Notes: generated by a model from the sequence alone, not told the origin. Positions 1 through 64,000 are shown, counted from the stretch's first letter. The stretch is DNA of 64,000 nucleotides from Podarcis muralis (GCF_964188315.1 NC_135661.1:57226001-57290000); one strand, 5' to 3'. Translations and numbers: made by a program.

Positions 1-818
1 TTGCAAAAATCTATCATTTGCCCGATAACAAATGTTGGAAATGTAAAGAAACTGAAGGTACATTCTTTCACCTTTGGTGGACGTGCCCAAGGATTAAGGC
101 TTTCTGGGAGATGATATATAATGAAATGAAAAAGGTATTTAAATATACCTTCTTGAAGAAACCAGAGGTCTTTCTCCTGGGCATCGTAGGCCAATTGGTG
201 CCAAAAAAGAATAGAACTTTCTTTATGTATGCCACGACAGCAGCAAGAACACTTATTGCAAAGTATTGGAAGACACAAGATATACCCACCCTGGAAGAAT
301 GGCAGATGAAGGTGATGGACTATATGGAACTGGCAGAAATGACCGGCAGAATCCGAGACCAGGGAGAAGAGTCAGTGGAAGAAGATTGGAAGAAATTTAA
401 AGACTATTTACATAAATATTGTAAAATTAATGAATGTTAGAATGATGTTGGATAAAAAGTTAAGTGGTTTTTAGCTATAACGCTATAAGGAATATGAAAA
501 AATGGAGTATTAGCAGGTAAAAATTTAATGTTATAATATTTTAAGATTAAAGACTAGGATAAACAAAGAGGGAAAGGATTTGCTGAACTAATAAATTGAA
601 TTGGAATACAAAAAGGGAGGTGTGAGGAGGTCTGGGAAACAAGCAAATGAAAAATAAGTGATGGAAAGATGGAATTGTTTTTTAACTATTTTTATTTTGT
701 AATTTTCTTTTTTCGTTTTTTATTCTGTAAAATCTTAATAAATATCTTTTTAAAAAAAGAAAACTTTTTTTATTCTGTAAAATCTTAATAAATATCTTTT
801 AAAAAAAAAGAAAACTTG
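1..818 (+). mobile_element. 3' end of an L1-clade LINE (ORF2 C-terminal Cys-rich region, 3'UTR, AATAAA and A-rich tail)
   Basis: ORF 18..440 reads CWKCKETEGTFFHLWWTC...FWE...TLEEWQMKVMDY, typical of the L1 ORF2 C-terminal CCHC-type region. It is followed by an AT-rich 3'UTR and a duplicated AATAAA/A-run tail at 721-818. Confidence 0.85.
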
Positions 819-2467
819 GGTTTTTTAAATGAAGTTTTTAAAAGGGAGGGGAATGGGTCAAGAGATGGGGCTGTGGGGGTGGAGCGTTGGTCTGCCCCCT
901 AACAGTGCCTGAGCCCTTCAGACTCCAATCCCTCTCTATCATGCCCTATCAACAAATATGGAAGTTCACAGCTCTTATTTAGCAGCATCCAGGGTGGAGG
1001 TGATTCTGAGCAGCAAAGACACAGGAATGAAGCTGCTGAGCCCCAATCAGGAATCCCAGGAGAGCATCTGAGCCTGGGGCAGTGGATTAATGTGTTCCCA
1101 CTACAAACAATACTAGGAATGCCTTAACATGTTGCTTTAACTGTCATGGGGCTTACCAAAGACAGAGCAAAGAGGTAAACCCCATGCAGGAGCATCTCAG
1201 CCACTTCTGCAGGTAATGGGGTGAACCTCCCTGCTGGACACACAGAAGGGAGGAATTGCAACCAGAGCACACAGTTCCTGAGCCAGCATACTGTTAAATG
1301 TGTGTGAAGTGGGAGAGAAGGGAGATTGTGCCACCTGGGTACAATGCTGTGCTCATGACTTAGCCTCTCCCACTCCCACCCCAAGTTAGGAGGGGAGGGG
1401 AGACAGCAGTGACTGTGTGTGTACCCACACACCCTGTCCTCTTGCAAATTACGGGGTGGGGTAGCGATCCTTGAAAGGTGTGTTTGGCCAGTCACACTCA
1501 TGGCTGGGCGGCATCATCCTGAAGATTGGAGGAGAGACCCTCTTAAGAATATTAGGGGGGTGGGCAAGGGAAGGACTACACCATGTGAAAAATGAACATA
1601 ATATTTTAACTGCAGTTCATTCATTTTCAGCTTTGTATTCTTGTTATAAAAAAGTGTGCCCATAACCTAGGTTTAAGGTGCCATTCAGCTCCTAGCTTTC
1701 TTATCTCAGTTTCTAACACTGTTACTCATATGTAGCAAAGGGAGGGGACAAGAGTAGGTTGTTGGTTTGTTGCAGACGGCACCTTGTTTCAGCAGGAAGT
1801 TGGTGAGAGTTACGATTGGGAGTGACTGTGCTTTTTATCATTATAGTGATGGGTGGTTTGGCCTCCATTGTGAAGAGAAGAGAGCTTATGCAAAGAGAGT
1901 CCCAGTGGAAAGTCCAGGAGCCTCTGAGCCCTCAACAGTGATCTTCCAGCTATTTCCCCACCATAATATTAATGAAATGTTCAGAAGGCTTTTTTTTGTA
2001 GGGTTTGGATCCCTTTTGAATTTAATAATTAATATTGTACAAATTTACAGCCTGCCCTCACTCAACAACTTTGTGTCGTCGTCCCCCCCCAAGTTTTTGT
2101 GTCCCTATTTATGGGACACAATTTACCGTATGTGTCAACCCTATTTATAACTTCCAGGACAAACAAGTGTGGGATGTGCCCTGGCCCCCCTGAGCCCCCT
2201 CTCCATAAACACCCCTGCAGCCCCTTTTTGTCAGAAAAGCAACCTAGTCAGAACATTACCAGGTGGGGGAAGGGACCAATTTGCCGTTTTGTGGAGTACG
2301 GGGGTGGCGACAGACAATGAGCCAGTTCAGCTTCACAGTCAAAATGCCCCCTGCTGCTTTCACACTCATTGAAGAAATATGGGTGAGCAATAAGTGCCCA
2401 GGAATGGGGCACTTATATGCAGCTCTCAGACTAAAAATAAAATAAAATAATGTTCCTTGCTATAAGG

Positions 2468-2725
2468 CAGGGGTGGCCAATTCCCAAGAGACTGCGATCT
2501 ACTCACAGAGTTAAAAACTTGCAGTGATCTACCCCCTTTTTTGGGGTTCAGGTCAAAGTTTTTTTAGGGAGGAGGAAAGCCCCCTTTTTGGGGGTGTAAG
2601 GCAGTAATGTTGAGCTTTTTTAAGGGGAGACAAAGTTGTTGAGCTTCTTTGGGGGGAGCCAGTGATCTACCACAAACGTCTAGTGATCTACCACTAGATC
2701 ACGATCTACCTGTTGGACGTGCCTG
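2468..2725. mobile_element. hAT-type MITE with perfect 8-bp TSD
   Basis: Termini CAGGGGTGGCCAA...TTGGACGTGCCTG are imperfect TIRs. CTATAAGG flanks both ends (2460-2467 and 2726-2733). Subterminal GATCTAC motifs are repeated. Confidence 0.85.
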
Positions 2726-3183
2726 CTATAAGGCAAATATCTGACATTTACAAGTTATCAGGAAGAAAAGGCACTGCTACTGTGGCACAAAGTTGGGGGA
2801 CAACTTTGGGCGATCACTGGTATTGGTCGCGCGCATCCCCGTCCCCGTCCTCCGCCGCCGCCGGGGGTTGCTATACTGGTGGACAGGGCAGCTTCGCCCC
2901 ACTGCTGGGGACGGGGAAAGTCATGGACCTCCCACTGAAGGCAATAGCCGAATCCAAGACGCTACTTCCCTCCGTGTTCCACCAAGCCCAGGACGGGGCA
3001 CAGCTTGATTTGAGGCACACCCCATTCCCACCTCATTCCACCTGCTGCAAGGGAAGGTCCTCCGGCAGGGTGGCCCTGAAAGGCTCCTGGCCCGTTGGGC
3101 GCCAGCAATCGCCACGCAGCAAGTAGGGGAGTGGGGTACCCCCACAAAGAGCTTCCTGTCTCATCACTTAATCAGGCGCCCCC

Positions 3184-3185
<2 letters not shown>

Positions 3186-3222
<37 letters not shown>
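3186..3222. repeat. (CA)n microsatellite
   Basis: Direct reading of the sequence. Confidence 0.95.
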
Positions 3223-3223
<1 letters not shown>

Positions 3224-3379
3224 TGTCTCCTCTATCTCGTCTGGCCCAACGGGGGCTTCTTCCGCGGCCAGCAGGAGCTGAAACAGCCATCTCTTTAAAA
3301 ATGAAAACAATGGGCAACTCTCAGCCTCCAGCCCCACGCCCGCAGGGATACAGTTTGCTCCATTCTCACGAGACATTCG

Positions 3380-3720
3380 CGTGTCGGAATGGTCACAAAA
3401 CTGGGCACGATCCTCGTCCCCTCACCCCCCCGGCTCTGCAAGGGTTAATGTCGCTCGCGAATGAAGGGGCGGTGCGACGGTTCGTCCCCGCCCTCGCCAA
3501 CCCCGAGCAGCCCCATCCGCCTCTGCACATCCCGCGCCGACCCCCATAGCTATAGCCATAGTGTTTCCGCCGGAACTCTCCTGCGCCGGGGAAGGTACCG
3601 CGAGGGACCGCTGGAAGCGTGGCTTCCGGTTTTGAGGGTTCGCCACTTCCGGTCCCGCCGAGCGGGACTCGAGTCGTAATACCGGCCTCCTCCTCCGCTA
3701 CTGTTGCCGCCGCCGCCATG
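3380..3720 (+). promoter_or_regulatory. SF3A3: SF3A3 CpG-island promoter and 5'UTR
   Basis: CpG-dense region with an ETS/GABP-type motif CACTTCCGG near 3644 and GCCGCCGCCGCCATGG Kozak context at 3718. Confidence 0.75.
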
Positions 3721-6700
3721 GAAACTATCCTGGAGCAGCAGCGCCGCTACCACGAGGAGCGCGAGCGGCTGATGGACGTCATGGTCAAGGAGATGCTCAC
3801 GCGGAAGTCCACGGTGAGGAGGGGGAAGGGGAGGCTGGTGGCGCCTGCCCCGCATCGCCCCACACCCGCGATTGACCCGCACCCCCTCATCCCTCTTTGT
3901 CTCTCTCTCTCCCTCTGAGCAGCTTCGAGACCAGATCAACTCGGACCACCGCACGCGGGCCATGCAGGATGTGAGTAGGCCGGGCCTTGTCTTGTGGGGG
4001 GGGGGCGTTACTTTACTGTTTATTCATATGCCGCCTTTCAACTAAGAAGGCTCCCAAGGCGGCTGCCCAGAACAAACGGGTATATACAAATGCAAGAAAG
4101 CAAGTCCAAAACAACGCAAATGCAAATGATAACATATCTGAAGGATTCCAGCAGGATTGAAAACTGAACATATCCACGCTCCTGCCAAAAAGGCAAAGAG
4201 CATTCCCTAAAACAAACGTTAAGAAGAGATAAGAATGTTTAAGTCATCATCTTTGCCTTATAAGGGTTCCAGGTGGGGCTGGGAGGGGACAAGGCTGGTG
4301 CCTCTTGATGGTCCCAGCAGACTCTCCCCTGTAGCAAATGATGTTACATTGGCATAGGTGGCACTAAGAAAACTTGGAAAGCAAGTAGGAGGCATAATTC
4401 AGTGACACAAGATGCAGGAGCAGCAAGTGCCTCAAGACAACCAGAGAGGCAGAAGGGACAGCTGATGGTGCAAGGCTGCCGTTTTACCATGAAGCCCAGC
4501 CCCTTCTAGCTTGGGGAGGCTGCTGCTGCCACCAGAGCTGTTATGGCTGACTCCTGGGCCTTGCCCTTCTTTTCCTTCCAGAGATACATGGAGGTGAGCG
4601 GCAACTTGAGAGACTTGTACGACGACAAAGACGGGTAAGAAGGGTCTTCCTCCCTGGCAGTTTCTTTGGGGAGGGGGCAGCAGACTTTGAACTGGCAGGA
4701 CCTGGTGGGGGCCTCCAGTTGAATGGGTACTGGAAGGGAGGGGGAGCACTTAAAATCCAGAAAGCACGGACTGCTGTTGTCCTTGTTCCATGTGCAGCAC
4801 CAATCAGGCCAGATCCCTTATTTCTTTCTCCTTCTGCAAGCAATCCTGCTAGCCAATCTGAAAAGGCTTCCTCCTCCTGTTTTCTATAGGTTGCGGAAGG
4901 AAGAACTCAGTGCCATTTCAGGGCCCAATGAGTTTGCTGAGTTCTACAATCGTTTGAAGCAGATTAAAGAGTTCCATCGGAAACACCCAAATGAGGTGAG
5001 GTTGTGTGTGTGTGTAATGAATCCTCAAGAAGTAGCACCACTGACTAGTTGCCCTACTTGGTCTGAAGACCCTGGGATTTCATGGTTGCTTCTGGTATTG
5101 TGAAAGTGACTTGACTGCCTGTGCTGTAGCCTATATTCTATATTTTCTAGTTTGAACTTTGCTTCTAGTATGGAAAGATGCATACAGGAAGCAATCTCCA
5201 CTACCTCTTTTCATGCTGTCCTTTTATGCACCAAATACACACAGCTTTTCTTCCCAAAACCTTTTGGCAGTTGTTCAACTTCTCTCCTTGTCTGCCTCCC
5301 AAAATTTGGTAGTGCAGTGGTTTCCAAACTTTTTCATGCTAATTCCGCCTTGGTTCCATAAATTCACCTCCAGTGCCTCCTTGCCCTACAAAAAGCATTA
5401 TTCAGAATAGTGGTTTGCACAACTCACTAAAGAAGATAATAACACAATAAAATGCAAAACAGTAACAATTAATTGCATGCTTATTCAAAATCCAATTAAA
5501 ACTATTTATCTTAATTAATTCAACAGAATTGATGAACTTGATCCAGTAATACTTGCTTTTCAAAGTCTGATAGTTATTTAGCAAGATTATTAATTACCAC
5601 ATTTAGTAACTACTTTACTATTCAGTAAATTCGTAATGTGATGGACAGACTTGATAAAGTGAAATCTGTTTCCCAATGTCTGGTTTAAAGTCACTTTGCA
5701 GGAGCCTTAAATCTCCATGTTTTGTAAAAGTTTATTTATTTGCTTGGAGAGCAAATTCCACCAAATATGATGTTGGAAATGCAACAAGGAGTTTTTTAAC
5801 CATTGTCACTAGTGCAGGATATCAATCAGAAATTGCCTCAAAAGTGATAAGAGTAAAAGAAATAAGCAGTAAGAAGTGAAGAAAGTGTTTCATTCTAGGC
5901 TCTATCCTGGTCAATCATAAATAAGCGAAAAACATGCTTGTAAAAGCACATCTGCAGTAACCCCACTCCACCCCAGGAGGTGATAATACCCACTTGGGGA
6001 ACCACTGTTGTAATGTGTCTGTCCCCTTAGTCTTCTGTTGTCTCTTGCAAACTTATTTCTTTCCTTCGTGTCTTGTCTAACTACTAGCATAAGGTCTAAT
6101 GTATTTTGGATCAGGTATCACTGCATTTATTACCTGTTCATTATCTGGCCTATTAATCCTAAACACCTGTAGTAATCTGTCCCTTGTAGATTTGTGTGCC
6201 GATGTCGGTGGAGTTTGAGGAGCTCTTGAAGGCTCGGGAGAATCCCAGTGAAGAGGCTCAGAGTAAGTTTTAAATCTAACCTGTCTGGCATAACCCCTTA
6301 CTTGGCCTCCTATTCTGATGCCCATTACACATTCCAGATAGTTGGAACAAATGGGCAGAGGACCTATTGCTGCAAGATTGCTTCTTGCTTGTCTTCATCT
6401 GCACTGTAGCCAAGCTAGAGGAAATGCTCTTTGTTCTTGGCCTGGGGATTCAGTTCTCTTCCTCATTATGCCAGTTCTGAGTTGTCTGTCTCTATTTGTT
6501 TTCTGCAGACCTTGTGGAGTTCACTGATGAAGAAGGATATGGCCGCTACTTGGACCTGCATGACTGTTATCTCAAGTACATTAACCTCAAGTCCTCAGAG
6601 GTGAGATTTCCAACCAGGTTGTCTAGGATTTGGAAGCATCTCTTGTCCTCTGTTCTATACCCAAATGGCCCTGCCCACCAAGTATAGCATGCATTAGAGT

Positions 6701-9700
6701 GCAAACAGAAGGAAAAAGGAATGGAGAAGGAACAAGCAACAGGTGTTCAAGCACTAATTCTTCATAGCTTCAGAAATATTTAATAACCAGGGAGACAGTT
6801 CTGGGAAGAGCAAAATGGAGGCAGATGGTCCCAGCTGAACCAATAGAGTTGGCCTTTCCGTCTCCCTCTTCCGCCTAATGGAATGCAGCTAAGGGTGTGA
6901 GCGGCAGGGAGTAGGGATTATCCAGGAAACGATTCAGTGCCTGCATTGGGATCTTGCATGAAGTCACAGTTAATTATCTCTTTTTCCCTGTCCTCTGCAG
7001 AAATTGGATTATATCACATACCTGTCCACTTTTGACCAGCTTTTTGACATTCCTAAGGAGAGGAAAAATGCTGAATACAGGAGGTGAGAACTCAGAACTT
7101 TTTTGGGGGGGGAGGAAGAGAACAGACATTAAACTCTTCCAAAGCCTTTAATGTATCTTTATCAGTCTGGGCTATTTTTTGTGTTCTGCTCCAAAAGTTT
7201 TAAAGCCATTCAAGTTGTTTTATGCCCCCCAAAATCCATTGTGACCAGATTTTCTCTGTCACCCACGTGGGCTTAGTAACAAGCCGAAAGAACCATAAAC
7301 CTTGTTTGGCATCTTTCTGTGTAGGATCTCTGTTGGCTGGCTCCTCGCAACGGGGTGAGGAGCATTGTTTGATTATGAGGCAGTCACCTCCTCCCTCTCT
7401 TCCCTTGGTGATTGTTACAGGTACCTGGAGATGCTCCTGGAATACCTGCAGGATTATACAGACCGAGTGAAGCCATTGCTGGATCAGAACGAGCTGTTTG
7501 GCAAAATCCAGGCAGAATTTGAGAAGAAGTGGGAGAACGGCACTTTCCCTGGTTGGCCGGTGAGCAGTGCCCAGGATGGGGTGGGAGCTGGAGGTTTGGC
7601 AAGATCATGGTCCCATGGAGCAGGTCTCTGCTGACAGGCTCCTTGAACCACCTTAGGAGCTCTAAGTATTTGGCCACCAAAGCTCTGGACTGTGTTTTGG
7701 GGGGGGGATCTTGAGCCACTAACCCTCTTGTTGTCTCTTGGCAGAAAGAGACCAGCAGCGCCCTCACCCATGCTGGGGCCCACCTGGACCTGTCAGCCTT
7801 TTCTTCCTGGGAGGTTTGTTTGCCTGTCTTGTTGGTGCTGGGAAGGGAGCAGGAGGGGAAGGGCTGCAGCTCAGAGGCAGAACACCTACTTTGCATGCAG
7901 AAGGTGCCAAGTTTGATCCCCAGTGACATCTCTGTTTAGGGCTGGGAAATACTCTCTGCCTGAAACCCTGGGGAACCATTGCTGCTAGTCAGTGTAGACG
8001 ATACTGAGCTAGATGGACCAGTGATCTGCCTCTGTATAAGGCAGCTTCCGAGCTTTCCAGAACAGTTGCTGCTGCTGCTGCCGCCGCCGCCGCCTTTGCT
8101 TTCTGTGGTGTGCAGGGACTTTGGCTAGGTTCTTGCTACCCATTGCCCGGCCAAACAAGGGAAAGGAGATGGTTAACTTACAGCCAAGTCATGTCAGCTC
8201 TGTGCATCTGTGCTTCTTCCACAGGAATTGGCCTCCCTTGGACTGGACAGGCTGAAATCTGCACTGCTGGCTTTGGGTCTGAAATGTGGTGGGTAAGTAA
8301 AGGATTTGTTTGGAGCTGGCTATGGGGGTAGGTTGCTGTTGCTGCTACTGGACCCTGTGTATGACACCCAGTGAAGCTGAATTCAGATAAAAGAAAATAC
8401 TTCTTCATGCTTCACAGAGTTAAACTAAGGAACTTGCTCCCATAGGAGGCAGTCATGGCCACCAACATAGGTGGCTTTAAAATAGGGTTAGACAAATTCA
8501 CAGAGGAGAGGACTGTTGATGGCTACCAGCCCTGATGTCTATGCTCTGTTTCCACAGTTGGAGGTAGTGATGCTTCTGAGTACCCTTTGCTGGAAACCAC
8601 AGGAAAGGAGAGTGCTCTTGTACTCGATTCCTGCCTGTGGTCTTCATACTGGGGCATCTGGTTGGCCACTGTGAGAACAGGATGTTGAACTTGATGGGCC
8701 ACAGGCCTGATCCAGCAAGCTCTTATGTTCTTACATGAGAGGTCTGGCTGTTTGGATGGGCTCTGGGTTTATCCGGATCTGGAGATGCAAGCACGTAATG
8801 CGTTTCTTCTCTCCCTTCTCTCCAGGACTCTAGAGGAACGTGCTCAGAGGCTGTTCAGCACCAAGGGCAAGTCTCTGGAGGCCCTTGACCCTTCTCTCTT
8901 TGCCAAGAACCCAAAGACAAAGGGCAGCAAGCGGTGAGGCCCAAGGGGCTTTGGTTGGGGTGAAGTTGAACATGCCCTGCTCAGATCACCTTCCGGCAGA
9001 GGGGCAGCTCCTTGCTTCTCTGCCAGTGGCTGGGTGGGAGAGATGCTGTCCTTGGCCTTAGCTTTGACTAGCAACCTGAGCTGTGCAGCCCATGTGGGTC
9101 CTCCTGGTGCTGCAAGTGGTGTGGTGTGTGTGTAGCCTTATCCCTTCATCCAGCCGTTTCCTTGACAGGGACACTGAGAGGAACAAGGACTTGGCTTTCC
9201 TGGAGGCTCAGATCTACGAGCACGTGGAGATTCTTGGGGTAAGCTCTCTCTCCCATTCTTCTCCCTAGCCATTGGGGTTCTGTTGTGGTTCAGTAGGCCT
9301 CCTACTGTACTCACTGCCTCTGTTTCCCAATCCTTGTAGGAGCAGCGGCAGCTGACTCATGAAAATGTGCAGCGCAAGCAGGCACGGACCGGTGAGGAAC
9401 GCGAAGAGGAGGAGGAGGAACAGATCAGTGAGAGTGAGAGTGAAGACGAAGAGAACGAAATCATCTACAACCCCAAGAACCTGCCCCTTGGGTGGGATGG
9501 CAAAGTAAGCCCGGCTCATTGTGGGGCTCACAGCACACCCCAGGGGATGGGAGGAAGCGACTGCTTTGTGTGCTCACACTCTTTCTCTTCTCCCCCCCCC
9601 CCTTGCCTTCCAGCCCATCCCTTATTGGCTGTATAAGCTCCACGGCCTGAACATCAACTACAATTGTGAGATCTGTGGGAACTACACCTACCGTGGGCCC

Positions 9701-11532
9701 AAAGCTTTCCAACGACACTTTGCGGTAGGACACTGGAAAGTGCCAAAATATTTATTGGGGGGGGGGGTGTTTGAACAAATTATCAGCTTGCATGAGGTTC
9801 AGGGCTCTTGCTAGGCAGTAGTCCTTGAATCTTAACACTTGCAGAGCCCCCCCCCCCCCCCGTGCAGTGGGGGGGGGCCCTTCCCAACTGGCTGCTTTTT
9901 AGCTTAGCCTTCTTTTCGAGACCCAGGTTGTGTGGCAGTTCTGCATGGACGGCAGTGGCACAGGCCAGCCTCTTCTCTGCCCTCCTTCCCCCCTCCCTCT
10001 GGAGCACTTTGGCTCCATCATGGCCAAGCCTTGATGCTCCTCTATGTTCCATAGGAATGGCGCCACGCCCATGGAATGCGATGCCTGGGAATCCCCAACA
10101 CAGCTCACTTTGCCAACGTCACGCAGATTGAAGATGCTGTTTCATGTAAGTAGCCACAAGTTGCCTTCCTGGCCCTGGGCTTGCCTGTGGCTGCCAGTTT
10201 CACATTGTGGGGGGGGGGCATCCTGTCAGAGTGATGGGCCTGCTCTGCCAGCTGCTGGCTTGTTGTGTGATTTATTTACCTCTTTGCTGATGTGCCAGGA
10301 TCAGCAGAGTGACTGGGTGGGTGGAACTTCTCAGAGGGGCAACTTGTGGTGTGGCAGGAGCCTGATCCTTTACCCCTGGTTGGGCAGGGGTGCAGGGCTT
10401 CTGGTGCTTCCCCAAGCAGAGTAGCAGCTATCCCTCCACCTGGGTATCTTGGGTTGTGACTGGGAGCTAGCAGTTGACGGTCGCCTCTGACAGTTTGTGC
10501 ATGTGTGTTTACAGTGTGGGCAAAGCTGAAGCAACAGAAGGCTTCGGAGAGGTGGCAGCCGGACACAGAAGTAAGCTGGGTTGGGACATCCCTTGCAGTT
10601 GTCTGTTGGGAATGGGACTGGGAGGACCAGGCCGGGGGTTAGTGGTGTGTGTGCCTTCAGCTCCGGTCCCCATGGCAAATTCTACCGAGGTCCCCAATGT
10701 TTAGCAAAGGGAATGCAAAGGCTGGCGCTGGCTAGCAAAGCCCACTGAAGTCATGGGGGATAAGAACTATTGGTTGTTACCGGTCACGTGACCAGGGGAG
10801 CCTGCCCTGAAATGTCCCAGGGTGGAGAGGAGCTCCTCCCATGTCCAGATTGGCTGTTTCCTCCATAACTGTCCACCCTATTTCCCCTCCTACACAGGCA
10901 TCTGTTGTGTGTCCCTGCCCCATTCCCAGCATGTAGTTAACTGGCTGTGGGGTTTCATTAGTCTAAACATGTTTCTGTGCATTGGTTTCTCCCTTGGCTA
11001 CTGATTCCTCCCTTTTGTGTTTGGGTGAGGCTGTTTCAGCCACATAAGCAACAGCACTCGGGGCTGAATGTCAGAAACAGGGCATGACAGCTCAGTGGAG
11101 CCTCCATATTCAGATGCAGAATAGAGGGGTGCTGGAATGCTCTCTGTTGTTCTCCTGCCTTGCTTCAGGGATTCCCAGAAGCACCTGATTGGCCAAAGGA
11201 GGCTGGACTTGATTGGCTCCTCAGAGAGTCTCATCAGAGGCAGTGCATCCCATTTTGCCGCTTGAGGCTGATGCCGCTCCACTTCTCCCCCAGTGGCCGG
11301 GCTGGCAGGGTGTCTGCAGAGGCTTCTGTCGCCTGTGGCAGCAGCTTCTGGGTTTCAGCGCTTTGCTGTCTCCATGGTGGGGGGGACCTTCACCTTAGGG
11401 CCCTGGTACTGCTTTCCTGGTTTTCCCCACACCTGGGCTTCTCTGTCAACCTAGGAGGAATACGAGGATTCCAGTGGGAACGTGGTCAACAAGAAGACCT
11501 ATGAAGATCTGAAGCGCCAAGGCCTGCTGTGA
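3718..11532 (+). CDS. SF3A3: Splicing factor 3A subunit 3 (SF3a60/Prp9 homolog), 17 coding exons
   Basis: GT-AG exons with consistent phases: 3718-3813, 3923-3970, 4582-4634, 4890-4995, 6190-6262, 6509-6600, 7001-7083, 7421-7559, 7745-7813, 8225-8292, 8826-8933, 9169-9238, 9340-9504, 9614-9724, 10055-10145, 10515-10570, 11455-11532. Protein [20 protein letters not shown]...[30 protein letters not shown] (U1-type zinc finger)...[12 protein letters not shown] is nearly identical to human SF3A3 as recalled. Confidence 0.98.
5315..6007. mobile_element. hAT (Charlie/MER5-like TIR) non-autonomous element in SF3A3 intron 4
   Basis: Termini CAGTGGTTTCCAAA...TTGGGAACCACTG, with a degenerate 8-bp TSD (tggtagtg/ttgtaatg). 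Internal sequence matches the copy at 30328-30864. Confidence 0.75.
7868..8050 (+). mobile_element. Squam3-like tRNA-derived SINE
   Basis: tRNA-like head (AGCTCAG...TTTGCATGCAGAAGG...TTTGATCCCCAG) and tail GTCAGTGTAGAC.ATACTGAGCTAGATGGACC...TATAAGGCAGCTTCC. Similar copies occur at about 12530, 53300 and 61370. Confidence 0.7.
8410..8730 (+). mobile_element. CR1 LINE 3' fragment
   Basis: End of the RT frame plus 3'UTR (GGCTTTAAAATAGGGTTAGACAAATTC...TGATCCAGCAAGCTCTTATGTTCTTA). A similar copy lies at 32430-32730. Confidence 0.7.
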
Positions 11533-11678
11533 TCAGAGGAGACGTTGGCCCGACACACCCCACCCCAGACCTCCCATGTTGCGTGTGTGCCTGTTGTTCC
11601 CCCCTTCATGGGAGCAGGTGCTTCAAGGACACTTACAGCTCACAGGGTGATGATTCCTGTAACAATTTTTTCATAAAA

Positions 11679-11684
11679 AATAAA
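11679..11684 (+). terminator. SF3A3: Probable SF3A3 polyadenylation signal (AATAAA)
   Basis: First AATAAA, about 150 nt after the stop codon, with GT/T-rich sequence downstream. Confidence 0.65.
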
Positions 11685-12529
11685 CCTTAGTTTTAAAGGC
11701 AGAAGGAATGGGCACCTGGTGTGGTCTGCAGCTTTATTTGATAGACACGTTCAGGCTTCCTCCCAGCTTCTTTCACACATAATGCATCCTTGTTCACTAG
11801 AAGTGGGACACTAGGCACAGATTCAGTCCCTCACTGAGAACTAAGCCAGAGCTGAACTTTCCGTTCCCAAATTACTCCCTCAGAAGCTGGTGGACTCTTT
11901 CATTGGATATATTTAAGAAGAGATTGGATGGCCATCTTCCAGGGATTATTTAGCTGCGATTCCTGCATTGCGGGGGTTGAACTCAAGCCTTTGGGCCCCT
12001 TCCAACTCCACTGGTCTATCATTTTAGGGTTGTTCCTTTGTCCCTCCTTGTAGTTCACTAGGCCCGTTTCTGTTTCAGTTGAGCAGGAAGGAAAAGAAGA
12101 AAGTGCCTTTGTTTGCAGCTACTCAAGGCCTGGCTGTGACAGGCAATTGTGTTCACTAGGTTTCCCCAAACCCACCCGCTTCTTCAGCAGCTGCTGGTAA
12201 ATATCCTGCTACTGCTTCCAGCTCCTGGGTCCTAATGCCTACAGGCAACTTTACACTTGTCTTAAGGGCTATTTGCGTTGGAAAACAGCTATTGTGGCTC
12301 TGAGGCAGGGAGTTGCTGGGTGGAAAAGACAGGCATGCCCTTGCAGGTCTCACATGTGTATGGGACAAGGGGGTTGCAATCTAGTTGGAAAAGGAAATAA
12401 AACCATCCAAGGTTGCTGCAGCGGTGGTGGTGGCGGCCGCTGCTCTGGCAAGCCACAAGGGAAGACCATAACATAACCCACCGCACGTAACACCTGTGTC
12501 TTCTGAAGTCTCTGTTTGGGGAAGGACCA

Positions 12530-12715
12530 TACCTCAGTGTAGAGCATCTCCCTTGCAAGCAGATGATCCCAGGTTCGGTCTCCTGCAGCACCTCCCAGTT
12601 GTGTTGGGAGAGACTCCCACCTGAAATCCTGGAGAGCTGCTGCCAGTCAGTGCAGACAGTACTGAACTAGATGGAGTAATGGTTTTTATTCAGTATAAGG
12701 CAGCTTTCTGTGTTT
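12530..12715 (+). mobile_element. Squam3-like SINE
   Basis: AGAGCATCTCCCTTGCAAGCAGATGATCCCAGGTTC...GCTGCTGCCAGTCAGTGCAGACAGTACTGAACTAGATGG...TATAAGGCAGCTT. Confidence 0.65.
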
Positions 12716-13146
12716 CTCTTCTCCCTGGGTTTAGTTCCTCTTTTTCTTGTTATTTCTCTGCTGTTACCCAAGGACCCCAGAGACCTGCTGGGAACAGAGA
12801 GCGTGGGTAATTACCCTAATTGGGATGGATTTGTTGCTGTAATTGCCTGAGGAAGGCGAGGCTCTGATGGGCACCTGGGGGTGGCTTCTCTCTTTTTTTT
12901 ATTGTATTTTCTTTTATTTTTGAAGTATTGTAACTTTTTATTGTTTGCTTTTCTTTTTTTTGTAATTGTTAAACTTTAATAAATATCATTAAAAAAAACA
13001 ACAACCTGGGGGTGGCTGCAGCCTGATTGGAAGTGGGAGAAGGGCAATTTGACTGAGCTGTGTTCTTGGGTGCCCTGGTTGGGGGAGATTTGGGGTGTTC
13101 TGACACGGGGAGTGGGGGCTAAGTTCAGAACCTATTCCATCTCACT

Positions 13147-15240
13147 TCAGGAACAACCGTAGACTTGTAATGGAGCAGCAGCATTTATATACAGTGACAC
13201 AGACTCCATTTCTTGATAAAATGTATTGGCAGCATTTAGACACACACCCAGACTCTCTTCTTTGAGAAACTCCCTCTCGATCCTCCCCAAAGTGGCCACT
13301 ACACTTTGGCTGGCAAGGACTTCGTTTCTGCAATGCATCGCCCAGGTGAGGAGGTCTCTAGGAAAGGGTGGGATGTAGGTTTTGCCTCCTAGCTGTGGCT
13401 TTCATCAAGGCAGCTGCTCCATCTTCAAAGCTGGCAGTTTCTCCCCGCTTCCATCCCCAAGATGCCTTCCCTGGTCATTTCTCTCAGAACAATATAAAAT
13501 CCTCCTATTGATTCTTCCAAGCTTTTTTTAAAAAAGAAAGGGTAGCCCCCTCTCCCCAGGGGTAGTATGAGGCGGGTGGTCCCAAGTACCCCAGGTCTCC
13601 TGCCCCTTCACTCCACCCCATTCTTTTTGTTTTGTTGCATTGCTGGTGAGACCCCCCACCCCCACCACCTTAATTTATCTCTGTACACCTACACCAGTCT
13701 ATTGCAATCAGTATTGTGGACCTGCCCCCCAAGTAGTGCCCCTTTTCACAGCAGCCTAACCTTTTGTCCCATTGAAAGATGTTTCGTAGGTGGAGAGGAA
13801 CTTCCAGCTGTTGAGCGGCACATGCAGATCTTTCTGATACCAGAGGTCTGCCTGAAAAGCTTGAATTGTCAGATCCTTATTGTAAACAGCATACAGTCTT
13901 TGTTGGGGGGGAAGGATGGAACTCCTTTCCCCATCTTTTATGAGTATTATCTTAAGTGCTCTGATGCCTTTACTCAAAGACTCCCTGAAGCCAGCCTTGG
14001 TGATTGTGCCTCATCCCGCCATGTGTTCTGGGCCCCATGTGGGGAGAGCAGCCTCGGTTGCCCAGAGCATCATGGAAGCAAACCCCTCCTCTCCCCCACC
14101 ACTCCACTCTACCTGCTGGTTGGTGCCATCTCTTCCTGGGCGGGGAGGAGGGCTCCCCAAGGGGCACCTCTTCTGCCAGCACAGGAGGAAGACATTGCTC
14201 AGACAGGCTTCTAGGGCGAGGTAAGTGAGCGCAGCTGGTGGGTTCCTTTGGGGGACTAGCTAAGGAAGGCGGGAGGGGGGTGCATGTTTGAGAGTGTGTA
14301 TGTATGAGAGACCTGCCTGCTACAGAGGGGACTGGTCCTCTAAATGTATTGAGTTGGGCTTCTGAGTGAGACAATCCATCCCTGGATGAAGCAGAGTTGG
14401 CACCTCAACCTGCATCCTTAACGTACGATGGGATCCTGAACGAGCAGCGATCAGGTGGGGTGGAGGCCCTCTGAAACAAAAGACATTCCCCAAACCCTAC
14501 CAAGCTCCAGCTCCTTAACTGGAAGGATGGTCTGTGGATTATACATTTTTCTGGGTTAGAACTCGCATTCTTTGGTTCCTGAGGACTCCTCTGAATTTGC
14601 AGTGCTTCCTTGAGGTTCTAAGAGGGTTGAAGCCAAGCAAAGGAACAGAGCATCGTGGCGTGAGCTTTGGTGTTCAGTTCCTTTCTGGCAGATCTCTGTT
14701 TTGGGAAAGTGAATGGGCTGCACTTCATCATCCAAACTGGTATCTTTCTCAGATATGCAGTGCCTTTAGGGAAGAGCCCAGGCCCTGCTTTTTCAACTAA
14801 TGGCTCAGCTGGTCCCCCAAGCTTCCAAAGTGGTTGTCAAGAGTGGTGGGGATGACCCAGGGCTGAGATGATGAGGTTTTTTGCTGACTGTTGAGTGTAG
14901 GTTGGCTGGCCGGAGGTGCTGGTAGGATATAGGCTTCTGTTCTTGAGGGTTTCTGTCCTTGATATCTGTCTACAGCTTTCCCATTTTTCCTCTGGGGCTG
15001 AACCAAACACAGGGTTGCTGGGCCAACGGCACATGTCATTAGCGAGGAGCCCTGGGCCTCTGGGCGTGTCATTTTCCAGTCTCCATGGCAGCCACTGCTT
15101 GGGGACCTGCAGGGGTTCCTGGAACTCAGCCCACAGCCTTCATAGGTCTTTGTACTTACCCCTTTGACCGCTTCACCAGCAGCTGCTTTAATGGACTTAA
15201 CGAAGCACCACAAGAGATCAAGGCCTTGGAGGGTTATCAG
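13147..15240 (-). CDS. Candidate unannotated spliced gene or pseudogene, product unknown
   Basis: Protein-like open frames bounded by AG/GT on the minus strand: about 15241-15160 (LITLQGLDLLWCFVKSIKAAAGEAVKG|gtaagt), about 14210-14112, about 13895-13761 (LYAVYNKDLTIQAFQADLWYQKDLHVPLNSWKFLSTYETSFNGTK|gttagg) and 13357-13147 (DLLTWAMHCRNEVLASQ...LQVYGCS*). No unique phase-consistent model was found. Confidence 0.3.
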
Positions 15241-16469
15241 GCTAAAGGCTAAGCAGATTTGACCAGGGAATGAGACACAGAGCAGCCAAATGCTCAGTGC
15301 GAGAGCCGTTGTTGCTGGTGGGAACAGATAATAGAATCATAGAATTGTAGAGTTGGAAGGACCTCAAGGGTCATCTCATCCAACCTCCTGCAATGCGGGA
15401 ATGTAGGAATCTTCTGCAGGATGTTGACTGGTGGTCATTCTTGGTGGCACAAGTCAAGGTCCCACAGTGGACCAGTGAAGCTTCAGATGGTATGGACTCC
15501 TTGAATTTATCCTGCGCAAACCTGCCAATATGCCCAGCACAGATAATGGAGGTGCCCCAGAGGTGAGGCAGGGGCAACTTTTGGTTACAGGAATGTGCTC
15601 GCTGGAGGAGGTTTGCCCGTGGCTGACTGGTGTGTTTTCTGCACCAGTCAGAGACTTTCTCATTCTGCCTTTGACTTACTGACTCTGCTTGTTAGATTTT
15701 TCTATGTTCCTGCATTAAGTATGTATTCTGTCCTGCTGGTCGTCCCCCCTTATTTTACTTGGGGTTTACTTGTTAAATCCTTTGTATTTGTTGCTAAGCC
15801 CCCTGGGAATAGTCATGCTATGTGTTTTTTAAACAAAATAAGTATTGAATAGAGACATAAAATGATTACCCTTTAATGAAAGTGTTACCAATAAACATTA
15901 CCCCGTTTAGCATAGTTTATAAAGCTGATGAGCATATATTAACTGTTTTAATGACTTGCTTTAATTAAGAAGACATTGCAAGATTTCCCAAAGAGGAGGT
16001 TGGGGGGGGGGGTGTCTTCCAACACTGCAGGGAAAGGCTATACCAGCAACAACCCATAATGGCACTTCCTGTCCTCTAGGAATCCAGAATAAGTTTCACA
16101 TGGAATAAGATGCATGAGGCTAATTGTAGGAGACACAAGAGAATCATATTATCATAGAACTATATAATTGTAGGGTTGGAAGGACCTCAAGGGTCACCTA
16201 ATCCAACCCCCTGCAATAGATAAAGTGATCCAGAGCTGCAGCTGCTCACCCCCCCCCCCCATCCATCAGTTCGCAATCAAAAGCAGCCAGACTTTCTCTA
16301 AGACTTGCTCAGTGTTAGGTTTTGCTGAGTCTCTGAGCAAAAGAAGCTTGGCAGTTACTAAAAATGCACCTCAATGCGCACAACTTGATGTTCCAAATTG
16401 GCACTCACTTTGTTTTGTCAAGAAAGCTCCTTAGGTTGAGCTAACTGTGCCTTTTCCTTTAAAACATAG

Positions 16470-16725
16470 CAAAACTACATAAGAAGAGCCTGCTGGATTA
16501 GGCCAATGGCCCATCTAGTTCAGCAGTTTTCATTTTGTGACAAGAGATCGTCATCTCTCGTCACCGCTATCTGTCTCAGTTTATTAGACTTGCCTGCCGC
16601 AAAGGTTAGTTCAGGCACCGGGAACTGCCCTACACTATCTGCCGTGAAGAGAGCTGCAAAAAATTCATTCAGGTTCTCTGCAACTCCTATGACTCCTGCG
16701 ATGTATCCCCCCACTGTCAACTCTC
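16470..16725 (-). mobile_element. CR1 LINE ORF2 internal fragment
   Basis: Minus ORF reads AENLNEFFAALFTADSVGQFPVPELTF...LRQIAVTRDD, matching the CR1 ORF2 motif LNxFFASVFT just upstream of the RT domain. Confidence 0.75.
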
Positions 16726-16739
16726 ATCTTGTCCCCGTC

Positions 16740-17130
16740 CCCCCGTCTCTAGCACACTACCAACTAAACATTCACCTTGTCACTCTACCAGAAAGTGACA
16801 CTCCTCTACCCATCCCTACACTGGCTCCCTGTCTGCTCCAAATCCAGGATGCGCCCCCCTGCAGAGCCTGGCATGGCCCTTACCTCTTTGCTGCTCTCAT
16901 ATCTAAAGGCCTCTCTGCTTGTGACCTTCTTTCCACAGCCATCAGCCATCCCAATGTCTCCTCCCTCCAGCAGCTCCTCTTGGATGCCTGGAGCTGCCTC
17001 CCAGGATGCTTGCCTGCGAAACCCCCTCCCTGGCTTTCTGCAATGAAGCCCAAGGCCATGCAGCCAAAATGGAGGCACATCCAGCTTGCTTGCTTGCTTC
17101 CTCTCCTCTTTCTCTGTGGTCATATTTAAG
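16740..17130 (+). mobile_element. Degenerate L2-clade LINE 3' fragment
   Basis: ...TPLLPIPTLAPC-like region with CTACACTGGCTCCCTGT (the LHWLPV motif seen in frame 16777..17046), characteristic of L2 RT C-termini. Confidence 0.55.
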
Positions 17131-17958
17131 ACTGGAAGCTCATCAAGGGAAGGTGCTGCCCTCCTGTAAAAGCATCAGGCACACAGGCGGTACCACACAG
17201 AAATAATGGGGAGGGGGATGGTCTTCCCTGCAGGTCTTCTCCTTTTGCTGGGTTTGTTCAGCACTCCATGGCTCAAAATTGGCAGCATCTGTTCCGGGAG
17301 ATGCTGCAGGGCTGGGATCTAGCAACAGCCTGAGGCAGTGAAGCTGTTGTGGGGGACGGGGGACAGCAGCCTGTGCATAATCACTCTCATGGAGAAAGAC
17401 CCAGCTGACTTTCCCCAGGAAGGTCTTCTGTTCAGACTCCCTCCAGTGGATGTTACAGTACTTGGGGCAGCTCAAGTTCTGTCCTTGCAGACTGTGACCA
17501 GATCCAGATCCAGATGCTCAGGTGGCTCCAACTATACTGGCCAGGTGGAGAAATGGCTTGACGGTCCAAAGCATCTCCTTCTGCCTTTTCTCCTTGAGTG
17601 AGCCACTTTTCAAGGGCCCACTGTCCTGACTATTGTGGGCACACCTGATGCCCTGATCAGATTCCTAGCCAGTGACTGCACAGCCTCATTACCTGGATGA
17701 GAAGACCAAAACACAGGAATGTGCAAAGGGCCTCTGCTTCATTCAACCCATTGCTCCTAGTGAACTGAGATAGGTCCTGCCAAGACCCTGTTTAAGATCC
17801 TTTCTACAGCTTTGTCTTGAGTTTAGGGGTTGCTTGCATCACCTCCTTGTGCTCGGGGTGTGCGTGCTGAGAAATCTGAGAAATACATACCGTACATATG
17901 TTTCTTCCCTGTTGCCCACTCTGCAGGGTCCTACAGAATTAGATCCCCTTGGCTCAAG

Positions 17959-19852
17959 ATGGCAAGTCCCAACAACCACCGGATTCTCCCAGCCCAGGGT
18001 AAGAGGCTTCATTGTGGTGGAATTTCTGGCAGAGGTGACAGCCTGACATGTGACTCGCTCCTTGGCGAAGGCGATATATGGAAGACACAGAGTGTCTCCT
18101 GAGCAAGTCAGAGGAACCGGGGTAGTATTGGGGACTGGCTGTTTGTTGGATTTCTCCTTGCCCAACCATCTGGTAAAAGAACAAGAGCCCCACCCTAAAG
18201 TACTGACGGAGGAAGAGGGGGCAGGGGGAGTGCACCACCCCCGACACCACGATCCTGGTGGGGTGCCATCGTGGCTGCCCCCCCCTGCACTGGCTGCCAT
18301 GCCCCCACAGGCGATGCGCCACGCCCCCGGGACCCGCGCCAGCCACGCCCCCGCCTGCTCTCTGCCCCTGGTGCCAGAGCATGAATCTCCGCCACTGCCC
18401 TAAAGAACAGTGGTCTGCAATGGGATCCATCAATGCCTTGATGTGACATTGTCTGATGGTCCTCTACAGTGAGCTGTGGGTGACAGAGGTGCCTTTTCTC
18501 TCTGCCATTCAAGAAACAAACATGGTCTTTCTTTTTTCCATCTGCAGGCATCTTTCTCCTCTGGGTTGCTCTGCACTTCAGCACATGGACCTCTTGTATA
18601 CTGGCAGGTGAGAGGGCTGGCTGGCTATGTGTTGGGAAGGGGAAGGTTCTGTGTAGGGAGGCCCATGGGGCACAGGCTGAGGAAGAGGCGGACCCTTGGA
18701 ACTTCCTGCCACTTTCCTCTGTGCAGCTCCTGAAACATAAGCATGGCTTCAGTTGCAGTCAAGGCTTCTGCTCCACTTAGGAAACCATTAGCTGGAGCAG
18801 AGACTTCCTTGGCTCCCACACCAAGGGATTTACTAACCTCTTGCTTCCTCTTTCAGAGCCTGGGCCCATTTCAGGAGCACCCCTCATCTCCAGCAGCTCA
18901 GCGAACAGCACAGGCATGATGAACGTAAGAAACCGACCCAGCATGACACTGCTGTGTGTGGGGTGTGTGTGTTGGGCATTTCCCAGTTGGAGGAGATGGG
19001 ATGGGAATGTCTGGGTGGGAGGCAGGCATGGAGTGTCTGCTCCTGGCTGGCTGCAGCCCTTTGGTGAGAAGGAACATCCTGCAGATGGAAGTATTCATTG
19101 GGCAGGCTTGTATGTGAGAGAGATGAACCAGGAAATGATTCAATTGGGAGGCCCAAGTGGAGGTGGCAGGTCAGGTCCAGGTCGCAGGAGAGAGGTGCTA
19201 CTAGGGCAGAGGATGCTTGGCCTGGGGAGGCCAGGGCAGCTGTCTAGCTTTCTTGCCATGAAGGTTCAGCTCCATCTCCTTCTGCAGCTCACATGCCAGA
19301 GCTTCCAGTGTTCCGGGGAGCGATGCTACCATGACGAAGCTCATGGGAACAGCACAGAGACCTGCCACAATGCAACACACTGCGAGGTAGGGAGCCTGGA
19401 GGTGTTATTTGAGCTGGGTTGTTTTAAACAGTTTTAAAGTGTTATATGTCAATTTGTATTTTGTATTTTTTGGGTTTTATAAAGTTGATTAATACTCTAC
19501 AGCCTTTTAAAATGTGTTTGGGAGGTATTGTTCTGATGTTTTTGTTTTAACTATTGACTTGTGTTTTTACCTTGTATTTTTATCCTGTGAACCACCATAA
19601 GATCTTGAAGGGTAGTACAGTGGTACCTCGGGTTAAGTACTCAGTTCATTCTGGAGGTCCGTTCTTAACCTGAAACTGTTTTTAACCTGAAGCACCACTT
19701 TAGCTAATGGGGCCTCCTGCTGCTGCTGCGTCGCCAGAGCACGATTTCTGTTCTCATCCTGAAGCAAAGCTCTTAACCCGAGGTATTATTTCTGGGTTAG
19801 TGGAGTCTGTAACCTGAAGCGTATGTAACCCAAGGTACCACTGTATATAAAC

Positions 19853-19907
<55 letters not shown>

Positions 19908-21711
19908 TATAAATAAAGCCCCCCCCAAGAGGCTGCAAAGGACTGTGGGTGGCCTTGGCTTCTGTCCTGGACTGTGTCCTTACAAGTGTGGGAGGGATCA
20001 GCTACGGTGGGGCTGTGGGGTCCAGCCACTCCTGCTTCTCTGCATGGATCATAATGCAGCTATGGTCAGTTGTCAGCCTTGCCCTGCTAACCCTTTGGTG
20101 GGTCTTGCAGCTCTTCCGCCTCAACACTACCAGCTACACAGCCCGGTGCAGCAGTGAGTGTGGGGGAATCAACGGCACCGACATGTGCATGCAGAATGGC
20201 ACCATCAGAATGAACTTGTGTTCAATGGAGTGCTGTAGCTCCCCAAACTGCCTGCTTCTCAATGCTACAGCCTACGGTAAGCTCCCCCAATGGGAGGCCT
20301 CTTAGGATGCTCTGCTTGGCAGGATTCCTTCTCCCTGGGGAGGCTGAGCTGACCTATGGGGCATCTGGGCAGAGCTGCCTTCTCAGAGAGGCCTTTCTTG
20401 GCTCTGGGGACTCAGTCCCTGGAGCAGCTGAAGGGCAGGATTTCAGCCCACAGCCAGCCTCTCTCTGACCTGCCAGTCTGGCATGACAGCTTCTCCCGTC
20501 GGTCAAGAGGTCCTGGGGGCCTCAGCCAGCTCCTCCATCTCTCATGTCTGTTCTAGGTGACCTGCCGCCCACCACCACGCCGGCGCCCACCACTACCACC
20601 ACCAAAGCACCCCCCAAAAATGTAGGTGTCACTTCATGTTCTGGCAGGGATGGCTTGTTTGCTGGCAGGGCAAGTGGGCAGGTGGCATTCTCAGAGTGGG
20701 TGGGTGGATGAGTGGGAAATGGGATCCTGGTTCTTTCCCTATGTCCTCCCTCCTGCCCAACACCAGGAGTGCCCAACACCAGGGGTGTCTGGGGATTTGG
20801 CTGAATCCAGCGCACAGTCCTGGTGTCCACAATTCAATGGCCTGCCTCTCTTTCCTCCCTCGCTCCCTCTGTAGGGGAAAGTGTGCTCAAGCTTCACCTG
20901 CCACGGAGAAGGATGCTACAAGGGACAGAAGCACGCAGCCGGCTGCATCGTGGGCTTTGATTTTTGCGAGGTACCATTCCTGAAATGATAACACCCCCCC
21001 TCCAAACGCCCATGTCCTTGTTCTGCCCTCTGAATGGAGCCCTGTTGCTGCAGTGCCTTAGAATGCAGCTTGAGCCTTGTAAGCCTTACAAACCAGCAGG
21101 AGCTGCGTGCCTCAAGAGAGCAGCAGGTACCACAAGGCAAAGTGGAAGGGGGTGGGCAGTGGCCAAGTGCACACCCTGATGGCTGTCGTGAGGATTCTGA
21201 AATGAGAACAGTTAGCTAAATGGGTGCTGGAGCATCCAATGGAAGTCTGTTTTTTAGGACAAGAGATCTGAAGTCTGAGGAAGAAAGGGGGAGGCCCACC
21301 AAATCCCCATTGGCAGCCCTGTGTGCCAGCTGCCCTCTGCAGGCACCCTGCTTGATTCTGGGGGGGGGGGCACAGCACCAGTGCCTGAAACAGCAGCCAA
21401 ACTGGTCCCTGCATCTGCTACTTGTGTGGGCCAATGCTTGCTCCTTTCTCTCCTTCCAGATGAAGAAAACCGGCCCCCACTTTGTGGCTGGATGCAGCAA
21501 AGTCTGCAAAACAGCTGGCCCGCCCTGCTCTGCGGGGTCCAAGGTGCCCTGCTACCAGGAGTGCTGCCCGGCGATGCCCAAGACCAGCTGCCTGAAACTG
21601 GATGGCAAAGTGCACTTCAATGGGGCCAAGCAAGTGGCAGCCCTCACCCCCCTGCTCCACCTGCTGGTGTGTGCAGCCGTCCTCAGCCTGAACTATGCTA
21701 TCCTGTTCTAG
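17959..21711 (+). CDS. Uncharacterised GPI-anchored tandem Ly6/uPAR (three-finger)-like protein, 281 aa, 8 coding exons
   Basis: GT-AG exons 17959-17998, 18548-18607, 18857-18924, 19288-19386, 20111-20276, 20557-20621, 20875-20970 and 21460-21711 total 846 nt with all phases compatible. Protein: MASPNNHRILPAQGIFLLWVALHFSTWTSCILA (signal) EPGPISGAPLISSSSANSTGMMN LTCQSFQCSGERCYHDEAHGNSTETCHNATHCELFRLNTTSYTARCSSECGGINGTDMCMQNGTIRMNLCSMECCSSPNCLLLNATAY GDLPPTTTPAPTTTTTKAPPKN GKVCSSFTCHGEGCYKGQKHAAGCIVGFDFCEMKKTGPHFVAGCSKVCKTAGPPCSAGSKVPCYQECCPAMPKTSCLKLDGKVHFNGAKQVAALTPLLHLLVCAAVLSLNYAILF*. Confidence 0.9.
18201..18397. mobile_element. hAT-type MITE in intron 1 of the LU-like gene
   Basis: Perfect 8-bp TSD CCCTAAAG (18193-18200 and 18398-18405). 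Right end CTCCGCCACTG; left end TACTGACGGAG is a degenerate TIR. Confidence 0.75.
19618..19843. mobile_element. Tc1/mariner (Tigger/pogo-like) MITE
   Basis: TIR CAGTGGTACCTCGGGTTA...TAACCCAAGGTACCACTG with TA on both sides. Same family as the copies at 30476 and 36941 (this copy is inverted relative to them). Confidence 0.85.
19853..19902. repeat. (AAT)n microsatellite
   Basis: Direct reading of the sequence. Confidence 0.95.
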
Positions 21712-21957
21712 GCCAGGCACGACTGAAGCTGAGCTGGCCTGTTCGGGTCCTTAGGTGGTGGCAAAAAAGCAACTCTCCCTTCTCTGCCTCTCTGTCTCTC
21801 TCCCTCTCTATGCCTTGGGGAATCCACTTGGTTTGGGCCTTTCTCACAAGGCATCCAACAAATGCCTTCCCCCCTTCTCTCCTTTTTCTTCCAGGGCCAA
21901 GTGATTTATGAACCTTTGGGCTGTGTGAGCTTGCGATAAATGGTGATATATAAATCG

Positions 21958-21963
21958 AATAAA
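21958..21963 (+). terminator. Probable polyadenylation signal of the LU-like gene
   Basis: AATAAA about 250 nt after the TAG at 21711. Confidence 0.6.
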
Positions 21964-22899
21964 TAATAATAATAATTTAGCTCAGACCTACATAATCAAG
22001 AGCCACTTTCCTTCCCTCTGCCCTGGTCTGAAAGATGGCAGGAGATCTGAGCTGGAGCCAGCAGGTCACAAGCCTGATCCTGGGGGCAAGTGACAGAAGC
22101 GACAGGAATTTGCTTTTGGATTAAATAGGGAAGGGTGTCCTATCTATCCAGGAGCAGCTATTTAACTGTTTTGAGGCCGTTCCAGGTTTGCAGAAAGCTG
22201 AAGGTTGCCTTCTGTTATTTGGCAGAGTCCCAAGAGCTGTACAGGAAGCCTCTTATCAGGGTAGAGAGGTGAAGGAAAGGGGGAGAGCCCCCCCCCCACC
22301 TTGTTCTTTAAACTAGAGTGGCCCTGCTCTCTCCTGGCGTCCTGCTAGCTGGCTCTGTGAACCCCCTTCTGGCTCTGCAGGGGTGATGGGCCAAGGGAGA
22401 ACCTGGGGGGGGGGTTGCTTATTCCCCCTAAAGGGCCTTGCTGCTATGGCTGATCTTAGCTGCTGCCTTAAATGAGGGACCCACTTTCTCACTGAGCTGC
22501 CTGTCGTTCCCCACCCACCGCCCCACTCCTAGTATCAGAAATGTTTCTCTTGCCTAAAAATTGCAAATAAATCTATTTAACTAGATGAGCAGTGTATGTG
22601 TGTGTTTAAAGTCCATTTCTCTGCCCTGGGCCCGCACCGTGTCTCCTCCACAGAGGCAGAAAACCCACCCAAGGTTTGCAATCACTGCAACAGGTAACTG
22701 CAAAGATCAGCGGTTGTTGACCCAAGGGGGTCTGGCCCTAGGCGCCTCCGGCTCCTTGCTTTTCCGAGGTCGCCTGCCATCCTGGGCCTTCTCAGGCGGC
22801 CACACTACGTCCTGAGGGGGGGGGGCTGCATCTTCCAGGGGGAGCTGGCATTATGGAAGAGGAAGCCTGGCAAGCTGCGCTGCCTTGCTCAACTGGCAG

Positions 22900-24130
22900 C
22901 AGACGGGGCGGGTGGGTGTCTAGCTTCGGCAGTCTGTCGAGCAAGGAAAGGGTTTGCAGCCCGGGCAGTAGCCGCTCCGTGGGGGGAAGGCCGGTGGCAG
23001 GAGCCCGGAGCCGCCCTTCCCGCGCCTCGTCGGGGCCTGGGAGCGCCCATGCGTCGGCGGCCTCCTCCTCTCGCCTTCCTGCACCCGCCCGGGAGGCCGG
23101 AGCCGCCAAGGCAGCCGCGGCCAGGCCGGAGGCGGGACCCGTCTTCTCCCCCCGCCCCGCCGTGCTCAAGGAGAGGCCTGCAGGCTCCAGCGCCGCCGCT
23201 TCCTTCTCGGCTCGGTTCCTGACGCTCCCCGGTTGCGGCGGGGGCTGCCGGCCGGGTCCGGGCGACCCTCTCCCTCCTGCAGCAGCAGCAGCGGGGAGTG
23301 CCGCCTGCTCCGCCGTCCGCGCAGGATGGATCAGTCGGTGCCCATCCAGGAATCGCTCTCGGCGGGGGAGACCTGCCTGGTCGTATCCTTTGGGGGCCGC
23401 CCCGGGAAGGACCCAGCGGGAGAGCGGGCAGGGTGGGACGGGGGTCGCTCGCCACTCCGGCACTTTCCGGCCCCTTCCTTGACCTCCGGCTGCAGGCGGT
23501 GCAGGGGCTCCTGGCTGGTGGGGAGAGCCGGCTGCTGGGCCTGGTGGAGAGCCACGGCAAAGCCATGTAAGTCCGCCGCGCCCGGCAGGTGGGACAGGTG
23601 AGACAGGTGAGGGCAGGAGCCGGGCGTGGAATGGAGGAGGCGGGTCTCTTCCTCCCTCCCCGCCCCTCCGTGCGGCTGCTTCTGCTGCTCCTCCTTTCCC
23701 GGCTCCTCCGCCTCGCGCGGCCCCGGAGAGGAGCAGGTTCCCGGGAGCGAGCGGAAGGGGGCGCTGGGGATCCCAGGAGGGGGCCGGGGGAGGTGGGCTG
23801 CGGAGGGAGGAGCGGGCTTGGGACAGCAGCATCTCCGGGGTGCTGAGACGTGGTGGGCGAGGTGCTGGGGCCACGATCCTGGTCTCTGATGGAGAGGGCG
23901 CGGGATCTCCCGGCTCTGTCTCCGCAGGATCTGCCTGTACAGCCACCGGCGCATGGCCATCACCGCCGAGGACGTGCGCCTGGAGAAGGTCCTGCTCCTT
24001 CAGGAAGGCTTTGCCGTGGAAGAAGGTGAGGGCTAGCTCTCCTTTCTGGCTTATTGACTTCGTTGCCACATTCCTCTGCAGGGAAGGCTCCGCTGCCTCC
24101 TCCCCCCCCCCCACCCCCGCGAGTCGGGGC
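22900..24130 (+). promoter_or_regulatory. INPP5B: INPP5B 5' CpG island and promoter
   Basis: Very high GC and CpG density spanning the first coding exons. Confidence 0.75.
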
Positions 24131-27100
24131 GCTTGAAATGATTCCCGTTGACCCACTTGAGTAGGAGGAATCCAGGACGAATGATCCCCCAAAGAGCCAG
24201 GTAGTGGATGCACTCTTTGGGGAAGGTTGTCACCCGTGTTTCTGTCCCTTGGCCACCCCAGTCCCAGATAATGAACAATCATTGACCAGGCCTTGGGGGG
24301 GGGGGCTTAGGGGGACCCCTTTGGTGGCATTTCCACCAGCCACCTGCCAGGCAGCTTTTAAACTATCTTTCGTATGTTTTTAGCTTTCTGCATTTTATCT
24401 GTGTTGCTTTAATTTGTGCAAGCCACCTTGAGTCCTGGGCTAGGAAGAAGGCAGGATACAAATAAATAACTAAAATAATAAAAATAATTTCTCCTTTGAC
24501 AGTCGCCGGGGAGAATGACCTGCACATTGTAGGTAAGCTTCTGCTGTGGTTCTTGTAAACAATGATTCCCCAGAAGTGTGATGGTGCCCGCCCTTCACTT
24601 CTTGGATTGCTTCACTCCCTCCCTGGCAAGCAGAGCTGTGAGCAGCACCAACGGGGCCATGGATTGTTCTCCACACTACACAAATAACCAAACTGTTGTA
24701 CCTGGGAAATGGTACAGCATTCACTGACTGGGCAAAACACAGGCCCAAGCCAGCCAGTTCCCACTGAGATGAGCTCCTCTGCTTGCTTCGTTCTGCTTCC
24801 ACTAAGTCTTTGTTTCTTATTTAATTTCTCTCTCCCTTCCTGCCTTCTGCCACCCTCCCAGAGCAGCTCCTGCAGCCCACAGAGCAAATCTTGGGTGCCC
24901 AGCCCCACTCTCTCTGAATTCTGAAACTTCACCAACCACACACTTCAAAGCCAAAGCTGAAATATTGCTTTTTGAAAGATTAAAACTTGCCTTGTTTTTG
25001 TGTACTAGGCACACATGTGGAGCTTTGCCTGAAGGTGCTGCCACTGATCCCCACTGCTGCGTCCATATGTATATTGTTCATTTTATAAGTGTGCATGGTG
25101 CCCTTCAATACAGATATTTCCATGGTCGCTTATGGGGAACGAGAATGATGCAGCCATTGGCTTCTGGGTAGCTTTAGCTGTGCCCAGGTTTGTCCATGCT
25201 GCTGCATTGTGGGACAGCAATAGGAGTGCTCCTGCAGCTTATTCTCCAGAAATGCTTCTCCCAAGGTCAGCCTACAAAGTTGTTTATGCTGCTCTCCTCT
25301 CTCCTCCTATAGGCTCTGATGTCACTGTCCAGATCATCTCAAGTGACGCCAACTTGCTAGTGCAGCTGCCTTTTGGTTCCCAGACACAGACTTTCTTGAC
25401 AGAGGTCAGGAAGCGCTGCAGCCCAGCAGGTACGATACTCTGTTACTCATGAGAAGGCCTCGAAGTTTGGGCTACATTTAATTTTGCAAAGGACTGGAGT
25501 GGGGGTCAGTGTTGAAGTCCTGAGACTTGTATGGGAGCTTGCCACAGTGACCAATTCTTTAAAAGGCTTCAAACCACCATATACTTGATTGTCACTGATG
25601 CGTTTCAGTGCAGCATTTCATGATAAGAAATATGGTCTGGGCTTCCAAGCCCTGGGCTTCCCTTGGTCACAGAGTTTGGCAAGGTTAGAGGAGCCTACGT
25701 TGTGCAAGTAGTCTAACAACCCACTGAGGAACAGACAGAAGTATCTTGGTCCCTGATGCTGGCAAGGACGTAGCTTGGATCCTCCTTGTTACAACAGCTC
25801 CACTGTTGTTACAAGGCTGCCTGGTTGTTTGCAGTTCAAAATGCTGGTTGTGACCATAAAGCCTTATATGTCCAGGCTATCTGGAGGACTGAATCTCCCC
25901 AAATTAGCCTGCCTGGGCTTTGAGATCTCATAGGAAGGCCTTTCTCTCAGTCTCACAACTTTCACAGGCATGCTTGGTGAGGACATGAGAGAGGGCCGCC
26001 TTCGTGGTTGCTCCCAGATGGCGGAACTCCCTTCCACAAGAGGCTAGCTTTCCTTTAGCCAGCAGTCCAAAACTTTTTTGTTTTGACAGGCCTTTGGCCA
26101 TTAACTGGCTGCTGTGGTAGGGTTTCTGAGAGGTGGTGGTGCGTGTTTGTGCAGTTTTAAATGGTTTTAAGTGGTTTCAGTGCTGTTTGTAATAGGATTA
26201 GTTTTTGATGTTTGTATTGATTGTTTGTGCTTAGTTATACCATATATGTTTTAATTTATGCTGTGAGCTGCCATGGGTCCTGCACTGGGAGTATAAGTCA
26301 GAATATAAAATAAACAATTAAATTCTCTGCCTGTGAGAGGATGACCTGGAGAGAGCAAGTGAGCAAGATGCATTTGTCATGGTGGGACAGATCCGGTGCT
26401 TGCTTGCTAGTGCAATGGGGCCTCCACCAGATGCAAGACCCCCTCTCCGGTGCCACTCTAGGGCAGGATGGCAACAAGACAGCAGCAGACAGTTAAGACA
26501 ACAAGAAGGAAGAATCCAAATTCTGCCTATGTGCTCTTGTAGTTGAGTGGAAAGACTAACCAGAAAGAGAGCCTCCGAAATATATCTCAGTGCAGCACAG
26601 TGGGTCATTCTATCCCCCCCCTCCTTCAATTAGTGGGGCCCTCCTCCTACCTAATTTATTAATTTCATAAAATTTACACACTGCTTGATTGCAAACAACC
26701 TAAAAGCCGTTTACAAAAAAACCAAAAAAACCAAAAACACACCAACCCAGGATAATATTATAAATAGGAAGCATTAACAACAATAATTTAAGACTTAATA
26801 GAAGTAAAAATAACTATAAACAAAAACATATTCAAACTCACATCAGCTTCATAAATATCTGGGTAGGCTGGTCTAAATAGAAATGTTTTTAGCAGGTGCT
26901 GAAAATAGTAGGGTGAAGGCGCCTGCCTGATATCAATAGGCGGCAAGTTCCAGAGTGTAGGTGCTGCCACACTAAAATGTTGAATTCTTACAAATGTGGA
27001 ATGGGTATTATTATGAGGCATCTGTAATAGTGCCAGTTCTGCAGATTGGTGCCGTTGAGTGGGTGAACAGGAGGCAAGGCAATCTCATAGGTAAACTGGT

Positions 27101-30100
27101 CCCAAGGTGTTAAGGGCCTTATATCCTAATAATAACCCATAGAACTTAACCTTGAACTTATGCCTTAAGTGACTGCCACCTTTCCTGCCCAGAAGTCCAA
27201 GGGGTTGCCACTTTCCTCTCCCACATCTATCAATCTCTTTCCCCCACCCCTACTTTCCCAAAAACCTTAGCCTTCTCACTCCCAACTGCGGTGAAGCTCA
27301 AGCGCACTTGATCGGACTCTTTTAGCCTTTCTCCCTTCGCCCCTTAATGTTCCGCCAGCGGGATAGACGCGGGAGTAGAGCTGCTGGCACGACCAGTATT
27401 ATGTATGGCGGGTCGTCAGCGCACACGGAGCTTACCAAAGCATGAGGGTCCGCCTGCAATGCGAGAAAATGCTCATTGTGATGGTCATGACCATCAACGA
27501 TGAATCAAGGTATTTTTAGCCGCGGTAGCGCGCGGCGAGGGAGTCCGCATCTTGCCATCCCTCCTGTGGGGGCGCTGCTGAGCTCCGCTGGGCTGATCTG
27601 GATCCGCTCCACCCTCGGGCGGGGGCGTTTCTGGAGGCGAACCCCACTGTGATTGGCCGAGCCGAGCGAAGGGTGTGGCCTGGTGGGCAGCCGCTCCTGG
27701 GATTCAGACCGGGCGATGTGCGCTTCTTGGCGGCGGCGCGCAGGTAGGAAGAGGCGCGCGCTGAGGACTAGGCGCTTGATCGCGACTCGGGAGGAAAAGA
27801 TGACCCGCCGTTGCCTGTGGTGCCCGGCCGGCCGGCTGGCTAGCCGCTAGCCTACTGGCGGGAAGCTCCTTGGAGCGGGGGGTTCTCCAGACTGTGCCCT
27901 ACCTCGCAGGGCCGTTGTGAGGGAAGCAGGGCCGCCGCCACTTGCTTCGCCTGGAGAGGCGGCAGCAGGTCCCGCCCATACTAGAGCCCGGTTAAGGGAA
28001 GGAAGATGCTGGGCCCCTTCCCCGACGCGCGCTGCAGCCCTAGGCCAGCCCTGCAGGTGCTGGCTGGGCGGGGGCAGCCCCGAGGCGCGCCCTCTTCCTG
28101 CTGCTCCGGGCTACCCGCCTTTTCCTCGGCTGGCGCTTCTTCCGCGCAGGCAACTACTCGGGAGGAGGAGGAGGATTTCGCCCTTGTACTTTGGTTGCAT
28201 TTTCCACACACCCAAAGTGGCTTTTGCCCTGCCTGGAGGGATGGAGAGAGCCGGGCTCCTCTGCAGGGAGGAGTCGGGAGAGATCCGTTGGCGCGGCGGC
28301 AGGAAATCCTTTGGCGGCAAACAGCCGCTCGCTCGTCTCGGGTCCCTGGTTGCTCCTGCAGCAGCAGCAGAAGCAGCACCTGCTGGTTCCTGGCTGGGAG
28401 CCCATTCCGCCTGCGGGGAAAATGCTCTCTGGGCGCGGTGGGCTTCAGGGCTAAGGGATCCCCCCCTCCAACACTTTCCTTCTCTGCCCAAGCAGCCCCC
28501 ACCTGCTGCTTGGCGATGCTCCATGTGGAGGCAGGAAGCTCTTTGCAATGTTGCAGTTTCAAGGCTCTTTTCCCCAGTCCCAGGCACGGCTGGCTTCAGG
28601 CTTTCCTGGTGGGTGGGGGTGGTGCAATCCCCCACCCCACCCGATGCTCTTGCCTGGCCTGGGCTTGTCTGCGAGGGCAGCAGCGGTTGGGCTGCTTCTG
28701 GCCTCAGAGAAGTTCGGCTGGTTTCTCTCCCTCCACCCCAGTGCCTCTTCCTTTCGTCATCCTGCAGAAAGTGGATTACCAAGAGGAGCGGATGTTGCCG
28801 TTTCAGCCAAAATAATATAGAGATGTTGAAAGTGGAGCTTACTCACAAACACTTGACCCGTAGTCTACCGAAAGAAAATTCTTTACAGACAGTATTCCTC
28901 ATTTTGGACTCTGGGATGTTGGGCTTTAGGAGGGAGCTTAACCTGCTGTTTAAAAATGTTCAGGGTTCCTAAAGCATTAATCAGAACTCAGTTTCAAATA
29001 TTCAAACTTCTGAAGTTTGAAGGTTTGCTAAATTGTGACTGTGGTTGCACTTCTTTTTCAGTACCCTGGAAGACCCCCCCTCCCCAGTATGTGGATCCAT
29101 TGGTTCCTTGAGCTTTGAAATGTGACTTAAAAACAAAAACACAGCACCATGAAAAGCTCAGTCTCTAGGAATGTAAGAGATTGTGAGTGATTGGTGTGTC
29201 CGTGTGCTATTTGTGGACTCAACCTCCCCCCGCTCCATGCTGCTGAATCACTTTAGATGTTTCTGGCTTTGCTCAGGCAGGCTTATCTGGTGCAGAGAGG
29301 GTTGCAGAATGGGCAGCTTTGCCTGCACCCCGTGATTTTAATACTCTACTTCTGGTCTTGAAGAAACATACTGTAATGTGAAAAACTGCTAATAACACCA
29401 TTGGCATTCGGATAATCTGCTAATAACACCGTTGGCATCTCAGGAGCTGATGGAGGGGTGTGCTTTTGCAGGTGAAGTCAAAGACCACTTGTAATTAAGT
29501 AGTCTAAAAAACCAGTAACGTGAAGCACAGATGACATTGCTGTTTCTTTGGGGCACGTGATTGTCCTGGTGCCTGCTTTTCAGACTAGTAAGGGGTGGCA
29601 GAGAAAAGGTGGCGTTTGTGTAGGACCAGAACATTAATCCCTTGGAGAAGGCAGGAGCGGGAATTGGGATCTGGGAGGCTGCCATTGGCTATGCTGGATC
29701 CTCTTTCCTAGCCCACAGGGCTCGCTGCTTCTGCTCTCATTGTGGCCTGTGGCTCTGATCTGTGCTAAAAGGCAGCTTGCTCGCTTTCCTCCCAAGTTCT
29801 CCCTCTTGCTATGTTCATCTTTTTCCGCTTGTCCATCCCTGAGACCAATTGTGAGGAGCGCAGCATTCTGGCAGCCTTCCCTTCCCCCCACCCCAAGGAA
29901 TGGTGAAGCCGAGATAAGGAGGAGCCTCCTCCTTCTCTGAGAGTCAGCCTTGGGCAGGCTGACATTTCCCAGGCACTGGTCAGAGACAGACAGCTTTCAT
30001 GGGCTTCCTTTTGCTTCCAGGAGTTGCTGGGAATGAGGACCCAAAGCAGAAAGGGAAACAGCCACCAGCTATGAACCAGATGGGCAGCACAAGTGGTGCC

Positions 30101-33100
30101 AGTCCTGCTGCTGCCGTCCCCAAGTAAGTTGAACATGACAGCCACAGCCAGCCTTGGAAACATGTAACGTAATGGGGTCAGAGTGCCTCTGTGCCTTTTG
30201 CTTCTGGGGTTGACAGGCTTGGATTGCGGTTCAGAGGGTGTCTTTTTCTCAGGCAGACTTCCAAAAGTTAACAGGAGCAGAACCTCCCTGAAATTTCTTT
30301 TACTATCCCTTCCCTCTCTCTTTATAGCAGTGGTTCCCAAACCTTATCTGGCCACTGGCCCCTTGGTTCTATAAAAGGCATTATTCAGAATAGTGGTTTG
30401 CATGACCCACTAAGGAAGATAATAACATAATAATAGCACACAGTAACAATTGCATATTTATTCATAATCCAATTACAGTGGTACCTTGGGTTACATATGC
30501 TTCAAGTTACAGACTCTGCTGACCCAGAAATATTACCTTGGGTTAAGAACTTTGCTTCAGGATGAGAACAGAAATCGTGCTCTGGCGGCGCAGCAGGAGG
30601 CCCCATTAGCTAAAGTGGTGCTTCAGGTTAAGAACAGTTTCAGTTTAAGAACGGACCTCCGGAACGAATTAAGTACTTAACCTGAGGTACCACTGTAGAA
30701 CTAATTAGTTTAATTCAACAAAATGAATGAACTTTATGTAGTGTTACCAACTTTTCTAAGTCTGATAGTCATTTGCACCTGCAGCACTCCCCCCCCCGCC
30801 TCTTAGCACCCCCTACGCAGGGAATCCCACAGCCCCTCAGAGGGCACCACTTTGGGAACCACTGTTTTAAAGAGTAACCTGCCTGACGTGTACTATAGCA
30901 ATTTTGAAGCAAAGGACAACCCCTACCGTGTGCTTGTGCAAGGTTCCCAAATTGGATTGGGCCCACAGCTGGGCCACTCCAAAGTGCCAGATAAGACCCT
31001 GTATCTAATGGGGGGGCAGTCCTCACCTTTCCTCTTGCAGACCTGTAAGGAGGGCAGTGGTCCTGAGGATGCAACACTTGTAAGTGTAGAACAAAGTGGG
31101 TTTTTCCTCCTGGCACTGACTCAGGGCAGTGAGGGGGAGGCATGTGGGCTAGTGTTGCAGCCCCACCTTGGCCCTCCTTGTGCCAGCGTGGGGCTCCTGG
31201 CTCCGCTTTGCTTTCTGCCGATAGCAACAACACCTGAAATAAACCAACCCCTGCCCCCTTCCCCAATCTTCCTCCCTCCCTCTGCCCTTTCCTCTCATTT
31301 CCAGGCCCAACAAGCCCAAGAATGACATCACTAGTGAGATGGTCCGGTCCTCCAGTGTGCTGGTGTCAGAGGAGATGCGGGGCTTGTCCATGCAGACCTT
31401 TGGGCTGAGAGACACCATCATCAAGTCTCAGCTCCTGCAGAAGGAGGACGAGTACACATACCTCCAGGGCTTCAAGTAAGGGTGATTATGAGAGAGCAAT
31501 GCCGGGTGTGTGTGTGGCAAAGGCAGCTTCACGCTTCCCCCAGGGGGAATGACCCTGAGCCTTTCCCACCACAAATGCACAAGCCCCTCGGCTATTTGCC
31601 TACTAATTTTATTTATTTATTGCATTCATACTCCACCTTTTTCTCTGGTGAGCTCAAGGTGGCATAGGTGCGTGTTTTTCCCCTTCCTCATTTAATCCCC
31701 ACAACAACCTTGTGAGGTAGGGTTTGCTGAGAAGCAGTAACTGGCCACCAAGGTCTCAGTTTCATAGCTGAGAGGGGATTCAAACCCTGGTTTCCCAGGT
31801 CCTAGACCAACACTTTAATCATTGCACTACGCTGGCTCTCACTCGGGTGCCAGGGCAGCTGGGCCTGGGTGTAGAAATGGCAGTGGGGTTCCTCCTCCTG
31901 TGCTGGTGGGGCAGAGGTTGTTGGCAAGATCTGGAGCAAGATTTTGTGTGTTTCTTGACAGGTTTTTCGTGGGCACATACAACGTGAATGGCCAGTCGCC
32001 CAAGGAGACTCTCCAGCCCTGGCTGAGCCACGATGCTGAGCCCCCAGACATTTACTGTGTGGGGTACGTTTTTCTTATCCATTTATTGTTATGTTTCTCG
32101 TCCACCTTTTATCTCCTCCAGGAGCGAAAGTAACATGCACGGGTCATACCCTCCTCATTCTGTCTGTACATCAGCCATGTGAGGTAGGCGAGCCTGAAAG
32201 GCAGTGACTCACTCTCAGGTCACATGGTGAGCTAGGTGGGAGGGATTTGCACCTGCCATCCCCTCCTGCCCTAGTCTTCCTCCTCCTCCTCCTCCTCCTC
32301 CTCCTCCTCCTCCTCCTCCTCCACTTGATGAGCATTGCCCACTTGGATACACGTGTGTGAGCACTTAACACTTGGATGCCATCTGGTTTAATTGACCCTT
32401 CATCTTTCTGCTTCACTAGGTAGAGGAGGTCTCTTGCTCCTGCAGTGCCTCGCAGCCACAGGAGGCATTGTTGGCCACCAACCTAGACTGCTTTAAAAGA
32501 GGATTGGACAAATTCATGGATGGCTATTAGCTTACAATGGCTAGGCTCTGCCTCCACAGTCGGACGCAGCAGTACTTCTGAATACCATTTGCTGGAAACC
32601 GCAGGAGGAGAGAGGGCTGTTCTTGTGCTCTATTCCTGCTTAAGGACTTTCCATGAGGGCATCTGGTTGGCCACTGTGAAAAGAGGATGCTGGACTCTAT
32701 GGGCCATTGACCTGATCCAGCAGGTCCTTCTTGGGTTCTTCTCCATGGAGGGAGGGTATGCCCCTAGCTCATGGTTTGCTCTCTTGAATGCAGCTTCCAG
32801 GAGCTTGACCTGAGCAAAGAGGCCTTTTTCTTCAATGACACGCCAAAAGAAGAGGAATGGTTCAAAGCTGTGACTGAGAGCCTTCACCCGGAGGCCAAGT
32901 ATGCCAAGGTGAGCTGGCTTCAGCTGCTGAGAGGCCCTAGTGACCCCCTCTTTCTCCCTGAGGCTCTTCTGCCCCTTCATGCAGCCCTCTGTGTGTGTGT
33001 TTGGGGGCGGGATGTTCTGCAGAAGAGGTTAATGGCAGGGGTTGGGGACAAGGGGACTCTGCTTCCCTGTGAAGGACTGTAAAAGAGGCTCATGCCTTCT

Positions 33101-36100
33101 CCAAGTCCACAGGTGATGGGGAAGGCAAAAAGGGGCCTTCTGCAAGGAGGGGGGGGGGGCAATTCCATTTTCCTTCCAGGCAATGTGGGCAGCAGCCAGT
33201 GAGGTCACACCTGGCATATTGGCAAGCTGGAACGTTAGCAGAGGGCAACCAATAAAGGGCATGGAAAACAAGCCTGATGAGGAACAGTTGAGGGAGTTGA
33301 GGATGTTAACCTGGAGAAGAGGAGACTGGGAGGTGATATAAGAGCCGTCTTCAAATATCTTGAGGGCTGTCACATGGAGGATAGAGAAAACTTGTTTTCT
33401 GCTGCTCCAGGGTTAGGACACGAACCAGTGGACTCAAATGACAACAAAGGAGGTTTTGACTAAACATTAGGAAGGACTCTGATAGTAAGGTGGTGGAGTC
33501 TCCTTCACTGGAGGTTTTTAAGCAGAAGTTGGATGGACATCTGTTGGGGATTGCTGAGCTATGATTCCTGCATTGCAGGGGTGTGAACTAAATGGCCCCA
33601 AGAGGTCATTTCTCTACAGACCTGTTATTCTATAGCCTTTGTCTCTTTGTTTCCCTGGTTAACATGCAGGTAAAGCTTATCCGGCTTGTTGGGATCCTGA
33701 TGCTATTCTACGTCAGGACTGAGCTCGCTGTGCATGTTTCTGAGGTGGAGGCCGAGACGGTTGGCACGGGCATCATGGGGAGGATGGTGAGTATTCATCA
33801 AGGGAAGGGTCTGCTGTTGCCATTCTGGGGCCACCCAGACCTCTCTCTGTGAGAGCCTTGTAGGGTGGTGCCCCCTCATCTATCTCATCTACTCTTGCAG
33901 GAGATGGACATGAGGGGGCCTCTGGGCTTTGTTTGGCCTGGGTACCAGGCTCCCCTGCAGAACGTGGGCTGCATCTGGACCCTCAAAAGGTTTTGAGGGG
34001 TCCCAACTCAACCCCACCCCCACAATTTGCCAAACTTTTTAAAAAAACCTTTTTTTAAAGGTTGTTACTATTATTGCATTTATATACCATTCTTTTGCAA
34101 AGAGTTCAGTGTGGTGCGCACACTTCTCCTTTGCATTTTATCTTCACAACAGCCCTGTGAGGTAGGTTAGGCTGAGAGGCAGTGACTGGCTCAAAGTCAT
34201 CCAATAGACTTCGTGGCTGAGCGGGGATTCAAACCCTGGTTTCTCCCTGATCCTAGTCTGACACTATAACCACTCTGACTCTGCACTATCTGCTCCTGTG
34301 GGTCCTCCGCAATGATTCTGTGATGCCCAAAAGTTTTTGTGAGTCACCGGAATTTCTCCTTTAATTAAAACTTGGCCATGCCCGCTTTTACATAGTTTTG
34401 CTTTAGCCCCTTGGCCCCCAAAAGGTTAGCCACCCCCTGCTTTGTAGGCCCTCTCTTTGCACCTTCGTGCTTGCTTCAGAGAGGTCTTGGCTGGTTGCTT
34501 TGGAGTCTCTTCTGCCTGCTCCTTCCATAGCAGGCAGGGAATAGAGTCGCCACCTTCTCTCTCTCTCTCCTGGCTTCTCCTCTGCTGCGAATGAAGGGCA
34601 ACAAGGGGGGAGTGGCCATCCGCTTCCGGTTCCACAACACCACCGTCTGCTTCGTGAACGCCCACCTGGCAGCCCACACCGAGGAGTACGAGCGGCGGAA
34701 CCAGGACTTCCGTGATATCTGTGGACGCATGCAGTTCTGCCCGCCAGAGCCAGGCCTCCCACCCCTCACCATTGGCAAGCACGAGTAAGTGGGGGCGGGG
34801 GGGGGGAGCAAGTGGGAAAGGATCCAGCCTATTCTGTGAAGTTGTGGAGCAAATATGGAAACTTGGCTTTATGGGTTGGGGAATAATAATAATATTTTTA
34901 TTATTTGTACCCCACCCATCTGAACTGTGTTTTTTGTTGTCGTCTTATGGTATGTCTCCTCAGGGCCTTGTCTCTTCTCTTCACCCCCCACCTCACCCCA
35001 TTCCCCTAATTTTTAATATTTGCTTGGCTTCGTGTAAATTTGATTCTATTACCTACCGTTTCTTTCTTTTTTAAAAATGAAAAGCAGTTTGGGGAGTGGC
35101 TGCTTAACCCCATTCCTTCCTGCCGTTTTCCCTTTCAAAGTACAACCCCACCCCATCTTGCACGGTGTCTTTCTCCCATGAAGGAGGGCGTTTTGGATGG
35201 AGAAACAGCTGGAAGGAAAGGAATTCAGCAACAGCAGATCTCCCTCCTTGTGCTCATAGACTTCTATAGTTGCTTTTCATTTGCTTTTGGAAAAAGCCTC
35301 TCCCAGGAGACAGTTGCATGTATCTGCTGTGTAATCTATAGTTTGGTTGTGCTGCTTATTTCATCAGCCAAGACAGTGATGGGAGTCCTCTGGACTACAG
35401 TTCCCATCATCCCTGGCCTTGGCTGTAGTATTGGGATTTGGAATCCAACTGGAGGACTGCATATTTATTTGGGGAAATCACCACCAGTCTCAAAGCAGCT
35501 CTCTTTGCCAGCACTGTAGTCTGCTGCCTGTCTTCCGCCTCCTAGCTATGTGAGGTGGCTTCAAGTCTAGGACTTGTGTGAAGGACCCTCTATTTCCCAG
35601 ACCTTCTGGTGGTCACTGATTTGCTTCCAAGTCAGTAGGAGGAACTAGGAATGTTGTGGGTGGGCAAGGAGCTGGGAACATCTCTTCATTTGCTGGGGTG
35701 ACACTGTGCATCTTGGGGCTACGTGGCTGGGAATGGGAGCTATGAAGAGCCTCAAGGGCGCTGGAGCCATTTCCTTACACCAGCGCCTCCCTTGCAGTGT
35801 GGTCTTGTGGCTGGGAGACTTGAACTACAGGCTGGAGGAGCAGGACGTGGAGCGGGTGAAGAAGCTGGTGGAGGCCCACGATTTCGCCACCCTTTATCAG
35901 CATGACCAAGTATGTGAGGGAGCTTTCGGTAGGCAGGCGAGATCTGCCTTCCAACAAGGGTCAACCTTCCAGAGAGAGAGAGTGCGGAGCTCTTGCGGCA
36001 TTCATGGGGCCAGGGCAGGTGTTGGGGGAATGCTGCTCTGTTGCTGCAGCTGGTTCCAGAAAGTGGCTAGGAATGGCTGGCGAATCTTTCAGCTACAAGA

Positions 36101-39100
36101 GTCCCTTTACTTCTCCTTTGAATAAATGTTTTCATTCAATTTTTGAGAAATCTGTAAGCAAATTTAACAAAACACAACTGGACTGTTATTCCATCAAGAC
36201 TGAAAACAGTCCCGGTGAGTTCCAAAGGAGCCTTAAGACATGTAGCATAACCAATCAACTATTTTGCTCTAGTAAGTCAGGAGTTCTAATGGACGTGGTT
36301 GGCCTGCATCAGGAGGCAGGATTTGCCGCAAGAAAGCGGGAAGGGAGGCGTGGACGGTCCCGAGGGAGGCTTGGGTTCGAAAGATGCTTTGCTGCTCAGT
36401 TTCACCTCTCCGCTCTCTTTCCTTCTCAGCTGAAAAAGCAGATGGAGGCCAAGGCGGTCTTTGAAGGCTTCCTGGAGGGAGAGATTTCCTTCCAGCCAAC
36501 GTACAAATACAACACTGGGTCTGATGACTGGGACACCAGGTAGGCTTGCCAGGAGCACCACAGCCATTTTGGGTGCTCTGTTCTTTGCATGTCACCAACT
36601 CTAACAGGGAAGTGGTGATGGTCCAGAACAGCCAGAGGCTTCTCTTGTGCAGATGCTTCTCTGTAGCATCTGCACAAGACTAGACCAAAAAAACCACACG
36701 CATGCAAAGCCATTTTAACCTGTGAGCTTCTGTTTTGTTTTTTGTTTTTTAACCCAGTTAATAGCTCTTAGAATGCTGCTTTGGAGAAAAAACCCCTGAA
36801 ATACACAAGCTAGTGATGGCCCCACCTCAGAGGGCTTACAAACTGGGGGAAGCAAAAGCAAAATGTTCCCCTTGGCTTAATGCCGGCAAGGGGATGTGGC
36901 AGCCCCCCCCCATTTTGAAAGCTGCCACTTTTGGTCAGTACAGTGGTACCTTGGGTTACAGACGCTTCAGGTTACAGACTCCGCTAACCCAGAAATAGTA
37001 CCTCAGGTTAAGAACTTTGCTTCAGGATGAGAACAGAAATTGTGCTCTGGCGGCGCAGCAGCAGCAGGAGGCCCCATTAGCTAAAGTGGCAGCGCGAGGC
37101 CCCGTTAGCTAAAGTTGTACTTCAGGTTAAGAACAGTTTCCGGTTAAGAACAGACCTCCAGAACGAATTAAGTTCTTAACGCAAGGTACCACTGTAGTTG
37201 GACTTTAAAATGGCATGAAAGGGTGTATTTTACTGGATGTATCCCACGACATGGGAAAAGTCATCTCTGTTTAGAAAGAGGCCTTGGAGATTTCTAGTGC
37301 AGAAAGACTGCAGATCTAAAAATAAGCAACTATGAACTTTTGGTTACTTTTTATTACATGTTACTGTTATTTTTATGAGATGTTATTTTTTGTGGTTGTA
37401 TTTTTAAACTAAGTTGGTTTTTTTAAAAAAAGTTTTTAATGTTGTATTTTAAATTGTTGCAGTCCGCACTGAGATCTTGGAGTGAAGGGTGGGTAATAAA
37501 TTAAACAACAACAACAATGTTCCTGGACTTAGGAAGCTAACCTCTCCTGATGTAGTTTACAGCAGCCTTGTAATTTTATTTGGCAGTTACATAATTCCCT
37601 TTTGGGAGGTTTCCAGAGGGGTGCACTGTTCTCTTTTCAGGCTCATCCCATGTGGTTCTTAAGCCTGGGGCCAGCCCACTCACACTCTCCAAAGCAGCTG
37701 AATTAATAGAACAGGAACATTCGTGTGGAGTATGGGGAAGCTAATGGAGCAATGCGGACCACCATTCCTAGGACATCTCTAGAAACCGTCCCTGCAGACT
37801 TCAATTGTGGGCTGCCAGTGACTCCTACATCTCAGAAGATGGCAAGGCTTTGTTCTTGGGTTGAAAACAGCTGGTACACCCAGAGCAAAATGTTCCTCTA
37901 CACAATAGATATCCCCACTCCATAGAAAACTAGCCTATTGAGGAGAAGGCTAAGCTGGAACCAGCATGTCTGATATGCTAGTTTTCTTCTGGCAGGGACT
38001 CCTTTCATTTTGGGTATGGAGTGACTGAGGTCTCCCATCTCTCAGGGTATTGCAGACGCTGTCTGCTGTTTCCACAGTCTTCATGTGCTCTCCTCCTGAC
38101 AGAGCCAAGTCTGGTGGCCGAAATGACCGTTCTTCTCCTTGCTTTGCCTCCCATGCAGTGAGAAATGCCGCACGCCAGCCTGGTGTGACCGGATCCTGTG
38201 GAGAGGGAAGAATATCTCTCAGCTGAGCTACCGGAGCCACATGGCCTTGAGGGGCAGCGACCACAAGCCAGTCAGTGCCATCTTTGACATTGGGGTAGGC
38301 ATCCACCTCCCTCAAGCACAGCTGGTGTGAGAGCCTGGGGAGGGCTCCCGCCACTCTGGCTCCCTCCGTTTTGCCACCCTGTCCTTCTCTTCTACAGGAC
38401 GCGGGTGGGTAAAAGCCTCAGCGCCTAGGGCTTGCCGATCGAAAGGTCGGCGGTTCAAATCCCCGTGGCGGGGTGCGCTCCCGTTGCTCGGTCCCAGCAC
38501 CTGCCAACCTAGCAGTTCGAAAGCACCCCCGGGTGCAAGTAGATAAATAGGGACCGCTTACTAGCGGGAAGGTAAACAGCGTTTCCGTGTGCTGCGCTGG
38601 CTCGCCAGATGCAGCTTGTCACGCTGGCCACGTGACCCGGAAGTGTCTCCGGACAGCGCTGGCCCCTGGCCTCTTGAGTGAGATGGGCGCACAACCCTAG
38701 AGTCTGTCAAGACTGGCCCGTACGGGCAGGGGTACCTTTACCTTTACCTTCTCTTCTACAGAACCATAGAGTTGGAAGGGCACTCCAAGGGTCATCCAGT
38801 CCAACCCAGAATCCCAGCAACCTTGGCTAGCTCTGAAGCTGGCCAGACACTGTGCTGCACAAGCAAATGCTGCATCTTCCACCTTCACACACCCCGCCTT
38901 GCAAAAAATCAAATCAAATCTTGGGCCTCCTTTCTGTAGGTCTTTCCTGGGCACCTACCACATGGTGACATCTTTCCTTATCAGCTGAGCTTATACAGTC
39001 CAGGGGTGAAAGGGCTGGGACAAGGATTATGGCTGGTGTAAGCCAGAGGAGTGGGATTGCAGGACCCTTCAGCACTTTGGGGGGGGTGTGCCCCATGGGA

Positions 39101-42100
39101 TGCGTTTGACAGCCAGCTTCCTCTGGAGCTTGGGTGTTGGGTGCTTAGTTAATATGGCAGGTGATGCTGAGGACTCCCGGGAGGGGGAACCTCCTCCCCT
39201 CTGTCCCTCCCCCCTTCTCCCCCCAGTGACCCTTCTGCTGCTGCATGTTCCATTCAGGTGAAGGTGGTGGACAAGGAGCTCTACCGCAGATCCTTCGAAG
39301 ACATCGTGCGCTCCTTGGACAAGATGGAGAACGCCAGCATCCCGTCGGTCACCCTCTCCAAGAGGGAGGTAGGATATGCTGCTGCTGCTGCTGCTGCCCT
39401 GGCCAGTGGGCAGCATCAAGAGGCTTGCTTATGGAGATACAGCCCCACTGGGCCTGCTGGCTCAAGGCCACGTTTGGGGCACGGCAAGTTTATGGCATTC
39501 CACAGAACGAGCCTCCCAGCGGACCTCTTTCCCAAGCTTGCTGCTGGGACCTGGATGTTCAGTGGAGCTTGGGGTCAAGCCCTTAGTTCATAGAATTGTA
39601 GAGTTTGAAGGGACCTCAAGGGTAATTTAGGGTCCAACCTCTGGCATGCAGGAATCACAGCTACAGAATCCCTGACAGCTGTCTGTCTGACCTCTGTTGG
39701 AAACCCCCCAATGAAGAAGGGTGCACCACCTTCCGAGGGACTCTGTTGCACTGCCGAATGGCTCTTGCCCTCAGAAACTTCTTCCTAACCTTTAATTGGA
39801 ATCCCCTTCCTTGTCCCTTGTCACTTCCATTGGTTCAGGTCCTCCCCTCTGGAGCAGGAGAAAACAAGCTTGCTCCATCTTCTATGGAGACAGCTCTTCA
39901 GTTATTTGAAGATGGCTTTCCTATCTCCTCTTAGTCTCTTCTCCAGGCTACATATGCACAAGTCCCCTTTTCTTTCCCACCCTTCTCCTCCGTGTTTGTG
40001 GTTCTTTCCCCACCCACAGTTCCTCTTCAAGGATGTGAAGTACATGCAGCTCCAGATGGCGTCCTTCACCATCCACAATGGGCCCGTTCCTTGCCAGTTT
40101 GAGTTCATCAACAAGCTGGACGAAGAGGCCTACTGCAAGCCATGGCTGATGGCAAACCCCAACAAGGGCTTCCTGTTACCTGGTGAGCTGGGAGGTCTCT
40201 GTCTTTTCATGGTGTTTTACCACCCTTCCTACCTGATCCTCCCCCCCGGGTGACAGCCACAGATTGCTCTTGGCCAGCCCAACCTGATTCAGCATCCTGT
40301 GGCTGTGTGCACCTGATCCATCCAAGGCCCTCCAAATATGCTCAGTTTGATTCAAGCTTCAGACAAATCTGGTTCAGAGCCCCAATAGCCACAGTTGCTC
40401 ACAAATTAAAATATCACTTCATTGATCTGGAGAATAGCCGTGTTTGTAGCAAGAACAGCAAAAGTCCAGCAAAAAATTAAAGACAGATTTATTGCGACAC
40501 GAAGTACCTTTTGCATTTCACCAGCTGTCAGGGCAGGGAGGGCGCTGGGTATCCATGAGCAGACTCTGTCAATGCCTCATCCAGGGACCCAGACAGTCTT
40601 CTGCCTGCAGCTCTTTGGACTCACAAAGCAGCCACCCCTCCCCTTTTCTTGGAGTTGTTGTCAGGTGAGCAGCTCCAGGCCCCTCAGTTTGTATTTATTT
40701 ATTTGTATTTATACCCCGCCTTTTTCTCCAAGGAGCTCTAGAGTGGTGTACATGGTTTTTTCCCCCCTTATTTAATCCCCACAGCAACAACCCTGTGAGG
40801 TGGGTTGGGCTGATTGGCCCAAGGTTGCCGGGTGAACTTGGTGGCCAAGTGGAGATTCAAACCTTGGTCTCTCCCAAGTCCTAGTCCAGCATTCTAACCA
40901 TTACACCACACTAGCTCTCAGTTTATCCTTTGAGGCCTTTGACGCTGTGGATCCTGGTGTGTGTTGACAGTGGGGCTGGGTGAGCATTTTGTGGGTTTGC
41001 TCTGGAATGTTTCTTTCAGCAGGAGCTTGCTCATCTTCCATCAGGGACCTTCCTTGTAGGGATCCATCTTTCCTCCTCTTTCTCCCCACCCCACAAACTA
41101 CATGTGGTTGTGAGATGCTTTGAGGCTTGGTGTTGTCAAACTGTCCATCTTCCTTCTCCCTGAAGATGCCGAGGTGACGGTCGAGTTGGAACTGTTTGTG
41201 AACAAGTCAACAGCAACACACTTGAACTCTGGAGAGGACCAGCTGGAGGACATCCTGGTGCTGCACCTCGACCGGGGCAAAGATTACTTCTTGCCTGTGT
41301 CAGGGAACTACCTGCCCAGCTGCTTCGGGTGCCCCCTGCAGACCCTGTGCCACATGAGGGAGCCTATCCAAGAGATGTCGCCAGAGGCCATCAGGAAGCT
41401 AGTGAGTTCTTATGGCCAACCAAGTCTGCTGCCCTTCATCCCAAAGACATTTGGGGGGAGTTGGCTTGGGAGGAGGATTGCAGACTAGGTGTCTCTTTGG
41501 GGACCTTCCAACTCTGCTTCATGTGCAATGCTGCTTTGCAGAGGATGCTGCCTCAGACTACACAGTCCTTCCAGTCCAGGACTGTTCACACTGACTGGCT
41601 ATGGCTCTTCAGGCGGCGGGGGTGTGTGCATTCCCTGTCCTACCTGGAGATGCCATAGGGAATTGAGCTTTGGAGTTTTCTGCATGTAGAGCAGGTGCTC
41701 TACCACTGAGATTATGGCCTTTCTCCAACCCTGTTGCTCCCTTCCAGGTTCTGCTGCCATTGTGGTCAAGTGACAATGATGCCTCCTGGCCCGAGAAGCC
41801 CTTGGACATTCCTAAGGAGTTGTGGATGATGGTTGACCACCTGTACCGCAATGCTTGCCAGCAGGTTAGAAGGATGCCCCTGGACCTGAACTTTGTGTGC
41901 TTGGCCTTGTTATGGGAAGAGGGAAGGATAGGAGCTTAGCTTTGGCAAAGCCCAGCAGGGGCAGGAGTGCTCATTAAATGCTGGGGAATGAACAGTATCT
42001 ATGGTGCTTGCTAACTAACAAGGGGGCTTCTACACTGTTTGTGCCCTGGAGTTTGGCTGCATTGGGTTCATTGTGCCCTTGGGATGTGTGATTGTATTCA

Positions 42101-43695
42101 TGGGTGCAGCTTCACAGGAAGGCACTTCCAGCAGATCTAGCAAAGTGAAACTGATCTTTTTTTGCCTTCTGTGCCTTCCTTGCCTTTCACTGTGGCTGCT
42201 CATGTTTGCAGGAGGACCTCTTCCAGCAGCCGGGCCTGAGGGTCGAGTTTGAACAGATCCGTGATTGCCTGGACACAGGGATGATGGATACGCTCAGTAT
42301 CCTTGGAGGAAGTCTGTTTGAAAGAGGGACTGGCATTATCTTTCTCTCTCCCACCCCTTGTAATTCAGTACAGTACAATTGCATATTATGCACGATTTCA
42401 ACCATATGCGGTTGAAGGCAGGCTGGTTGAAATTCTACAAGTTAAATGCAAGCAAGGCAGAGGGCTTAAATGCTCGTCACACTGGGAAAGCCTTCTGGTG
42501 TTTCTGGAACGTAACCCCTGCATAAGATGCAATTCTACTTCATTACCGTGGAGTCTGCTGATCCTTTCTGCAAAGTACATGTTTACCACCTCCCTCCCTT
42601 AGCAGTTCAGTCAACCCGATCCCCATCCCAGCTACCTATGAGCTGGGTTTCTGCGCCAGATGAGACAAACATTTCTCTCCCTGTGAATACCTTATTGCAG
42701 CTAGTTGTCATCTTGCATTTTTTTACTGCCTCTGTGGTTGTGCAGCCCCCTACGCTGGGGCCTCCTTATGGGTGAGTGGGCTTTCCCAGTGTCTCAGCAT
42801 TGCAGCTGGCACTGGCCTCATCTTGGCGACTGCCTGTTCCTTAAACATCACTGGCCAGATGGCAGCAACCACTCGGTGGCGGAAGCTTTGCTGCTCTTCT
42901 TGGAGAGTCTTCCTGAGCCGGTCATCTGCTACACGCTGTACGACAAGTGCTTGGAGGCTGCTGATAGCCATGTGCTGAGCAATCAGGTGAGCCAGTAGAA
43001 GCCGGCTGCCAAAATGGGAGACATGTAATGCCCTGGTCCCTTGGTGGGGGAAGTGTGTTTGCAAGGCGTGCAACAGCTTCCTTCTCTGTTGTTCCCAGGT
43101 GGTTTCCACGCTGCCCAAGTGTCATAAAAATGTCTTCAGTTATCTGATAGCATTTCTGCGGGAACTACTGCAGCACTCTGTGAAAAACCACTTGGATGTG
43201 AATATTCTTGGTGAGAACTGATCCTGGCTTTGGTGGATGATCCTAGGATGAGTGAACTGGGATAAACGGGGTCATGACCTATTTGATTTAAATGTTTTGG
43301 CATGTCACACACCTGACAGGAATGAAGCTCATTTAACTATGCCCTGGAGCAGCTTGTTTCAAAACATAGGTTGAGCCAAGTGGAGGTGGTGAGCTGGCAT
43401 CTCAACTCCTGTGCATTTAATTATTCGGGACACTGTGCCAAAAAACCATCAGCTGGTGCGGTGGGCCTTGAGAAGGGCAGGCATCCCCCTTGATAGCTCC
43501 TTACATGGAACTCAGATGCCACTTTTGTATGCAAACACTAATGGATTTTTTTATCATGTTTCCTGTGCAGGTAGCATATTCGGGGGGCTACTGCTCCGTC
43601 CCCCTCCTGGTCACACCAAGCCAGGCATTGCAGAGAAGCGGAAAGCTCAGCAATTCATCCAGCAGTTCCTCTTGCGGGAAGAGATCACACTGTGA
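23326..43695 (+). CDS. INPP5B: Type II inositol polyphosphate 5-phosphatase (PH, 5-phosphatase, ASH and RhoGAP-like domains)
   Basis: Exons 23326-23382, 23496-23566, 23928-24025, 24503-24532, 25313-25429, 30021-30123, 31305-31475, 31962-32063, 32794-32908, 33670-33786, 34597-34784, 35798-35909, 36430-36539, 38159-38294, 39258-39368, 40020-40182, 41166-41401, 41748-41864, 42212-42296, 42859-42986, 43099-43210, 43571-43695, all phases consistent. Motifs [50 protein letters not shown] and IPKELW. The 25429-to-30021 junction is inferred. Confidence 0.96.
25800..26300 (+). mobile_element. Degenerate L2-clade LINE 3' fragment
   Basis: ...GGTTGTGACCATAAAGCCTTATATG...GCCTTCGTGGTTGCTCCCAGATGGCGGAACTCCCTTCC..., the typical L2 3' end, followed by a T-rich tail. 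Confidence 0.5.
26640..27130 (-). mobile_element. L2-clade LINE 3' fragment (minus strand)
   Basis: Minus ORF 26788..27021 reads [31 protein letters not shown], the conserved L2 ORF2 C-terminus (AFSxxAPxLWNxLP...FKxxLKTxLF). Confidence 0.75.
27300..28450. promoter_or_regulatory. INPP5B: Internal CpG-island promoter within INPP5B
   Basis: CpG-dense intronic island with a GC box (GGGCGGGGGCG, about 27617), an inverted CCAAT (GATTGG, 27651) and an ATG-containing exon ending in a strong donor at 27743. Confidence 0.7.
27716..27743 (+). CDS. INPP5B: Alternative first coding exon of a short (PH-less) INPP5B isoform: MCASWRRRA(G)
   Basis: ATGTGCGCTTCTTGGCGGCGGCGCGCAG|gtagga ends in phase 1, matching the acceptor at 30021 and giving [20 protein letters not shown]... 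Confidence 0.6.
30328..30864. mobile_element. hAT non-autonomous element interrupted by a nested mariner MITE
   Basis: TIRs CAGTGGTTCCCAAA...TTTGGGAACCACTG; internal sequence is homologous to 5315-6007. Confidence 0.8.
30476..30695. mobile_element. Tc1/mariner MITE (nested)
   Basis: TA|CAGTGGTACCTTGGGTTA...TTAACCTGAGGTACCACTG|TA. Confidence 0.85.
32278..32322. repeat. (CCT)n microsatellite
   Basis: Direct reading of the sequence. Confidence 0.95.
32430..32730 (+). mobile_element. CR1 LINE 3' fragment
   Basis: GCTTTAAAAGAGGATTGGACAAATTCATGGA...GGATGCTGGACT...TGATCCAGCAGG, similar to 8410-8730. Confidence 0.7.
33200..33590 (+). mobile_element. CR1 LINE ORF2 C-terminal fragment
   Basis: Decayed [32 protein letters not shown] coding motif followed by the CR1 3'UTR. 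Confidence 0.75.
36941..37194. mobile_element. Tc1/mariner MITE with an internal duplication
   Basis: TA|CAGTGGTACCTTGGGTTA...TTAACGCAAGGTACCACTG|TA. The GAGGCCCC.TTAGCTAAAGT segment is duplicated internally. Confidence 0.85.
38397..38750 (+). mobile_element. Sauria SINE, near full length, with 15-bp TSD
   Basis: tRNA-derived head (GGACGCGGGTGG...GGTTCAAATCCCC), Sauria core and (ACCTTT)n tail. TSD CCTTCTCTTCTACAG at 38383-38397 and 38747-38761. Confidence 0.9.
39590..39930 (-). mobile_element. CR1 LINE 3' fragment (minus strand)
   Basis: Reverse complement of the CR1 end (CATAGAATTGTAGAGTTTGAAGGGACC...CTTCTCCAGGCTA). Shorter CR1 tips also occur at about 15330, 16140 and 38760. Confidence 0.7.
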
Positions 43696-45249
43696 AGGCC
43701 GAGGACTAGTAACTATAGGCAGGGCCTGTGTAAAAAATAGTTTTGTATATTCAGAAAATTAGATTTTGCAGTAATTGTGTTTTTTTAAAAAAATGTAAAG
43801 ACATGTACATACTTTTTAATTCTGGAGCACAGGTCAGGTGGGAAGAAGCAGCTGCTACTGTGTTAGCAGCACTATAAAGCACAGTGAGTTTTTATATTAA
43901 AAATCCAGTCTGCACACTGGATCTTGACTGTGGTATGTCATGTTTTGTGACAAAACAATGTCCTTCTTTATCTGCCATTGCCTTAATGCTTAATCTTTGA
44001 TAACCTAAATCAGCTACTTTTATAAGCAAAGAATGTAACATAAATATAATTAAACATTTTAACTTATTAACGTCTATGCTGCTTGCTCTCATTGTTAATC
44101 CAAGGAGGTGTCTGGCTTGGCAGCAGCAACACCTGAGGAGCGCCTTTGGGATCTTAACATAAGAGCATAGAGTCTGCTGCATCAGGCAATGGCCCATCAT
44201 GAGCATAGCCATCATGGCTAGTAGGCTTTGATAGCCCTCTGTTGGATAGAGATCAGGAGTGTGCACAAAGCTGGCTTAAAGCTAAATCTCTGGCCACTCA
44301 AAAGCCACATTGGCTTCATGTCTAGTTCATGGCACTTGCTGGGAGCCTGGTTCACTCTTTTTGACTGGAGGGAGTCTGTTGTTTCTCTGAATGGGGATGG
44401 AGGCCCAGGACTGTGATCACATTTTGTGTTCTTACAAGGTATGAAGGCACCACAGCCAGGATTTGCTGCCCTGACTAGCAACAATGTTTGATGCTGTAAC
44501 TGCAGGGGAAGCTCTCACTTCCTCCTTTTCAGTCCTGCCTTCCTCCTATTAGTGGGCTTACCCTCTGGCCCTCCTAGCCTAGAAAGTTTCCTGTGCCCCT
44601 CTAACAACCACAGTGGAGGGTTAATGGAACACACAACCCTTCATAAATTGACAGGAAGTGTGTGGTGGGGCTCTGAAGATGTGTGCGCAAGCCCCATAAG
44701 AAGTGAGAAACATTTCTCTCCATTTTCTACACACTGAGCTATTGCGTCCCTTCCATTACCTCTTTCTTAAGTCTTCAATTGTTTCAAGCCAATTGCTTGA
44801 TTATTTTGGCTGCCTGTTTCTGCCCTGCTCCCCTGGTGTGGTGATGGGGCACCTGCCAAGTTCTTTCAAGCAAAGAGCAGCCTTGATTGACTGGGTTACC
44901 ACCTACACTGAGACTGGAGTGATAGGGAGTCGAGTAGGCAGGCAAGAGACCCCCCCCCCTTGTGCCCACTTGGGGCCCCTCCAGGTAACCTCATTAACGA
45001 GCCTTTTAATTAGCAAGCCTCTAAATTATCGAGCCTTCTCCCTGACTTCAATAGTACTTGCTCATCCTGGGGTGCTTCGATAAACTGCTTTGACATTATT
45101 ATTGTTTTCAAATGAAGTACTGTAGATGTCTATAAAATAGATATGCCAAGGAGCGAATCGTCCTGCGTTCTTCATGCTTTTAAAGCTCCTCTCAATCATT
45201 CATCCACGCCACTCTTTTCCAGTGCATTCCCTCGCCCACTTTCCAAGCT

Positions 45250-46150
45250 GCCCGAGCCTTTTTTTGGGTGGGCAAAAAACCAGTTTCAAATCCAGCTGCG
45301 CGCCGCGTCCTGCCTCCCGCCCCGGCATCTTCCCGTCCACTTCCCGCAAAACAGATGCAGCCTGGACTCGGTGCCAGAAGAGGCTTTTCGCTCTCCATAA
45401 GGGGAGGGAGGCTGCAAGGGCGGCCTTGCCAGGCTCTCGGATGATTCACAACAGCCCTGCAATGAAGACCCGACGCCTCGCGGTTTTGAAGGCATCCGTC
45501 CCTCCCGAGGAGACACCGCCAGCGCACCGCTCTAGCCTCTCTCCATCTGTAGTAGGAGGGGGCGTGGCCGGAAGAGGTGCTTTCCCGGCTTGCCCCGCGC
45601 TGCTCGGAAGCGGAAGCGCGAATGTCTGAGGAAACCTCGGGCGGACGGACCGAGCGAGCCGAGCGGACTGACGGGCGGGCGAGCGAGCAAGCGAGTGCTG
45701 GCGCTCGGGCTGCGCGTGGCAGCCGGGCAGGCGCCATGGCACCGACACGGGCCGGGCTGGGCCTGGAGCTGGACGCGGCCGGTGAGATGCGCGCGGGGCG
45801 GACAGGCGGCCCTGGAGCGAAGCGAACCTGGTGCTCGGGCTGTCCCGAGGCTGGCCCTGTCGTCCTCCTCCCTGTCAGAGAGCCGCCCTCTCGCGGCGAC
45901 TCGTGGGTCACTGTCGGGGGTGGCGGCGAAGCAGGGCCGCGATCTCCTTTTCCCCCCGGGCGCGGCGGCGGCGGTAGCTCCTTGGGGTTGTCGAAGCGGA
46001 GCTTGTTGGGGCGACAGAGCCCTCCTTCGGCTGAGGGTCTCTTCAGCCTCCTCCTCCTGCTACTGCTGCTGCGACTCTTTTAGTATTAAGCGGGGAGGGG
46101 CGATCCGTCAGCCAGCCTGGTGACCGAAAGAGTGACCCACATAATGTAGC
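45250..46150 (+). promoter_or_regulatory. MTF1: MTF1 CpG-island promoter and non-coding exon 1
   Basis: CpG island with GGGGCGTGGCC (Sp/KLF), CCGGAAG and tandem GGAAGCGGAAG (GABP-type) motifs, about 0.5-1 kb upstream of the first coding exon. Confidence 0.75.
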
Positions 46151-46596
46151 CTTTCGGCTGGGAGATTTGCAGAATTTTACAAGCAGTCGATGTATATGCA
46201 CGCATATACTTGTCTCCTCCAAAAGCCAGAAGGCGCCATGCAAAACCCAGCAAGTCTCCAATGCTGGGGGGGCGGGAAGAGAGGGAGAAGTAAGACTTAA
46301 AAGATGCATGTTTTTTGTGACATTAGCACGACACATTTTGACTCAAGTGAGCCTTCTGCAGGGAGTTATCTGTAGAAAATATAAGGGCTCTGGCTTCACT
46401 GCACTTTAAAAACCTTGTAAAGCACGAAGAACTGAAGCAACTATGTGCAAGGAATCCTAAGTAAATTGAGTGTCAAATGGAAAACAGTACTACTTCCTGA
46501 ATGTTCATGAGTTCTGACTGCTCTGTTCTACGTGATCTTTTTACAGGTGAGCTGTCTTATGTTCATTCTGTGACTCTTCTGGAATGCCACTAAACC

Positions 46597-49500
46597 ATGG
46601 GGGAAAACAGTCCTGAGAATGTCATCTATTACAAAGTGGAGGAAGATGACTTGGCCCAGGATGATAAACTGTTGTGGTTTGTGGACAAGAATGGCCTTGT
46701 CCCATCCTCATCCAGGACAGTGTATGACAGAACAACAGTCCTCATTGAACAAGACCGAGGGCCATTGGAGGACGAGGAGGATGAAGGGCAGTGTGGGGAT
46801 CACTTGCCTTTTCTACCTGATGGTCACGAGGACAGATTTCCTTTGATAGCTGACCATGAAGGAATGTCCCAGGGTTATGTCCAGCACATTATTTCTCCGG
46901 ATCAGATTCATCTGACGATCAATCCTGGCTCAACTCCTATGCCACGAAACATTGAAGGAGCCACCCTTACTTTGCAGTCAGAGTGCCCTGAGACGAAACT
47001 GAAAGAAGTAAGTAGCAAACTCAAATCTAATCCTGCTCCTCTATTGGGAGGCCTGTCATATGACTGTATGAAAGCCTGTTTTGCTTTTTGTGTTGCATTT
47101 AAAACGGGGTCAGTTTTGGAAACGTCATCCGAAAACGCCCGAGAAAACAAATTGCCTGATTCTGTAGTGTTTGGCCTTTTCCCATATTTGTGTCACAGAG
47201 GCCATGCCTAAGCTGATCCTGCTCTTCAAGTCAGGTTTATATAATACAAAAATGCACTGTTACACTTCCAAGTATCTTTAGGGAAAGGGTGAGCAGAGCT
47301 TCTCAGATTTTGGGGGTGAGAGAGAGCAGTGTTTCCCGTTTATAGCAGGCATATAGACTTGCCTGCTTTCCATACTAAGCAGTGCATGGTTGAAGGGAAG
47401 CTTTTGCTACTTTTTCATGCTATACACCCTGCCTTGGGAGTTTTCACAATAGTAGAACATTATCTCTAGGGCTGTGTGTGCCATGTGTGATTTTTTAAAT
47501 AAAAGTTTCTGCACTGGGATAGAAAAACAAAAAATCTATGACCAATATACATTATTCAGGTTTGCGCTGAATGCCACATCCTGTAATAATGTATAGTCAA
47601 CACTGTGCATAGGTGAGACAGAACAGACAATAACAGAGAGAAGCTCCGAACTGTCTGAGTTTTGATTTATGGATTAGCAGGATGGTGTATGCTTTAGAGA
47701 AGCAGCTAAGAGATACTTCTTGACTTAAATCTTGGAATGACTCAGAAAATAATGAAGAGGGCCTTTAGTTTTTGGAGTGCTGATAATGAACAAAATTCCT
47801 CAAGCTTTATTTTTTATGAATTAATCTATCTTGAATTTAAGGATGTTTTATTTTTATTTGTTCAATTTATAAACAAGCAGGCACATACATTGAAACTGGC
47901 TTAAGATTTAAAAAACAGAAAAATCCTATTTTTAAAAGGCAAGATTTAAACATTACACCCACTCAAGGCCACAGATAATTAAGAGCCAAAGTCCTAGCGA
48001 AAAACAATTGTTTTGCCTGACATTTAAATCAGTTATCATACATCCAGTTAAGGGAACCACCCATTAATGGTGCGTCAGTCTTATCTGAATTGTGCTTCGG
48101 TTTATTGGCTCTCATCAAGACCATTACCAAGGCAAGACATTGGTTCAGCACATCCACTGCCGTACCCACAAATGTAAAGGAGAAGTAGAACTTCTCTTAT
48201 AAGGAAGCAGATTGAAACTTTGCACAAACAGAATCCTGAGAAAATGGGTTTAGAAGATTTTTTCTGGCCCTTTGAAATCGTAGGTTGCAGTTTTAAGTCT
48301 GCAGATCTTAAAGCTGCTCTTTTGGTTTCAATATGACGGCCACAGTGTGGTTTGATGACTTCAGCCATATATAAGCCCAGTACTTCTGCAGATTTAGAGA
48401 AGGGCAGAAAGTTCTTTTGATATACCTTTTGCCTTTTCAAAAAAAATTAGGAATATTGAGACTGACTTAACTTTAGGTATAATAGAATAACTATCTCTTT
48501 CTCCTGCTCTTATGGAGGACAAAATCCACCAGGAGCTTCTAGTCTATTGCCTTATGTACAAATGATAATTGAAAGCAGCTGCTTGGGAAATGATATTGGA
48601 AGAATACATATTTGTGTATGTCTGAGAATTACAGAAGGGGGCAGCATTTAATAACCTATCCTGAAGGAAAACTACTGTTCACATTTGATTATGACAGGGC
48701 CTTCTCCATGCTGGTGGACTCCCAACTCTCATGTCACCCCTGGCCATTGAGCAGGCTGGCTGCTGGAAATTAGAGTCCAGCACACAGGTGTTCCCCACCC
48801 ACCCCGGTGTGAATAATACTTTGTTTAGTTGTAAATTAACGTAACTTAGAAGTCACTGTTTGGGAAATATATGAATTAGTATCAATGGGAAACTTGATTT
48901 GATGCATATGCCCCTTTGTCAGAGTCCCATTGGCACATTCTGTTGCCAACCTGATCTGACCTGCACATGGAGAACAAGCGCACCCTGTGCCAAAGGGAGC
49001 TTCCTTTGAAAGTTGTGCTGCTGACTGCTTTGGGAACCTGGCCAGAACCACAAAGTCTGGTCATCAACCCCACAGCTGGCAATGGGAGTACAGGAGCAGC
49101 ACATGGCAACCTTGGCAAAAAACTAAGTTAAGCCACTGAAATTAATAATGTTGCATCAGTTGCCAAAAAAGGTCTCTGACCCTTCAGGTATCCAGAAAGA
49201 TTACATTCTGCGGTTGTGCCTGTTTGTAAGTGGCACCAAACTGGGCAAAGTCTGAAGAGCTGAATAAAATATCTGAGCCTCAAGCACTCCAGGGTCCATT
49301 GAGAAAGGGACAACAGTGGCGGCAGCAGGGTCTTTTCTCCTTGGAAACTGCACAGTCCACAAGGGAGTGATAGCAGCTCAACCAGAAGGAGTAGCAGCAA
49401 CATCTGTGAAGAGGGAGTTGGGGAGTGCTTTGCAGGGAATTGGGGGATGCACTTCTCTGCCTTAGGCCTCTCAAAGCTAGGAAGGAAACTCTAGTCTCTC

Positions 49501-52500
49501 TTCTAATGATTTTAACCGCCTGCAACCATTTCAGGAGTCTTTTTTAGGTTCCAAAATTTTGCATGTGCAAACCCACAGGCTACATAATCCCTTATGTTCA
49601 TTTGTTTTCTTCTTATAACTAGCTTTCCTTTTCTTTCTTATTTTTGATACATTTTGCATGCTTTCTTTTTTTACCTGTAGAGGGAACATCTTTAAAACCT
49701 TCCCCTACCTACAGGGTCTTTTTTTTGCAGCCAGTATTCATGATGGGCCTTTGGCCTGATCTAGCAGAGCTGTTTTTATGGCAACTCTTGAAGTTAACAG
49801 TGGAACCCTCTATGATTCTTTGATCAAGAATGGAGACTTAAAGTACATCATGTTTCTGGCAGGTGAAGCGTTACCAGTGCACATTTGAGGGCTGCCCTCG
49901 GACCTACAGCACCGCAGGTAACCTGCGCACCCACCAGAAGACACACCGCGGGGAGTATACTTTTGTGTGCAACCAAGAGGGGTGTGGAAAGGCCTTCCTA
50001 ACATCCTATAGTCTCAAAATCCATGTTCGAGTCCACACCAAGGAGAAACCTTTTGAGTGTGATGTCCAGGGTTGTGAAAAAGCCTTCAATACACTGTACA
50101 GGTAAGAGCAGGAGCATTTCCTCCTCTGTCTCTCAAGACAGTGCCTTATTATACACACACAAATGAAATGTCAAAGATGTAACCACAATGTTAAGCCCAA
50201 GGGCAACTAAGTTGTGGCTCTCCCAATGTTGTTGGACCTCCAACTCCAAGTAAACTCCAGCATGGCCAAAGTTCAGAGATGATGAGAGTTGTAGCCTAGC
50301 AACATCCAGAGAGGGACCTACAGGTTAGCCACCCATGCATTAAGTGAAACATCTTTCCTGGGGGGAAAACTATTTTCCTTGCAGAAATCTCTCTCTCACA
50401 CACACACCAGTTCTTGTTAGCTCCTCCGAAGTTTATTTCTCAAAGTCTAGTTTCCAATTGAGAGGCTGCTGTTCTAAGCTGCCTGCAAGGGTTTTGGAGA
50501 GGAGCCTACTTGACTGCTAGGAAGGTGCTTGGACTACTGCAATGCACTCTATGTGGGGCTACCTTTGAAGGTGACCTGGAAACTGCAATTAATCCAGAAT
50601 GTGGCAGCTAGACTGGTGACTGGGAGTGGCCGCCAGGACCACATAACACCGGTCCTGAGAGATCTGCATTGGCTCCCAGTACGTTTCCGAGCACAATTCT
50701 GGTGCTGACCTTTAAAGTCCTAAATGGCCTTGGTCCTGTATACTTGAAGGAGCGTCTCCACCCCCATCGTTCAGCCTGGACACTGAGATCCAGCGTCGAG
50801 GGCCTTCTGGCGGTTCCCTCATTGCGAGAAGTGAGGTTACAGGGAACCAGTCAGAGGGCCTTCTCGGTCATGGCACCCGCCCTGTGGAACGCCCTCCCAT
50901 CAGATGTCAAGGAAATAAGCAGCTATCCTGTTTTTAAGAGACATCTGAAGGCAGCCCTGTTTAGGGGAGTTTTTAATATTTAATGCTGTATAGTTTTTAA
51001 CACTCGATTGGGAGCCGCCCAGAGTGGCTGGGGAAACAGGAAGTGGACTGTGGTAATGGAGCCCACTTCTTTCCTTCTTGTAGGTTAAAAGCCCATCAGA
51101 GGCTTCACACGGGAAAAACATTTAACTGTGAATCAGAGGGTTGCAGCAAGTACTTCACCACACTCAGTGACCTGCGGAAACACATTCGGACCCACACCGG
51201 AGAGAAGCCATTCAGGTGAGCCACCTGGCTGCAGGCCCTGGTGAATCCTGGGTCCTTTGTCAAGCCTTCTGCTGTAGAGCAGGCCTGGTTTCTCCTACCT
51301 TCCTGTCTGGCCCTACATGGGGGTTTTGGACTCTTACTCTTGAGCCACATGGCTTTTGACTCCTGCCTGCCCTACAAAGTGTTGGTCTTGAGGCTTTCTC
51401 ACCCTGAATCCACCTCTAGTGAATGTCCTGTGTGGCTGGCAGGACCCATATAGACTTTCAAATACATCATCGCCCACCCAGTATTTTTTATTTTGCCCTG
51501 TGGTTGTAGTCCACATGTGGGGAACTGGTGGCCCTCTAGATGTTGTTGGATTCCCACTTCCACCAGCCCCAGCTTGTGTGGCCAAGTGTCAGGTGAGGAG
51601 AGTTGTAATGTAGCAACACCTGGGGGTCCCCACCACTTTGCTGCTTAGGAGGGAGAATTTCAGCAGCAGTCCTAGTACTGCAGTGGTGGGAGAAGTCGCC
51701 GGTACAGGGTTTTCTCTCATTGCAGGTCCTTAAAGGCCCAGGAGCCCTGTCCCATGCTGATGGTGCCCTGGTCAACCACTGAGCTCCATCTCAGTGGGAT
51801 TGTGAGACTGCATGGGTGGATGTTCTGCTTGCTCTCTTTAAGTCTTCCCTAAGTTATAATACCATGTTCAAGAACAGGGATTCCATTCTGAAGAACTTTC
51901 CACTACCCTGTGTGCAGATTAATGCATGGCCTGAGGCTGCTGGGAAGCAAGAGGTGTGATTGGAACTGGTTTCTGCATGAAGCTCCTTGCTGATTTTTCC
52001 ATCCCTCTCCTGTAGATGTGATCATGATGGCTGTGGAAAAGCCTTTGCTGCAAGCCACCACCTGAAGACGCATGTCAGGACCCACACTGGTAAGGCTGGG
52101 TCTATTGAATCTCTTTCCTGCTTCCTTAATGCTAAGCAGCCTAGATGTGGCCTCATGGAGAAGATGGCGCAGCTTGCCTGATAAGTCTGAGTGGTTAGAT
52201 GATGCTGACTCAAAATAAAAGGCCAGTTAAAAGTTTTATAAATTCCACCTTGCTGAAAGCAGCCCAGGATATCTTGGGAAGGAGAAGGGAGCACTTTATG
52301 AGGTGACAGTCAGGCCACATTATTTTGTGTTGAAGCCTGCTACATCAGGATCTTGTACAATGGGGTCCTGGGCACCCCCTATCCCTTACACACACTGAGC
52401 ATGGGAGTGTGATTTAGTTTCTGGCTCAGTATTAGAGATCCTGGAGCTGCTGAGCAACAAGGAACCCAGAGGGTGTTGGATGTGTACAAATCCATAGATT

Positions 52501-55500
52501 TTTGCCATTGTAGGTGAAAGACCTTTCTTCTGTCCCAGTGATGGCTGCGAGAAGACTTTCAGCACACAATATAGCCTCAAGAGTCACATGAAGGGACACG
52601 AGAAGGGGCCCTCCTATGCTATGCTGTCCAACAACAGCATCTCTGAGGTGGGTGCCTTTTTCTCAGAGAAAATGTCGTTATTGGTGCACTAGATAGCATG
52701 GTGTGCCTTGGTGAGTGCCTGTCAGTATCCAGAACTCTTGTGGGAATCCAGCTCCTTTGGGACCTTTGCGGGTGAAATTACAGATTGTGGCATGCAGAAA
52801 GGTAATCTGCTTTTTCACACAGTGCATTGTGCTGTGGAACACTCTGCCACTGAAAGAGATTGATGGCTTGATATGAGCAACACTGTCCGTATCTGTAAAA
52901 TATGTTTTTATGCTAATGCTATAATCGTAATGCTGGTGTTCTTGTTCTTATGGAAGGCTAAAGATGAGCCTAGTTAGACGTGTAACGGATTTCAGGAATG
53001 CTGATTTATTAGGTTCAGAGAAATGCTAGATAGGGAAACTGAATATAAATGCAGACTAGAGAAACTGATGGGGGAAAGTAGCCCAAGAAGGGTTAGAATT
53101 CCTGAAAAAGGAGCGGAACCACAAAAAATCCCAGTGAGACAGAGAAATGGGAAACCTCTAAGAAAATGAATGCATCTGCACAACAATCTTTGTAAGGAGT
53201 TCAAAAAAAATATGAAAAGGCATGTCTAAGAAATCGGAGGGGCAGGTCATCAAAGATGGGCACAGATAAGTAGCTCAGACTTGTAGGGACAGTGTCAGGA
53301 AAGCCCCTGTCTGTGATCCCAGAGAGTCACTGTTAGCCACATAGACAGTGCTGAACTATTGATCAAGGCCTGGCTCAGTACAAGGCAGTTTCCTCTTTTC
53401 TTGTGTCATCCCAACAGCCATAGTGAGGGCCTTTGTGAATCCTTGGAGATAAATGGCATTTGTTGTAGTTTCCTTCTGCTACCAGCTGCCTTTCTCAGTT
53501 AGTGATCTGTGACATTTCACATAAAATTTTTAAAGAAAGAGATAGAAAATGTATTTGGGTCTAAGTCTCTGATCACCCTCACTGTTGATAAGTCAAGGAC
53601 TGGTGCTCTTGAAGAGACTGGCATTGTTGGGCTAACCAAGCTCATAGTTGCAACTGCTGCATTGCTTAATGTAGGCTTCCTCTCCACCTCTGCAGGATAC
53701 AAACCACTCACTCTGTCTCAGTGACTTGAGCCTCATGTCCACAGATTCAGAACTGCGGGATAATTCAAATCCAGTAAGTATCTCTTCTGACAGCACAGTG
53801 GACAATGTGGGTCATAGAAGCAGCCTTCTGCTATTTTTTAAAGAGCTCACCTTCCGCCATTCCCGTGGTGGACTTCTGTGGTGTGGCTGGAAGCAAGCAG
53901 GCTTCTTGTATCTCCCTGAGCCAGGTGCTTCAGGGATGTCTGTTCTGAGCAATGCAGCCTGAGTGTATTGGTGGCCTCGCCACCAGGCTCAACCACAGAC
54001 CAGCTGTCTTTGCATGCCTCACTGCTCCCTCCTTTCCCCAGATGCATGGACAAGACCTGAGTACAATCTCACCAGCAAGCATTTTTGAGTCCATGTTCCA
54101 GAGTCCGGAGCCTCCTGTAAATCAGGAAGAAGCTCAGCACACAGGTACAAGTCTGCATCTTCTCTTTCATTTGCTCCATAGATCGTTATTAATCTTAGAC
54201 AGCACAGAGAACTTAGTGAACTGCCCCAAAAGCTTAACAAGTGGAGGCCTTGATAGGCTTTTGGTGTCAGGTGTGCAGGGGTGTATGGTTGGTGGGAATT
54301 ATACGTGCTGCATCATACTATAATTCCTAATAAAGAAAAACACTCTCTAGTAGCCCTGGGTGGGAGAAGAAAGGCCCAAAGAGAATTAGCCTGTTTGAGG
54401 AAGCCTGAGATGGACTGCATTGAATAAAAATGCTGTGACAATATAACGTTTGCTGTCTGTGGCTTCCACGAGTCTCACCAGAGCTCAGACAGCAAGAGCA
54501 GTGTATGGCCAGTGGGGCCTCCCTTTTGCAAATGCCATGGGCCTTCTTGATATAAAAGCTGGTGCTCTTTCTGCTTGGGCTACCATCCAGACGTGTCCTG
54601 GCCACAGCTGGGATCCTGCATGAAGTGCTTTTTAGGATCCTACTAGAGTTTTCTCACCATATGCTTCTCTTTTGGCAGACGCCTTGGTTAAAGATTTTGG
54701 TGGTGATGCAGACCCAGCCCCTGCTGCCCAGCCACCCCTCGGAGAAGCTGCTCCTTTGTCTCTGCCACTTGTTCTTCAGCTTGGCATCTCTGAGCCTTCT
54801 CCCCCAGCACCGCTTCCTGCCTCCACTGGCACTCAGCAAGCAGCCTACGGAACCCCTGCCGCTATCCTCCAGTCTCCAGAAGTGCCTGCTCCTAATAGCA
54901 CACTCTTTGCACCCAACCCCCAGGACTTCCTACAGCACATTCAGGCATCTCCGCAGCCTGTTGGGAATCCCCCTGTCCCAGCAGCAGCACCGAGTGTTGC
55001 TGAGGTCCTCCCCAGTGGGGTTCAGACTGTGCCTGTTGGAGGGAACTCTGTGCTGGCTGGCAGCCCAACCATCACCATCACCCCATCACAAAGTGCAGCC
55101 ATTCTGCAGTCCAGCATTGTCATGGGAGAGCAAAACCTCCAGTGGATTTTGAATGGTGCCAGCAGGACCTCCCAGAACCAAGAACAAATGGTGAGTGACC
55201 TGAATCCCATGCTCCAGCCCAGAATGTGTTATGAAGAGGGATTGAGGGCTCCAGCAGGTGGGGTAGAGCTGGCACTGCCCTGTTTCCAGAGTGGGCTGGG
55301 GTACTAATATACTGTTTGGTGATTTCTGGACTTGGCCCTTGCATTCAAAAGTCTTTTTTCTTTCCTTATGCCAAAGCCACAGGCTCCAGTGCTGGAGAAG
55401 GTCTTCTTTACCACTGCCCTTCCTGTTGCTGGTAATGCAGGTAAGTGACACATCCAGGGATCACAGTCTTCCCTTTCATCACTGACACTCACAAGGGCAG

Positions 55501-57193
55501 ATGCTGAATGGGCTGGAGCTTGCGTCATGTCAGGCAGGCAAGGAGGACCCACCTGGGAGGGGACCGTTGAGGAACTTGCCATCAGCTTTCTTCTTTGGGG
55601 TGTATTATCACTCAGCGAGGGATAAATCCTCCCCCCAGGGCATCTGCTTCCCTCCGCTTCTCTCAGTGAATGAAATCAAGGGAAATCCATCACCTTCCCA
55701 TGTACTTGACTTGTGTGTGTTCCTCTCTCATATTATTTCAAATTTATTTATTCTTCGTGAATAAATTGTATAAATTCCAAAGGGAGCCCAGCCCAGCTCA
55801 CAAGAATAAAATGACATGAAAACATTGTTAGCATTGTTAAAATATTACAGAAAGCAAATAAAACCAGCCATGTACAAGCTTTATAAAACTATTGGCCAAA
55901 TGCCTGGATAAATAAAATAATTATGTTTCCTGAATGCAAGTAAAGGGGGGGGGGGCTTCCTGATTTCCCTTGGGAGGGAGTTCCATAGCTGCGGAGGTGC
56001 CACCAAAAATTCCCTGTGTCTCAGGTGCCTGTCCTTTGCACTGCTACTCCTAGTGAGGGGCCTCTTTCCCCAGATCACTGGATGGCACTGGTGAGGGCAC
56101 TCTTAAAGTTACTTGGTTCTATATATTCATATAGAACCTAGTGGGCCTAGTGGCTCATGCAGTAGCCTGAGGAGTGAGATGATACAATCTCTTGCCATAC
56201 TGTACAATAGCTAGGTGGCACAGCAGTCAGTCAACCTGGAAGAAAAATTGTGAGAGCACCTTTTAGCTATGAGTGACTGGGCCATGTGAACTTTAACCCC
56301 AGGTTATGGACTAACAGTTGAGCCAGAGAGAATGATTCATTCCTCTCTGAGCAGAAAATGGTTACTGGGTGACACAACCCTGCAGCCAGGTTGGCTGCTA
56401 GAGAGTCTGTGTCACCCTGTTTGGTTTCTGATTCCTCCAGTTTTGTTCCATCACCCGAGCTACTTCCTGTTGCCTCAGCCTCGGGCCAGCAGCACCCAAG
56501 CTTTGCACCTGGTGTCAGGCATGCAAAGGGAGAGAGGGAATGTGGGGGAATCATGTCATGTGAGAACAGGCTGGCAGCAGTGGTGGGTGGCAAAACGTGC
56601 ATTTCTTCCCGTTAGCATTTCTGTTGGGAAGCCCTGAGAGGTACAGATGGACAGGCACTGGGGAGTGCTCGTGGCTCTGAACTGACTGTTGTTTGTCCCC
56701 AGGGAGCTCTGTGCAGCAGATTGGCCTGAGTGTGCCCGTGATCATCATCAAGCAGGAGGAAGCCTGTCAGTGCCAGTGTGCCTGCCGGGACTCAGCCAAG
56801 GACAAAGCCAGCAGCAGGAAGCAGAACTGCTCCTCACAGGGCTCCAAAGCATCAGGGGAGCCTCCTGCGGCAGCACCAGCGCCTCCGCCTCAACCCTTTC
56901 CCATCAACTTGGCTGCCAGCACCTCCTCTGCTGCTGCTGCTGGTGCTGCTGTTGGTGCCGCCACCACCCTCTCTTCCACGTTGCCTCCTTGCGAGCAAAG
57001 CACTCTGGCAGGGAACCCCTCAGACTCACAGAACCACTCCCTAAGTGCCATGGATGTCTCAGACTTCCTCTCTCTCCAGAGCCCCGAGGCTTCCGCCTCT
57101 GCCTCCTCCCCACTGATTCCAATTGAAGCCCTGCTACAAGGGGAGGAGGAGCTTGCCCTGGGCGGAGGCCGTGGTGGCAGCTTCCTCAAGTGA
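46597..57193 (+). CDS. MTF1: Metal regulatory transcription factor 1 (six C2H2 zinc fingers, CQCQCAC cluster)
   Basis: Exons 46597-47007, 49863-50101, 51084-51215, 52016-52089, 52514-52647, 53696-53773, 54042-54144, 54679-55190, 55377-55440 and 56703-57193. Motifs [70 protein letters not shown] and [13 protein letters not shown]. Confidence 0.97.
50520..51040 (+). mobile_element. L2-clade LINE 3' fragment, relatively young
   Basis: Codes [13 protein letters not shown]...[14 protein letters not shown]...[13 protein letters not shown]...[16 protein letters not shown]...[10 protein letters not shown]. Confidence 0.85.
55770..56100 (-). mobile_element. Degenerate L2-clade 3' fragment (minus strand)
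   Basis: Minus ORF reads [19 protein letters not shown]...LAFRKH. Confidence 0.6.
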
Positions 57194-60100
57194 AAAGGCG
57201 AAGGCGGCCCTGTCTCTTTATTACGTTGGCTTGTTGTGACATGAACCCAAGCCTCAGAGTCATTCTGAGCGAGTTTTGAGGGCCGGCTGCTCTCTGGTTG
57301 CACCTTGCCGGGGGCACGGGAGGTTCTTGTTACAGCTCCTTGGGGGTGCCTTTACTACTATGTGTGCACTATTATGGGGGAGGGGGAGAGAGAAGAAATG
57401 TTTGTTTCTGAAGGAGGGAAGAGCAAGACTGTGAGGCGATCTCTTGTTGTAGAGGCAGCTGCACTTTGGCAAAGTGGTGGATGGGGAGACTCAAGTGCTG
57501 AAATGCAGGCCAGGCACATCATCATCATCTTCATCATCTCTCCAGAGTTTGCACATGTAACTCAGTCGGCTTGCTCCAGAGTAGGGGCCCTATGGTTTCC
57601 ACATCTTTTGACAGATTACCTGCTTGGAAGGGCAAGTGCTGCTGCCTCTTTCCAGGTGGGGGTTTGCACAAGTTCAGGGGCTGAGAGGATTTGCACTGAT
57701 GCAGCTTGATCAGAAACAGTCACCCAGCACAGCAGCTTCTGGGGCTGAAAACGCCCCTGTTGAAGCTTGTCAGGCCTTTGCAAAGGTGGATTGGCAGAGG
57801 TGCCTGTAGAAGACTCAGCTAGTGAGGAGGGGCTGCTTCTGCCACTTAGGACCCACCCAGCTAGTTCTGGCAAAGCCCATTCCCTGAATGTCTCATGGCT
57901 GCGTCATGTCATGAAAGTGCTGGTGCTAAGCTGGCCAGTCCTCCCAACCCTCCAGTCCCCCCCCCCCCCCAGGTTTCCTCTTCTCTGTTCAGCCTTCCCA
58001 GTCCCGCCCTCAGCCTGTGCATTGGAAGGGGCATCCTTTCTTCTAACTTACTCAGGGTAAAATCCTAACACGGACTGCCCCTCCCTCTCCAAAAGCCTCT
58101 AAGGTTTCAATGTCGCCTCGGAAATGTTTTATTTATATGACATTGTTACTTTTAAAAAATAGATGCCATTCATAGTGTTCTTCTGTTTGGTAGCCAGCCT
58201 CCTTGTGTTCTAAGGGAGACTTCATTCATCATGTAGGCAGAATATTTGCCTGGCAGACAGCGGCTGTGGGGTGATGGCAGGCTGGACAGGAACACCAACA
58301 GGAGTTGCGGAGGAGAAGGGACTTGAGTGTGTGTTTGTCTAGCTTCAGTGACAAGCTACCTCTGCTAAAATCCCCTCTTCTCCACAACTGTTGAAAGTGT
58401 GTGAGCAGCCCACCTGGCCACCCAGTCTGAAGGGCAGGCTTAGGTGTGTTGATGGGTAGCAGAAGGATCATCTGCTCTCAAGCATCCCCTAGGCAGTAGC
58501 AGGGCAGAGACTGTCCTTGGGCTGGAGATCTTTTGGCTGCAACAGTTGGTTGGCCTGCTGCCTCTTGGCCATAGGGCATAGGCGATTGCTTGTCCTAGAA
58601 CTCCAGGTGTGGCAGGATTTGGTACTCTTTGCAGGGCTTCTCACTTTAGCAAACAGCTGGGGACTTGGGTGAGCAGAGCCTGGAGAGCTGCCTGTGACAG
58701 CAGCCTGTCCTGTCTTGCAGGCCGCTTTAGGCAAACTTTGTCTGGCACTGCTGCCCTGCTTGGGTGTCTCTGGGAGGGCTGCACACGGTGGTGGAGAACA
58801 GGACAGCCCTTGGTGTTCTGTTCCTTTATTTATTTATTATATTGTTGTTGTTGTCGTTGTTGTTAAATTGACCATACAGACTGGAGCCTTTTGAATCCCT
58901 CTCCTCCTCTTCCTGTGCTGATGAGGGTTGCAGAGCCCAAGGTACCCCATATTCAGGCGTGGGGAGGGTGCCAGGCTGGGCAGTCAAGAACTGGGCTTTG
59001 CACAGCTCAGCCCCTGGGCTGTTGACCGTCTGTGACTTCCAGGCCTGCAGGGAGGCTCAGGGTTGGGTGGCTTGGTCAGGCGAAGGAACCAGGGGGCAAC
59101 TGAGGACTTATTTCTGACCCCTATAAAGACCCTACTGGGGGTGGAGTCTGCTGCATTTGCTGGAAGCTGCTGCTGCTGCTGGAGTCTAGAGAAGGAAACA
59201 TTTTGCTGGGGCTCCTCCAATGACACTAACATGCTGGGCTCTAAAATGCACTTTAGTTCTCTTTAAACTGACTGCTGCAATTTTCTTTTGTAAATAACTT
59301 TTCACAAAGTTATTAGGGTTCTTTCCCTCCTTTACCCCCTCTGAGTAAAAGTTAAATGTGGTTACGCAAAAAGAGCACTTAACCTCTGTGCAATATGTGT
59401 AGCTAGGCGTGGCGTCCTCGTACGCTCTGTGTGTGCGTCCAATGCGTGTCCATGTGCGTGCATGTGAGATTAACAGAATTGGTGTGGGAACTGGCTAAGC
59501 TGTGTGCTCTGCCTTCTTCAGACTTATGCATGTTTTAAGCAAATGTCCAGTCTATGCAAAACTTCCACTAGGAGCCTGAACTGAATGGAATCAGGTTGGG
59601 TCACTCACTCATTCCGAGGTGACTTTGGTTACAGTTGGATACATTCATAGGGTCGCAGCTGCCATCCTTGTCTTCTGAATGCCCCAGAGAGGGAAGTGGA
59701 GGGCAGGGAGGCAGATGCAAGCCGTCCTTACATTGGCATGCAGCACCTTCTAGGGTGGATGTCACATTCCTGCCTTACTGCACTGCAAGGGTCTCTACTG
59801 CAAAACTGGAAAAACCCTTCATTTTCCCAAAAGGAGTAGTATTTTCCTCTGGCACCTTCTCCAAGCACATTGCTAGTGATTGATCTGTAGAAGTGAGCTA
59901 TTCAAAATGCTAAAGGTGCTAACGAGAGAACCTACTCTCGAGAAATAAGAGACACAGAAGGAGGCAGCTGCATTGCCTACTAGCTACCCTCTGCAAAACC
60001 ACAAAAGGAAAAGCTTATTCTTTTTAACATTACACACTCTGGATTTTTCTTTTTGTTTATCAGAGTATTATTTCTCCTTTATGTCTTTAGAAATTGTGTC

Positions 60101-60251
60101 TCCAGTTTTGGGTTTTTGTTGTTTAAATAAGCATCCCGTGTAGCTGGGTTGAGGGCTGACCTTTCAGCTTTTTCCATCTTACATTGTTTCATTTGGAGGT
60201 TTGGACTCTGGTTCTGCACTGAGAAATGCCAAGGAAACTGGATATTTATGT

Positions 60252-60282
<31 letters not shown>

Positions 60283-61270
60283 CTGTCTGTCTGTTTGTGG
60301 AAACGGTGTGTAGCCCACACTGTCTTCTTAGTCGTATGCATGCTGGCCAAAAATGGTTTCTATGCAGTGGACACTTTCAAGGAAATGCAGTTTCTACTTT
60401 CCTTAACAAATGAGTGTTTTGGCTTTTTGTTCCCCTCATATGAACTTCACTGGTAAAGCCCAGGGAGATATTTTAATTTTTCTTCTTCTGCAATCTGTTC
60501 ATAGAAATGGCTCATTCCTTTGCTCTGCAGTGTTGTGTCTTTCCAAATGCTCTTTTTTGTGGGGAAATGGGAAGGAGCTGCCATTCATTCTGGCAGAGAC
60601 AGAAGTTAAGGTTCCTGGGGTACCTGAGAGAGGGTTTAGGCTGCCTCTTTCCCAGTCACTGCGGGTAGGGAGATGTGACCATCTGTTAACACTGCATGTG
60701 TGAGATAGAGGTGGGGGGAGGAGAGAAAAACCTTGCACAAGGGGGAATTTTAATCCCCTTTCCCATAACTGCCACCTTCCCACATGGTGTGTGGGCTTGT
60801 GCCCTAGAGTGGTGTAATTGGAGGCCCCCAAAGGCTCTCGGGTAACTTTTGCAAAGTGCCTTTCTGGGTCTCCCCTCCTAGCCCGGATTTCCTCCACAAC
60901 AACACATGGCATTGCTATGGCTCCATTCCAGAGCTATGCAAGGAGTGAAGCGGAGATCATTTGAAGTTGCCAGTTTCTCTCAGGAGTATGTGTTTTGTGT
61001 TTAAACAAATTTAATTTAACTGAAACATGGGAACAAATGTCCTTGCATTGAGTGATGTGAAGATGTTAGTTACAGGTACAGTACTTCCAAAGGAAGAGCC
61101 TCTCCAAAACCCCAGAAGCATAAACATGAATTTGTATTTTTGAAGAATGTAAAATGTGAAATAACCGTGTTTGCTTAACTGCTCCATTTTGTATAAAATT
61201 AATATTGTACTTTGAAATACCTGCAAGGAAGTGGAAATTAATTTTTTAATTGAAAGCAATATTAATACCA
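57194..61270 (+). other. MTF1: Probable long MTF1 3'UTR (end not defined)
   Basis: No coding exons and few recognisable transposon remnants. AU-rich blocks at about 58100, 59230-59480 and 61000-61270. Mammalian MTF1 is also recalled to have a multi-kb 3'UTR. Confidence 0.5.
60255..60294. repeat. (GT)n followed by (CTGT)n microsatellite
   Basis: Direct reading of the sequence. Confidence 0.95.
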
Positions 61271-61369
61271 CTGGGATCCTAATTAAATGCTTATTTAAAT
61301 CTGGTGCTTTTGGAGGAATTATTTCTGGAGGTGATGGGAATTATTTTCAACAGGTTTTAGCTTAGTGAC

Positions 61370-61510
61370 AGAGCACACACTTTGTATGCAGAAGGTCCCT
61401 GGTATTCCCCGAGATTCTGAAGGTTTCCCCGAGATTCTGAAGACCTACTTAGACAATATTGAGCTAAATGGACCAAAGGTATGAATTGGGATAATGCAGC
61501 TGCTTGTTTT
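61370..61510 (+). mobile_element. Squam3-like SINE remnant with a 20-bp internal tandem duplication
   Basis: TTTGTATGCAGAAGGTCCCTGG...TAGACAATATTGAGCTAAATGGACC. CCCCGAGATTCTGAAG occurs twice. Confidence 0.55.
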
Positions 61511-62149
61511 CAATGTACTGGAGAAGACAAGAATGCAGTGCTCCAGTCTGCCTGAGCTGAAGTTTAGGAGGAAGTGGTAGCTGGAGATTTAATCCAATAA
61601 TTACGTAGCTGACCCAAGACCCAGAAGAGTGACATTGCCCCAAGTGTGGTATTCCATCTTTAGTTTGTGGACAGGGTTAGTGCATCCACAATGCCCCATG
61701 CCCTGGCAAGCTGCTGACTGGGCTACTGTAATGCATTGTAGAGGGCTTCTCCCACAGGCACCTGACTGGCAATTGTGGGAAGATGATGCTGGACTAGATG
61801 GGCTCTTAATTTTCACTGTGTGTCCAGCGAGGGAAAACCTGATCAGTCGATGAGACAGGGTTGAGCCTTCTCTGTGGTGGCGCCCCATTGAGAGAATGCT
61901 GCCTCTCCCTCCTGGTTGACTAGTGCTGAGGAGGAACCTGGGGCTCGGTTGCTGCTTGTTTATGGTGCTTGGCTGCTCTCTCCTTTGGACACTTCTAATT
62001 ATATTAATAACTTTGTATTAATATTAATAATATTAATAATAGTACTTATATTCTTAGCACCTATTAATAATAATAGTTAATAATCACAACTGCAAATGTT
62101 GGGGTGTTAGGCTGCGACCAAGCATCCTCCACCTTTTATTCATAGCAAC

Positions 62150-63200
62150 TATTATGTTACTAATTACAACGGCCGCTTGCGGCGCGTGTGTGTCTCAGAC
62201 GGTTCCACGTCTCCTCCTCCCCCCCCCCCCCCGTCCAGGATGGCGCGTGTGGGGAGGGGTCGTGCCTCCGCCGCCCCCCAACCCAGTCCAGTTCTCGGAG
62301 CTCCCCCCGGCTAGCAGGAGAAGAAAGCAACTGCGCAGCCGCAGAGTGGCGAGCCCCTTAGCACGCCTCGGGCAACGGGACACATAGGCGGAGTCGGCCC
62401 CCTGGGAAAGCCAAGGCGAGGTCAGTCTACCACTTCACATGTCTATGGTCTGCAATTGGCGTCCGGGGGCTCCCGCAGAGCCTAAACTTCCTGTAAGGAG
62501 CGGAAGCAGTACTTGCCCGGGACTCTCTAGGGCTATCGCCTCTCTCGGCTTTGTCCTGGGCGGCGCCGCCACTCCTTCCGCCCCAATAGCCGGCGCCGGG
62601 CAGAAGTTGCGTCATGGCAGCGGCTTGCGGCACAGGAAGTGTCCCCGTGCGAGGCGCGGATGTAGGGGATCGGCGAAGCGTAGAGCGTCGTAGTGTTCGC
62701 TTGACTGGCTGAGCCGCTGGCCGGAGAGGGGCTCCTTCGCCTTTCCTTCTGCGCATGTACAGAGCGCCTCTGCTGCTCGGTCTGAGGCTCCGGCGTTGCT
62801 GGCGCTGCTCCTTCTCCTCGTCCTTCCCGGTCAGACCTTGGCGCGGCGGCGGGGCTGGTGCTTCTGAGGAGGGCGCACCTTCCGCTCCTGGACTGCCGGC
62901 CATGGCGAGGGTCCCCCTGCCGATACCTCTGCCGGCTTCCGGGCCGGACCGTCAGTCGGCGCTGTTGGCGGCGGCGTCCGCGCTGCGCGAGGGCGGCCTG
63001 GTGGCGCTGCCCACCGACACGGTCTACGGCGTGGCCTGCCTGGCCCAGGACTCGCGGGCGCTGGGAGCCGTTTACCGCCTGAAGGGCCGCGCCGCCAGTA
63101 AGCCCCTCGCTATCTGCCTCGCCGACGTCGAGCACGTCTACAGGTGCGGCGGGGTCGGCGAAGGAGGTGGGGGTCTTGCAATGGGGGGGGGGTGGCCCTC
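62150..63200. promoter_or_regulatory. YRDC: YRDC CpG-island promoter
   Basis: CpG-dense region with CAGGAAGTG (ETS), TTGCGTCATG (ATF/CRE-like) and TGCGCATG (NRF1-like) motifs. Confidence 0.7.
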
Positions 63201-63631
63201 CCTCCGCCTCTCCTCATCCTTCGGCGAAGCAGGGAGTCGGTGGATAGGGCCCCCGGCCGCTTCTGCCCTTTCCAGGACGGCAGAAACCCAGCAAGCCTTT
63301 GGCATTGAGGTGTATCAGCTGATTAATCCTTTTATTTCCAGTGGCCTTTGAAGTTAAAAAACACAGGCGCTGATTTTATTTCCTTCAGAGTAAATAACGA
63401 GCGCCTCCAGTCAAGTATTAGTCTGATAGCCCACCCCTTTGTTTTGCTGCTTGCCTTTGGCTGCGTGACAGAGGATGGGCTCACCTTGTGCATACTTTCT
63501 CCTTCCCCTTTTGTAGGTACTGTAACGTTTGCGTGCCTGACAAGCTGCTGCAGGAACTCCTTCCTGGGCCAGTGACGCTGGTCCTGGAGCGCTCAGACAC
63601 CCTCAACAAAGACTTGAACCCCTTCACCCCA
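62755..63631 (+). CDS. YRDC: Threonylcarbamoyl-AMP synthase YRDC (Sua5/YrdC family), first two exons; continues beyond the window
   Basis: Exon 62755-63143 (...GGLVALPTDTVYGVACLAQDSRALGAVYRLKGRAASKPLAICLADVEHVYR) and exon 63517-63631 (YCNVCVPDKLLQELLPGPVTLVLERSDTLNKDLNPFTP). PTDTxYG and KGR..KPL are YrdC motifs. Confidence 0.95.
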
Positions 63632-64000
63632 GTGAGTCTTGGCTAGCAAGTTCTATAGAGACCCTTTTACCTTTTGGAGAGCTCCCAGTTTCCCAATAGG
63701 ATGTTTACCAGTTGGGTGTTGGGTGTGCTCTTAGGTTGACATCAGAGTGGACCTTCCTCCATTCCAGGCTAAAAGGCAAATCTGATTGATTGGGAATATT
63801 AGTGGAGATTTTAATTTTCCTCGGGATTATTTTTTTAAAAGCTATTGCCGGACTACAAGTCTCAAGCTAAGCATGGCTACTTCTTTTCCTGTTTTAGTTT
63901 CACTTAGTTATGTGGCCTGGGAGGGGTGGCTGCATTCTGAGATGGGTGGGATAAAGGTGCAACAGATTCCTACTTCCTGTCCTATTCAAATGAGCAGGGG

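Follow-up and report, generated by a model that had tools for sequence, protein, structure and literature searches.

C4.4A (LYPD3) and Haldisin (LYPD5) are the described proteins that come closest to the one treated in this work. Each combines a signal peptide with two three-finger domains in tandem, a Ser/Thr/Pro-rich (STP-rich) region of O-glycosylation and a GPI-type tail, and in C4.4A the STP-rich segment follows domain 2. TEX101, LYPD4, uPAR and CD177 are also multi-LU GPI proteins, and they work by binding or chaperoning other proteins of the cell surface. The canonical LU framework has 8-10 cysteines, with L-x-C-x-x-C at its N-terminal end and CC-x4-CN at its C-terminal end. Two exons encode each LU domain in the PLAUR/LY6 genes, and the PLAUR/LYPD3 cluster lies at human 19q13. 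PLI-gamma proteins are secreted plasma proteins.

LOC114601754 of the lizard Podarcis muralis has a predicted layout similar to that of C4.4A and LYPD5. The window we analysed is a stretch of 64,000 nucleotides (GCF_964188315.1, NC_135661.1:57226001-57290000), in which the gene order is SF3A3, LOC114601754, INPP5B, MTF1, YRDC. Reading this order bears out the initial annotation, which had put the gene between SF3A3 and INPP5B and outside the classical Ly6 clusters. We believe LOC114601754 is probably an intact, transcribed gene for a GPI-anchored surface glycoprotein with two LU domains, belonging to a vertebrate family that adjoins INPP5B, its domains duplicated and its role one of non-enzymatic binding. 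We give this reading as a whole a probability of about 0.78.

The coding region occupies 17959-21711 of the window on the + strand in eight GT-AG exons, and every internal boundary has AG before the exon and GT after it. The features are as follows.

17700..17958, + strand: 5' UTR, minimum extent; RNA-derived contigs of X1 and X5 are colinear with the window from exon 1 back to at least 17700
17959..17998, + strand: exon 1 coding, start codon and signal-peptide n-region (MASPNNHRILPAQ); GT donor, identical to RefSeq
18548..18607, + strand: exon 2, putative signal-peptide hydrophobic core and cleavage region; AG and GT sites, top N-terminal hydropathy window
18857..18924, + strand: exon 3, short Ser/Pro-rich N-terminal stalk, predicted to be N-glycosylated; from the orthologue alignment, pLDDT below 50
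19288..19386, + strand: exon 4, N-terminal third of LU-like domain 1 (Cys 1-5, ending ...HCE); from the spliced model
20111..20276, + strand: exon 5, remainder of domain 1 (Cys 6-12, ECC-x4-C-LLLN); from the spliced model
20557..20621, + strand: exon 6, Thr/Pro-rich interdomain linker, probably an O-glycosylated stalk; pLDDT below 50 at residues 148-159
20875..20970, + strand: exon 7, N-terminal third of LU-like domain 2 (Cys 1-5, ending ...FCE); from the spliced model
21460..21711, + strand: exon 8 coding, remainder of domain 2, putative GPI-attachment signal and stop; from the spliced model and manual tail criteria
21712..21980, + strand: 3' UTR, with the poly(A) signal AATAAA at 21958-21963

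Spliced, these exons give a coding sequence of 846 nt, which translates to 281 aa and a stop, with 26 cysteines and 8 N-X-S/T sequons. The product equals XP_028595072.2 ("uncharacterized protein LOC114601754", RefSeq, Podarcis muralis) residue for residue, and such a match with an independent gene model is far beyond chance. The initial annotation had described an unnamed gene here with eight GT-AG exons and 281 codons, and all eight exons lie where it placed them. It was right that the gene lacks a functional name, since none is given for it or its relatives in any source and no paper mentions it, but the gene is not unannotated. LOC114601754 is an uncharacterised addition to a known superfamily. 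The start at 17927 that was first proposed does not stand; this position is merely an AG upstream of the ATG, and the 5' UTR probably begins further upstream because one contig extends without splicing from exon 1 back to 17700 or beyond. The interval 17700..17958 is not SF3A3 UTR, since SF3A3 coding ends near 11540 and its poly(A) signals are at 12396 and 12978.

LOC114601754 is transcribed and spliced. The predicted junctions are confirmed in part: introns 1, 4, 5 and 7 (four of seven) appear as GT..AG joints in RNA-derived contigs of run X1, with intron 5 found in X5 as well, and intron 6 is roughly bridged by two raw reads, but no junction was seen for introns 2 and 3 in the RNA contigs and reads examined. 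Two contigs of X1 carry the intron 1 junction (17998/18548). Could the gene nevertheless be non-functional, a fortuitous run of open reading frames, an artefact of annotation or a pseudogene in decay? The RNA contigs have a low depth of 2-14x and many of them lack splicing, the raw RNA run X22 has almost no coverage of the gene, and 21626-21927 has no contig depth, which leaves the 3' end without read support. Related models in cetaceans and hippo, moreover, have broken domain cysteines and look decayed. Against this the frame is open over eight exons with canonical sites, four junctions are present in spliced contigs, and the comparison of exons 4-8 with Lacerta agilis (dN 0.015, dS 0.136, dN/dS 0.11) points to strong purifying selection. 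All 24 domain cysteines are retained from skate to rabbit, and intron positions and synteny are conserved as well. Frame, splicing, dN/dS, cysteines and synteny already contradict this alternative, and we regard it as scarcely credible.

The product of this intact gene has a hydrophobic core near its N-terminus, GIFLLWVALHF at residues 14-24, which is the highest N-terminal hydropathy window and falls in exon 2. The stalk region of exon 3 is much enlarged in birds and fishes in the alignment, and the T/P/S-rich spacer between the domains is kept in all aligned orthologues. The C-terminal tail has an HFNGA motif with an omega candidate at N253-G-A, a spacer of 8 residues (KQVAALTP), and then 19 hydrophobic residues running to the last residue of the protein. 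The signal peptide, Thr/Pro stalk, HFNGA with its 19-residue hydrophobic tail, and AATAAA of the initial annotation are all present. The GPI-anchored class is characterized by a signal peptide and a C-terminal signal with small residues at omega and omega+2, a polar spacer of about 5-10 residues and a hydrophobic tail that ends the protein, with no cytoplasmic domain, and LOC114601754 has this combination when both signals are called by rule of thumb and manual criteria. GPI anchoring and glycosylation of the protein are predictions from sequence.

The manual nature of the GPI call invites another reading, in which the protein spans the membrane or is secreted, and the hydrophobic stretch is a transmembrane anchor or is removed without addition of lipid. 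AlphaFold models residues 260-280 as a helix, and some orthologue models have a few extra residues past the hydrophobic stretch (...SAGHN in Lacerta), both of which would suit a membrane span. The P. muralis protein, however, stops at the hydrophobic stretch with no cytoplasmic residues, and its last 22 residues contain no K, R, D or E. The layout of small triad, spacer and hydrophobic end is common to 15 orthologues, which have 0-3 charged residues in their last 22, and an N-G/R/Q-A triad 8-10 residues before the hydrophobic stretch is conserved from amphibians to mammals. Five of the seven amino-acid changes between P. muralis and L. agilis fall in the GPI signal, as expected of a signal that is removed; the other two are in domain 1 and preserve N-X-T sequons. 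We consider a transmembrane or secreted protein unlikely, and a GPI anchor the better account of the tail.

The cysteine pattern alone would not lead one to the LU proteins. Domain 1 reads C-x4-C-x4-C-x12-C-x5-C-x13-C-x3-C-x8-C-x10-C-x3-CC-x4-C and domain 2 reads C-x4-C-x4-C-x9-C-x6-C-x12-C-x3-C-x6-C-x7-C-x3-CC-x7-C, 12 cysteines each, and neither has the canonical LU framework. The CC-x4-C of domain 1 is the sole fit to it, with the Asn four residues past the Cys (CLLLN). In the aligned family of 37 sequences domain 1 has 12 cysteines in 33; for domain 2, the more conserved of the two domains, the count is 12 in 31 sequences and 13 in the six from amphibians. Pfam at E<=10 returned no LU family for the exons, the full protein, 8 orthologues or all 37 aligned members (UPAR_LY6 PF00021, UPAR_LY6_2 PF16975, Toxin_TOLIP PF00087, Activin_recp PF01064 and PLA2_inh PF02988 were checked), and family and domain profile searches of all PDB sequences found no match. 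Another signature database may detect the family, since some relatives in the AlphaFold DB have been labelled automatically as 'UPAR/Ly6 domain-containing protein'.

It is by fold alone, as modelled, that LOC114601754 is placed among the Ly6/uPAR proteins. AlphaFold models of the whole protein (AF2, pLDDT 73) and of domain 2 alone (pLDDT 86.4, pTM 0.75) are all-beta. Foldseek with the whole model found C4.4A best (6ion/6iom, E 7e-4 to 2e-3), then CD177, uPAR and TEX101; a second search found LYPD5 (E 2.3e-5), then TEX101, PINLYP, LYPD4 and LYPD3 (4e-4 to 1e-3). The Foldseek matches were LU proteins or toxins throughout, though for domain 2 alone E was 5e-2. When domain 2 was compared exhaustively with 48,161 PDB representatives, ranks 1-39 were all three-finger, LU or TGF-beta-receptor ectodomains. 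The best were GPIHBP1 (Z 7.2, 73 residues aligned) and Lynx1 (Z 7.2, 67), followed by CD59 and SLURP-2 (Z 6.5) and LYPD6B (Z 6.2) over 67-74 residues; the search tool treats Z of 8 or more as clearly beyond a common arrangement, and the maximum for domain 2 is 7.2. All ten ESM Atlas rows are LU families (TM 0.55-0.67), and a language-model search gave LYPD6/LYPD6B as the closest named clusters (0.86). Both Cys-rich modules are thus predicted to have a compact, all-beta three-finger/LU fold, with middling scores. The double three-finger fold first proposed for this gene agrees with these models, and its Ly6/uPAR-like affiliation is favoured by the predicted fold but not by Pfam or the cysteine pattern.

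The TGF-beta/activin receptors share this fold, and one could argue that LOC114601754 is a receptor-like ectodomain, a kinase-less decoy or co-receptor outside the LU family. TGF-beta RII, ALK1, BMPR-IA, ActRII/IIB and AMHR2 are among the structural matches, and the C-terminal CC-x4-C...N of domain 1 resembles the 'knuckle' motif of these receptors. The LU proteins and toxins rank higher (Z 5.0-7.2 versus 3.1-5.1), the whole-protein matches are multi-LU proteins exclusively, and Activin_recp is not matched. In the TGF-beta/activin receptors a transmembrane helix and a Ser/Thr kinase, or a BAMBI-like tail, follow the three-finger ectodomain, whereas the LOC114601754 protein stops at its hydrophobic tail and has neither a kinase nor any cytoplasmic portion; a receptor of this kind as such is rejected on these grounds together. 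The choice is one of subfamily and not of fold, because one fold superfamily covers both, and we think the receptor-like option quite improbable beside LU membership.

The two LU-like domains are clearly related to each other. A profile-profile comparison with hhalign aligns them with a probability of 99.1% and E 1.8e-18, with the 12 cysteines in register. A phase-0 intron follows the fifth cysteine, directly after C-E, at the identical place in both domains, and bat, Xenopus and skate show this split as well. Each domain is encoded by two exons (4+5 and 7+8), with flanking intron phases of 0 and 1, so the two-exon organization of the PLAUR/LY6 genes is found here too. The two domains arose by a tandem duplication that predates the divergence of cartilaginous from bony vertebrates.

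The initial annotation had suggested a gene retained in squamates, possibly lost in mammals, and had hinted at kinship with the toxins or PLA2 inhibitors of squamates. The evolutionary suggestion is too narrow, and the hint has no support. A phmmer search with exon 8 alone recovered the family with 35 matches and a search with a turtle orthologue gave 56, and the relatives come from skate, ray-finned fishes, lungfish, coelacanth, amphibians, turtles, birds, crocodilians and mammals. They are labelled 'uncharacterized' or bear automatic names driven by composition (mucin-like, endochitinase A, pfl2), and none of those found indicates orthology to a named human or mouse LU gene (LYPD1-8, PLAUR, TEX101, CD177 etc.). 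Among mammals it is present in platypus, opossum, bats of five genera, a mole and rabbit, and the alignment included eight of these (platypus, opossum, four bats, mole, rabbit), each with all 24 domain cysteines intact. Only in primates and rodents did the searches find no protein, which may be a reason the gene remains unstudied. SF3A3, the gene and INPP5B follow one another, all in one orientation, in Lacerta, Hemicordylus, Phyllostomus (a bat) and orca, and in Xenopus and opossum the gene is just upstream of INPP5B. At every locus with readable neighbours this family, which has no name, lies immediately 5' of INPP5B and 3' of SF3A3, and LOC114601754 is its lizard orthologue.

This distribution bears directly on the notion that LOC114601754 is a squamate three-finger derivative, related to PLI-gamma or toxins and acting as a circulating inhibitor or in venom. 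The fold matches do include PLI-gamma of several snakes (E 3e-3 to 1e-2), as do Atlas rows 1 and 3 (TM 0.62-0.63), and PLI-gamma shares the two LU domains. Its rows are no better than those of LYPD3/4/5 or TEX101, though, and the gene is not confined to squamates: frog, bat, opossum and orca keep it at the corresponding locus, and skate has homologues. Selection is purifying and not diversifying, and neither PLA2_inh nor Toxin_TOLIP is matched. The absence of PLA2_inh (PF02988) together with the membrane-anchor signal speaks against a gamma-type PLA2 inhibitor, and the broader squamate derivation seems to us very improbable.

We favour a mechanism for the GPI-anchored two-LU-domain protein that starts from a precursor in the order cleavable signal peptide, glycosylated stalk, heavily N-glycosylated domain 1, Thr/Pro linker, domain 2 and GPI signal. 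After import into the ER, six disulfides per domain would lock each module into the three-finger beta fold, and the transamidase would replace the hydrophobic tail with a GPI anchor. Once mature, the glycoprotein would sit on the outer membrane leaflet without enzymatic activity, and its finger loops may contact either a ligand outside the cell or a receptor nearby in the membrane. This surface binding or co-receptor role is suggested by likeness to C4.4A/LYPD3, LYPD5, TEX101, LYPD4 and uPAR.

How far does that likeness go? C4.4A and LYPD5 are the best whole-model structural matches, but they have no detectable sequence similarity to the LOC114601754 protein, whose domains differ in having 12 cysteines with C-x4-C-x4-C spacing. 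Its STP-rich segments are the N-terminal stalk and the interdomain linker, not a stretch after domain 2 as in C4.4A, its locus adjoins INPP5B while LYPD3 is in the PLAUR/LYPD3 cluster, and unlike them it has no primate or rodent orthologue that we found. TEX101, LYPD4, uPAR and CD177 recur among the structural matches and share the multi-LU layout with a GPI-type tail, and they supply the functional analogy behind the proposed mechanism; the resemblance is at the level of fold only, and TM by query for the whole model is about 0.2 because the domain orientation is undefined. GPIHBP1, Lynx1, CD59, SLURP-2 and LYPD6/LYPD6B are the best single-domain matches to domain 2, but they have one domain each and are recognised by UPAR_LY6, UPAR_LY6_2 or Toxin_TOLIP, whereas this family is not. 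PLI-gamma and PINLYP share the two LU domains, and from these LOC114601754 is set apart by its GPI-type tail, the lack of a PLA2_inh match and its vertebrate-wide range.

The proposed exons of LOC114601754, joined by script after window positions 17500-22400 were read, reproduce the 8-exon, + strand model of the initial annotation. There is AG...GT at every internal exon boundary, and the coding sum is 846 nt, which is 281 codons and TAG.

Joined model of LOC114601754 and its 3' signal (window positions)
17959-17998, + strand, exon 1
18548-18607, + strand, exon 2
18857-18924, + strand, exon 3
19288-19386, + strand, exon 4
20111-20276, + strand, exon 5
20557-20621, + strand, exon 6
20875-20970, + strand, exon 7
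21460-21711, + strand, exon 8
21958, + strand, AATAAA, 3' of the coding sequence

The spliced product contains 26 cysteines together with 8 N-X-S/T sequons. Its hydrophobic N-terminus is of the signal type, the linker LPPTTTPAPTTTTTKA separates two Cys-rich blocks, and the tail, HFNGA-KQVAALTP-LLHLLVCAAVLSLNYAILF, is GPI-type by rule of thumb, so the architecture is as it was first described. The AATAAA was also expected, and the mechanical ORF list does hold only fragments of the gene, as had been said. All 281 of the 281 residues match XP_028595072.2, "uncharacterized protein LOC114601754 [Podarcis muralis]". The gene was rightly called unnamed in that RefSeq gives it no functional name, but it is not new to annotation. 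This is not the discovery of an unannotated gene; RefSeq already has the same model.

GT..AG joints in RNA contigs show that LOC114601754 is transcribed and spliced. These are contigs of public runs that we guessed to be RNA, placed on 17700-22200. Intron 1 is joined at 17998/18548 in two contigs of run X1, intron 4 at 19386/20111 and intron 7 at 20970/21460 in contigs of the same run, and intron 5 at 20276/20557 in runs X1 and X5. The predicted junctions held up at these four introns and, roughly, at intron 6, which two raw reads of run X22 bridge, but no joint for introns 2 or 3 is among the contig rows shown for 17700-22200. The raw RNA-seq run X22 has almost no reads on the gene, the 3' UTR is without RNA contig coverage, and many low-depth contigs over the gene are unspliced, as pre-mRNA or carried-over DNA would be.

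Two regions of the gene deserve separate mention. At 18516-19091 (exons 2 and 3 with intron 2) contigs of runs X1, X5 and X7 cross the exon 2 and exon 3 boundaries unspliced, which could be either intron-2 retention or pre-mRNA; isoforms X1 and X2 of Podarcis raffonei read through intron 2 in frame. The Zootoca vivipara model omits exon 2 and with it the signal-peptide core, and this skip is probably an annotation error. Intron 4 holds a SINE-like interspersed repeat (19610-19840) followed by an (AAT)n microsatellite (19846-19900). RNA contig depth there is 10^4-10^5 versus 2-14 for LOC114601754, and the contigs carry many variant letters, inverted joints and loose ends. The element family is transcribed and highly repeated in the genome, and lies outside the LOC114601754 message.

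Exons 4-8 compared with the Lacerta agilis locus (225 codons, without indels) give dN 0.015, dS 0.136 and dN/dS 0.11. Five of the seven replacements between Podarcis and Lacerta fall in the C-terminal signal; the other two are in domain 1, and the glycosylation sequons are kept at both. The constraint on this gene in lizards is strong. That the locus is an artefact or a pseudogene is the less likely reading beside this ratio and the spliced contigs, with the sparse X22 reads on the other side.

The initial annotation placed the gene between SF3A3 and INPP5B, and that is where it lies in the window, where the order on the + strand is SF3A3, LOC114601754, INPP5B, MTF1, YRDC.

Neighbours of LOC114601754 (window positions)
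N-terminus near 3715, stop near 11540, + strand, SF3A3, upstream of the gene
12396 and 12978, + strand, SF3A3 poly(A) signals, downstream of its stop
22-24 kb, CpG-rich stretch (GC 0.65), downstream of the gene, INPP5B start region
~31.9 to ~43.7 kb, + strand, INPP5B exons, downstream of the gene
from 46597, + strand, MTF1, downstream of INPP5B
from ~62.8 kb, + strand, YRDC, downstream of MTF1

We take human 1p34.3 to be the same neighbourhood. SF3A3, the orthologue and INPP5B follow each other on one strand in Lacerta, Hemicordylus, the bat Phyllostomus discolor and the orca, and the orthologue adjoins INPP5B in Xenopus tropicalis and opossum. The skate locus is without a called neighbour inside 10 kb and is uninformative on gene order. 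An AlphaFold DB cluster entry of 397 aa, A0A060VZH8, bears the name "INPP5B PH domain-containing protein", and its residues 155-248 match domain 2 (TM 0.84, E 2e-7). The entry evidently comes from a gene model in which the LU gene is fused to the first exons of INPP5B, a hint that the two are adjacent in its source species too. Upstream of SF3A3, at 18-440 on the + strand, is an ORF of 140 aa that carries a Cys/His-rich motif (…CWKCKETEGTFFHLWWTCP…); it resembles the C-terminus of ORF2 in non-LTR retrotransposons and is probably a LINE fragment.

The family reaches well beyond lizards. With exon 8 alone as the query, phmmer found 35 matches among 1.84 billion representatives; a turtle orthologue then gave 56. 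Relatives are found in cartilaginous and ray-finned fishes (skate, bichir, paddlefish, gar, a sardine), lobe-finned fishes (lungfish, coelacanth), amphibians (frogs, salamanders) and sauropsids (turtles, crocodilians, many birds, many squamates). The mammals with relatives are platypus, opossum, five bat genera along with flying foxes and Rousettus, mole, rabbit, dolphins, orca and hippopotamus. All of these proteins are named "uncharacterized" or "hypothetical", or carry automatic labels driven by composition (mucin-like, endochitinase A, pfl2, serine-rich adhesin). Lizards have a short region before domain 1, which in birds and fishes expands into long Ala/Ser/Thr/Val-rich repeats, and these repeats account for the mucin-, adhesin- and chitinase-like names. 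In six proteins from birds, paddlefish and a frog (P0003, P0008, P0042, P0049, P0016, P0024) the segment between signal peptide and domain 1 is lengthened by long tandem repeats of this composition, and the proteins run to 340-520 aa. A literature search with orthologue identifiers and neighbour genes returned nothing relevant on LOC114601754, its orthologues or a Ly6 gene at SF3A3/INPP5B.

Cysteines make up 18 of the 21 invariant positions in an alignment of 37 sequences. Domain 1 has 12 Cys in 33 of the 37 members; domain 2 has 12 in 31 and 13 in six amphibians. The framework is non-canonical, with 12 Cys per domain, a C-x4-C-x4-C start and CC-x7-C in domain 2, which is the more conserved domain (mean column identity 57% versus 46%). 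The internal duplication is clear only at the profile level: BLASTP of one domain against the other in the lizard protein aligns 18 residues (E 1e-4), while profile-profile comparison gives a probability of 99.1% and E 1.8e-18 over 83 columns, with 12/12 cysteines in register. Both domains are split by a phase-0 intron directly after the fifth cysteine (C-E|), a split also seen by tblastn in bat, Xenopus and skate, and the duplication is therefore older than the divergence of cartilaginous and bony vertebrates.

The idea that squamates retained a gene possibly lost in mammals had the wrong scope. From skate to rabbit the full set of 24 domain cysteines is conserved; among the mammals, four bats, mole, rabbit, opossum and platypus keep all of them. 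In the Pseudorca, Tursiops and hippo models several are replaced or missing. Models from Orcinus, Tursiops, Pseudorca and hippopotamus (orca locus L005:10001-11837; proteins P0015, P0096, P0115, P0026) combine replaced or missing cysteines with odd inserted segments, and the cetacean and hippopotamus models occupy the SF3A3-INPP5B slot. The gene seems to have become a pseudogene in the lineage of whales and hippos. Bat and rabbit queries, run as word-indexed searches and limited to that sensitivity, found no primate or rodent protein among those annotated or predicted, which does not prove the gene absent from those genomes. It appears to be absent from the two mammals on which most biological work is done. 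The pattern is a natural loss-of-function series: intact in a monotreme, a marsupial, bats, mole and rabbit, broken in whales and hippo, and not found in primates and rodents.

Sequence models do not place the protein in a family. Pfam returned no LU, toxin or receptor family, only noise, at E<=10 for four domain exons, 8 orthologues and 37 aligned members, and an HMM search of all PDB sequences with the family profile and a domain-2 profile gave 0 matches at E<=10. The AlphaFold2 model of the whole protein is all-beta with disordered linkers (mean pLDDT 73, domain 2 near 90), and domain 2 modelled alone reaches pLDDT 86.4 and pTM 0.75. With the whole model Foldseek finds C4.4A (E 7e-4), CD177, uPAR, TEX101, Lynx1 and snake toxins, and, among Swiss-Prot models, LYPD5 (2.3e-5), TEX101, PINLYP, LYPD4, LYPD3, uPAR and PLI-gamma; with domain 2 alone E is only 5e-2. 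That the protein is a relative of PLA2 inhibitors or squamate toxins is a less likely reading. An exhaustive comparison of domain 2 with 48,161 PDB representatives, without prefilter, put three-finger proteins at all of ranks 1-39 of 42 matches. Z is 5.0-7.2 for LU proteins and toxins (GPIHBP1 and Lynx1 7.2, uPAR D3 6.7, CD59 6.5, LYPD6B 6.2, C4.4A 6.0), although a Z below 8 can mean a common arrangement and each structural score alone is middling. Ectodomains of TGF-beta-family receptors give Z 3.1-5.1, and a decoy resembling such receptors is a less likely reading. All 10 of 10 rows in an ESM Atlas shape search are LU families (TM 0.55-0.67). Language-model features put LYPD6/6B as the nearest named clusters (0.86), a result that the method itself rates as a lead only. 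Three-finger matches, as first proposed, dominate for the whole model and domain 2, and the predicted assignment is solid because the match lists are unanimous though the scores are singly middling.

The analysis shows LOC114601754 to be a spliced gene under constraint, present across the vertebrates, whose product is a secretory-pathway protein with a pair of three-finger modules. Multi-LU GPI proteins such as uPAR, C4.4A, TEX101, LYPD4 and CD177 are non-enzymatic binders on the outer leaflet. Going by its architecture, this protein would have its signal peptide cleaved, domain 1 and the stalks glycosylated, and the C-terminal tail swapped for a GPI anchor near N253. It would then sit on the outer leaflet and bind a ligand or lateral partner without enzymatic activity. 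A transmembrane or secreted product is less likely. In the 15 orthologues checked, the C-terminus agrees with the rule of thumb for GPI signals.

We put the odds slightly above even, at roughly 55%, that this gene stands for a branch of its own, and an ancient one, in the LU/three-finger superfamily: a double 12-Cys GPI glycoprotein fixed beside INPP5B since early jawed vertebrates, invisible to Pfam, unstudied because primates and rodents lost it or their copies were never annotated, and subject to independent decay in cetaceans and hippos. On that reading it is an orphan receptor or ligand of the vertebrate cell surface, its partner and physiological role are still to be discovered, and its repeated loss in some mammals would mark a dispensable function, possibly linked to environment or reproduction. 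Among LU-domain proteins are receptors and modulators that act in proteolysis, complement, lipolysis, nicotinic and Wnt signalling, and fertilisation. To our knowledge, what is understood of their functions comes almost wholly from genes present in human and mouse. What stands out here is an orphan surface protein of ancient origin, whose genomic address is fixed and which has no name, domain model or literature. The lesson for annotation is that an entire LU subfamily slips past current domain models.

It is not a new kind of system. It is a concrete, readily testable orphan for work on LU domains and comparative genomics, and a new uncharacterised member, in a divergent subfamily, of the known LU superfamily. 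It appears to be like the two-domain LU proteins in fold and probable mode of action, but it differs from the LU family in failing the sequence-model and canonical-cysteine tests, and it is orthologous to none of the named LU genes.
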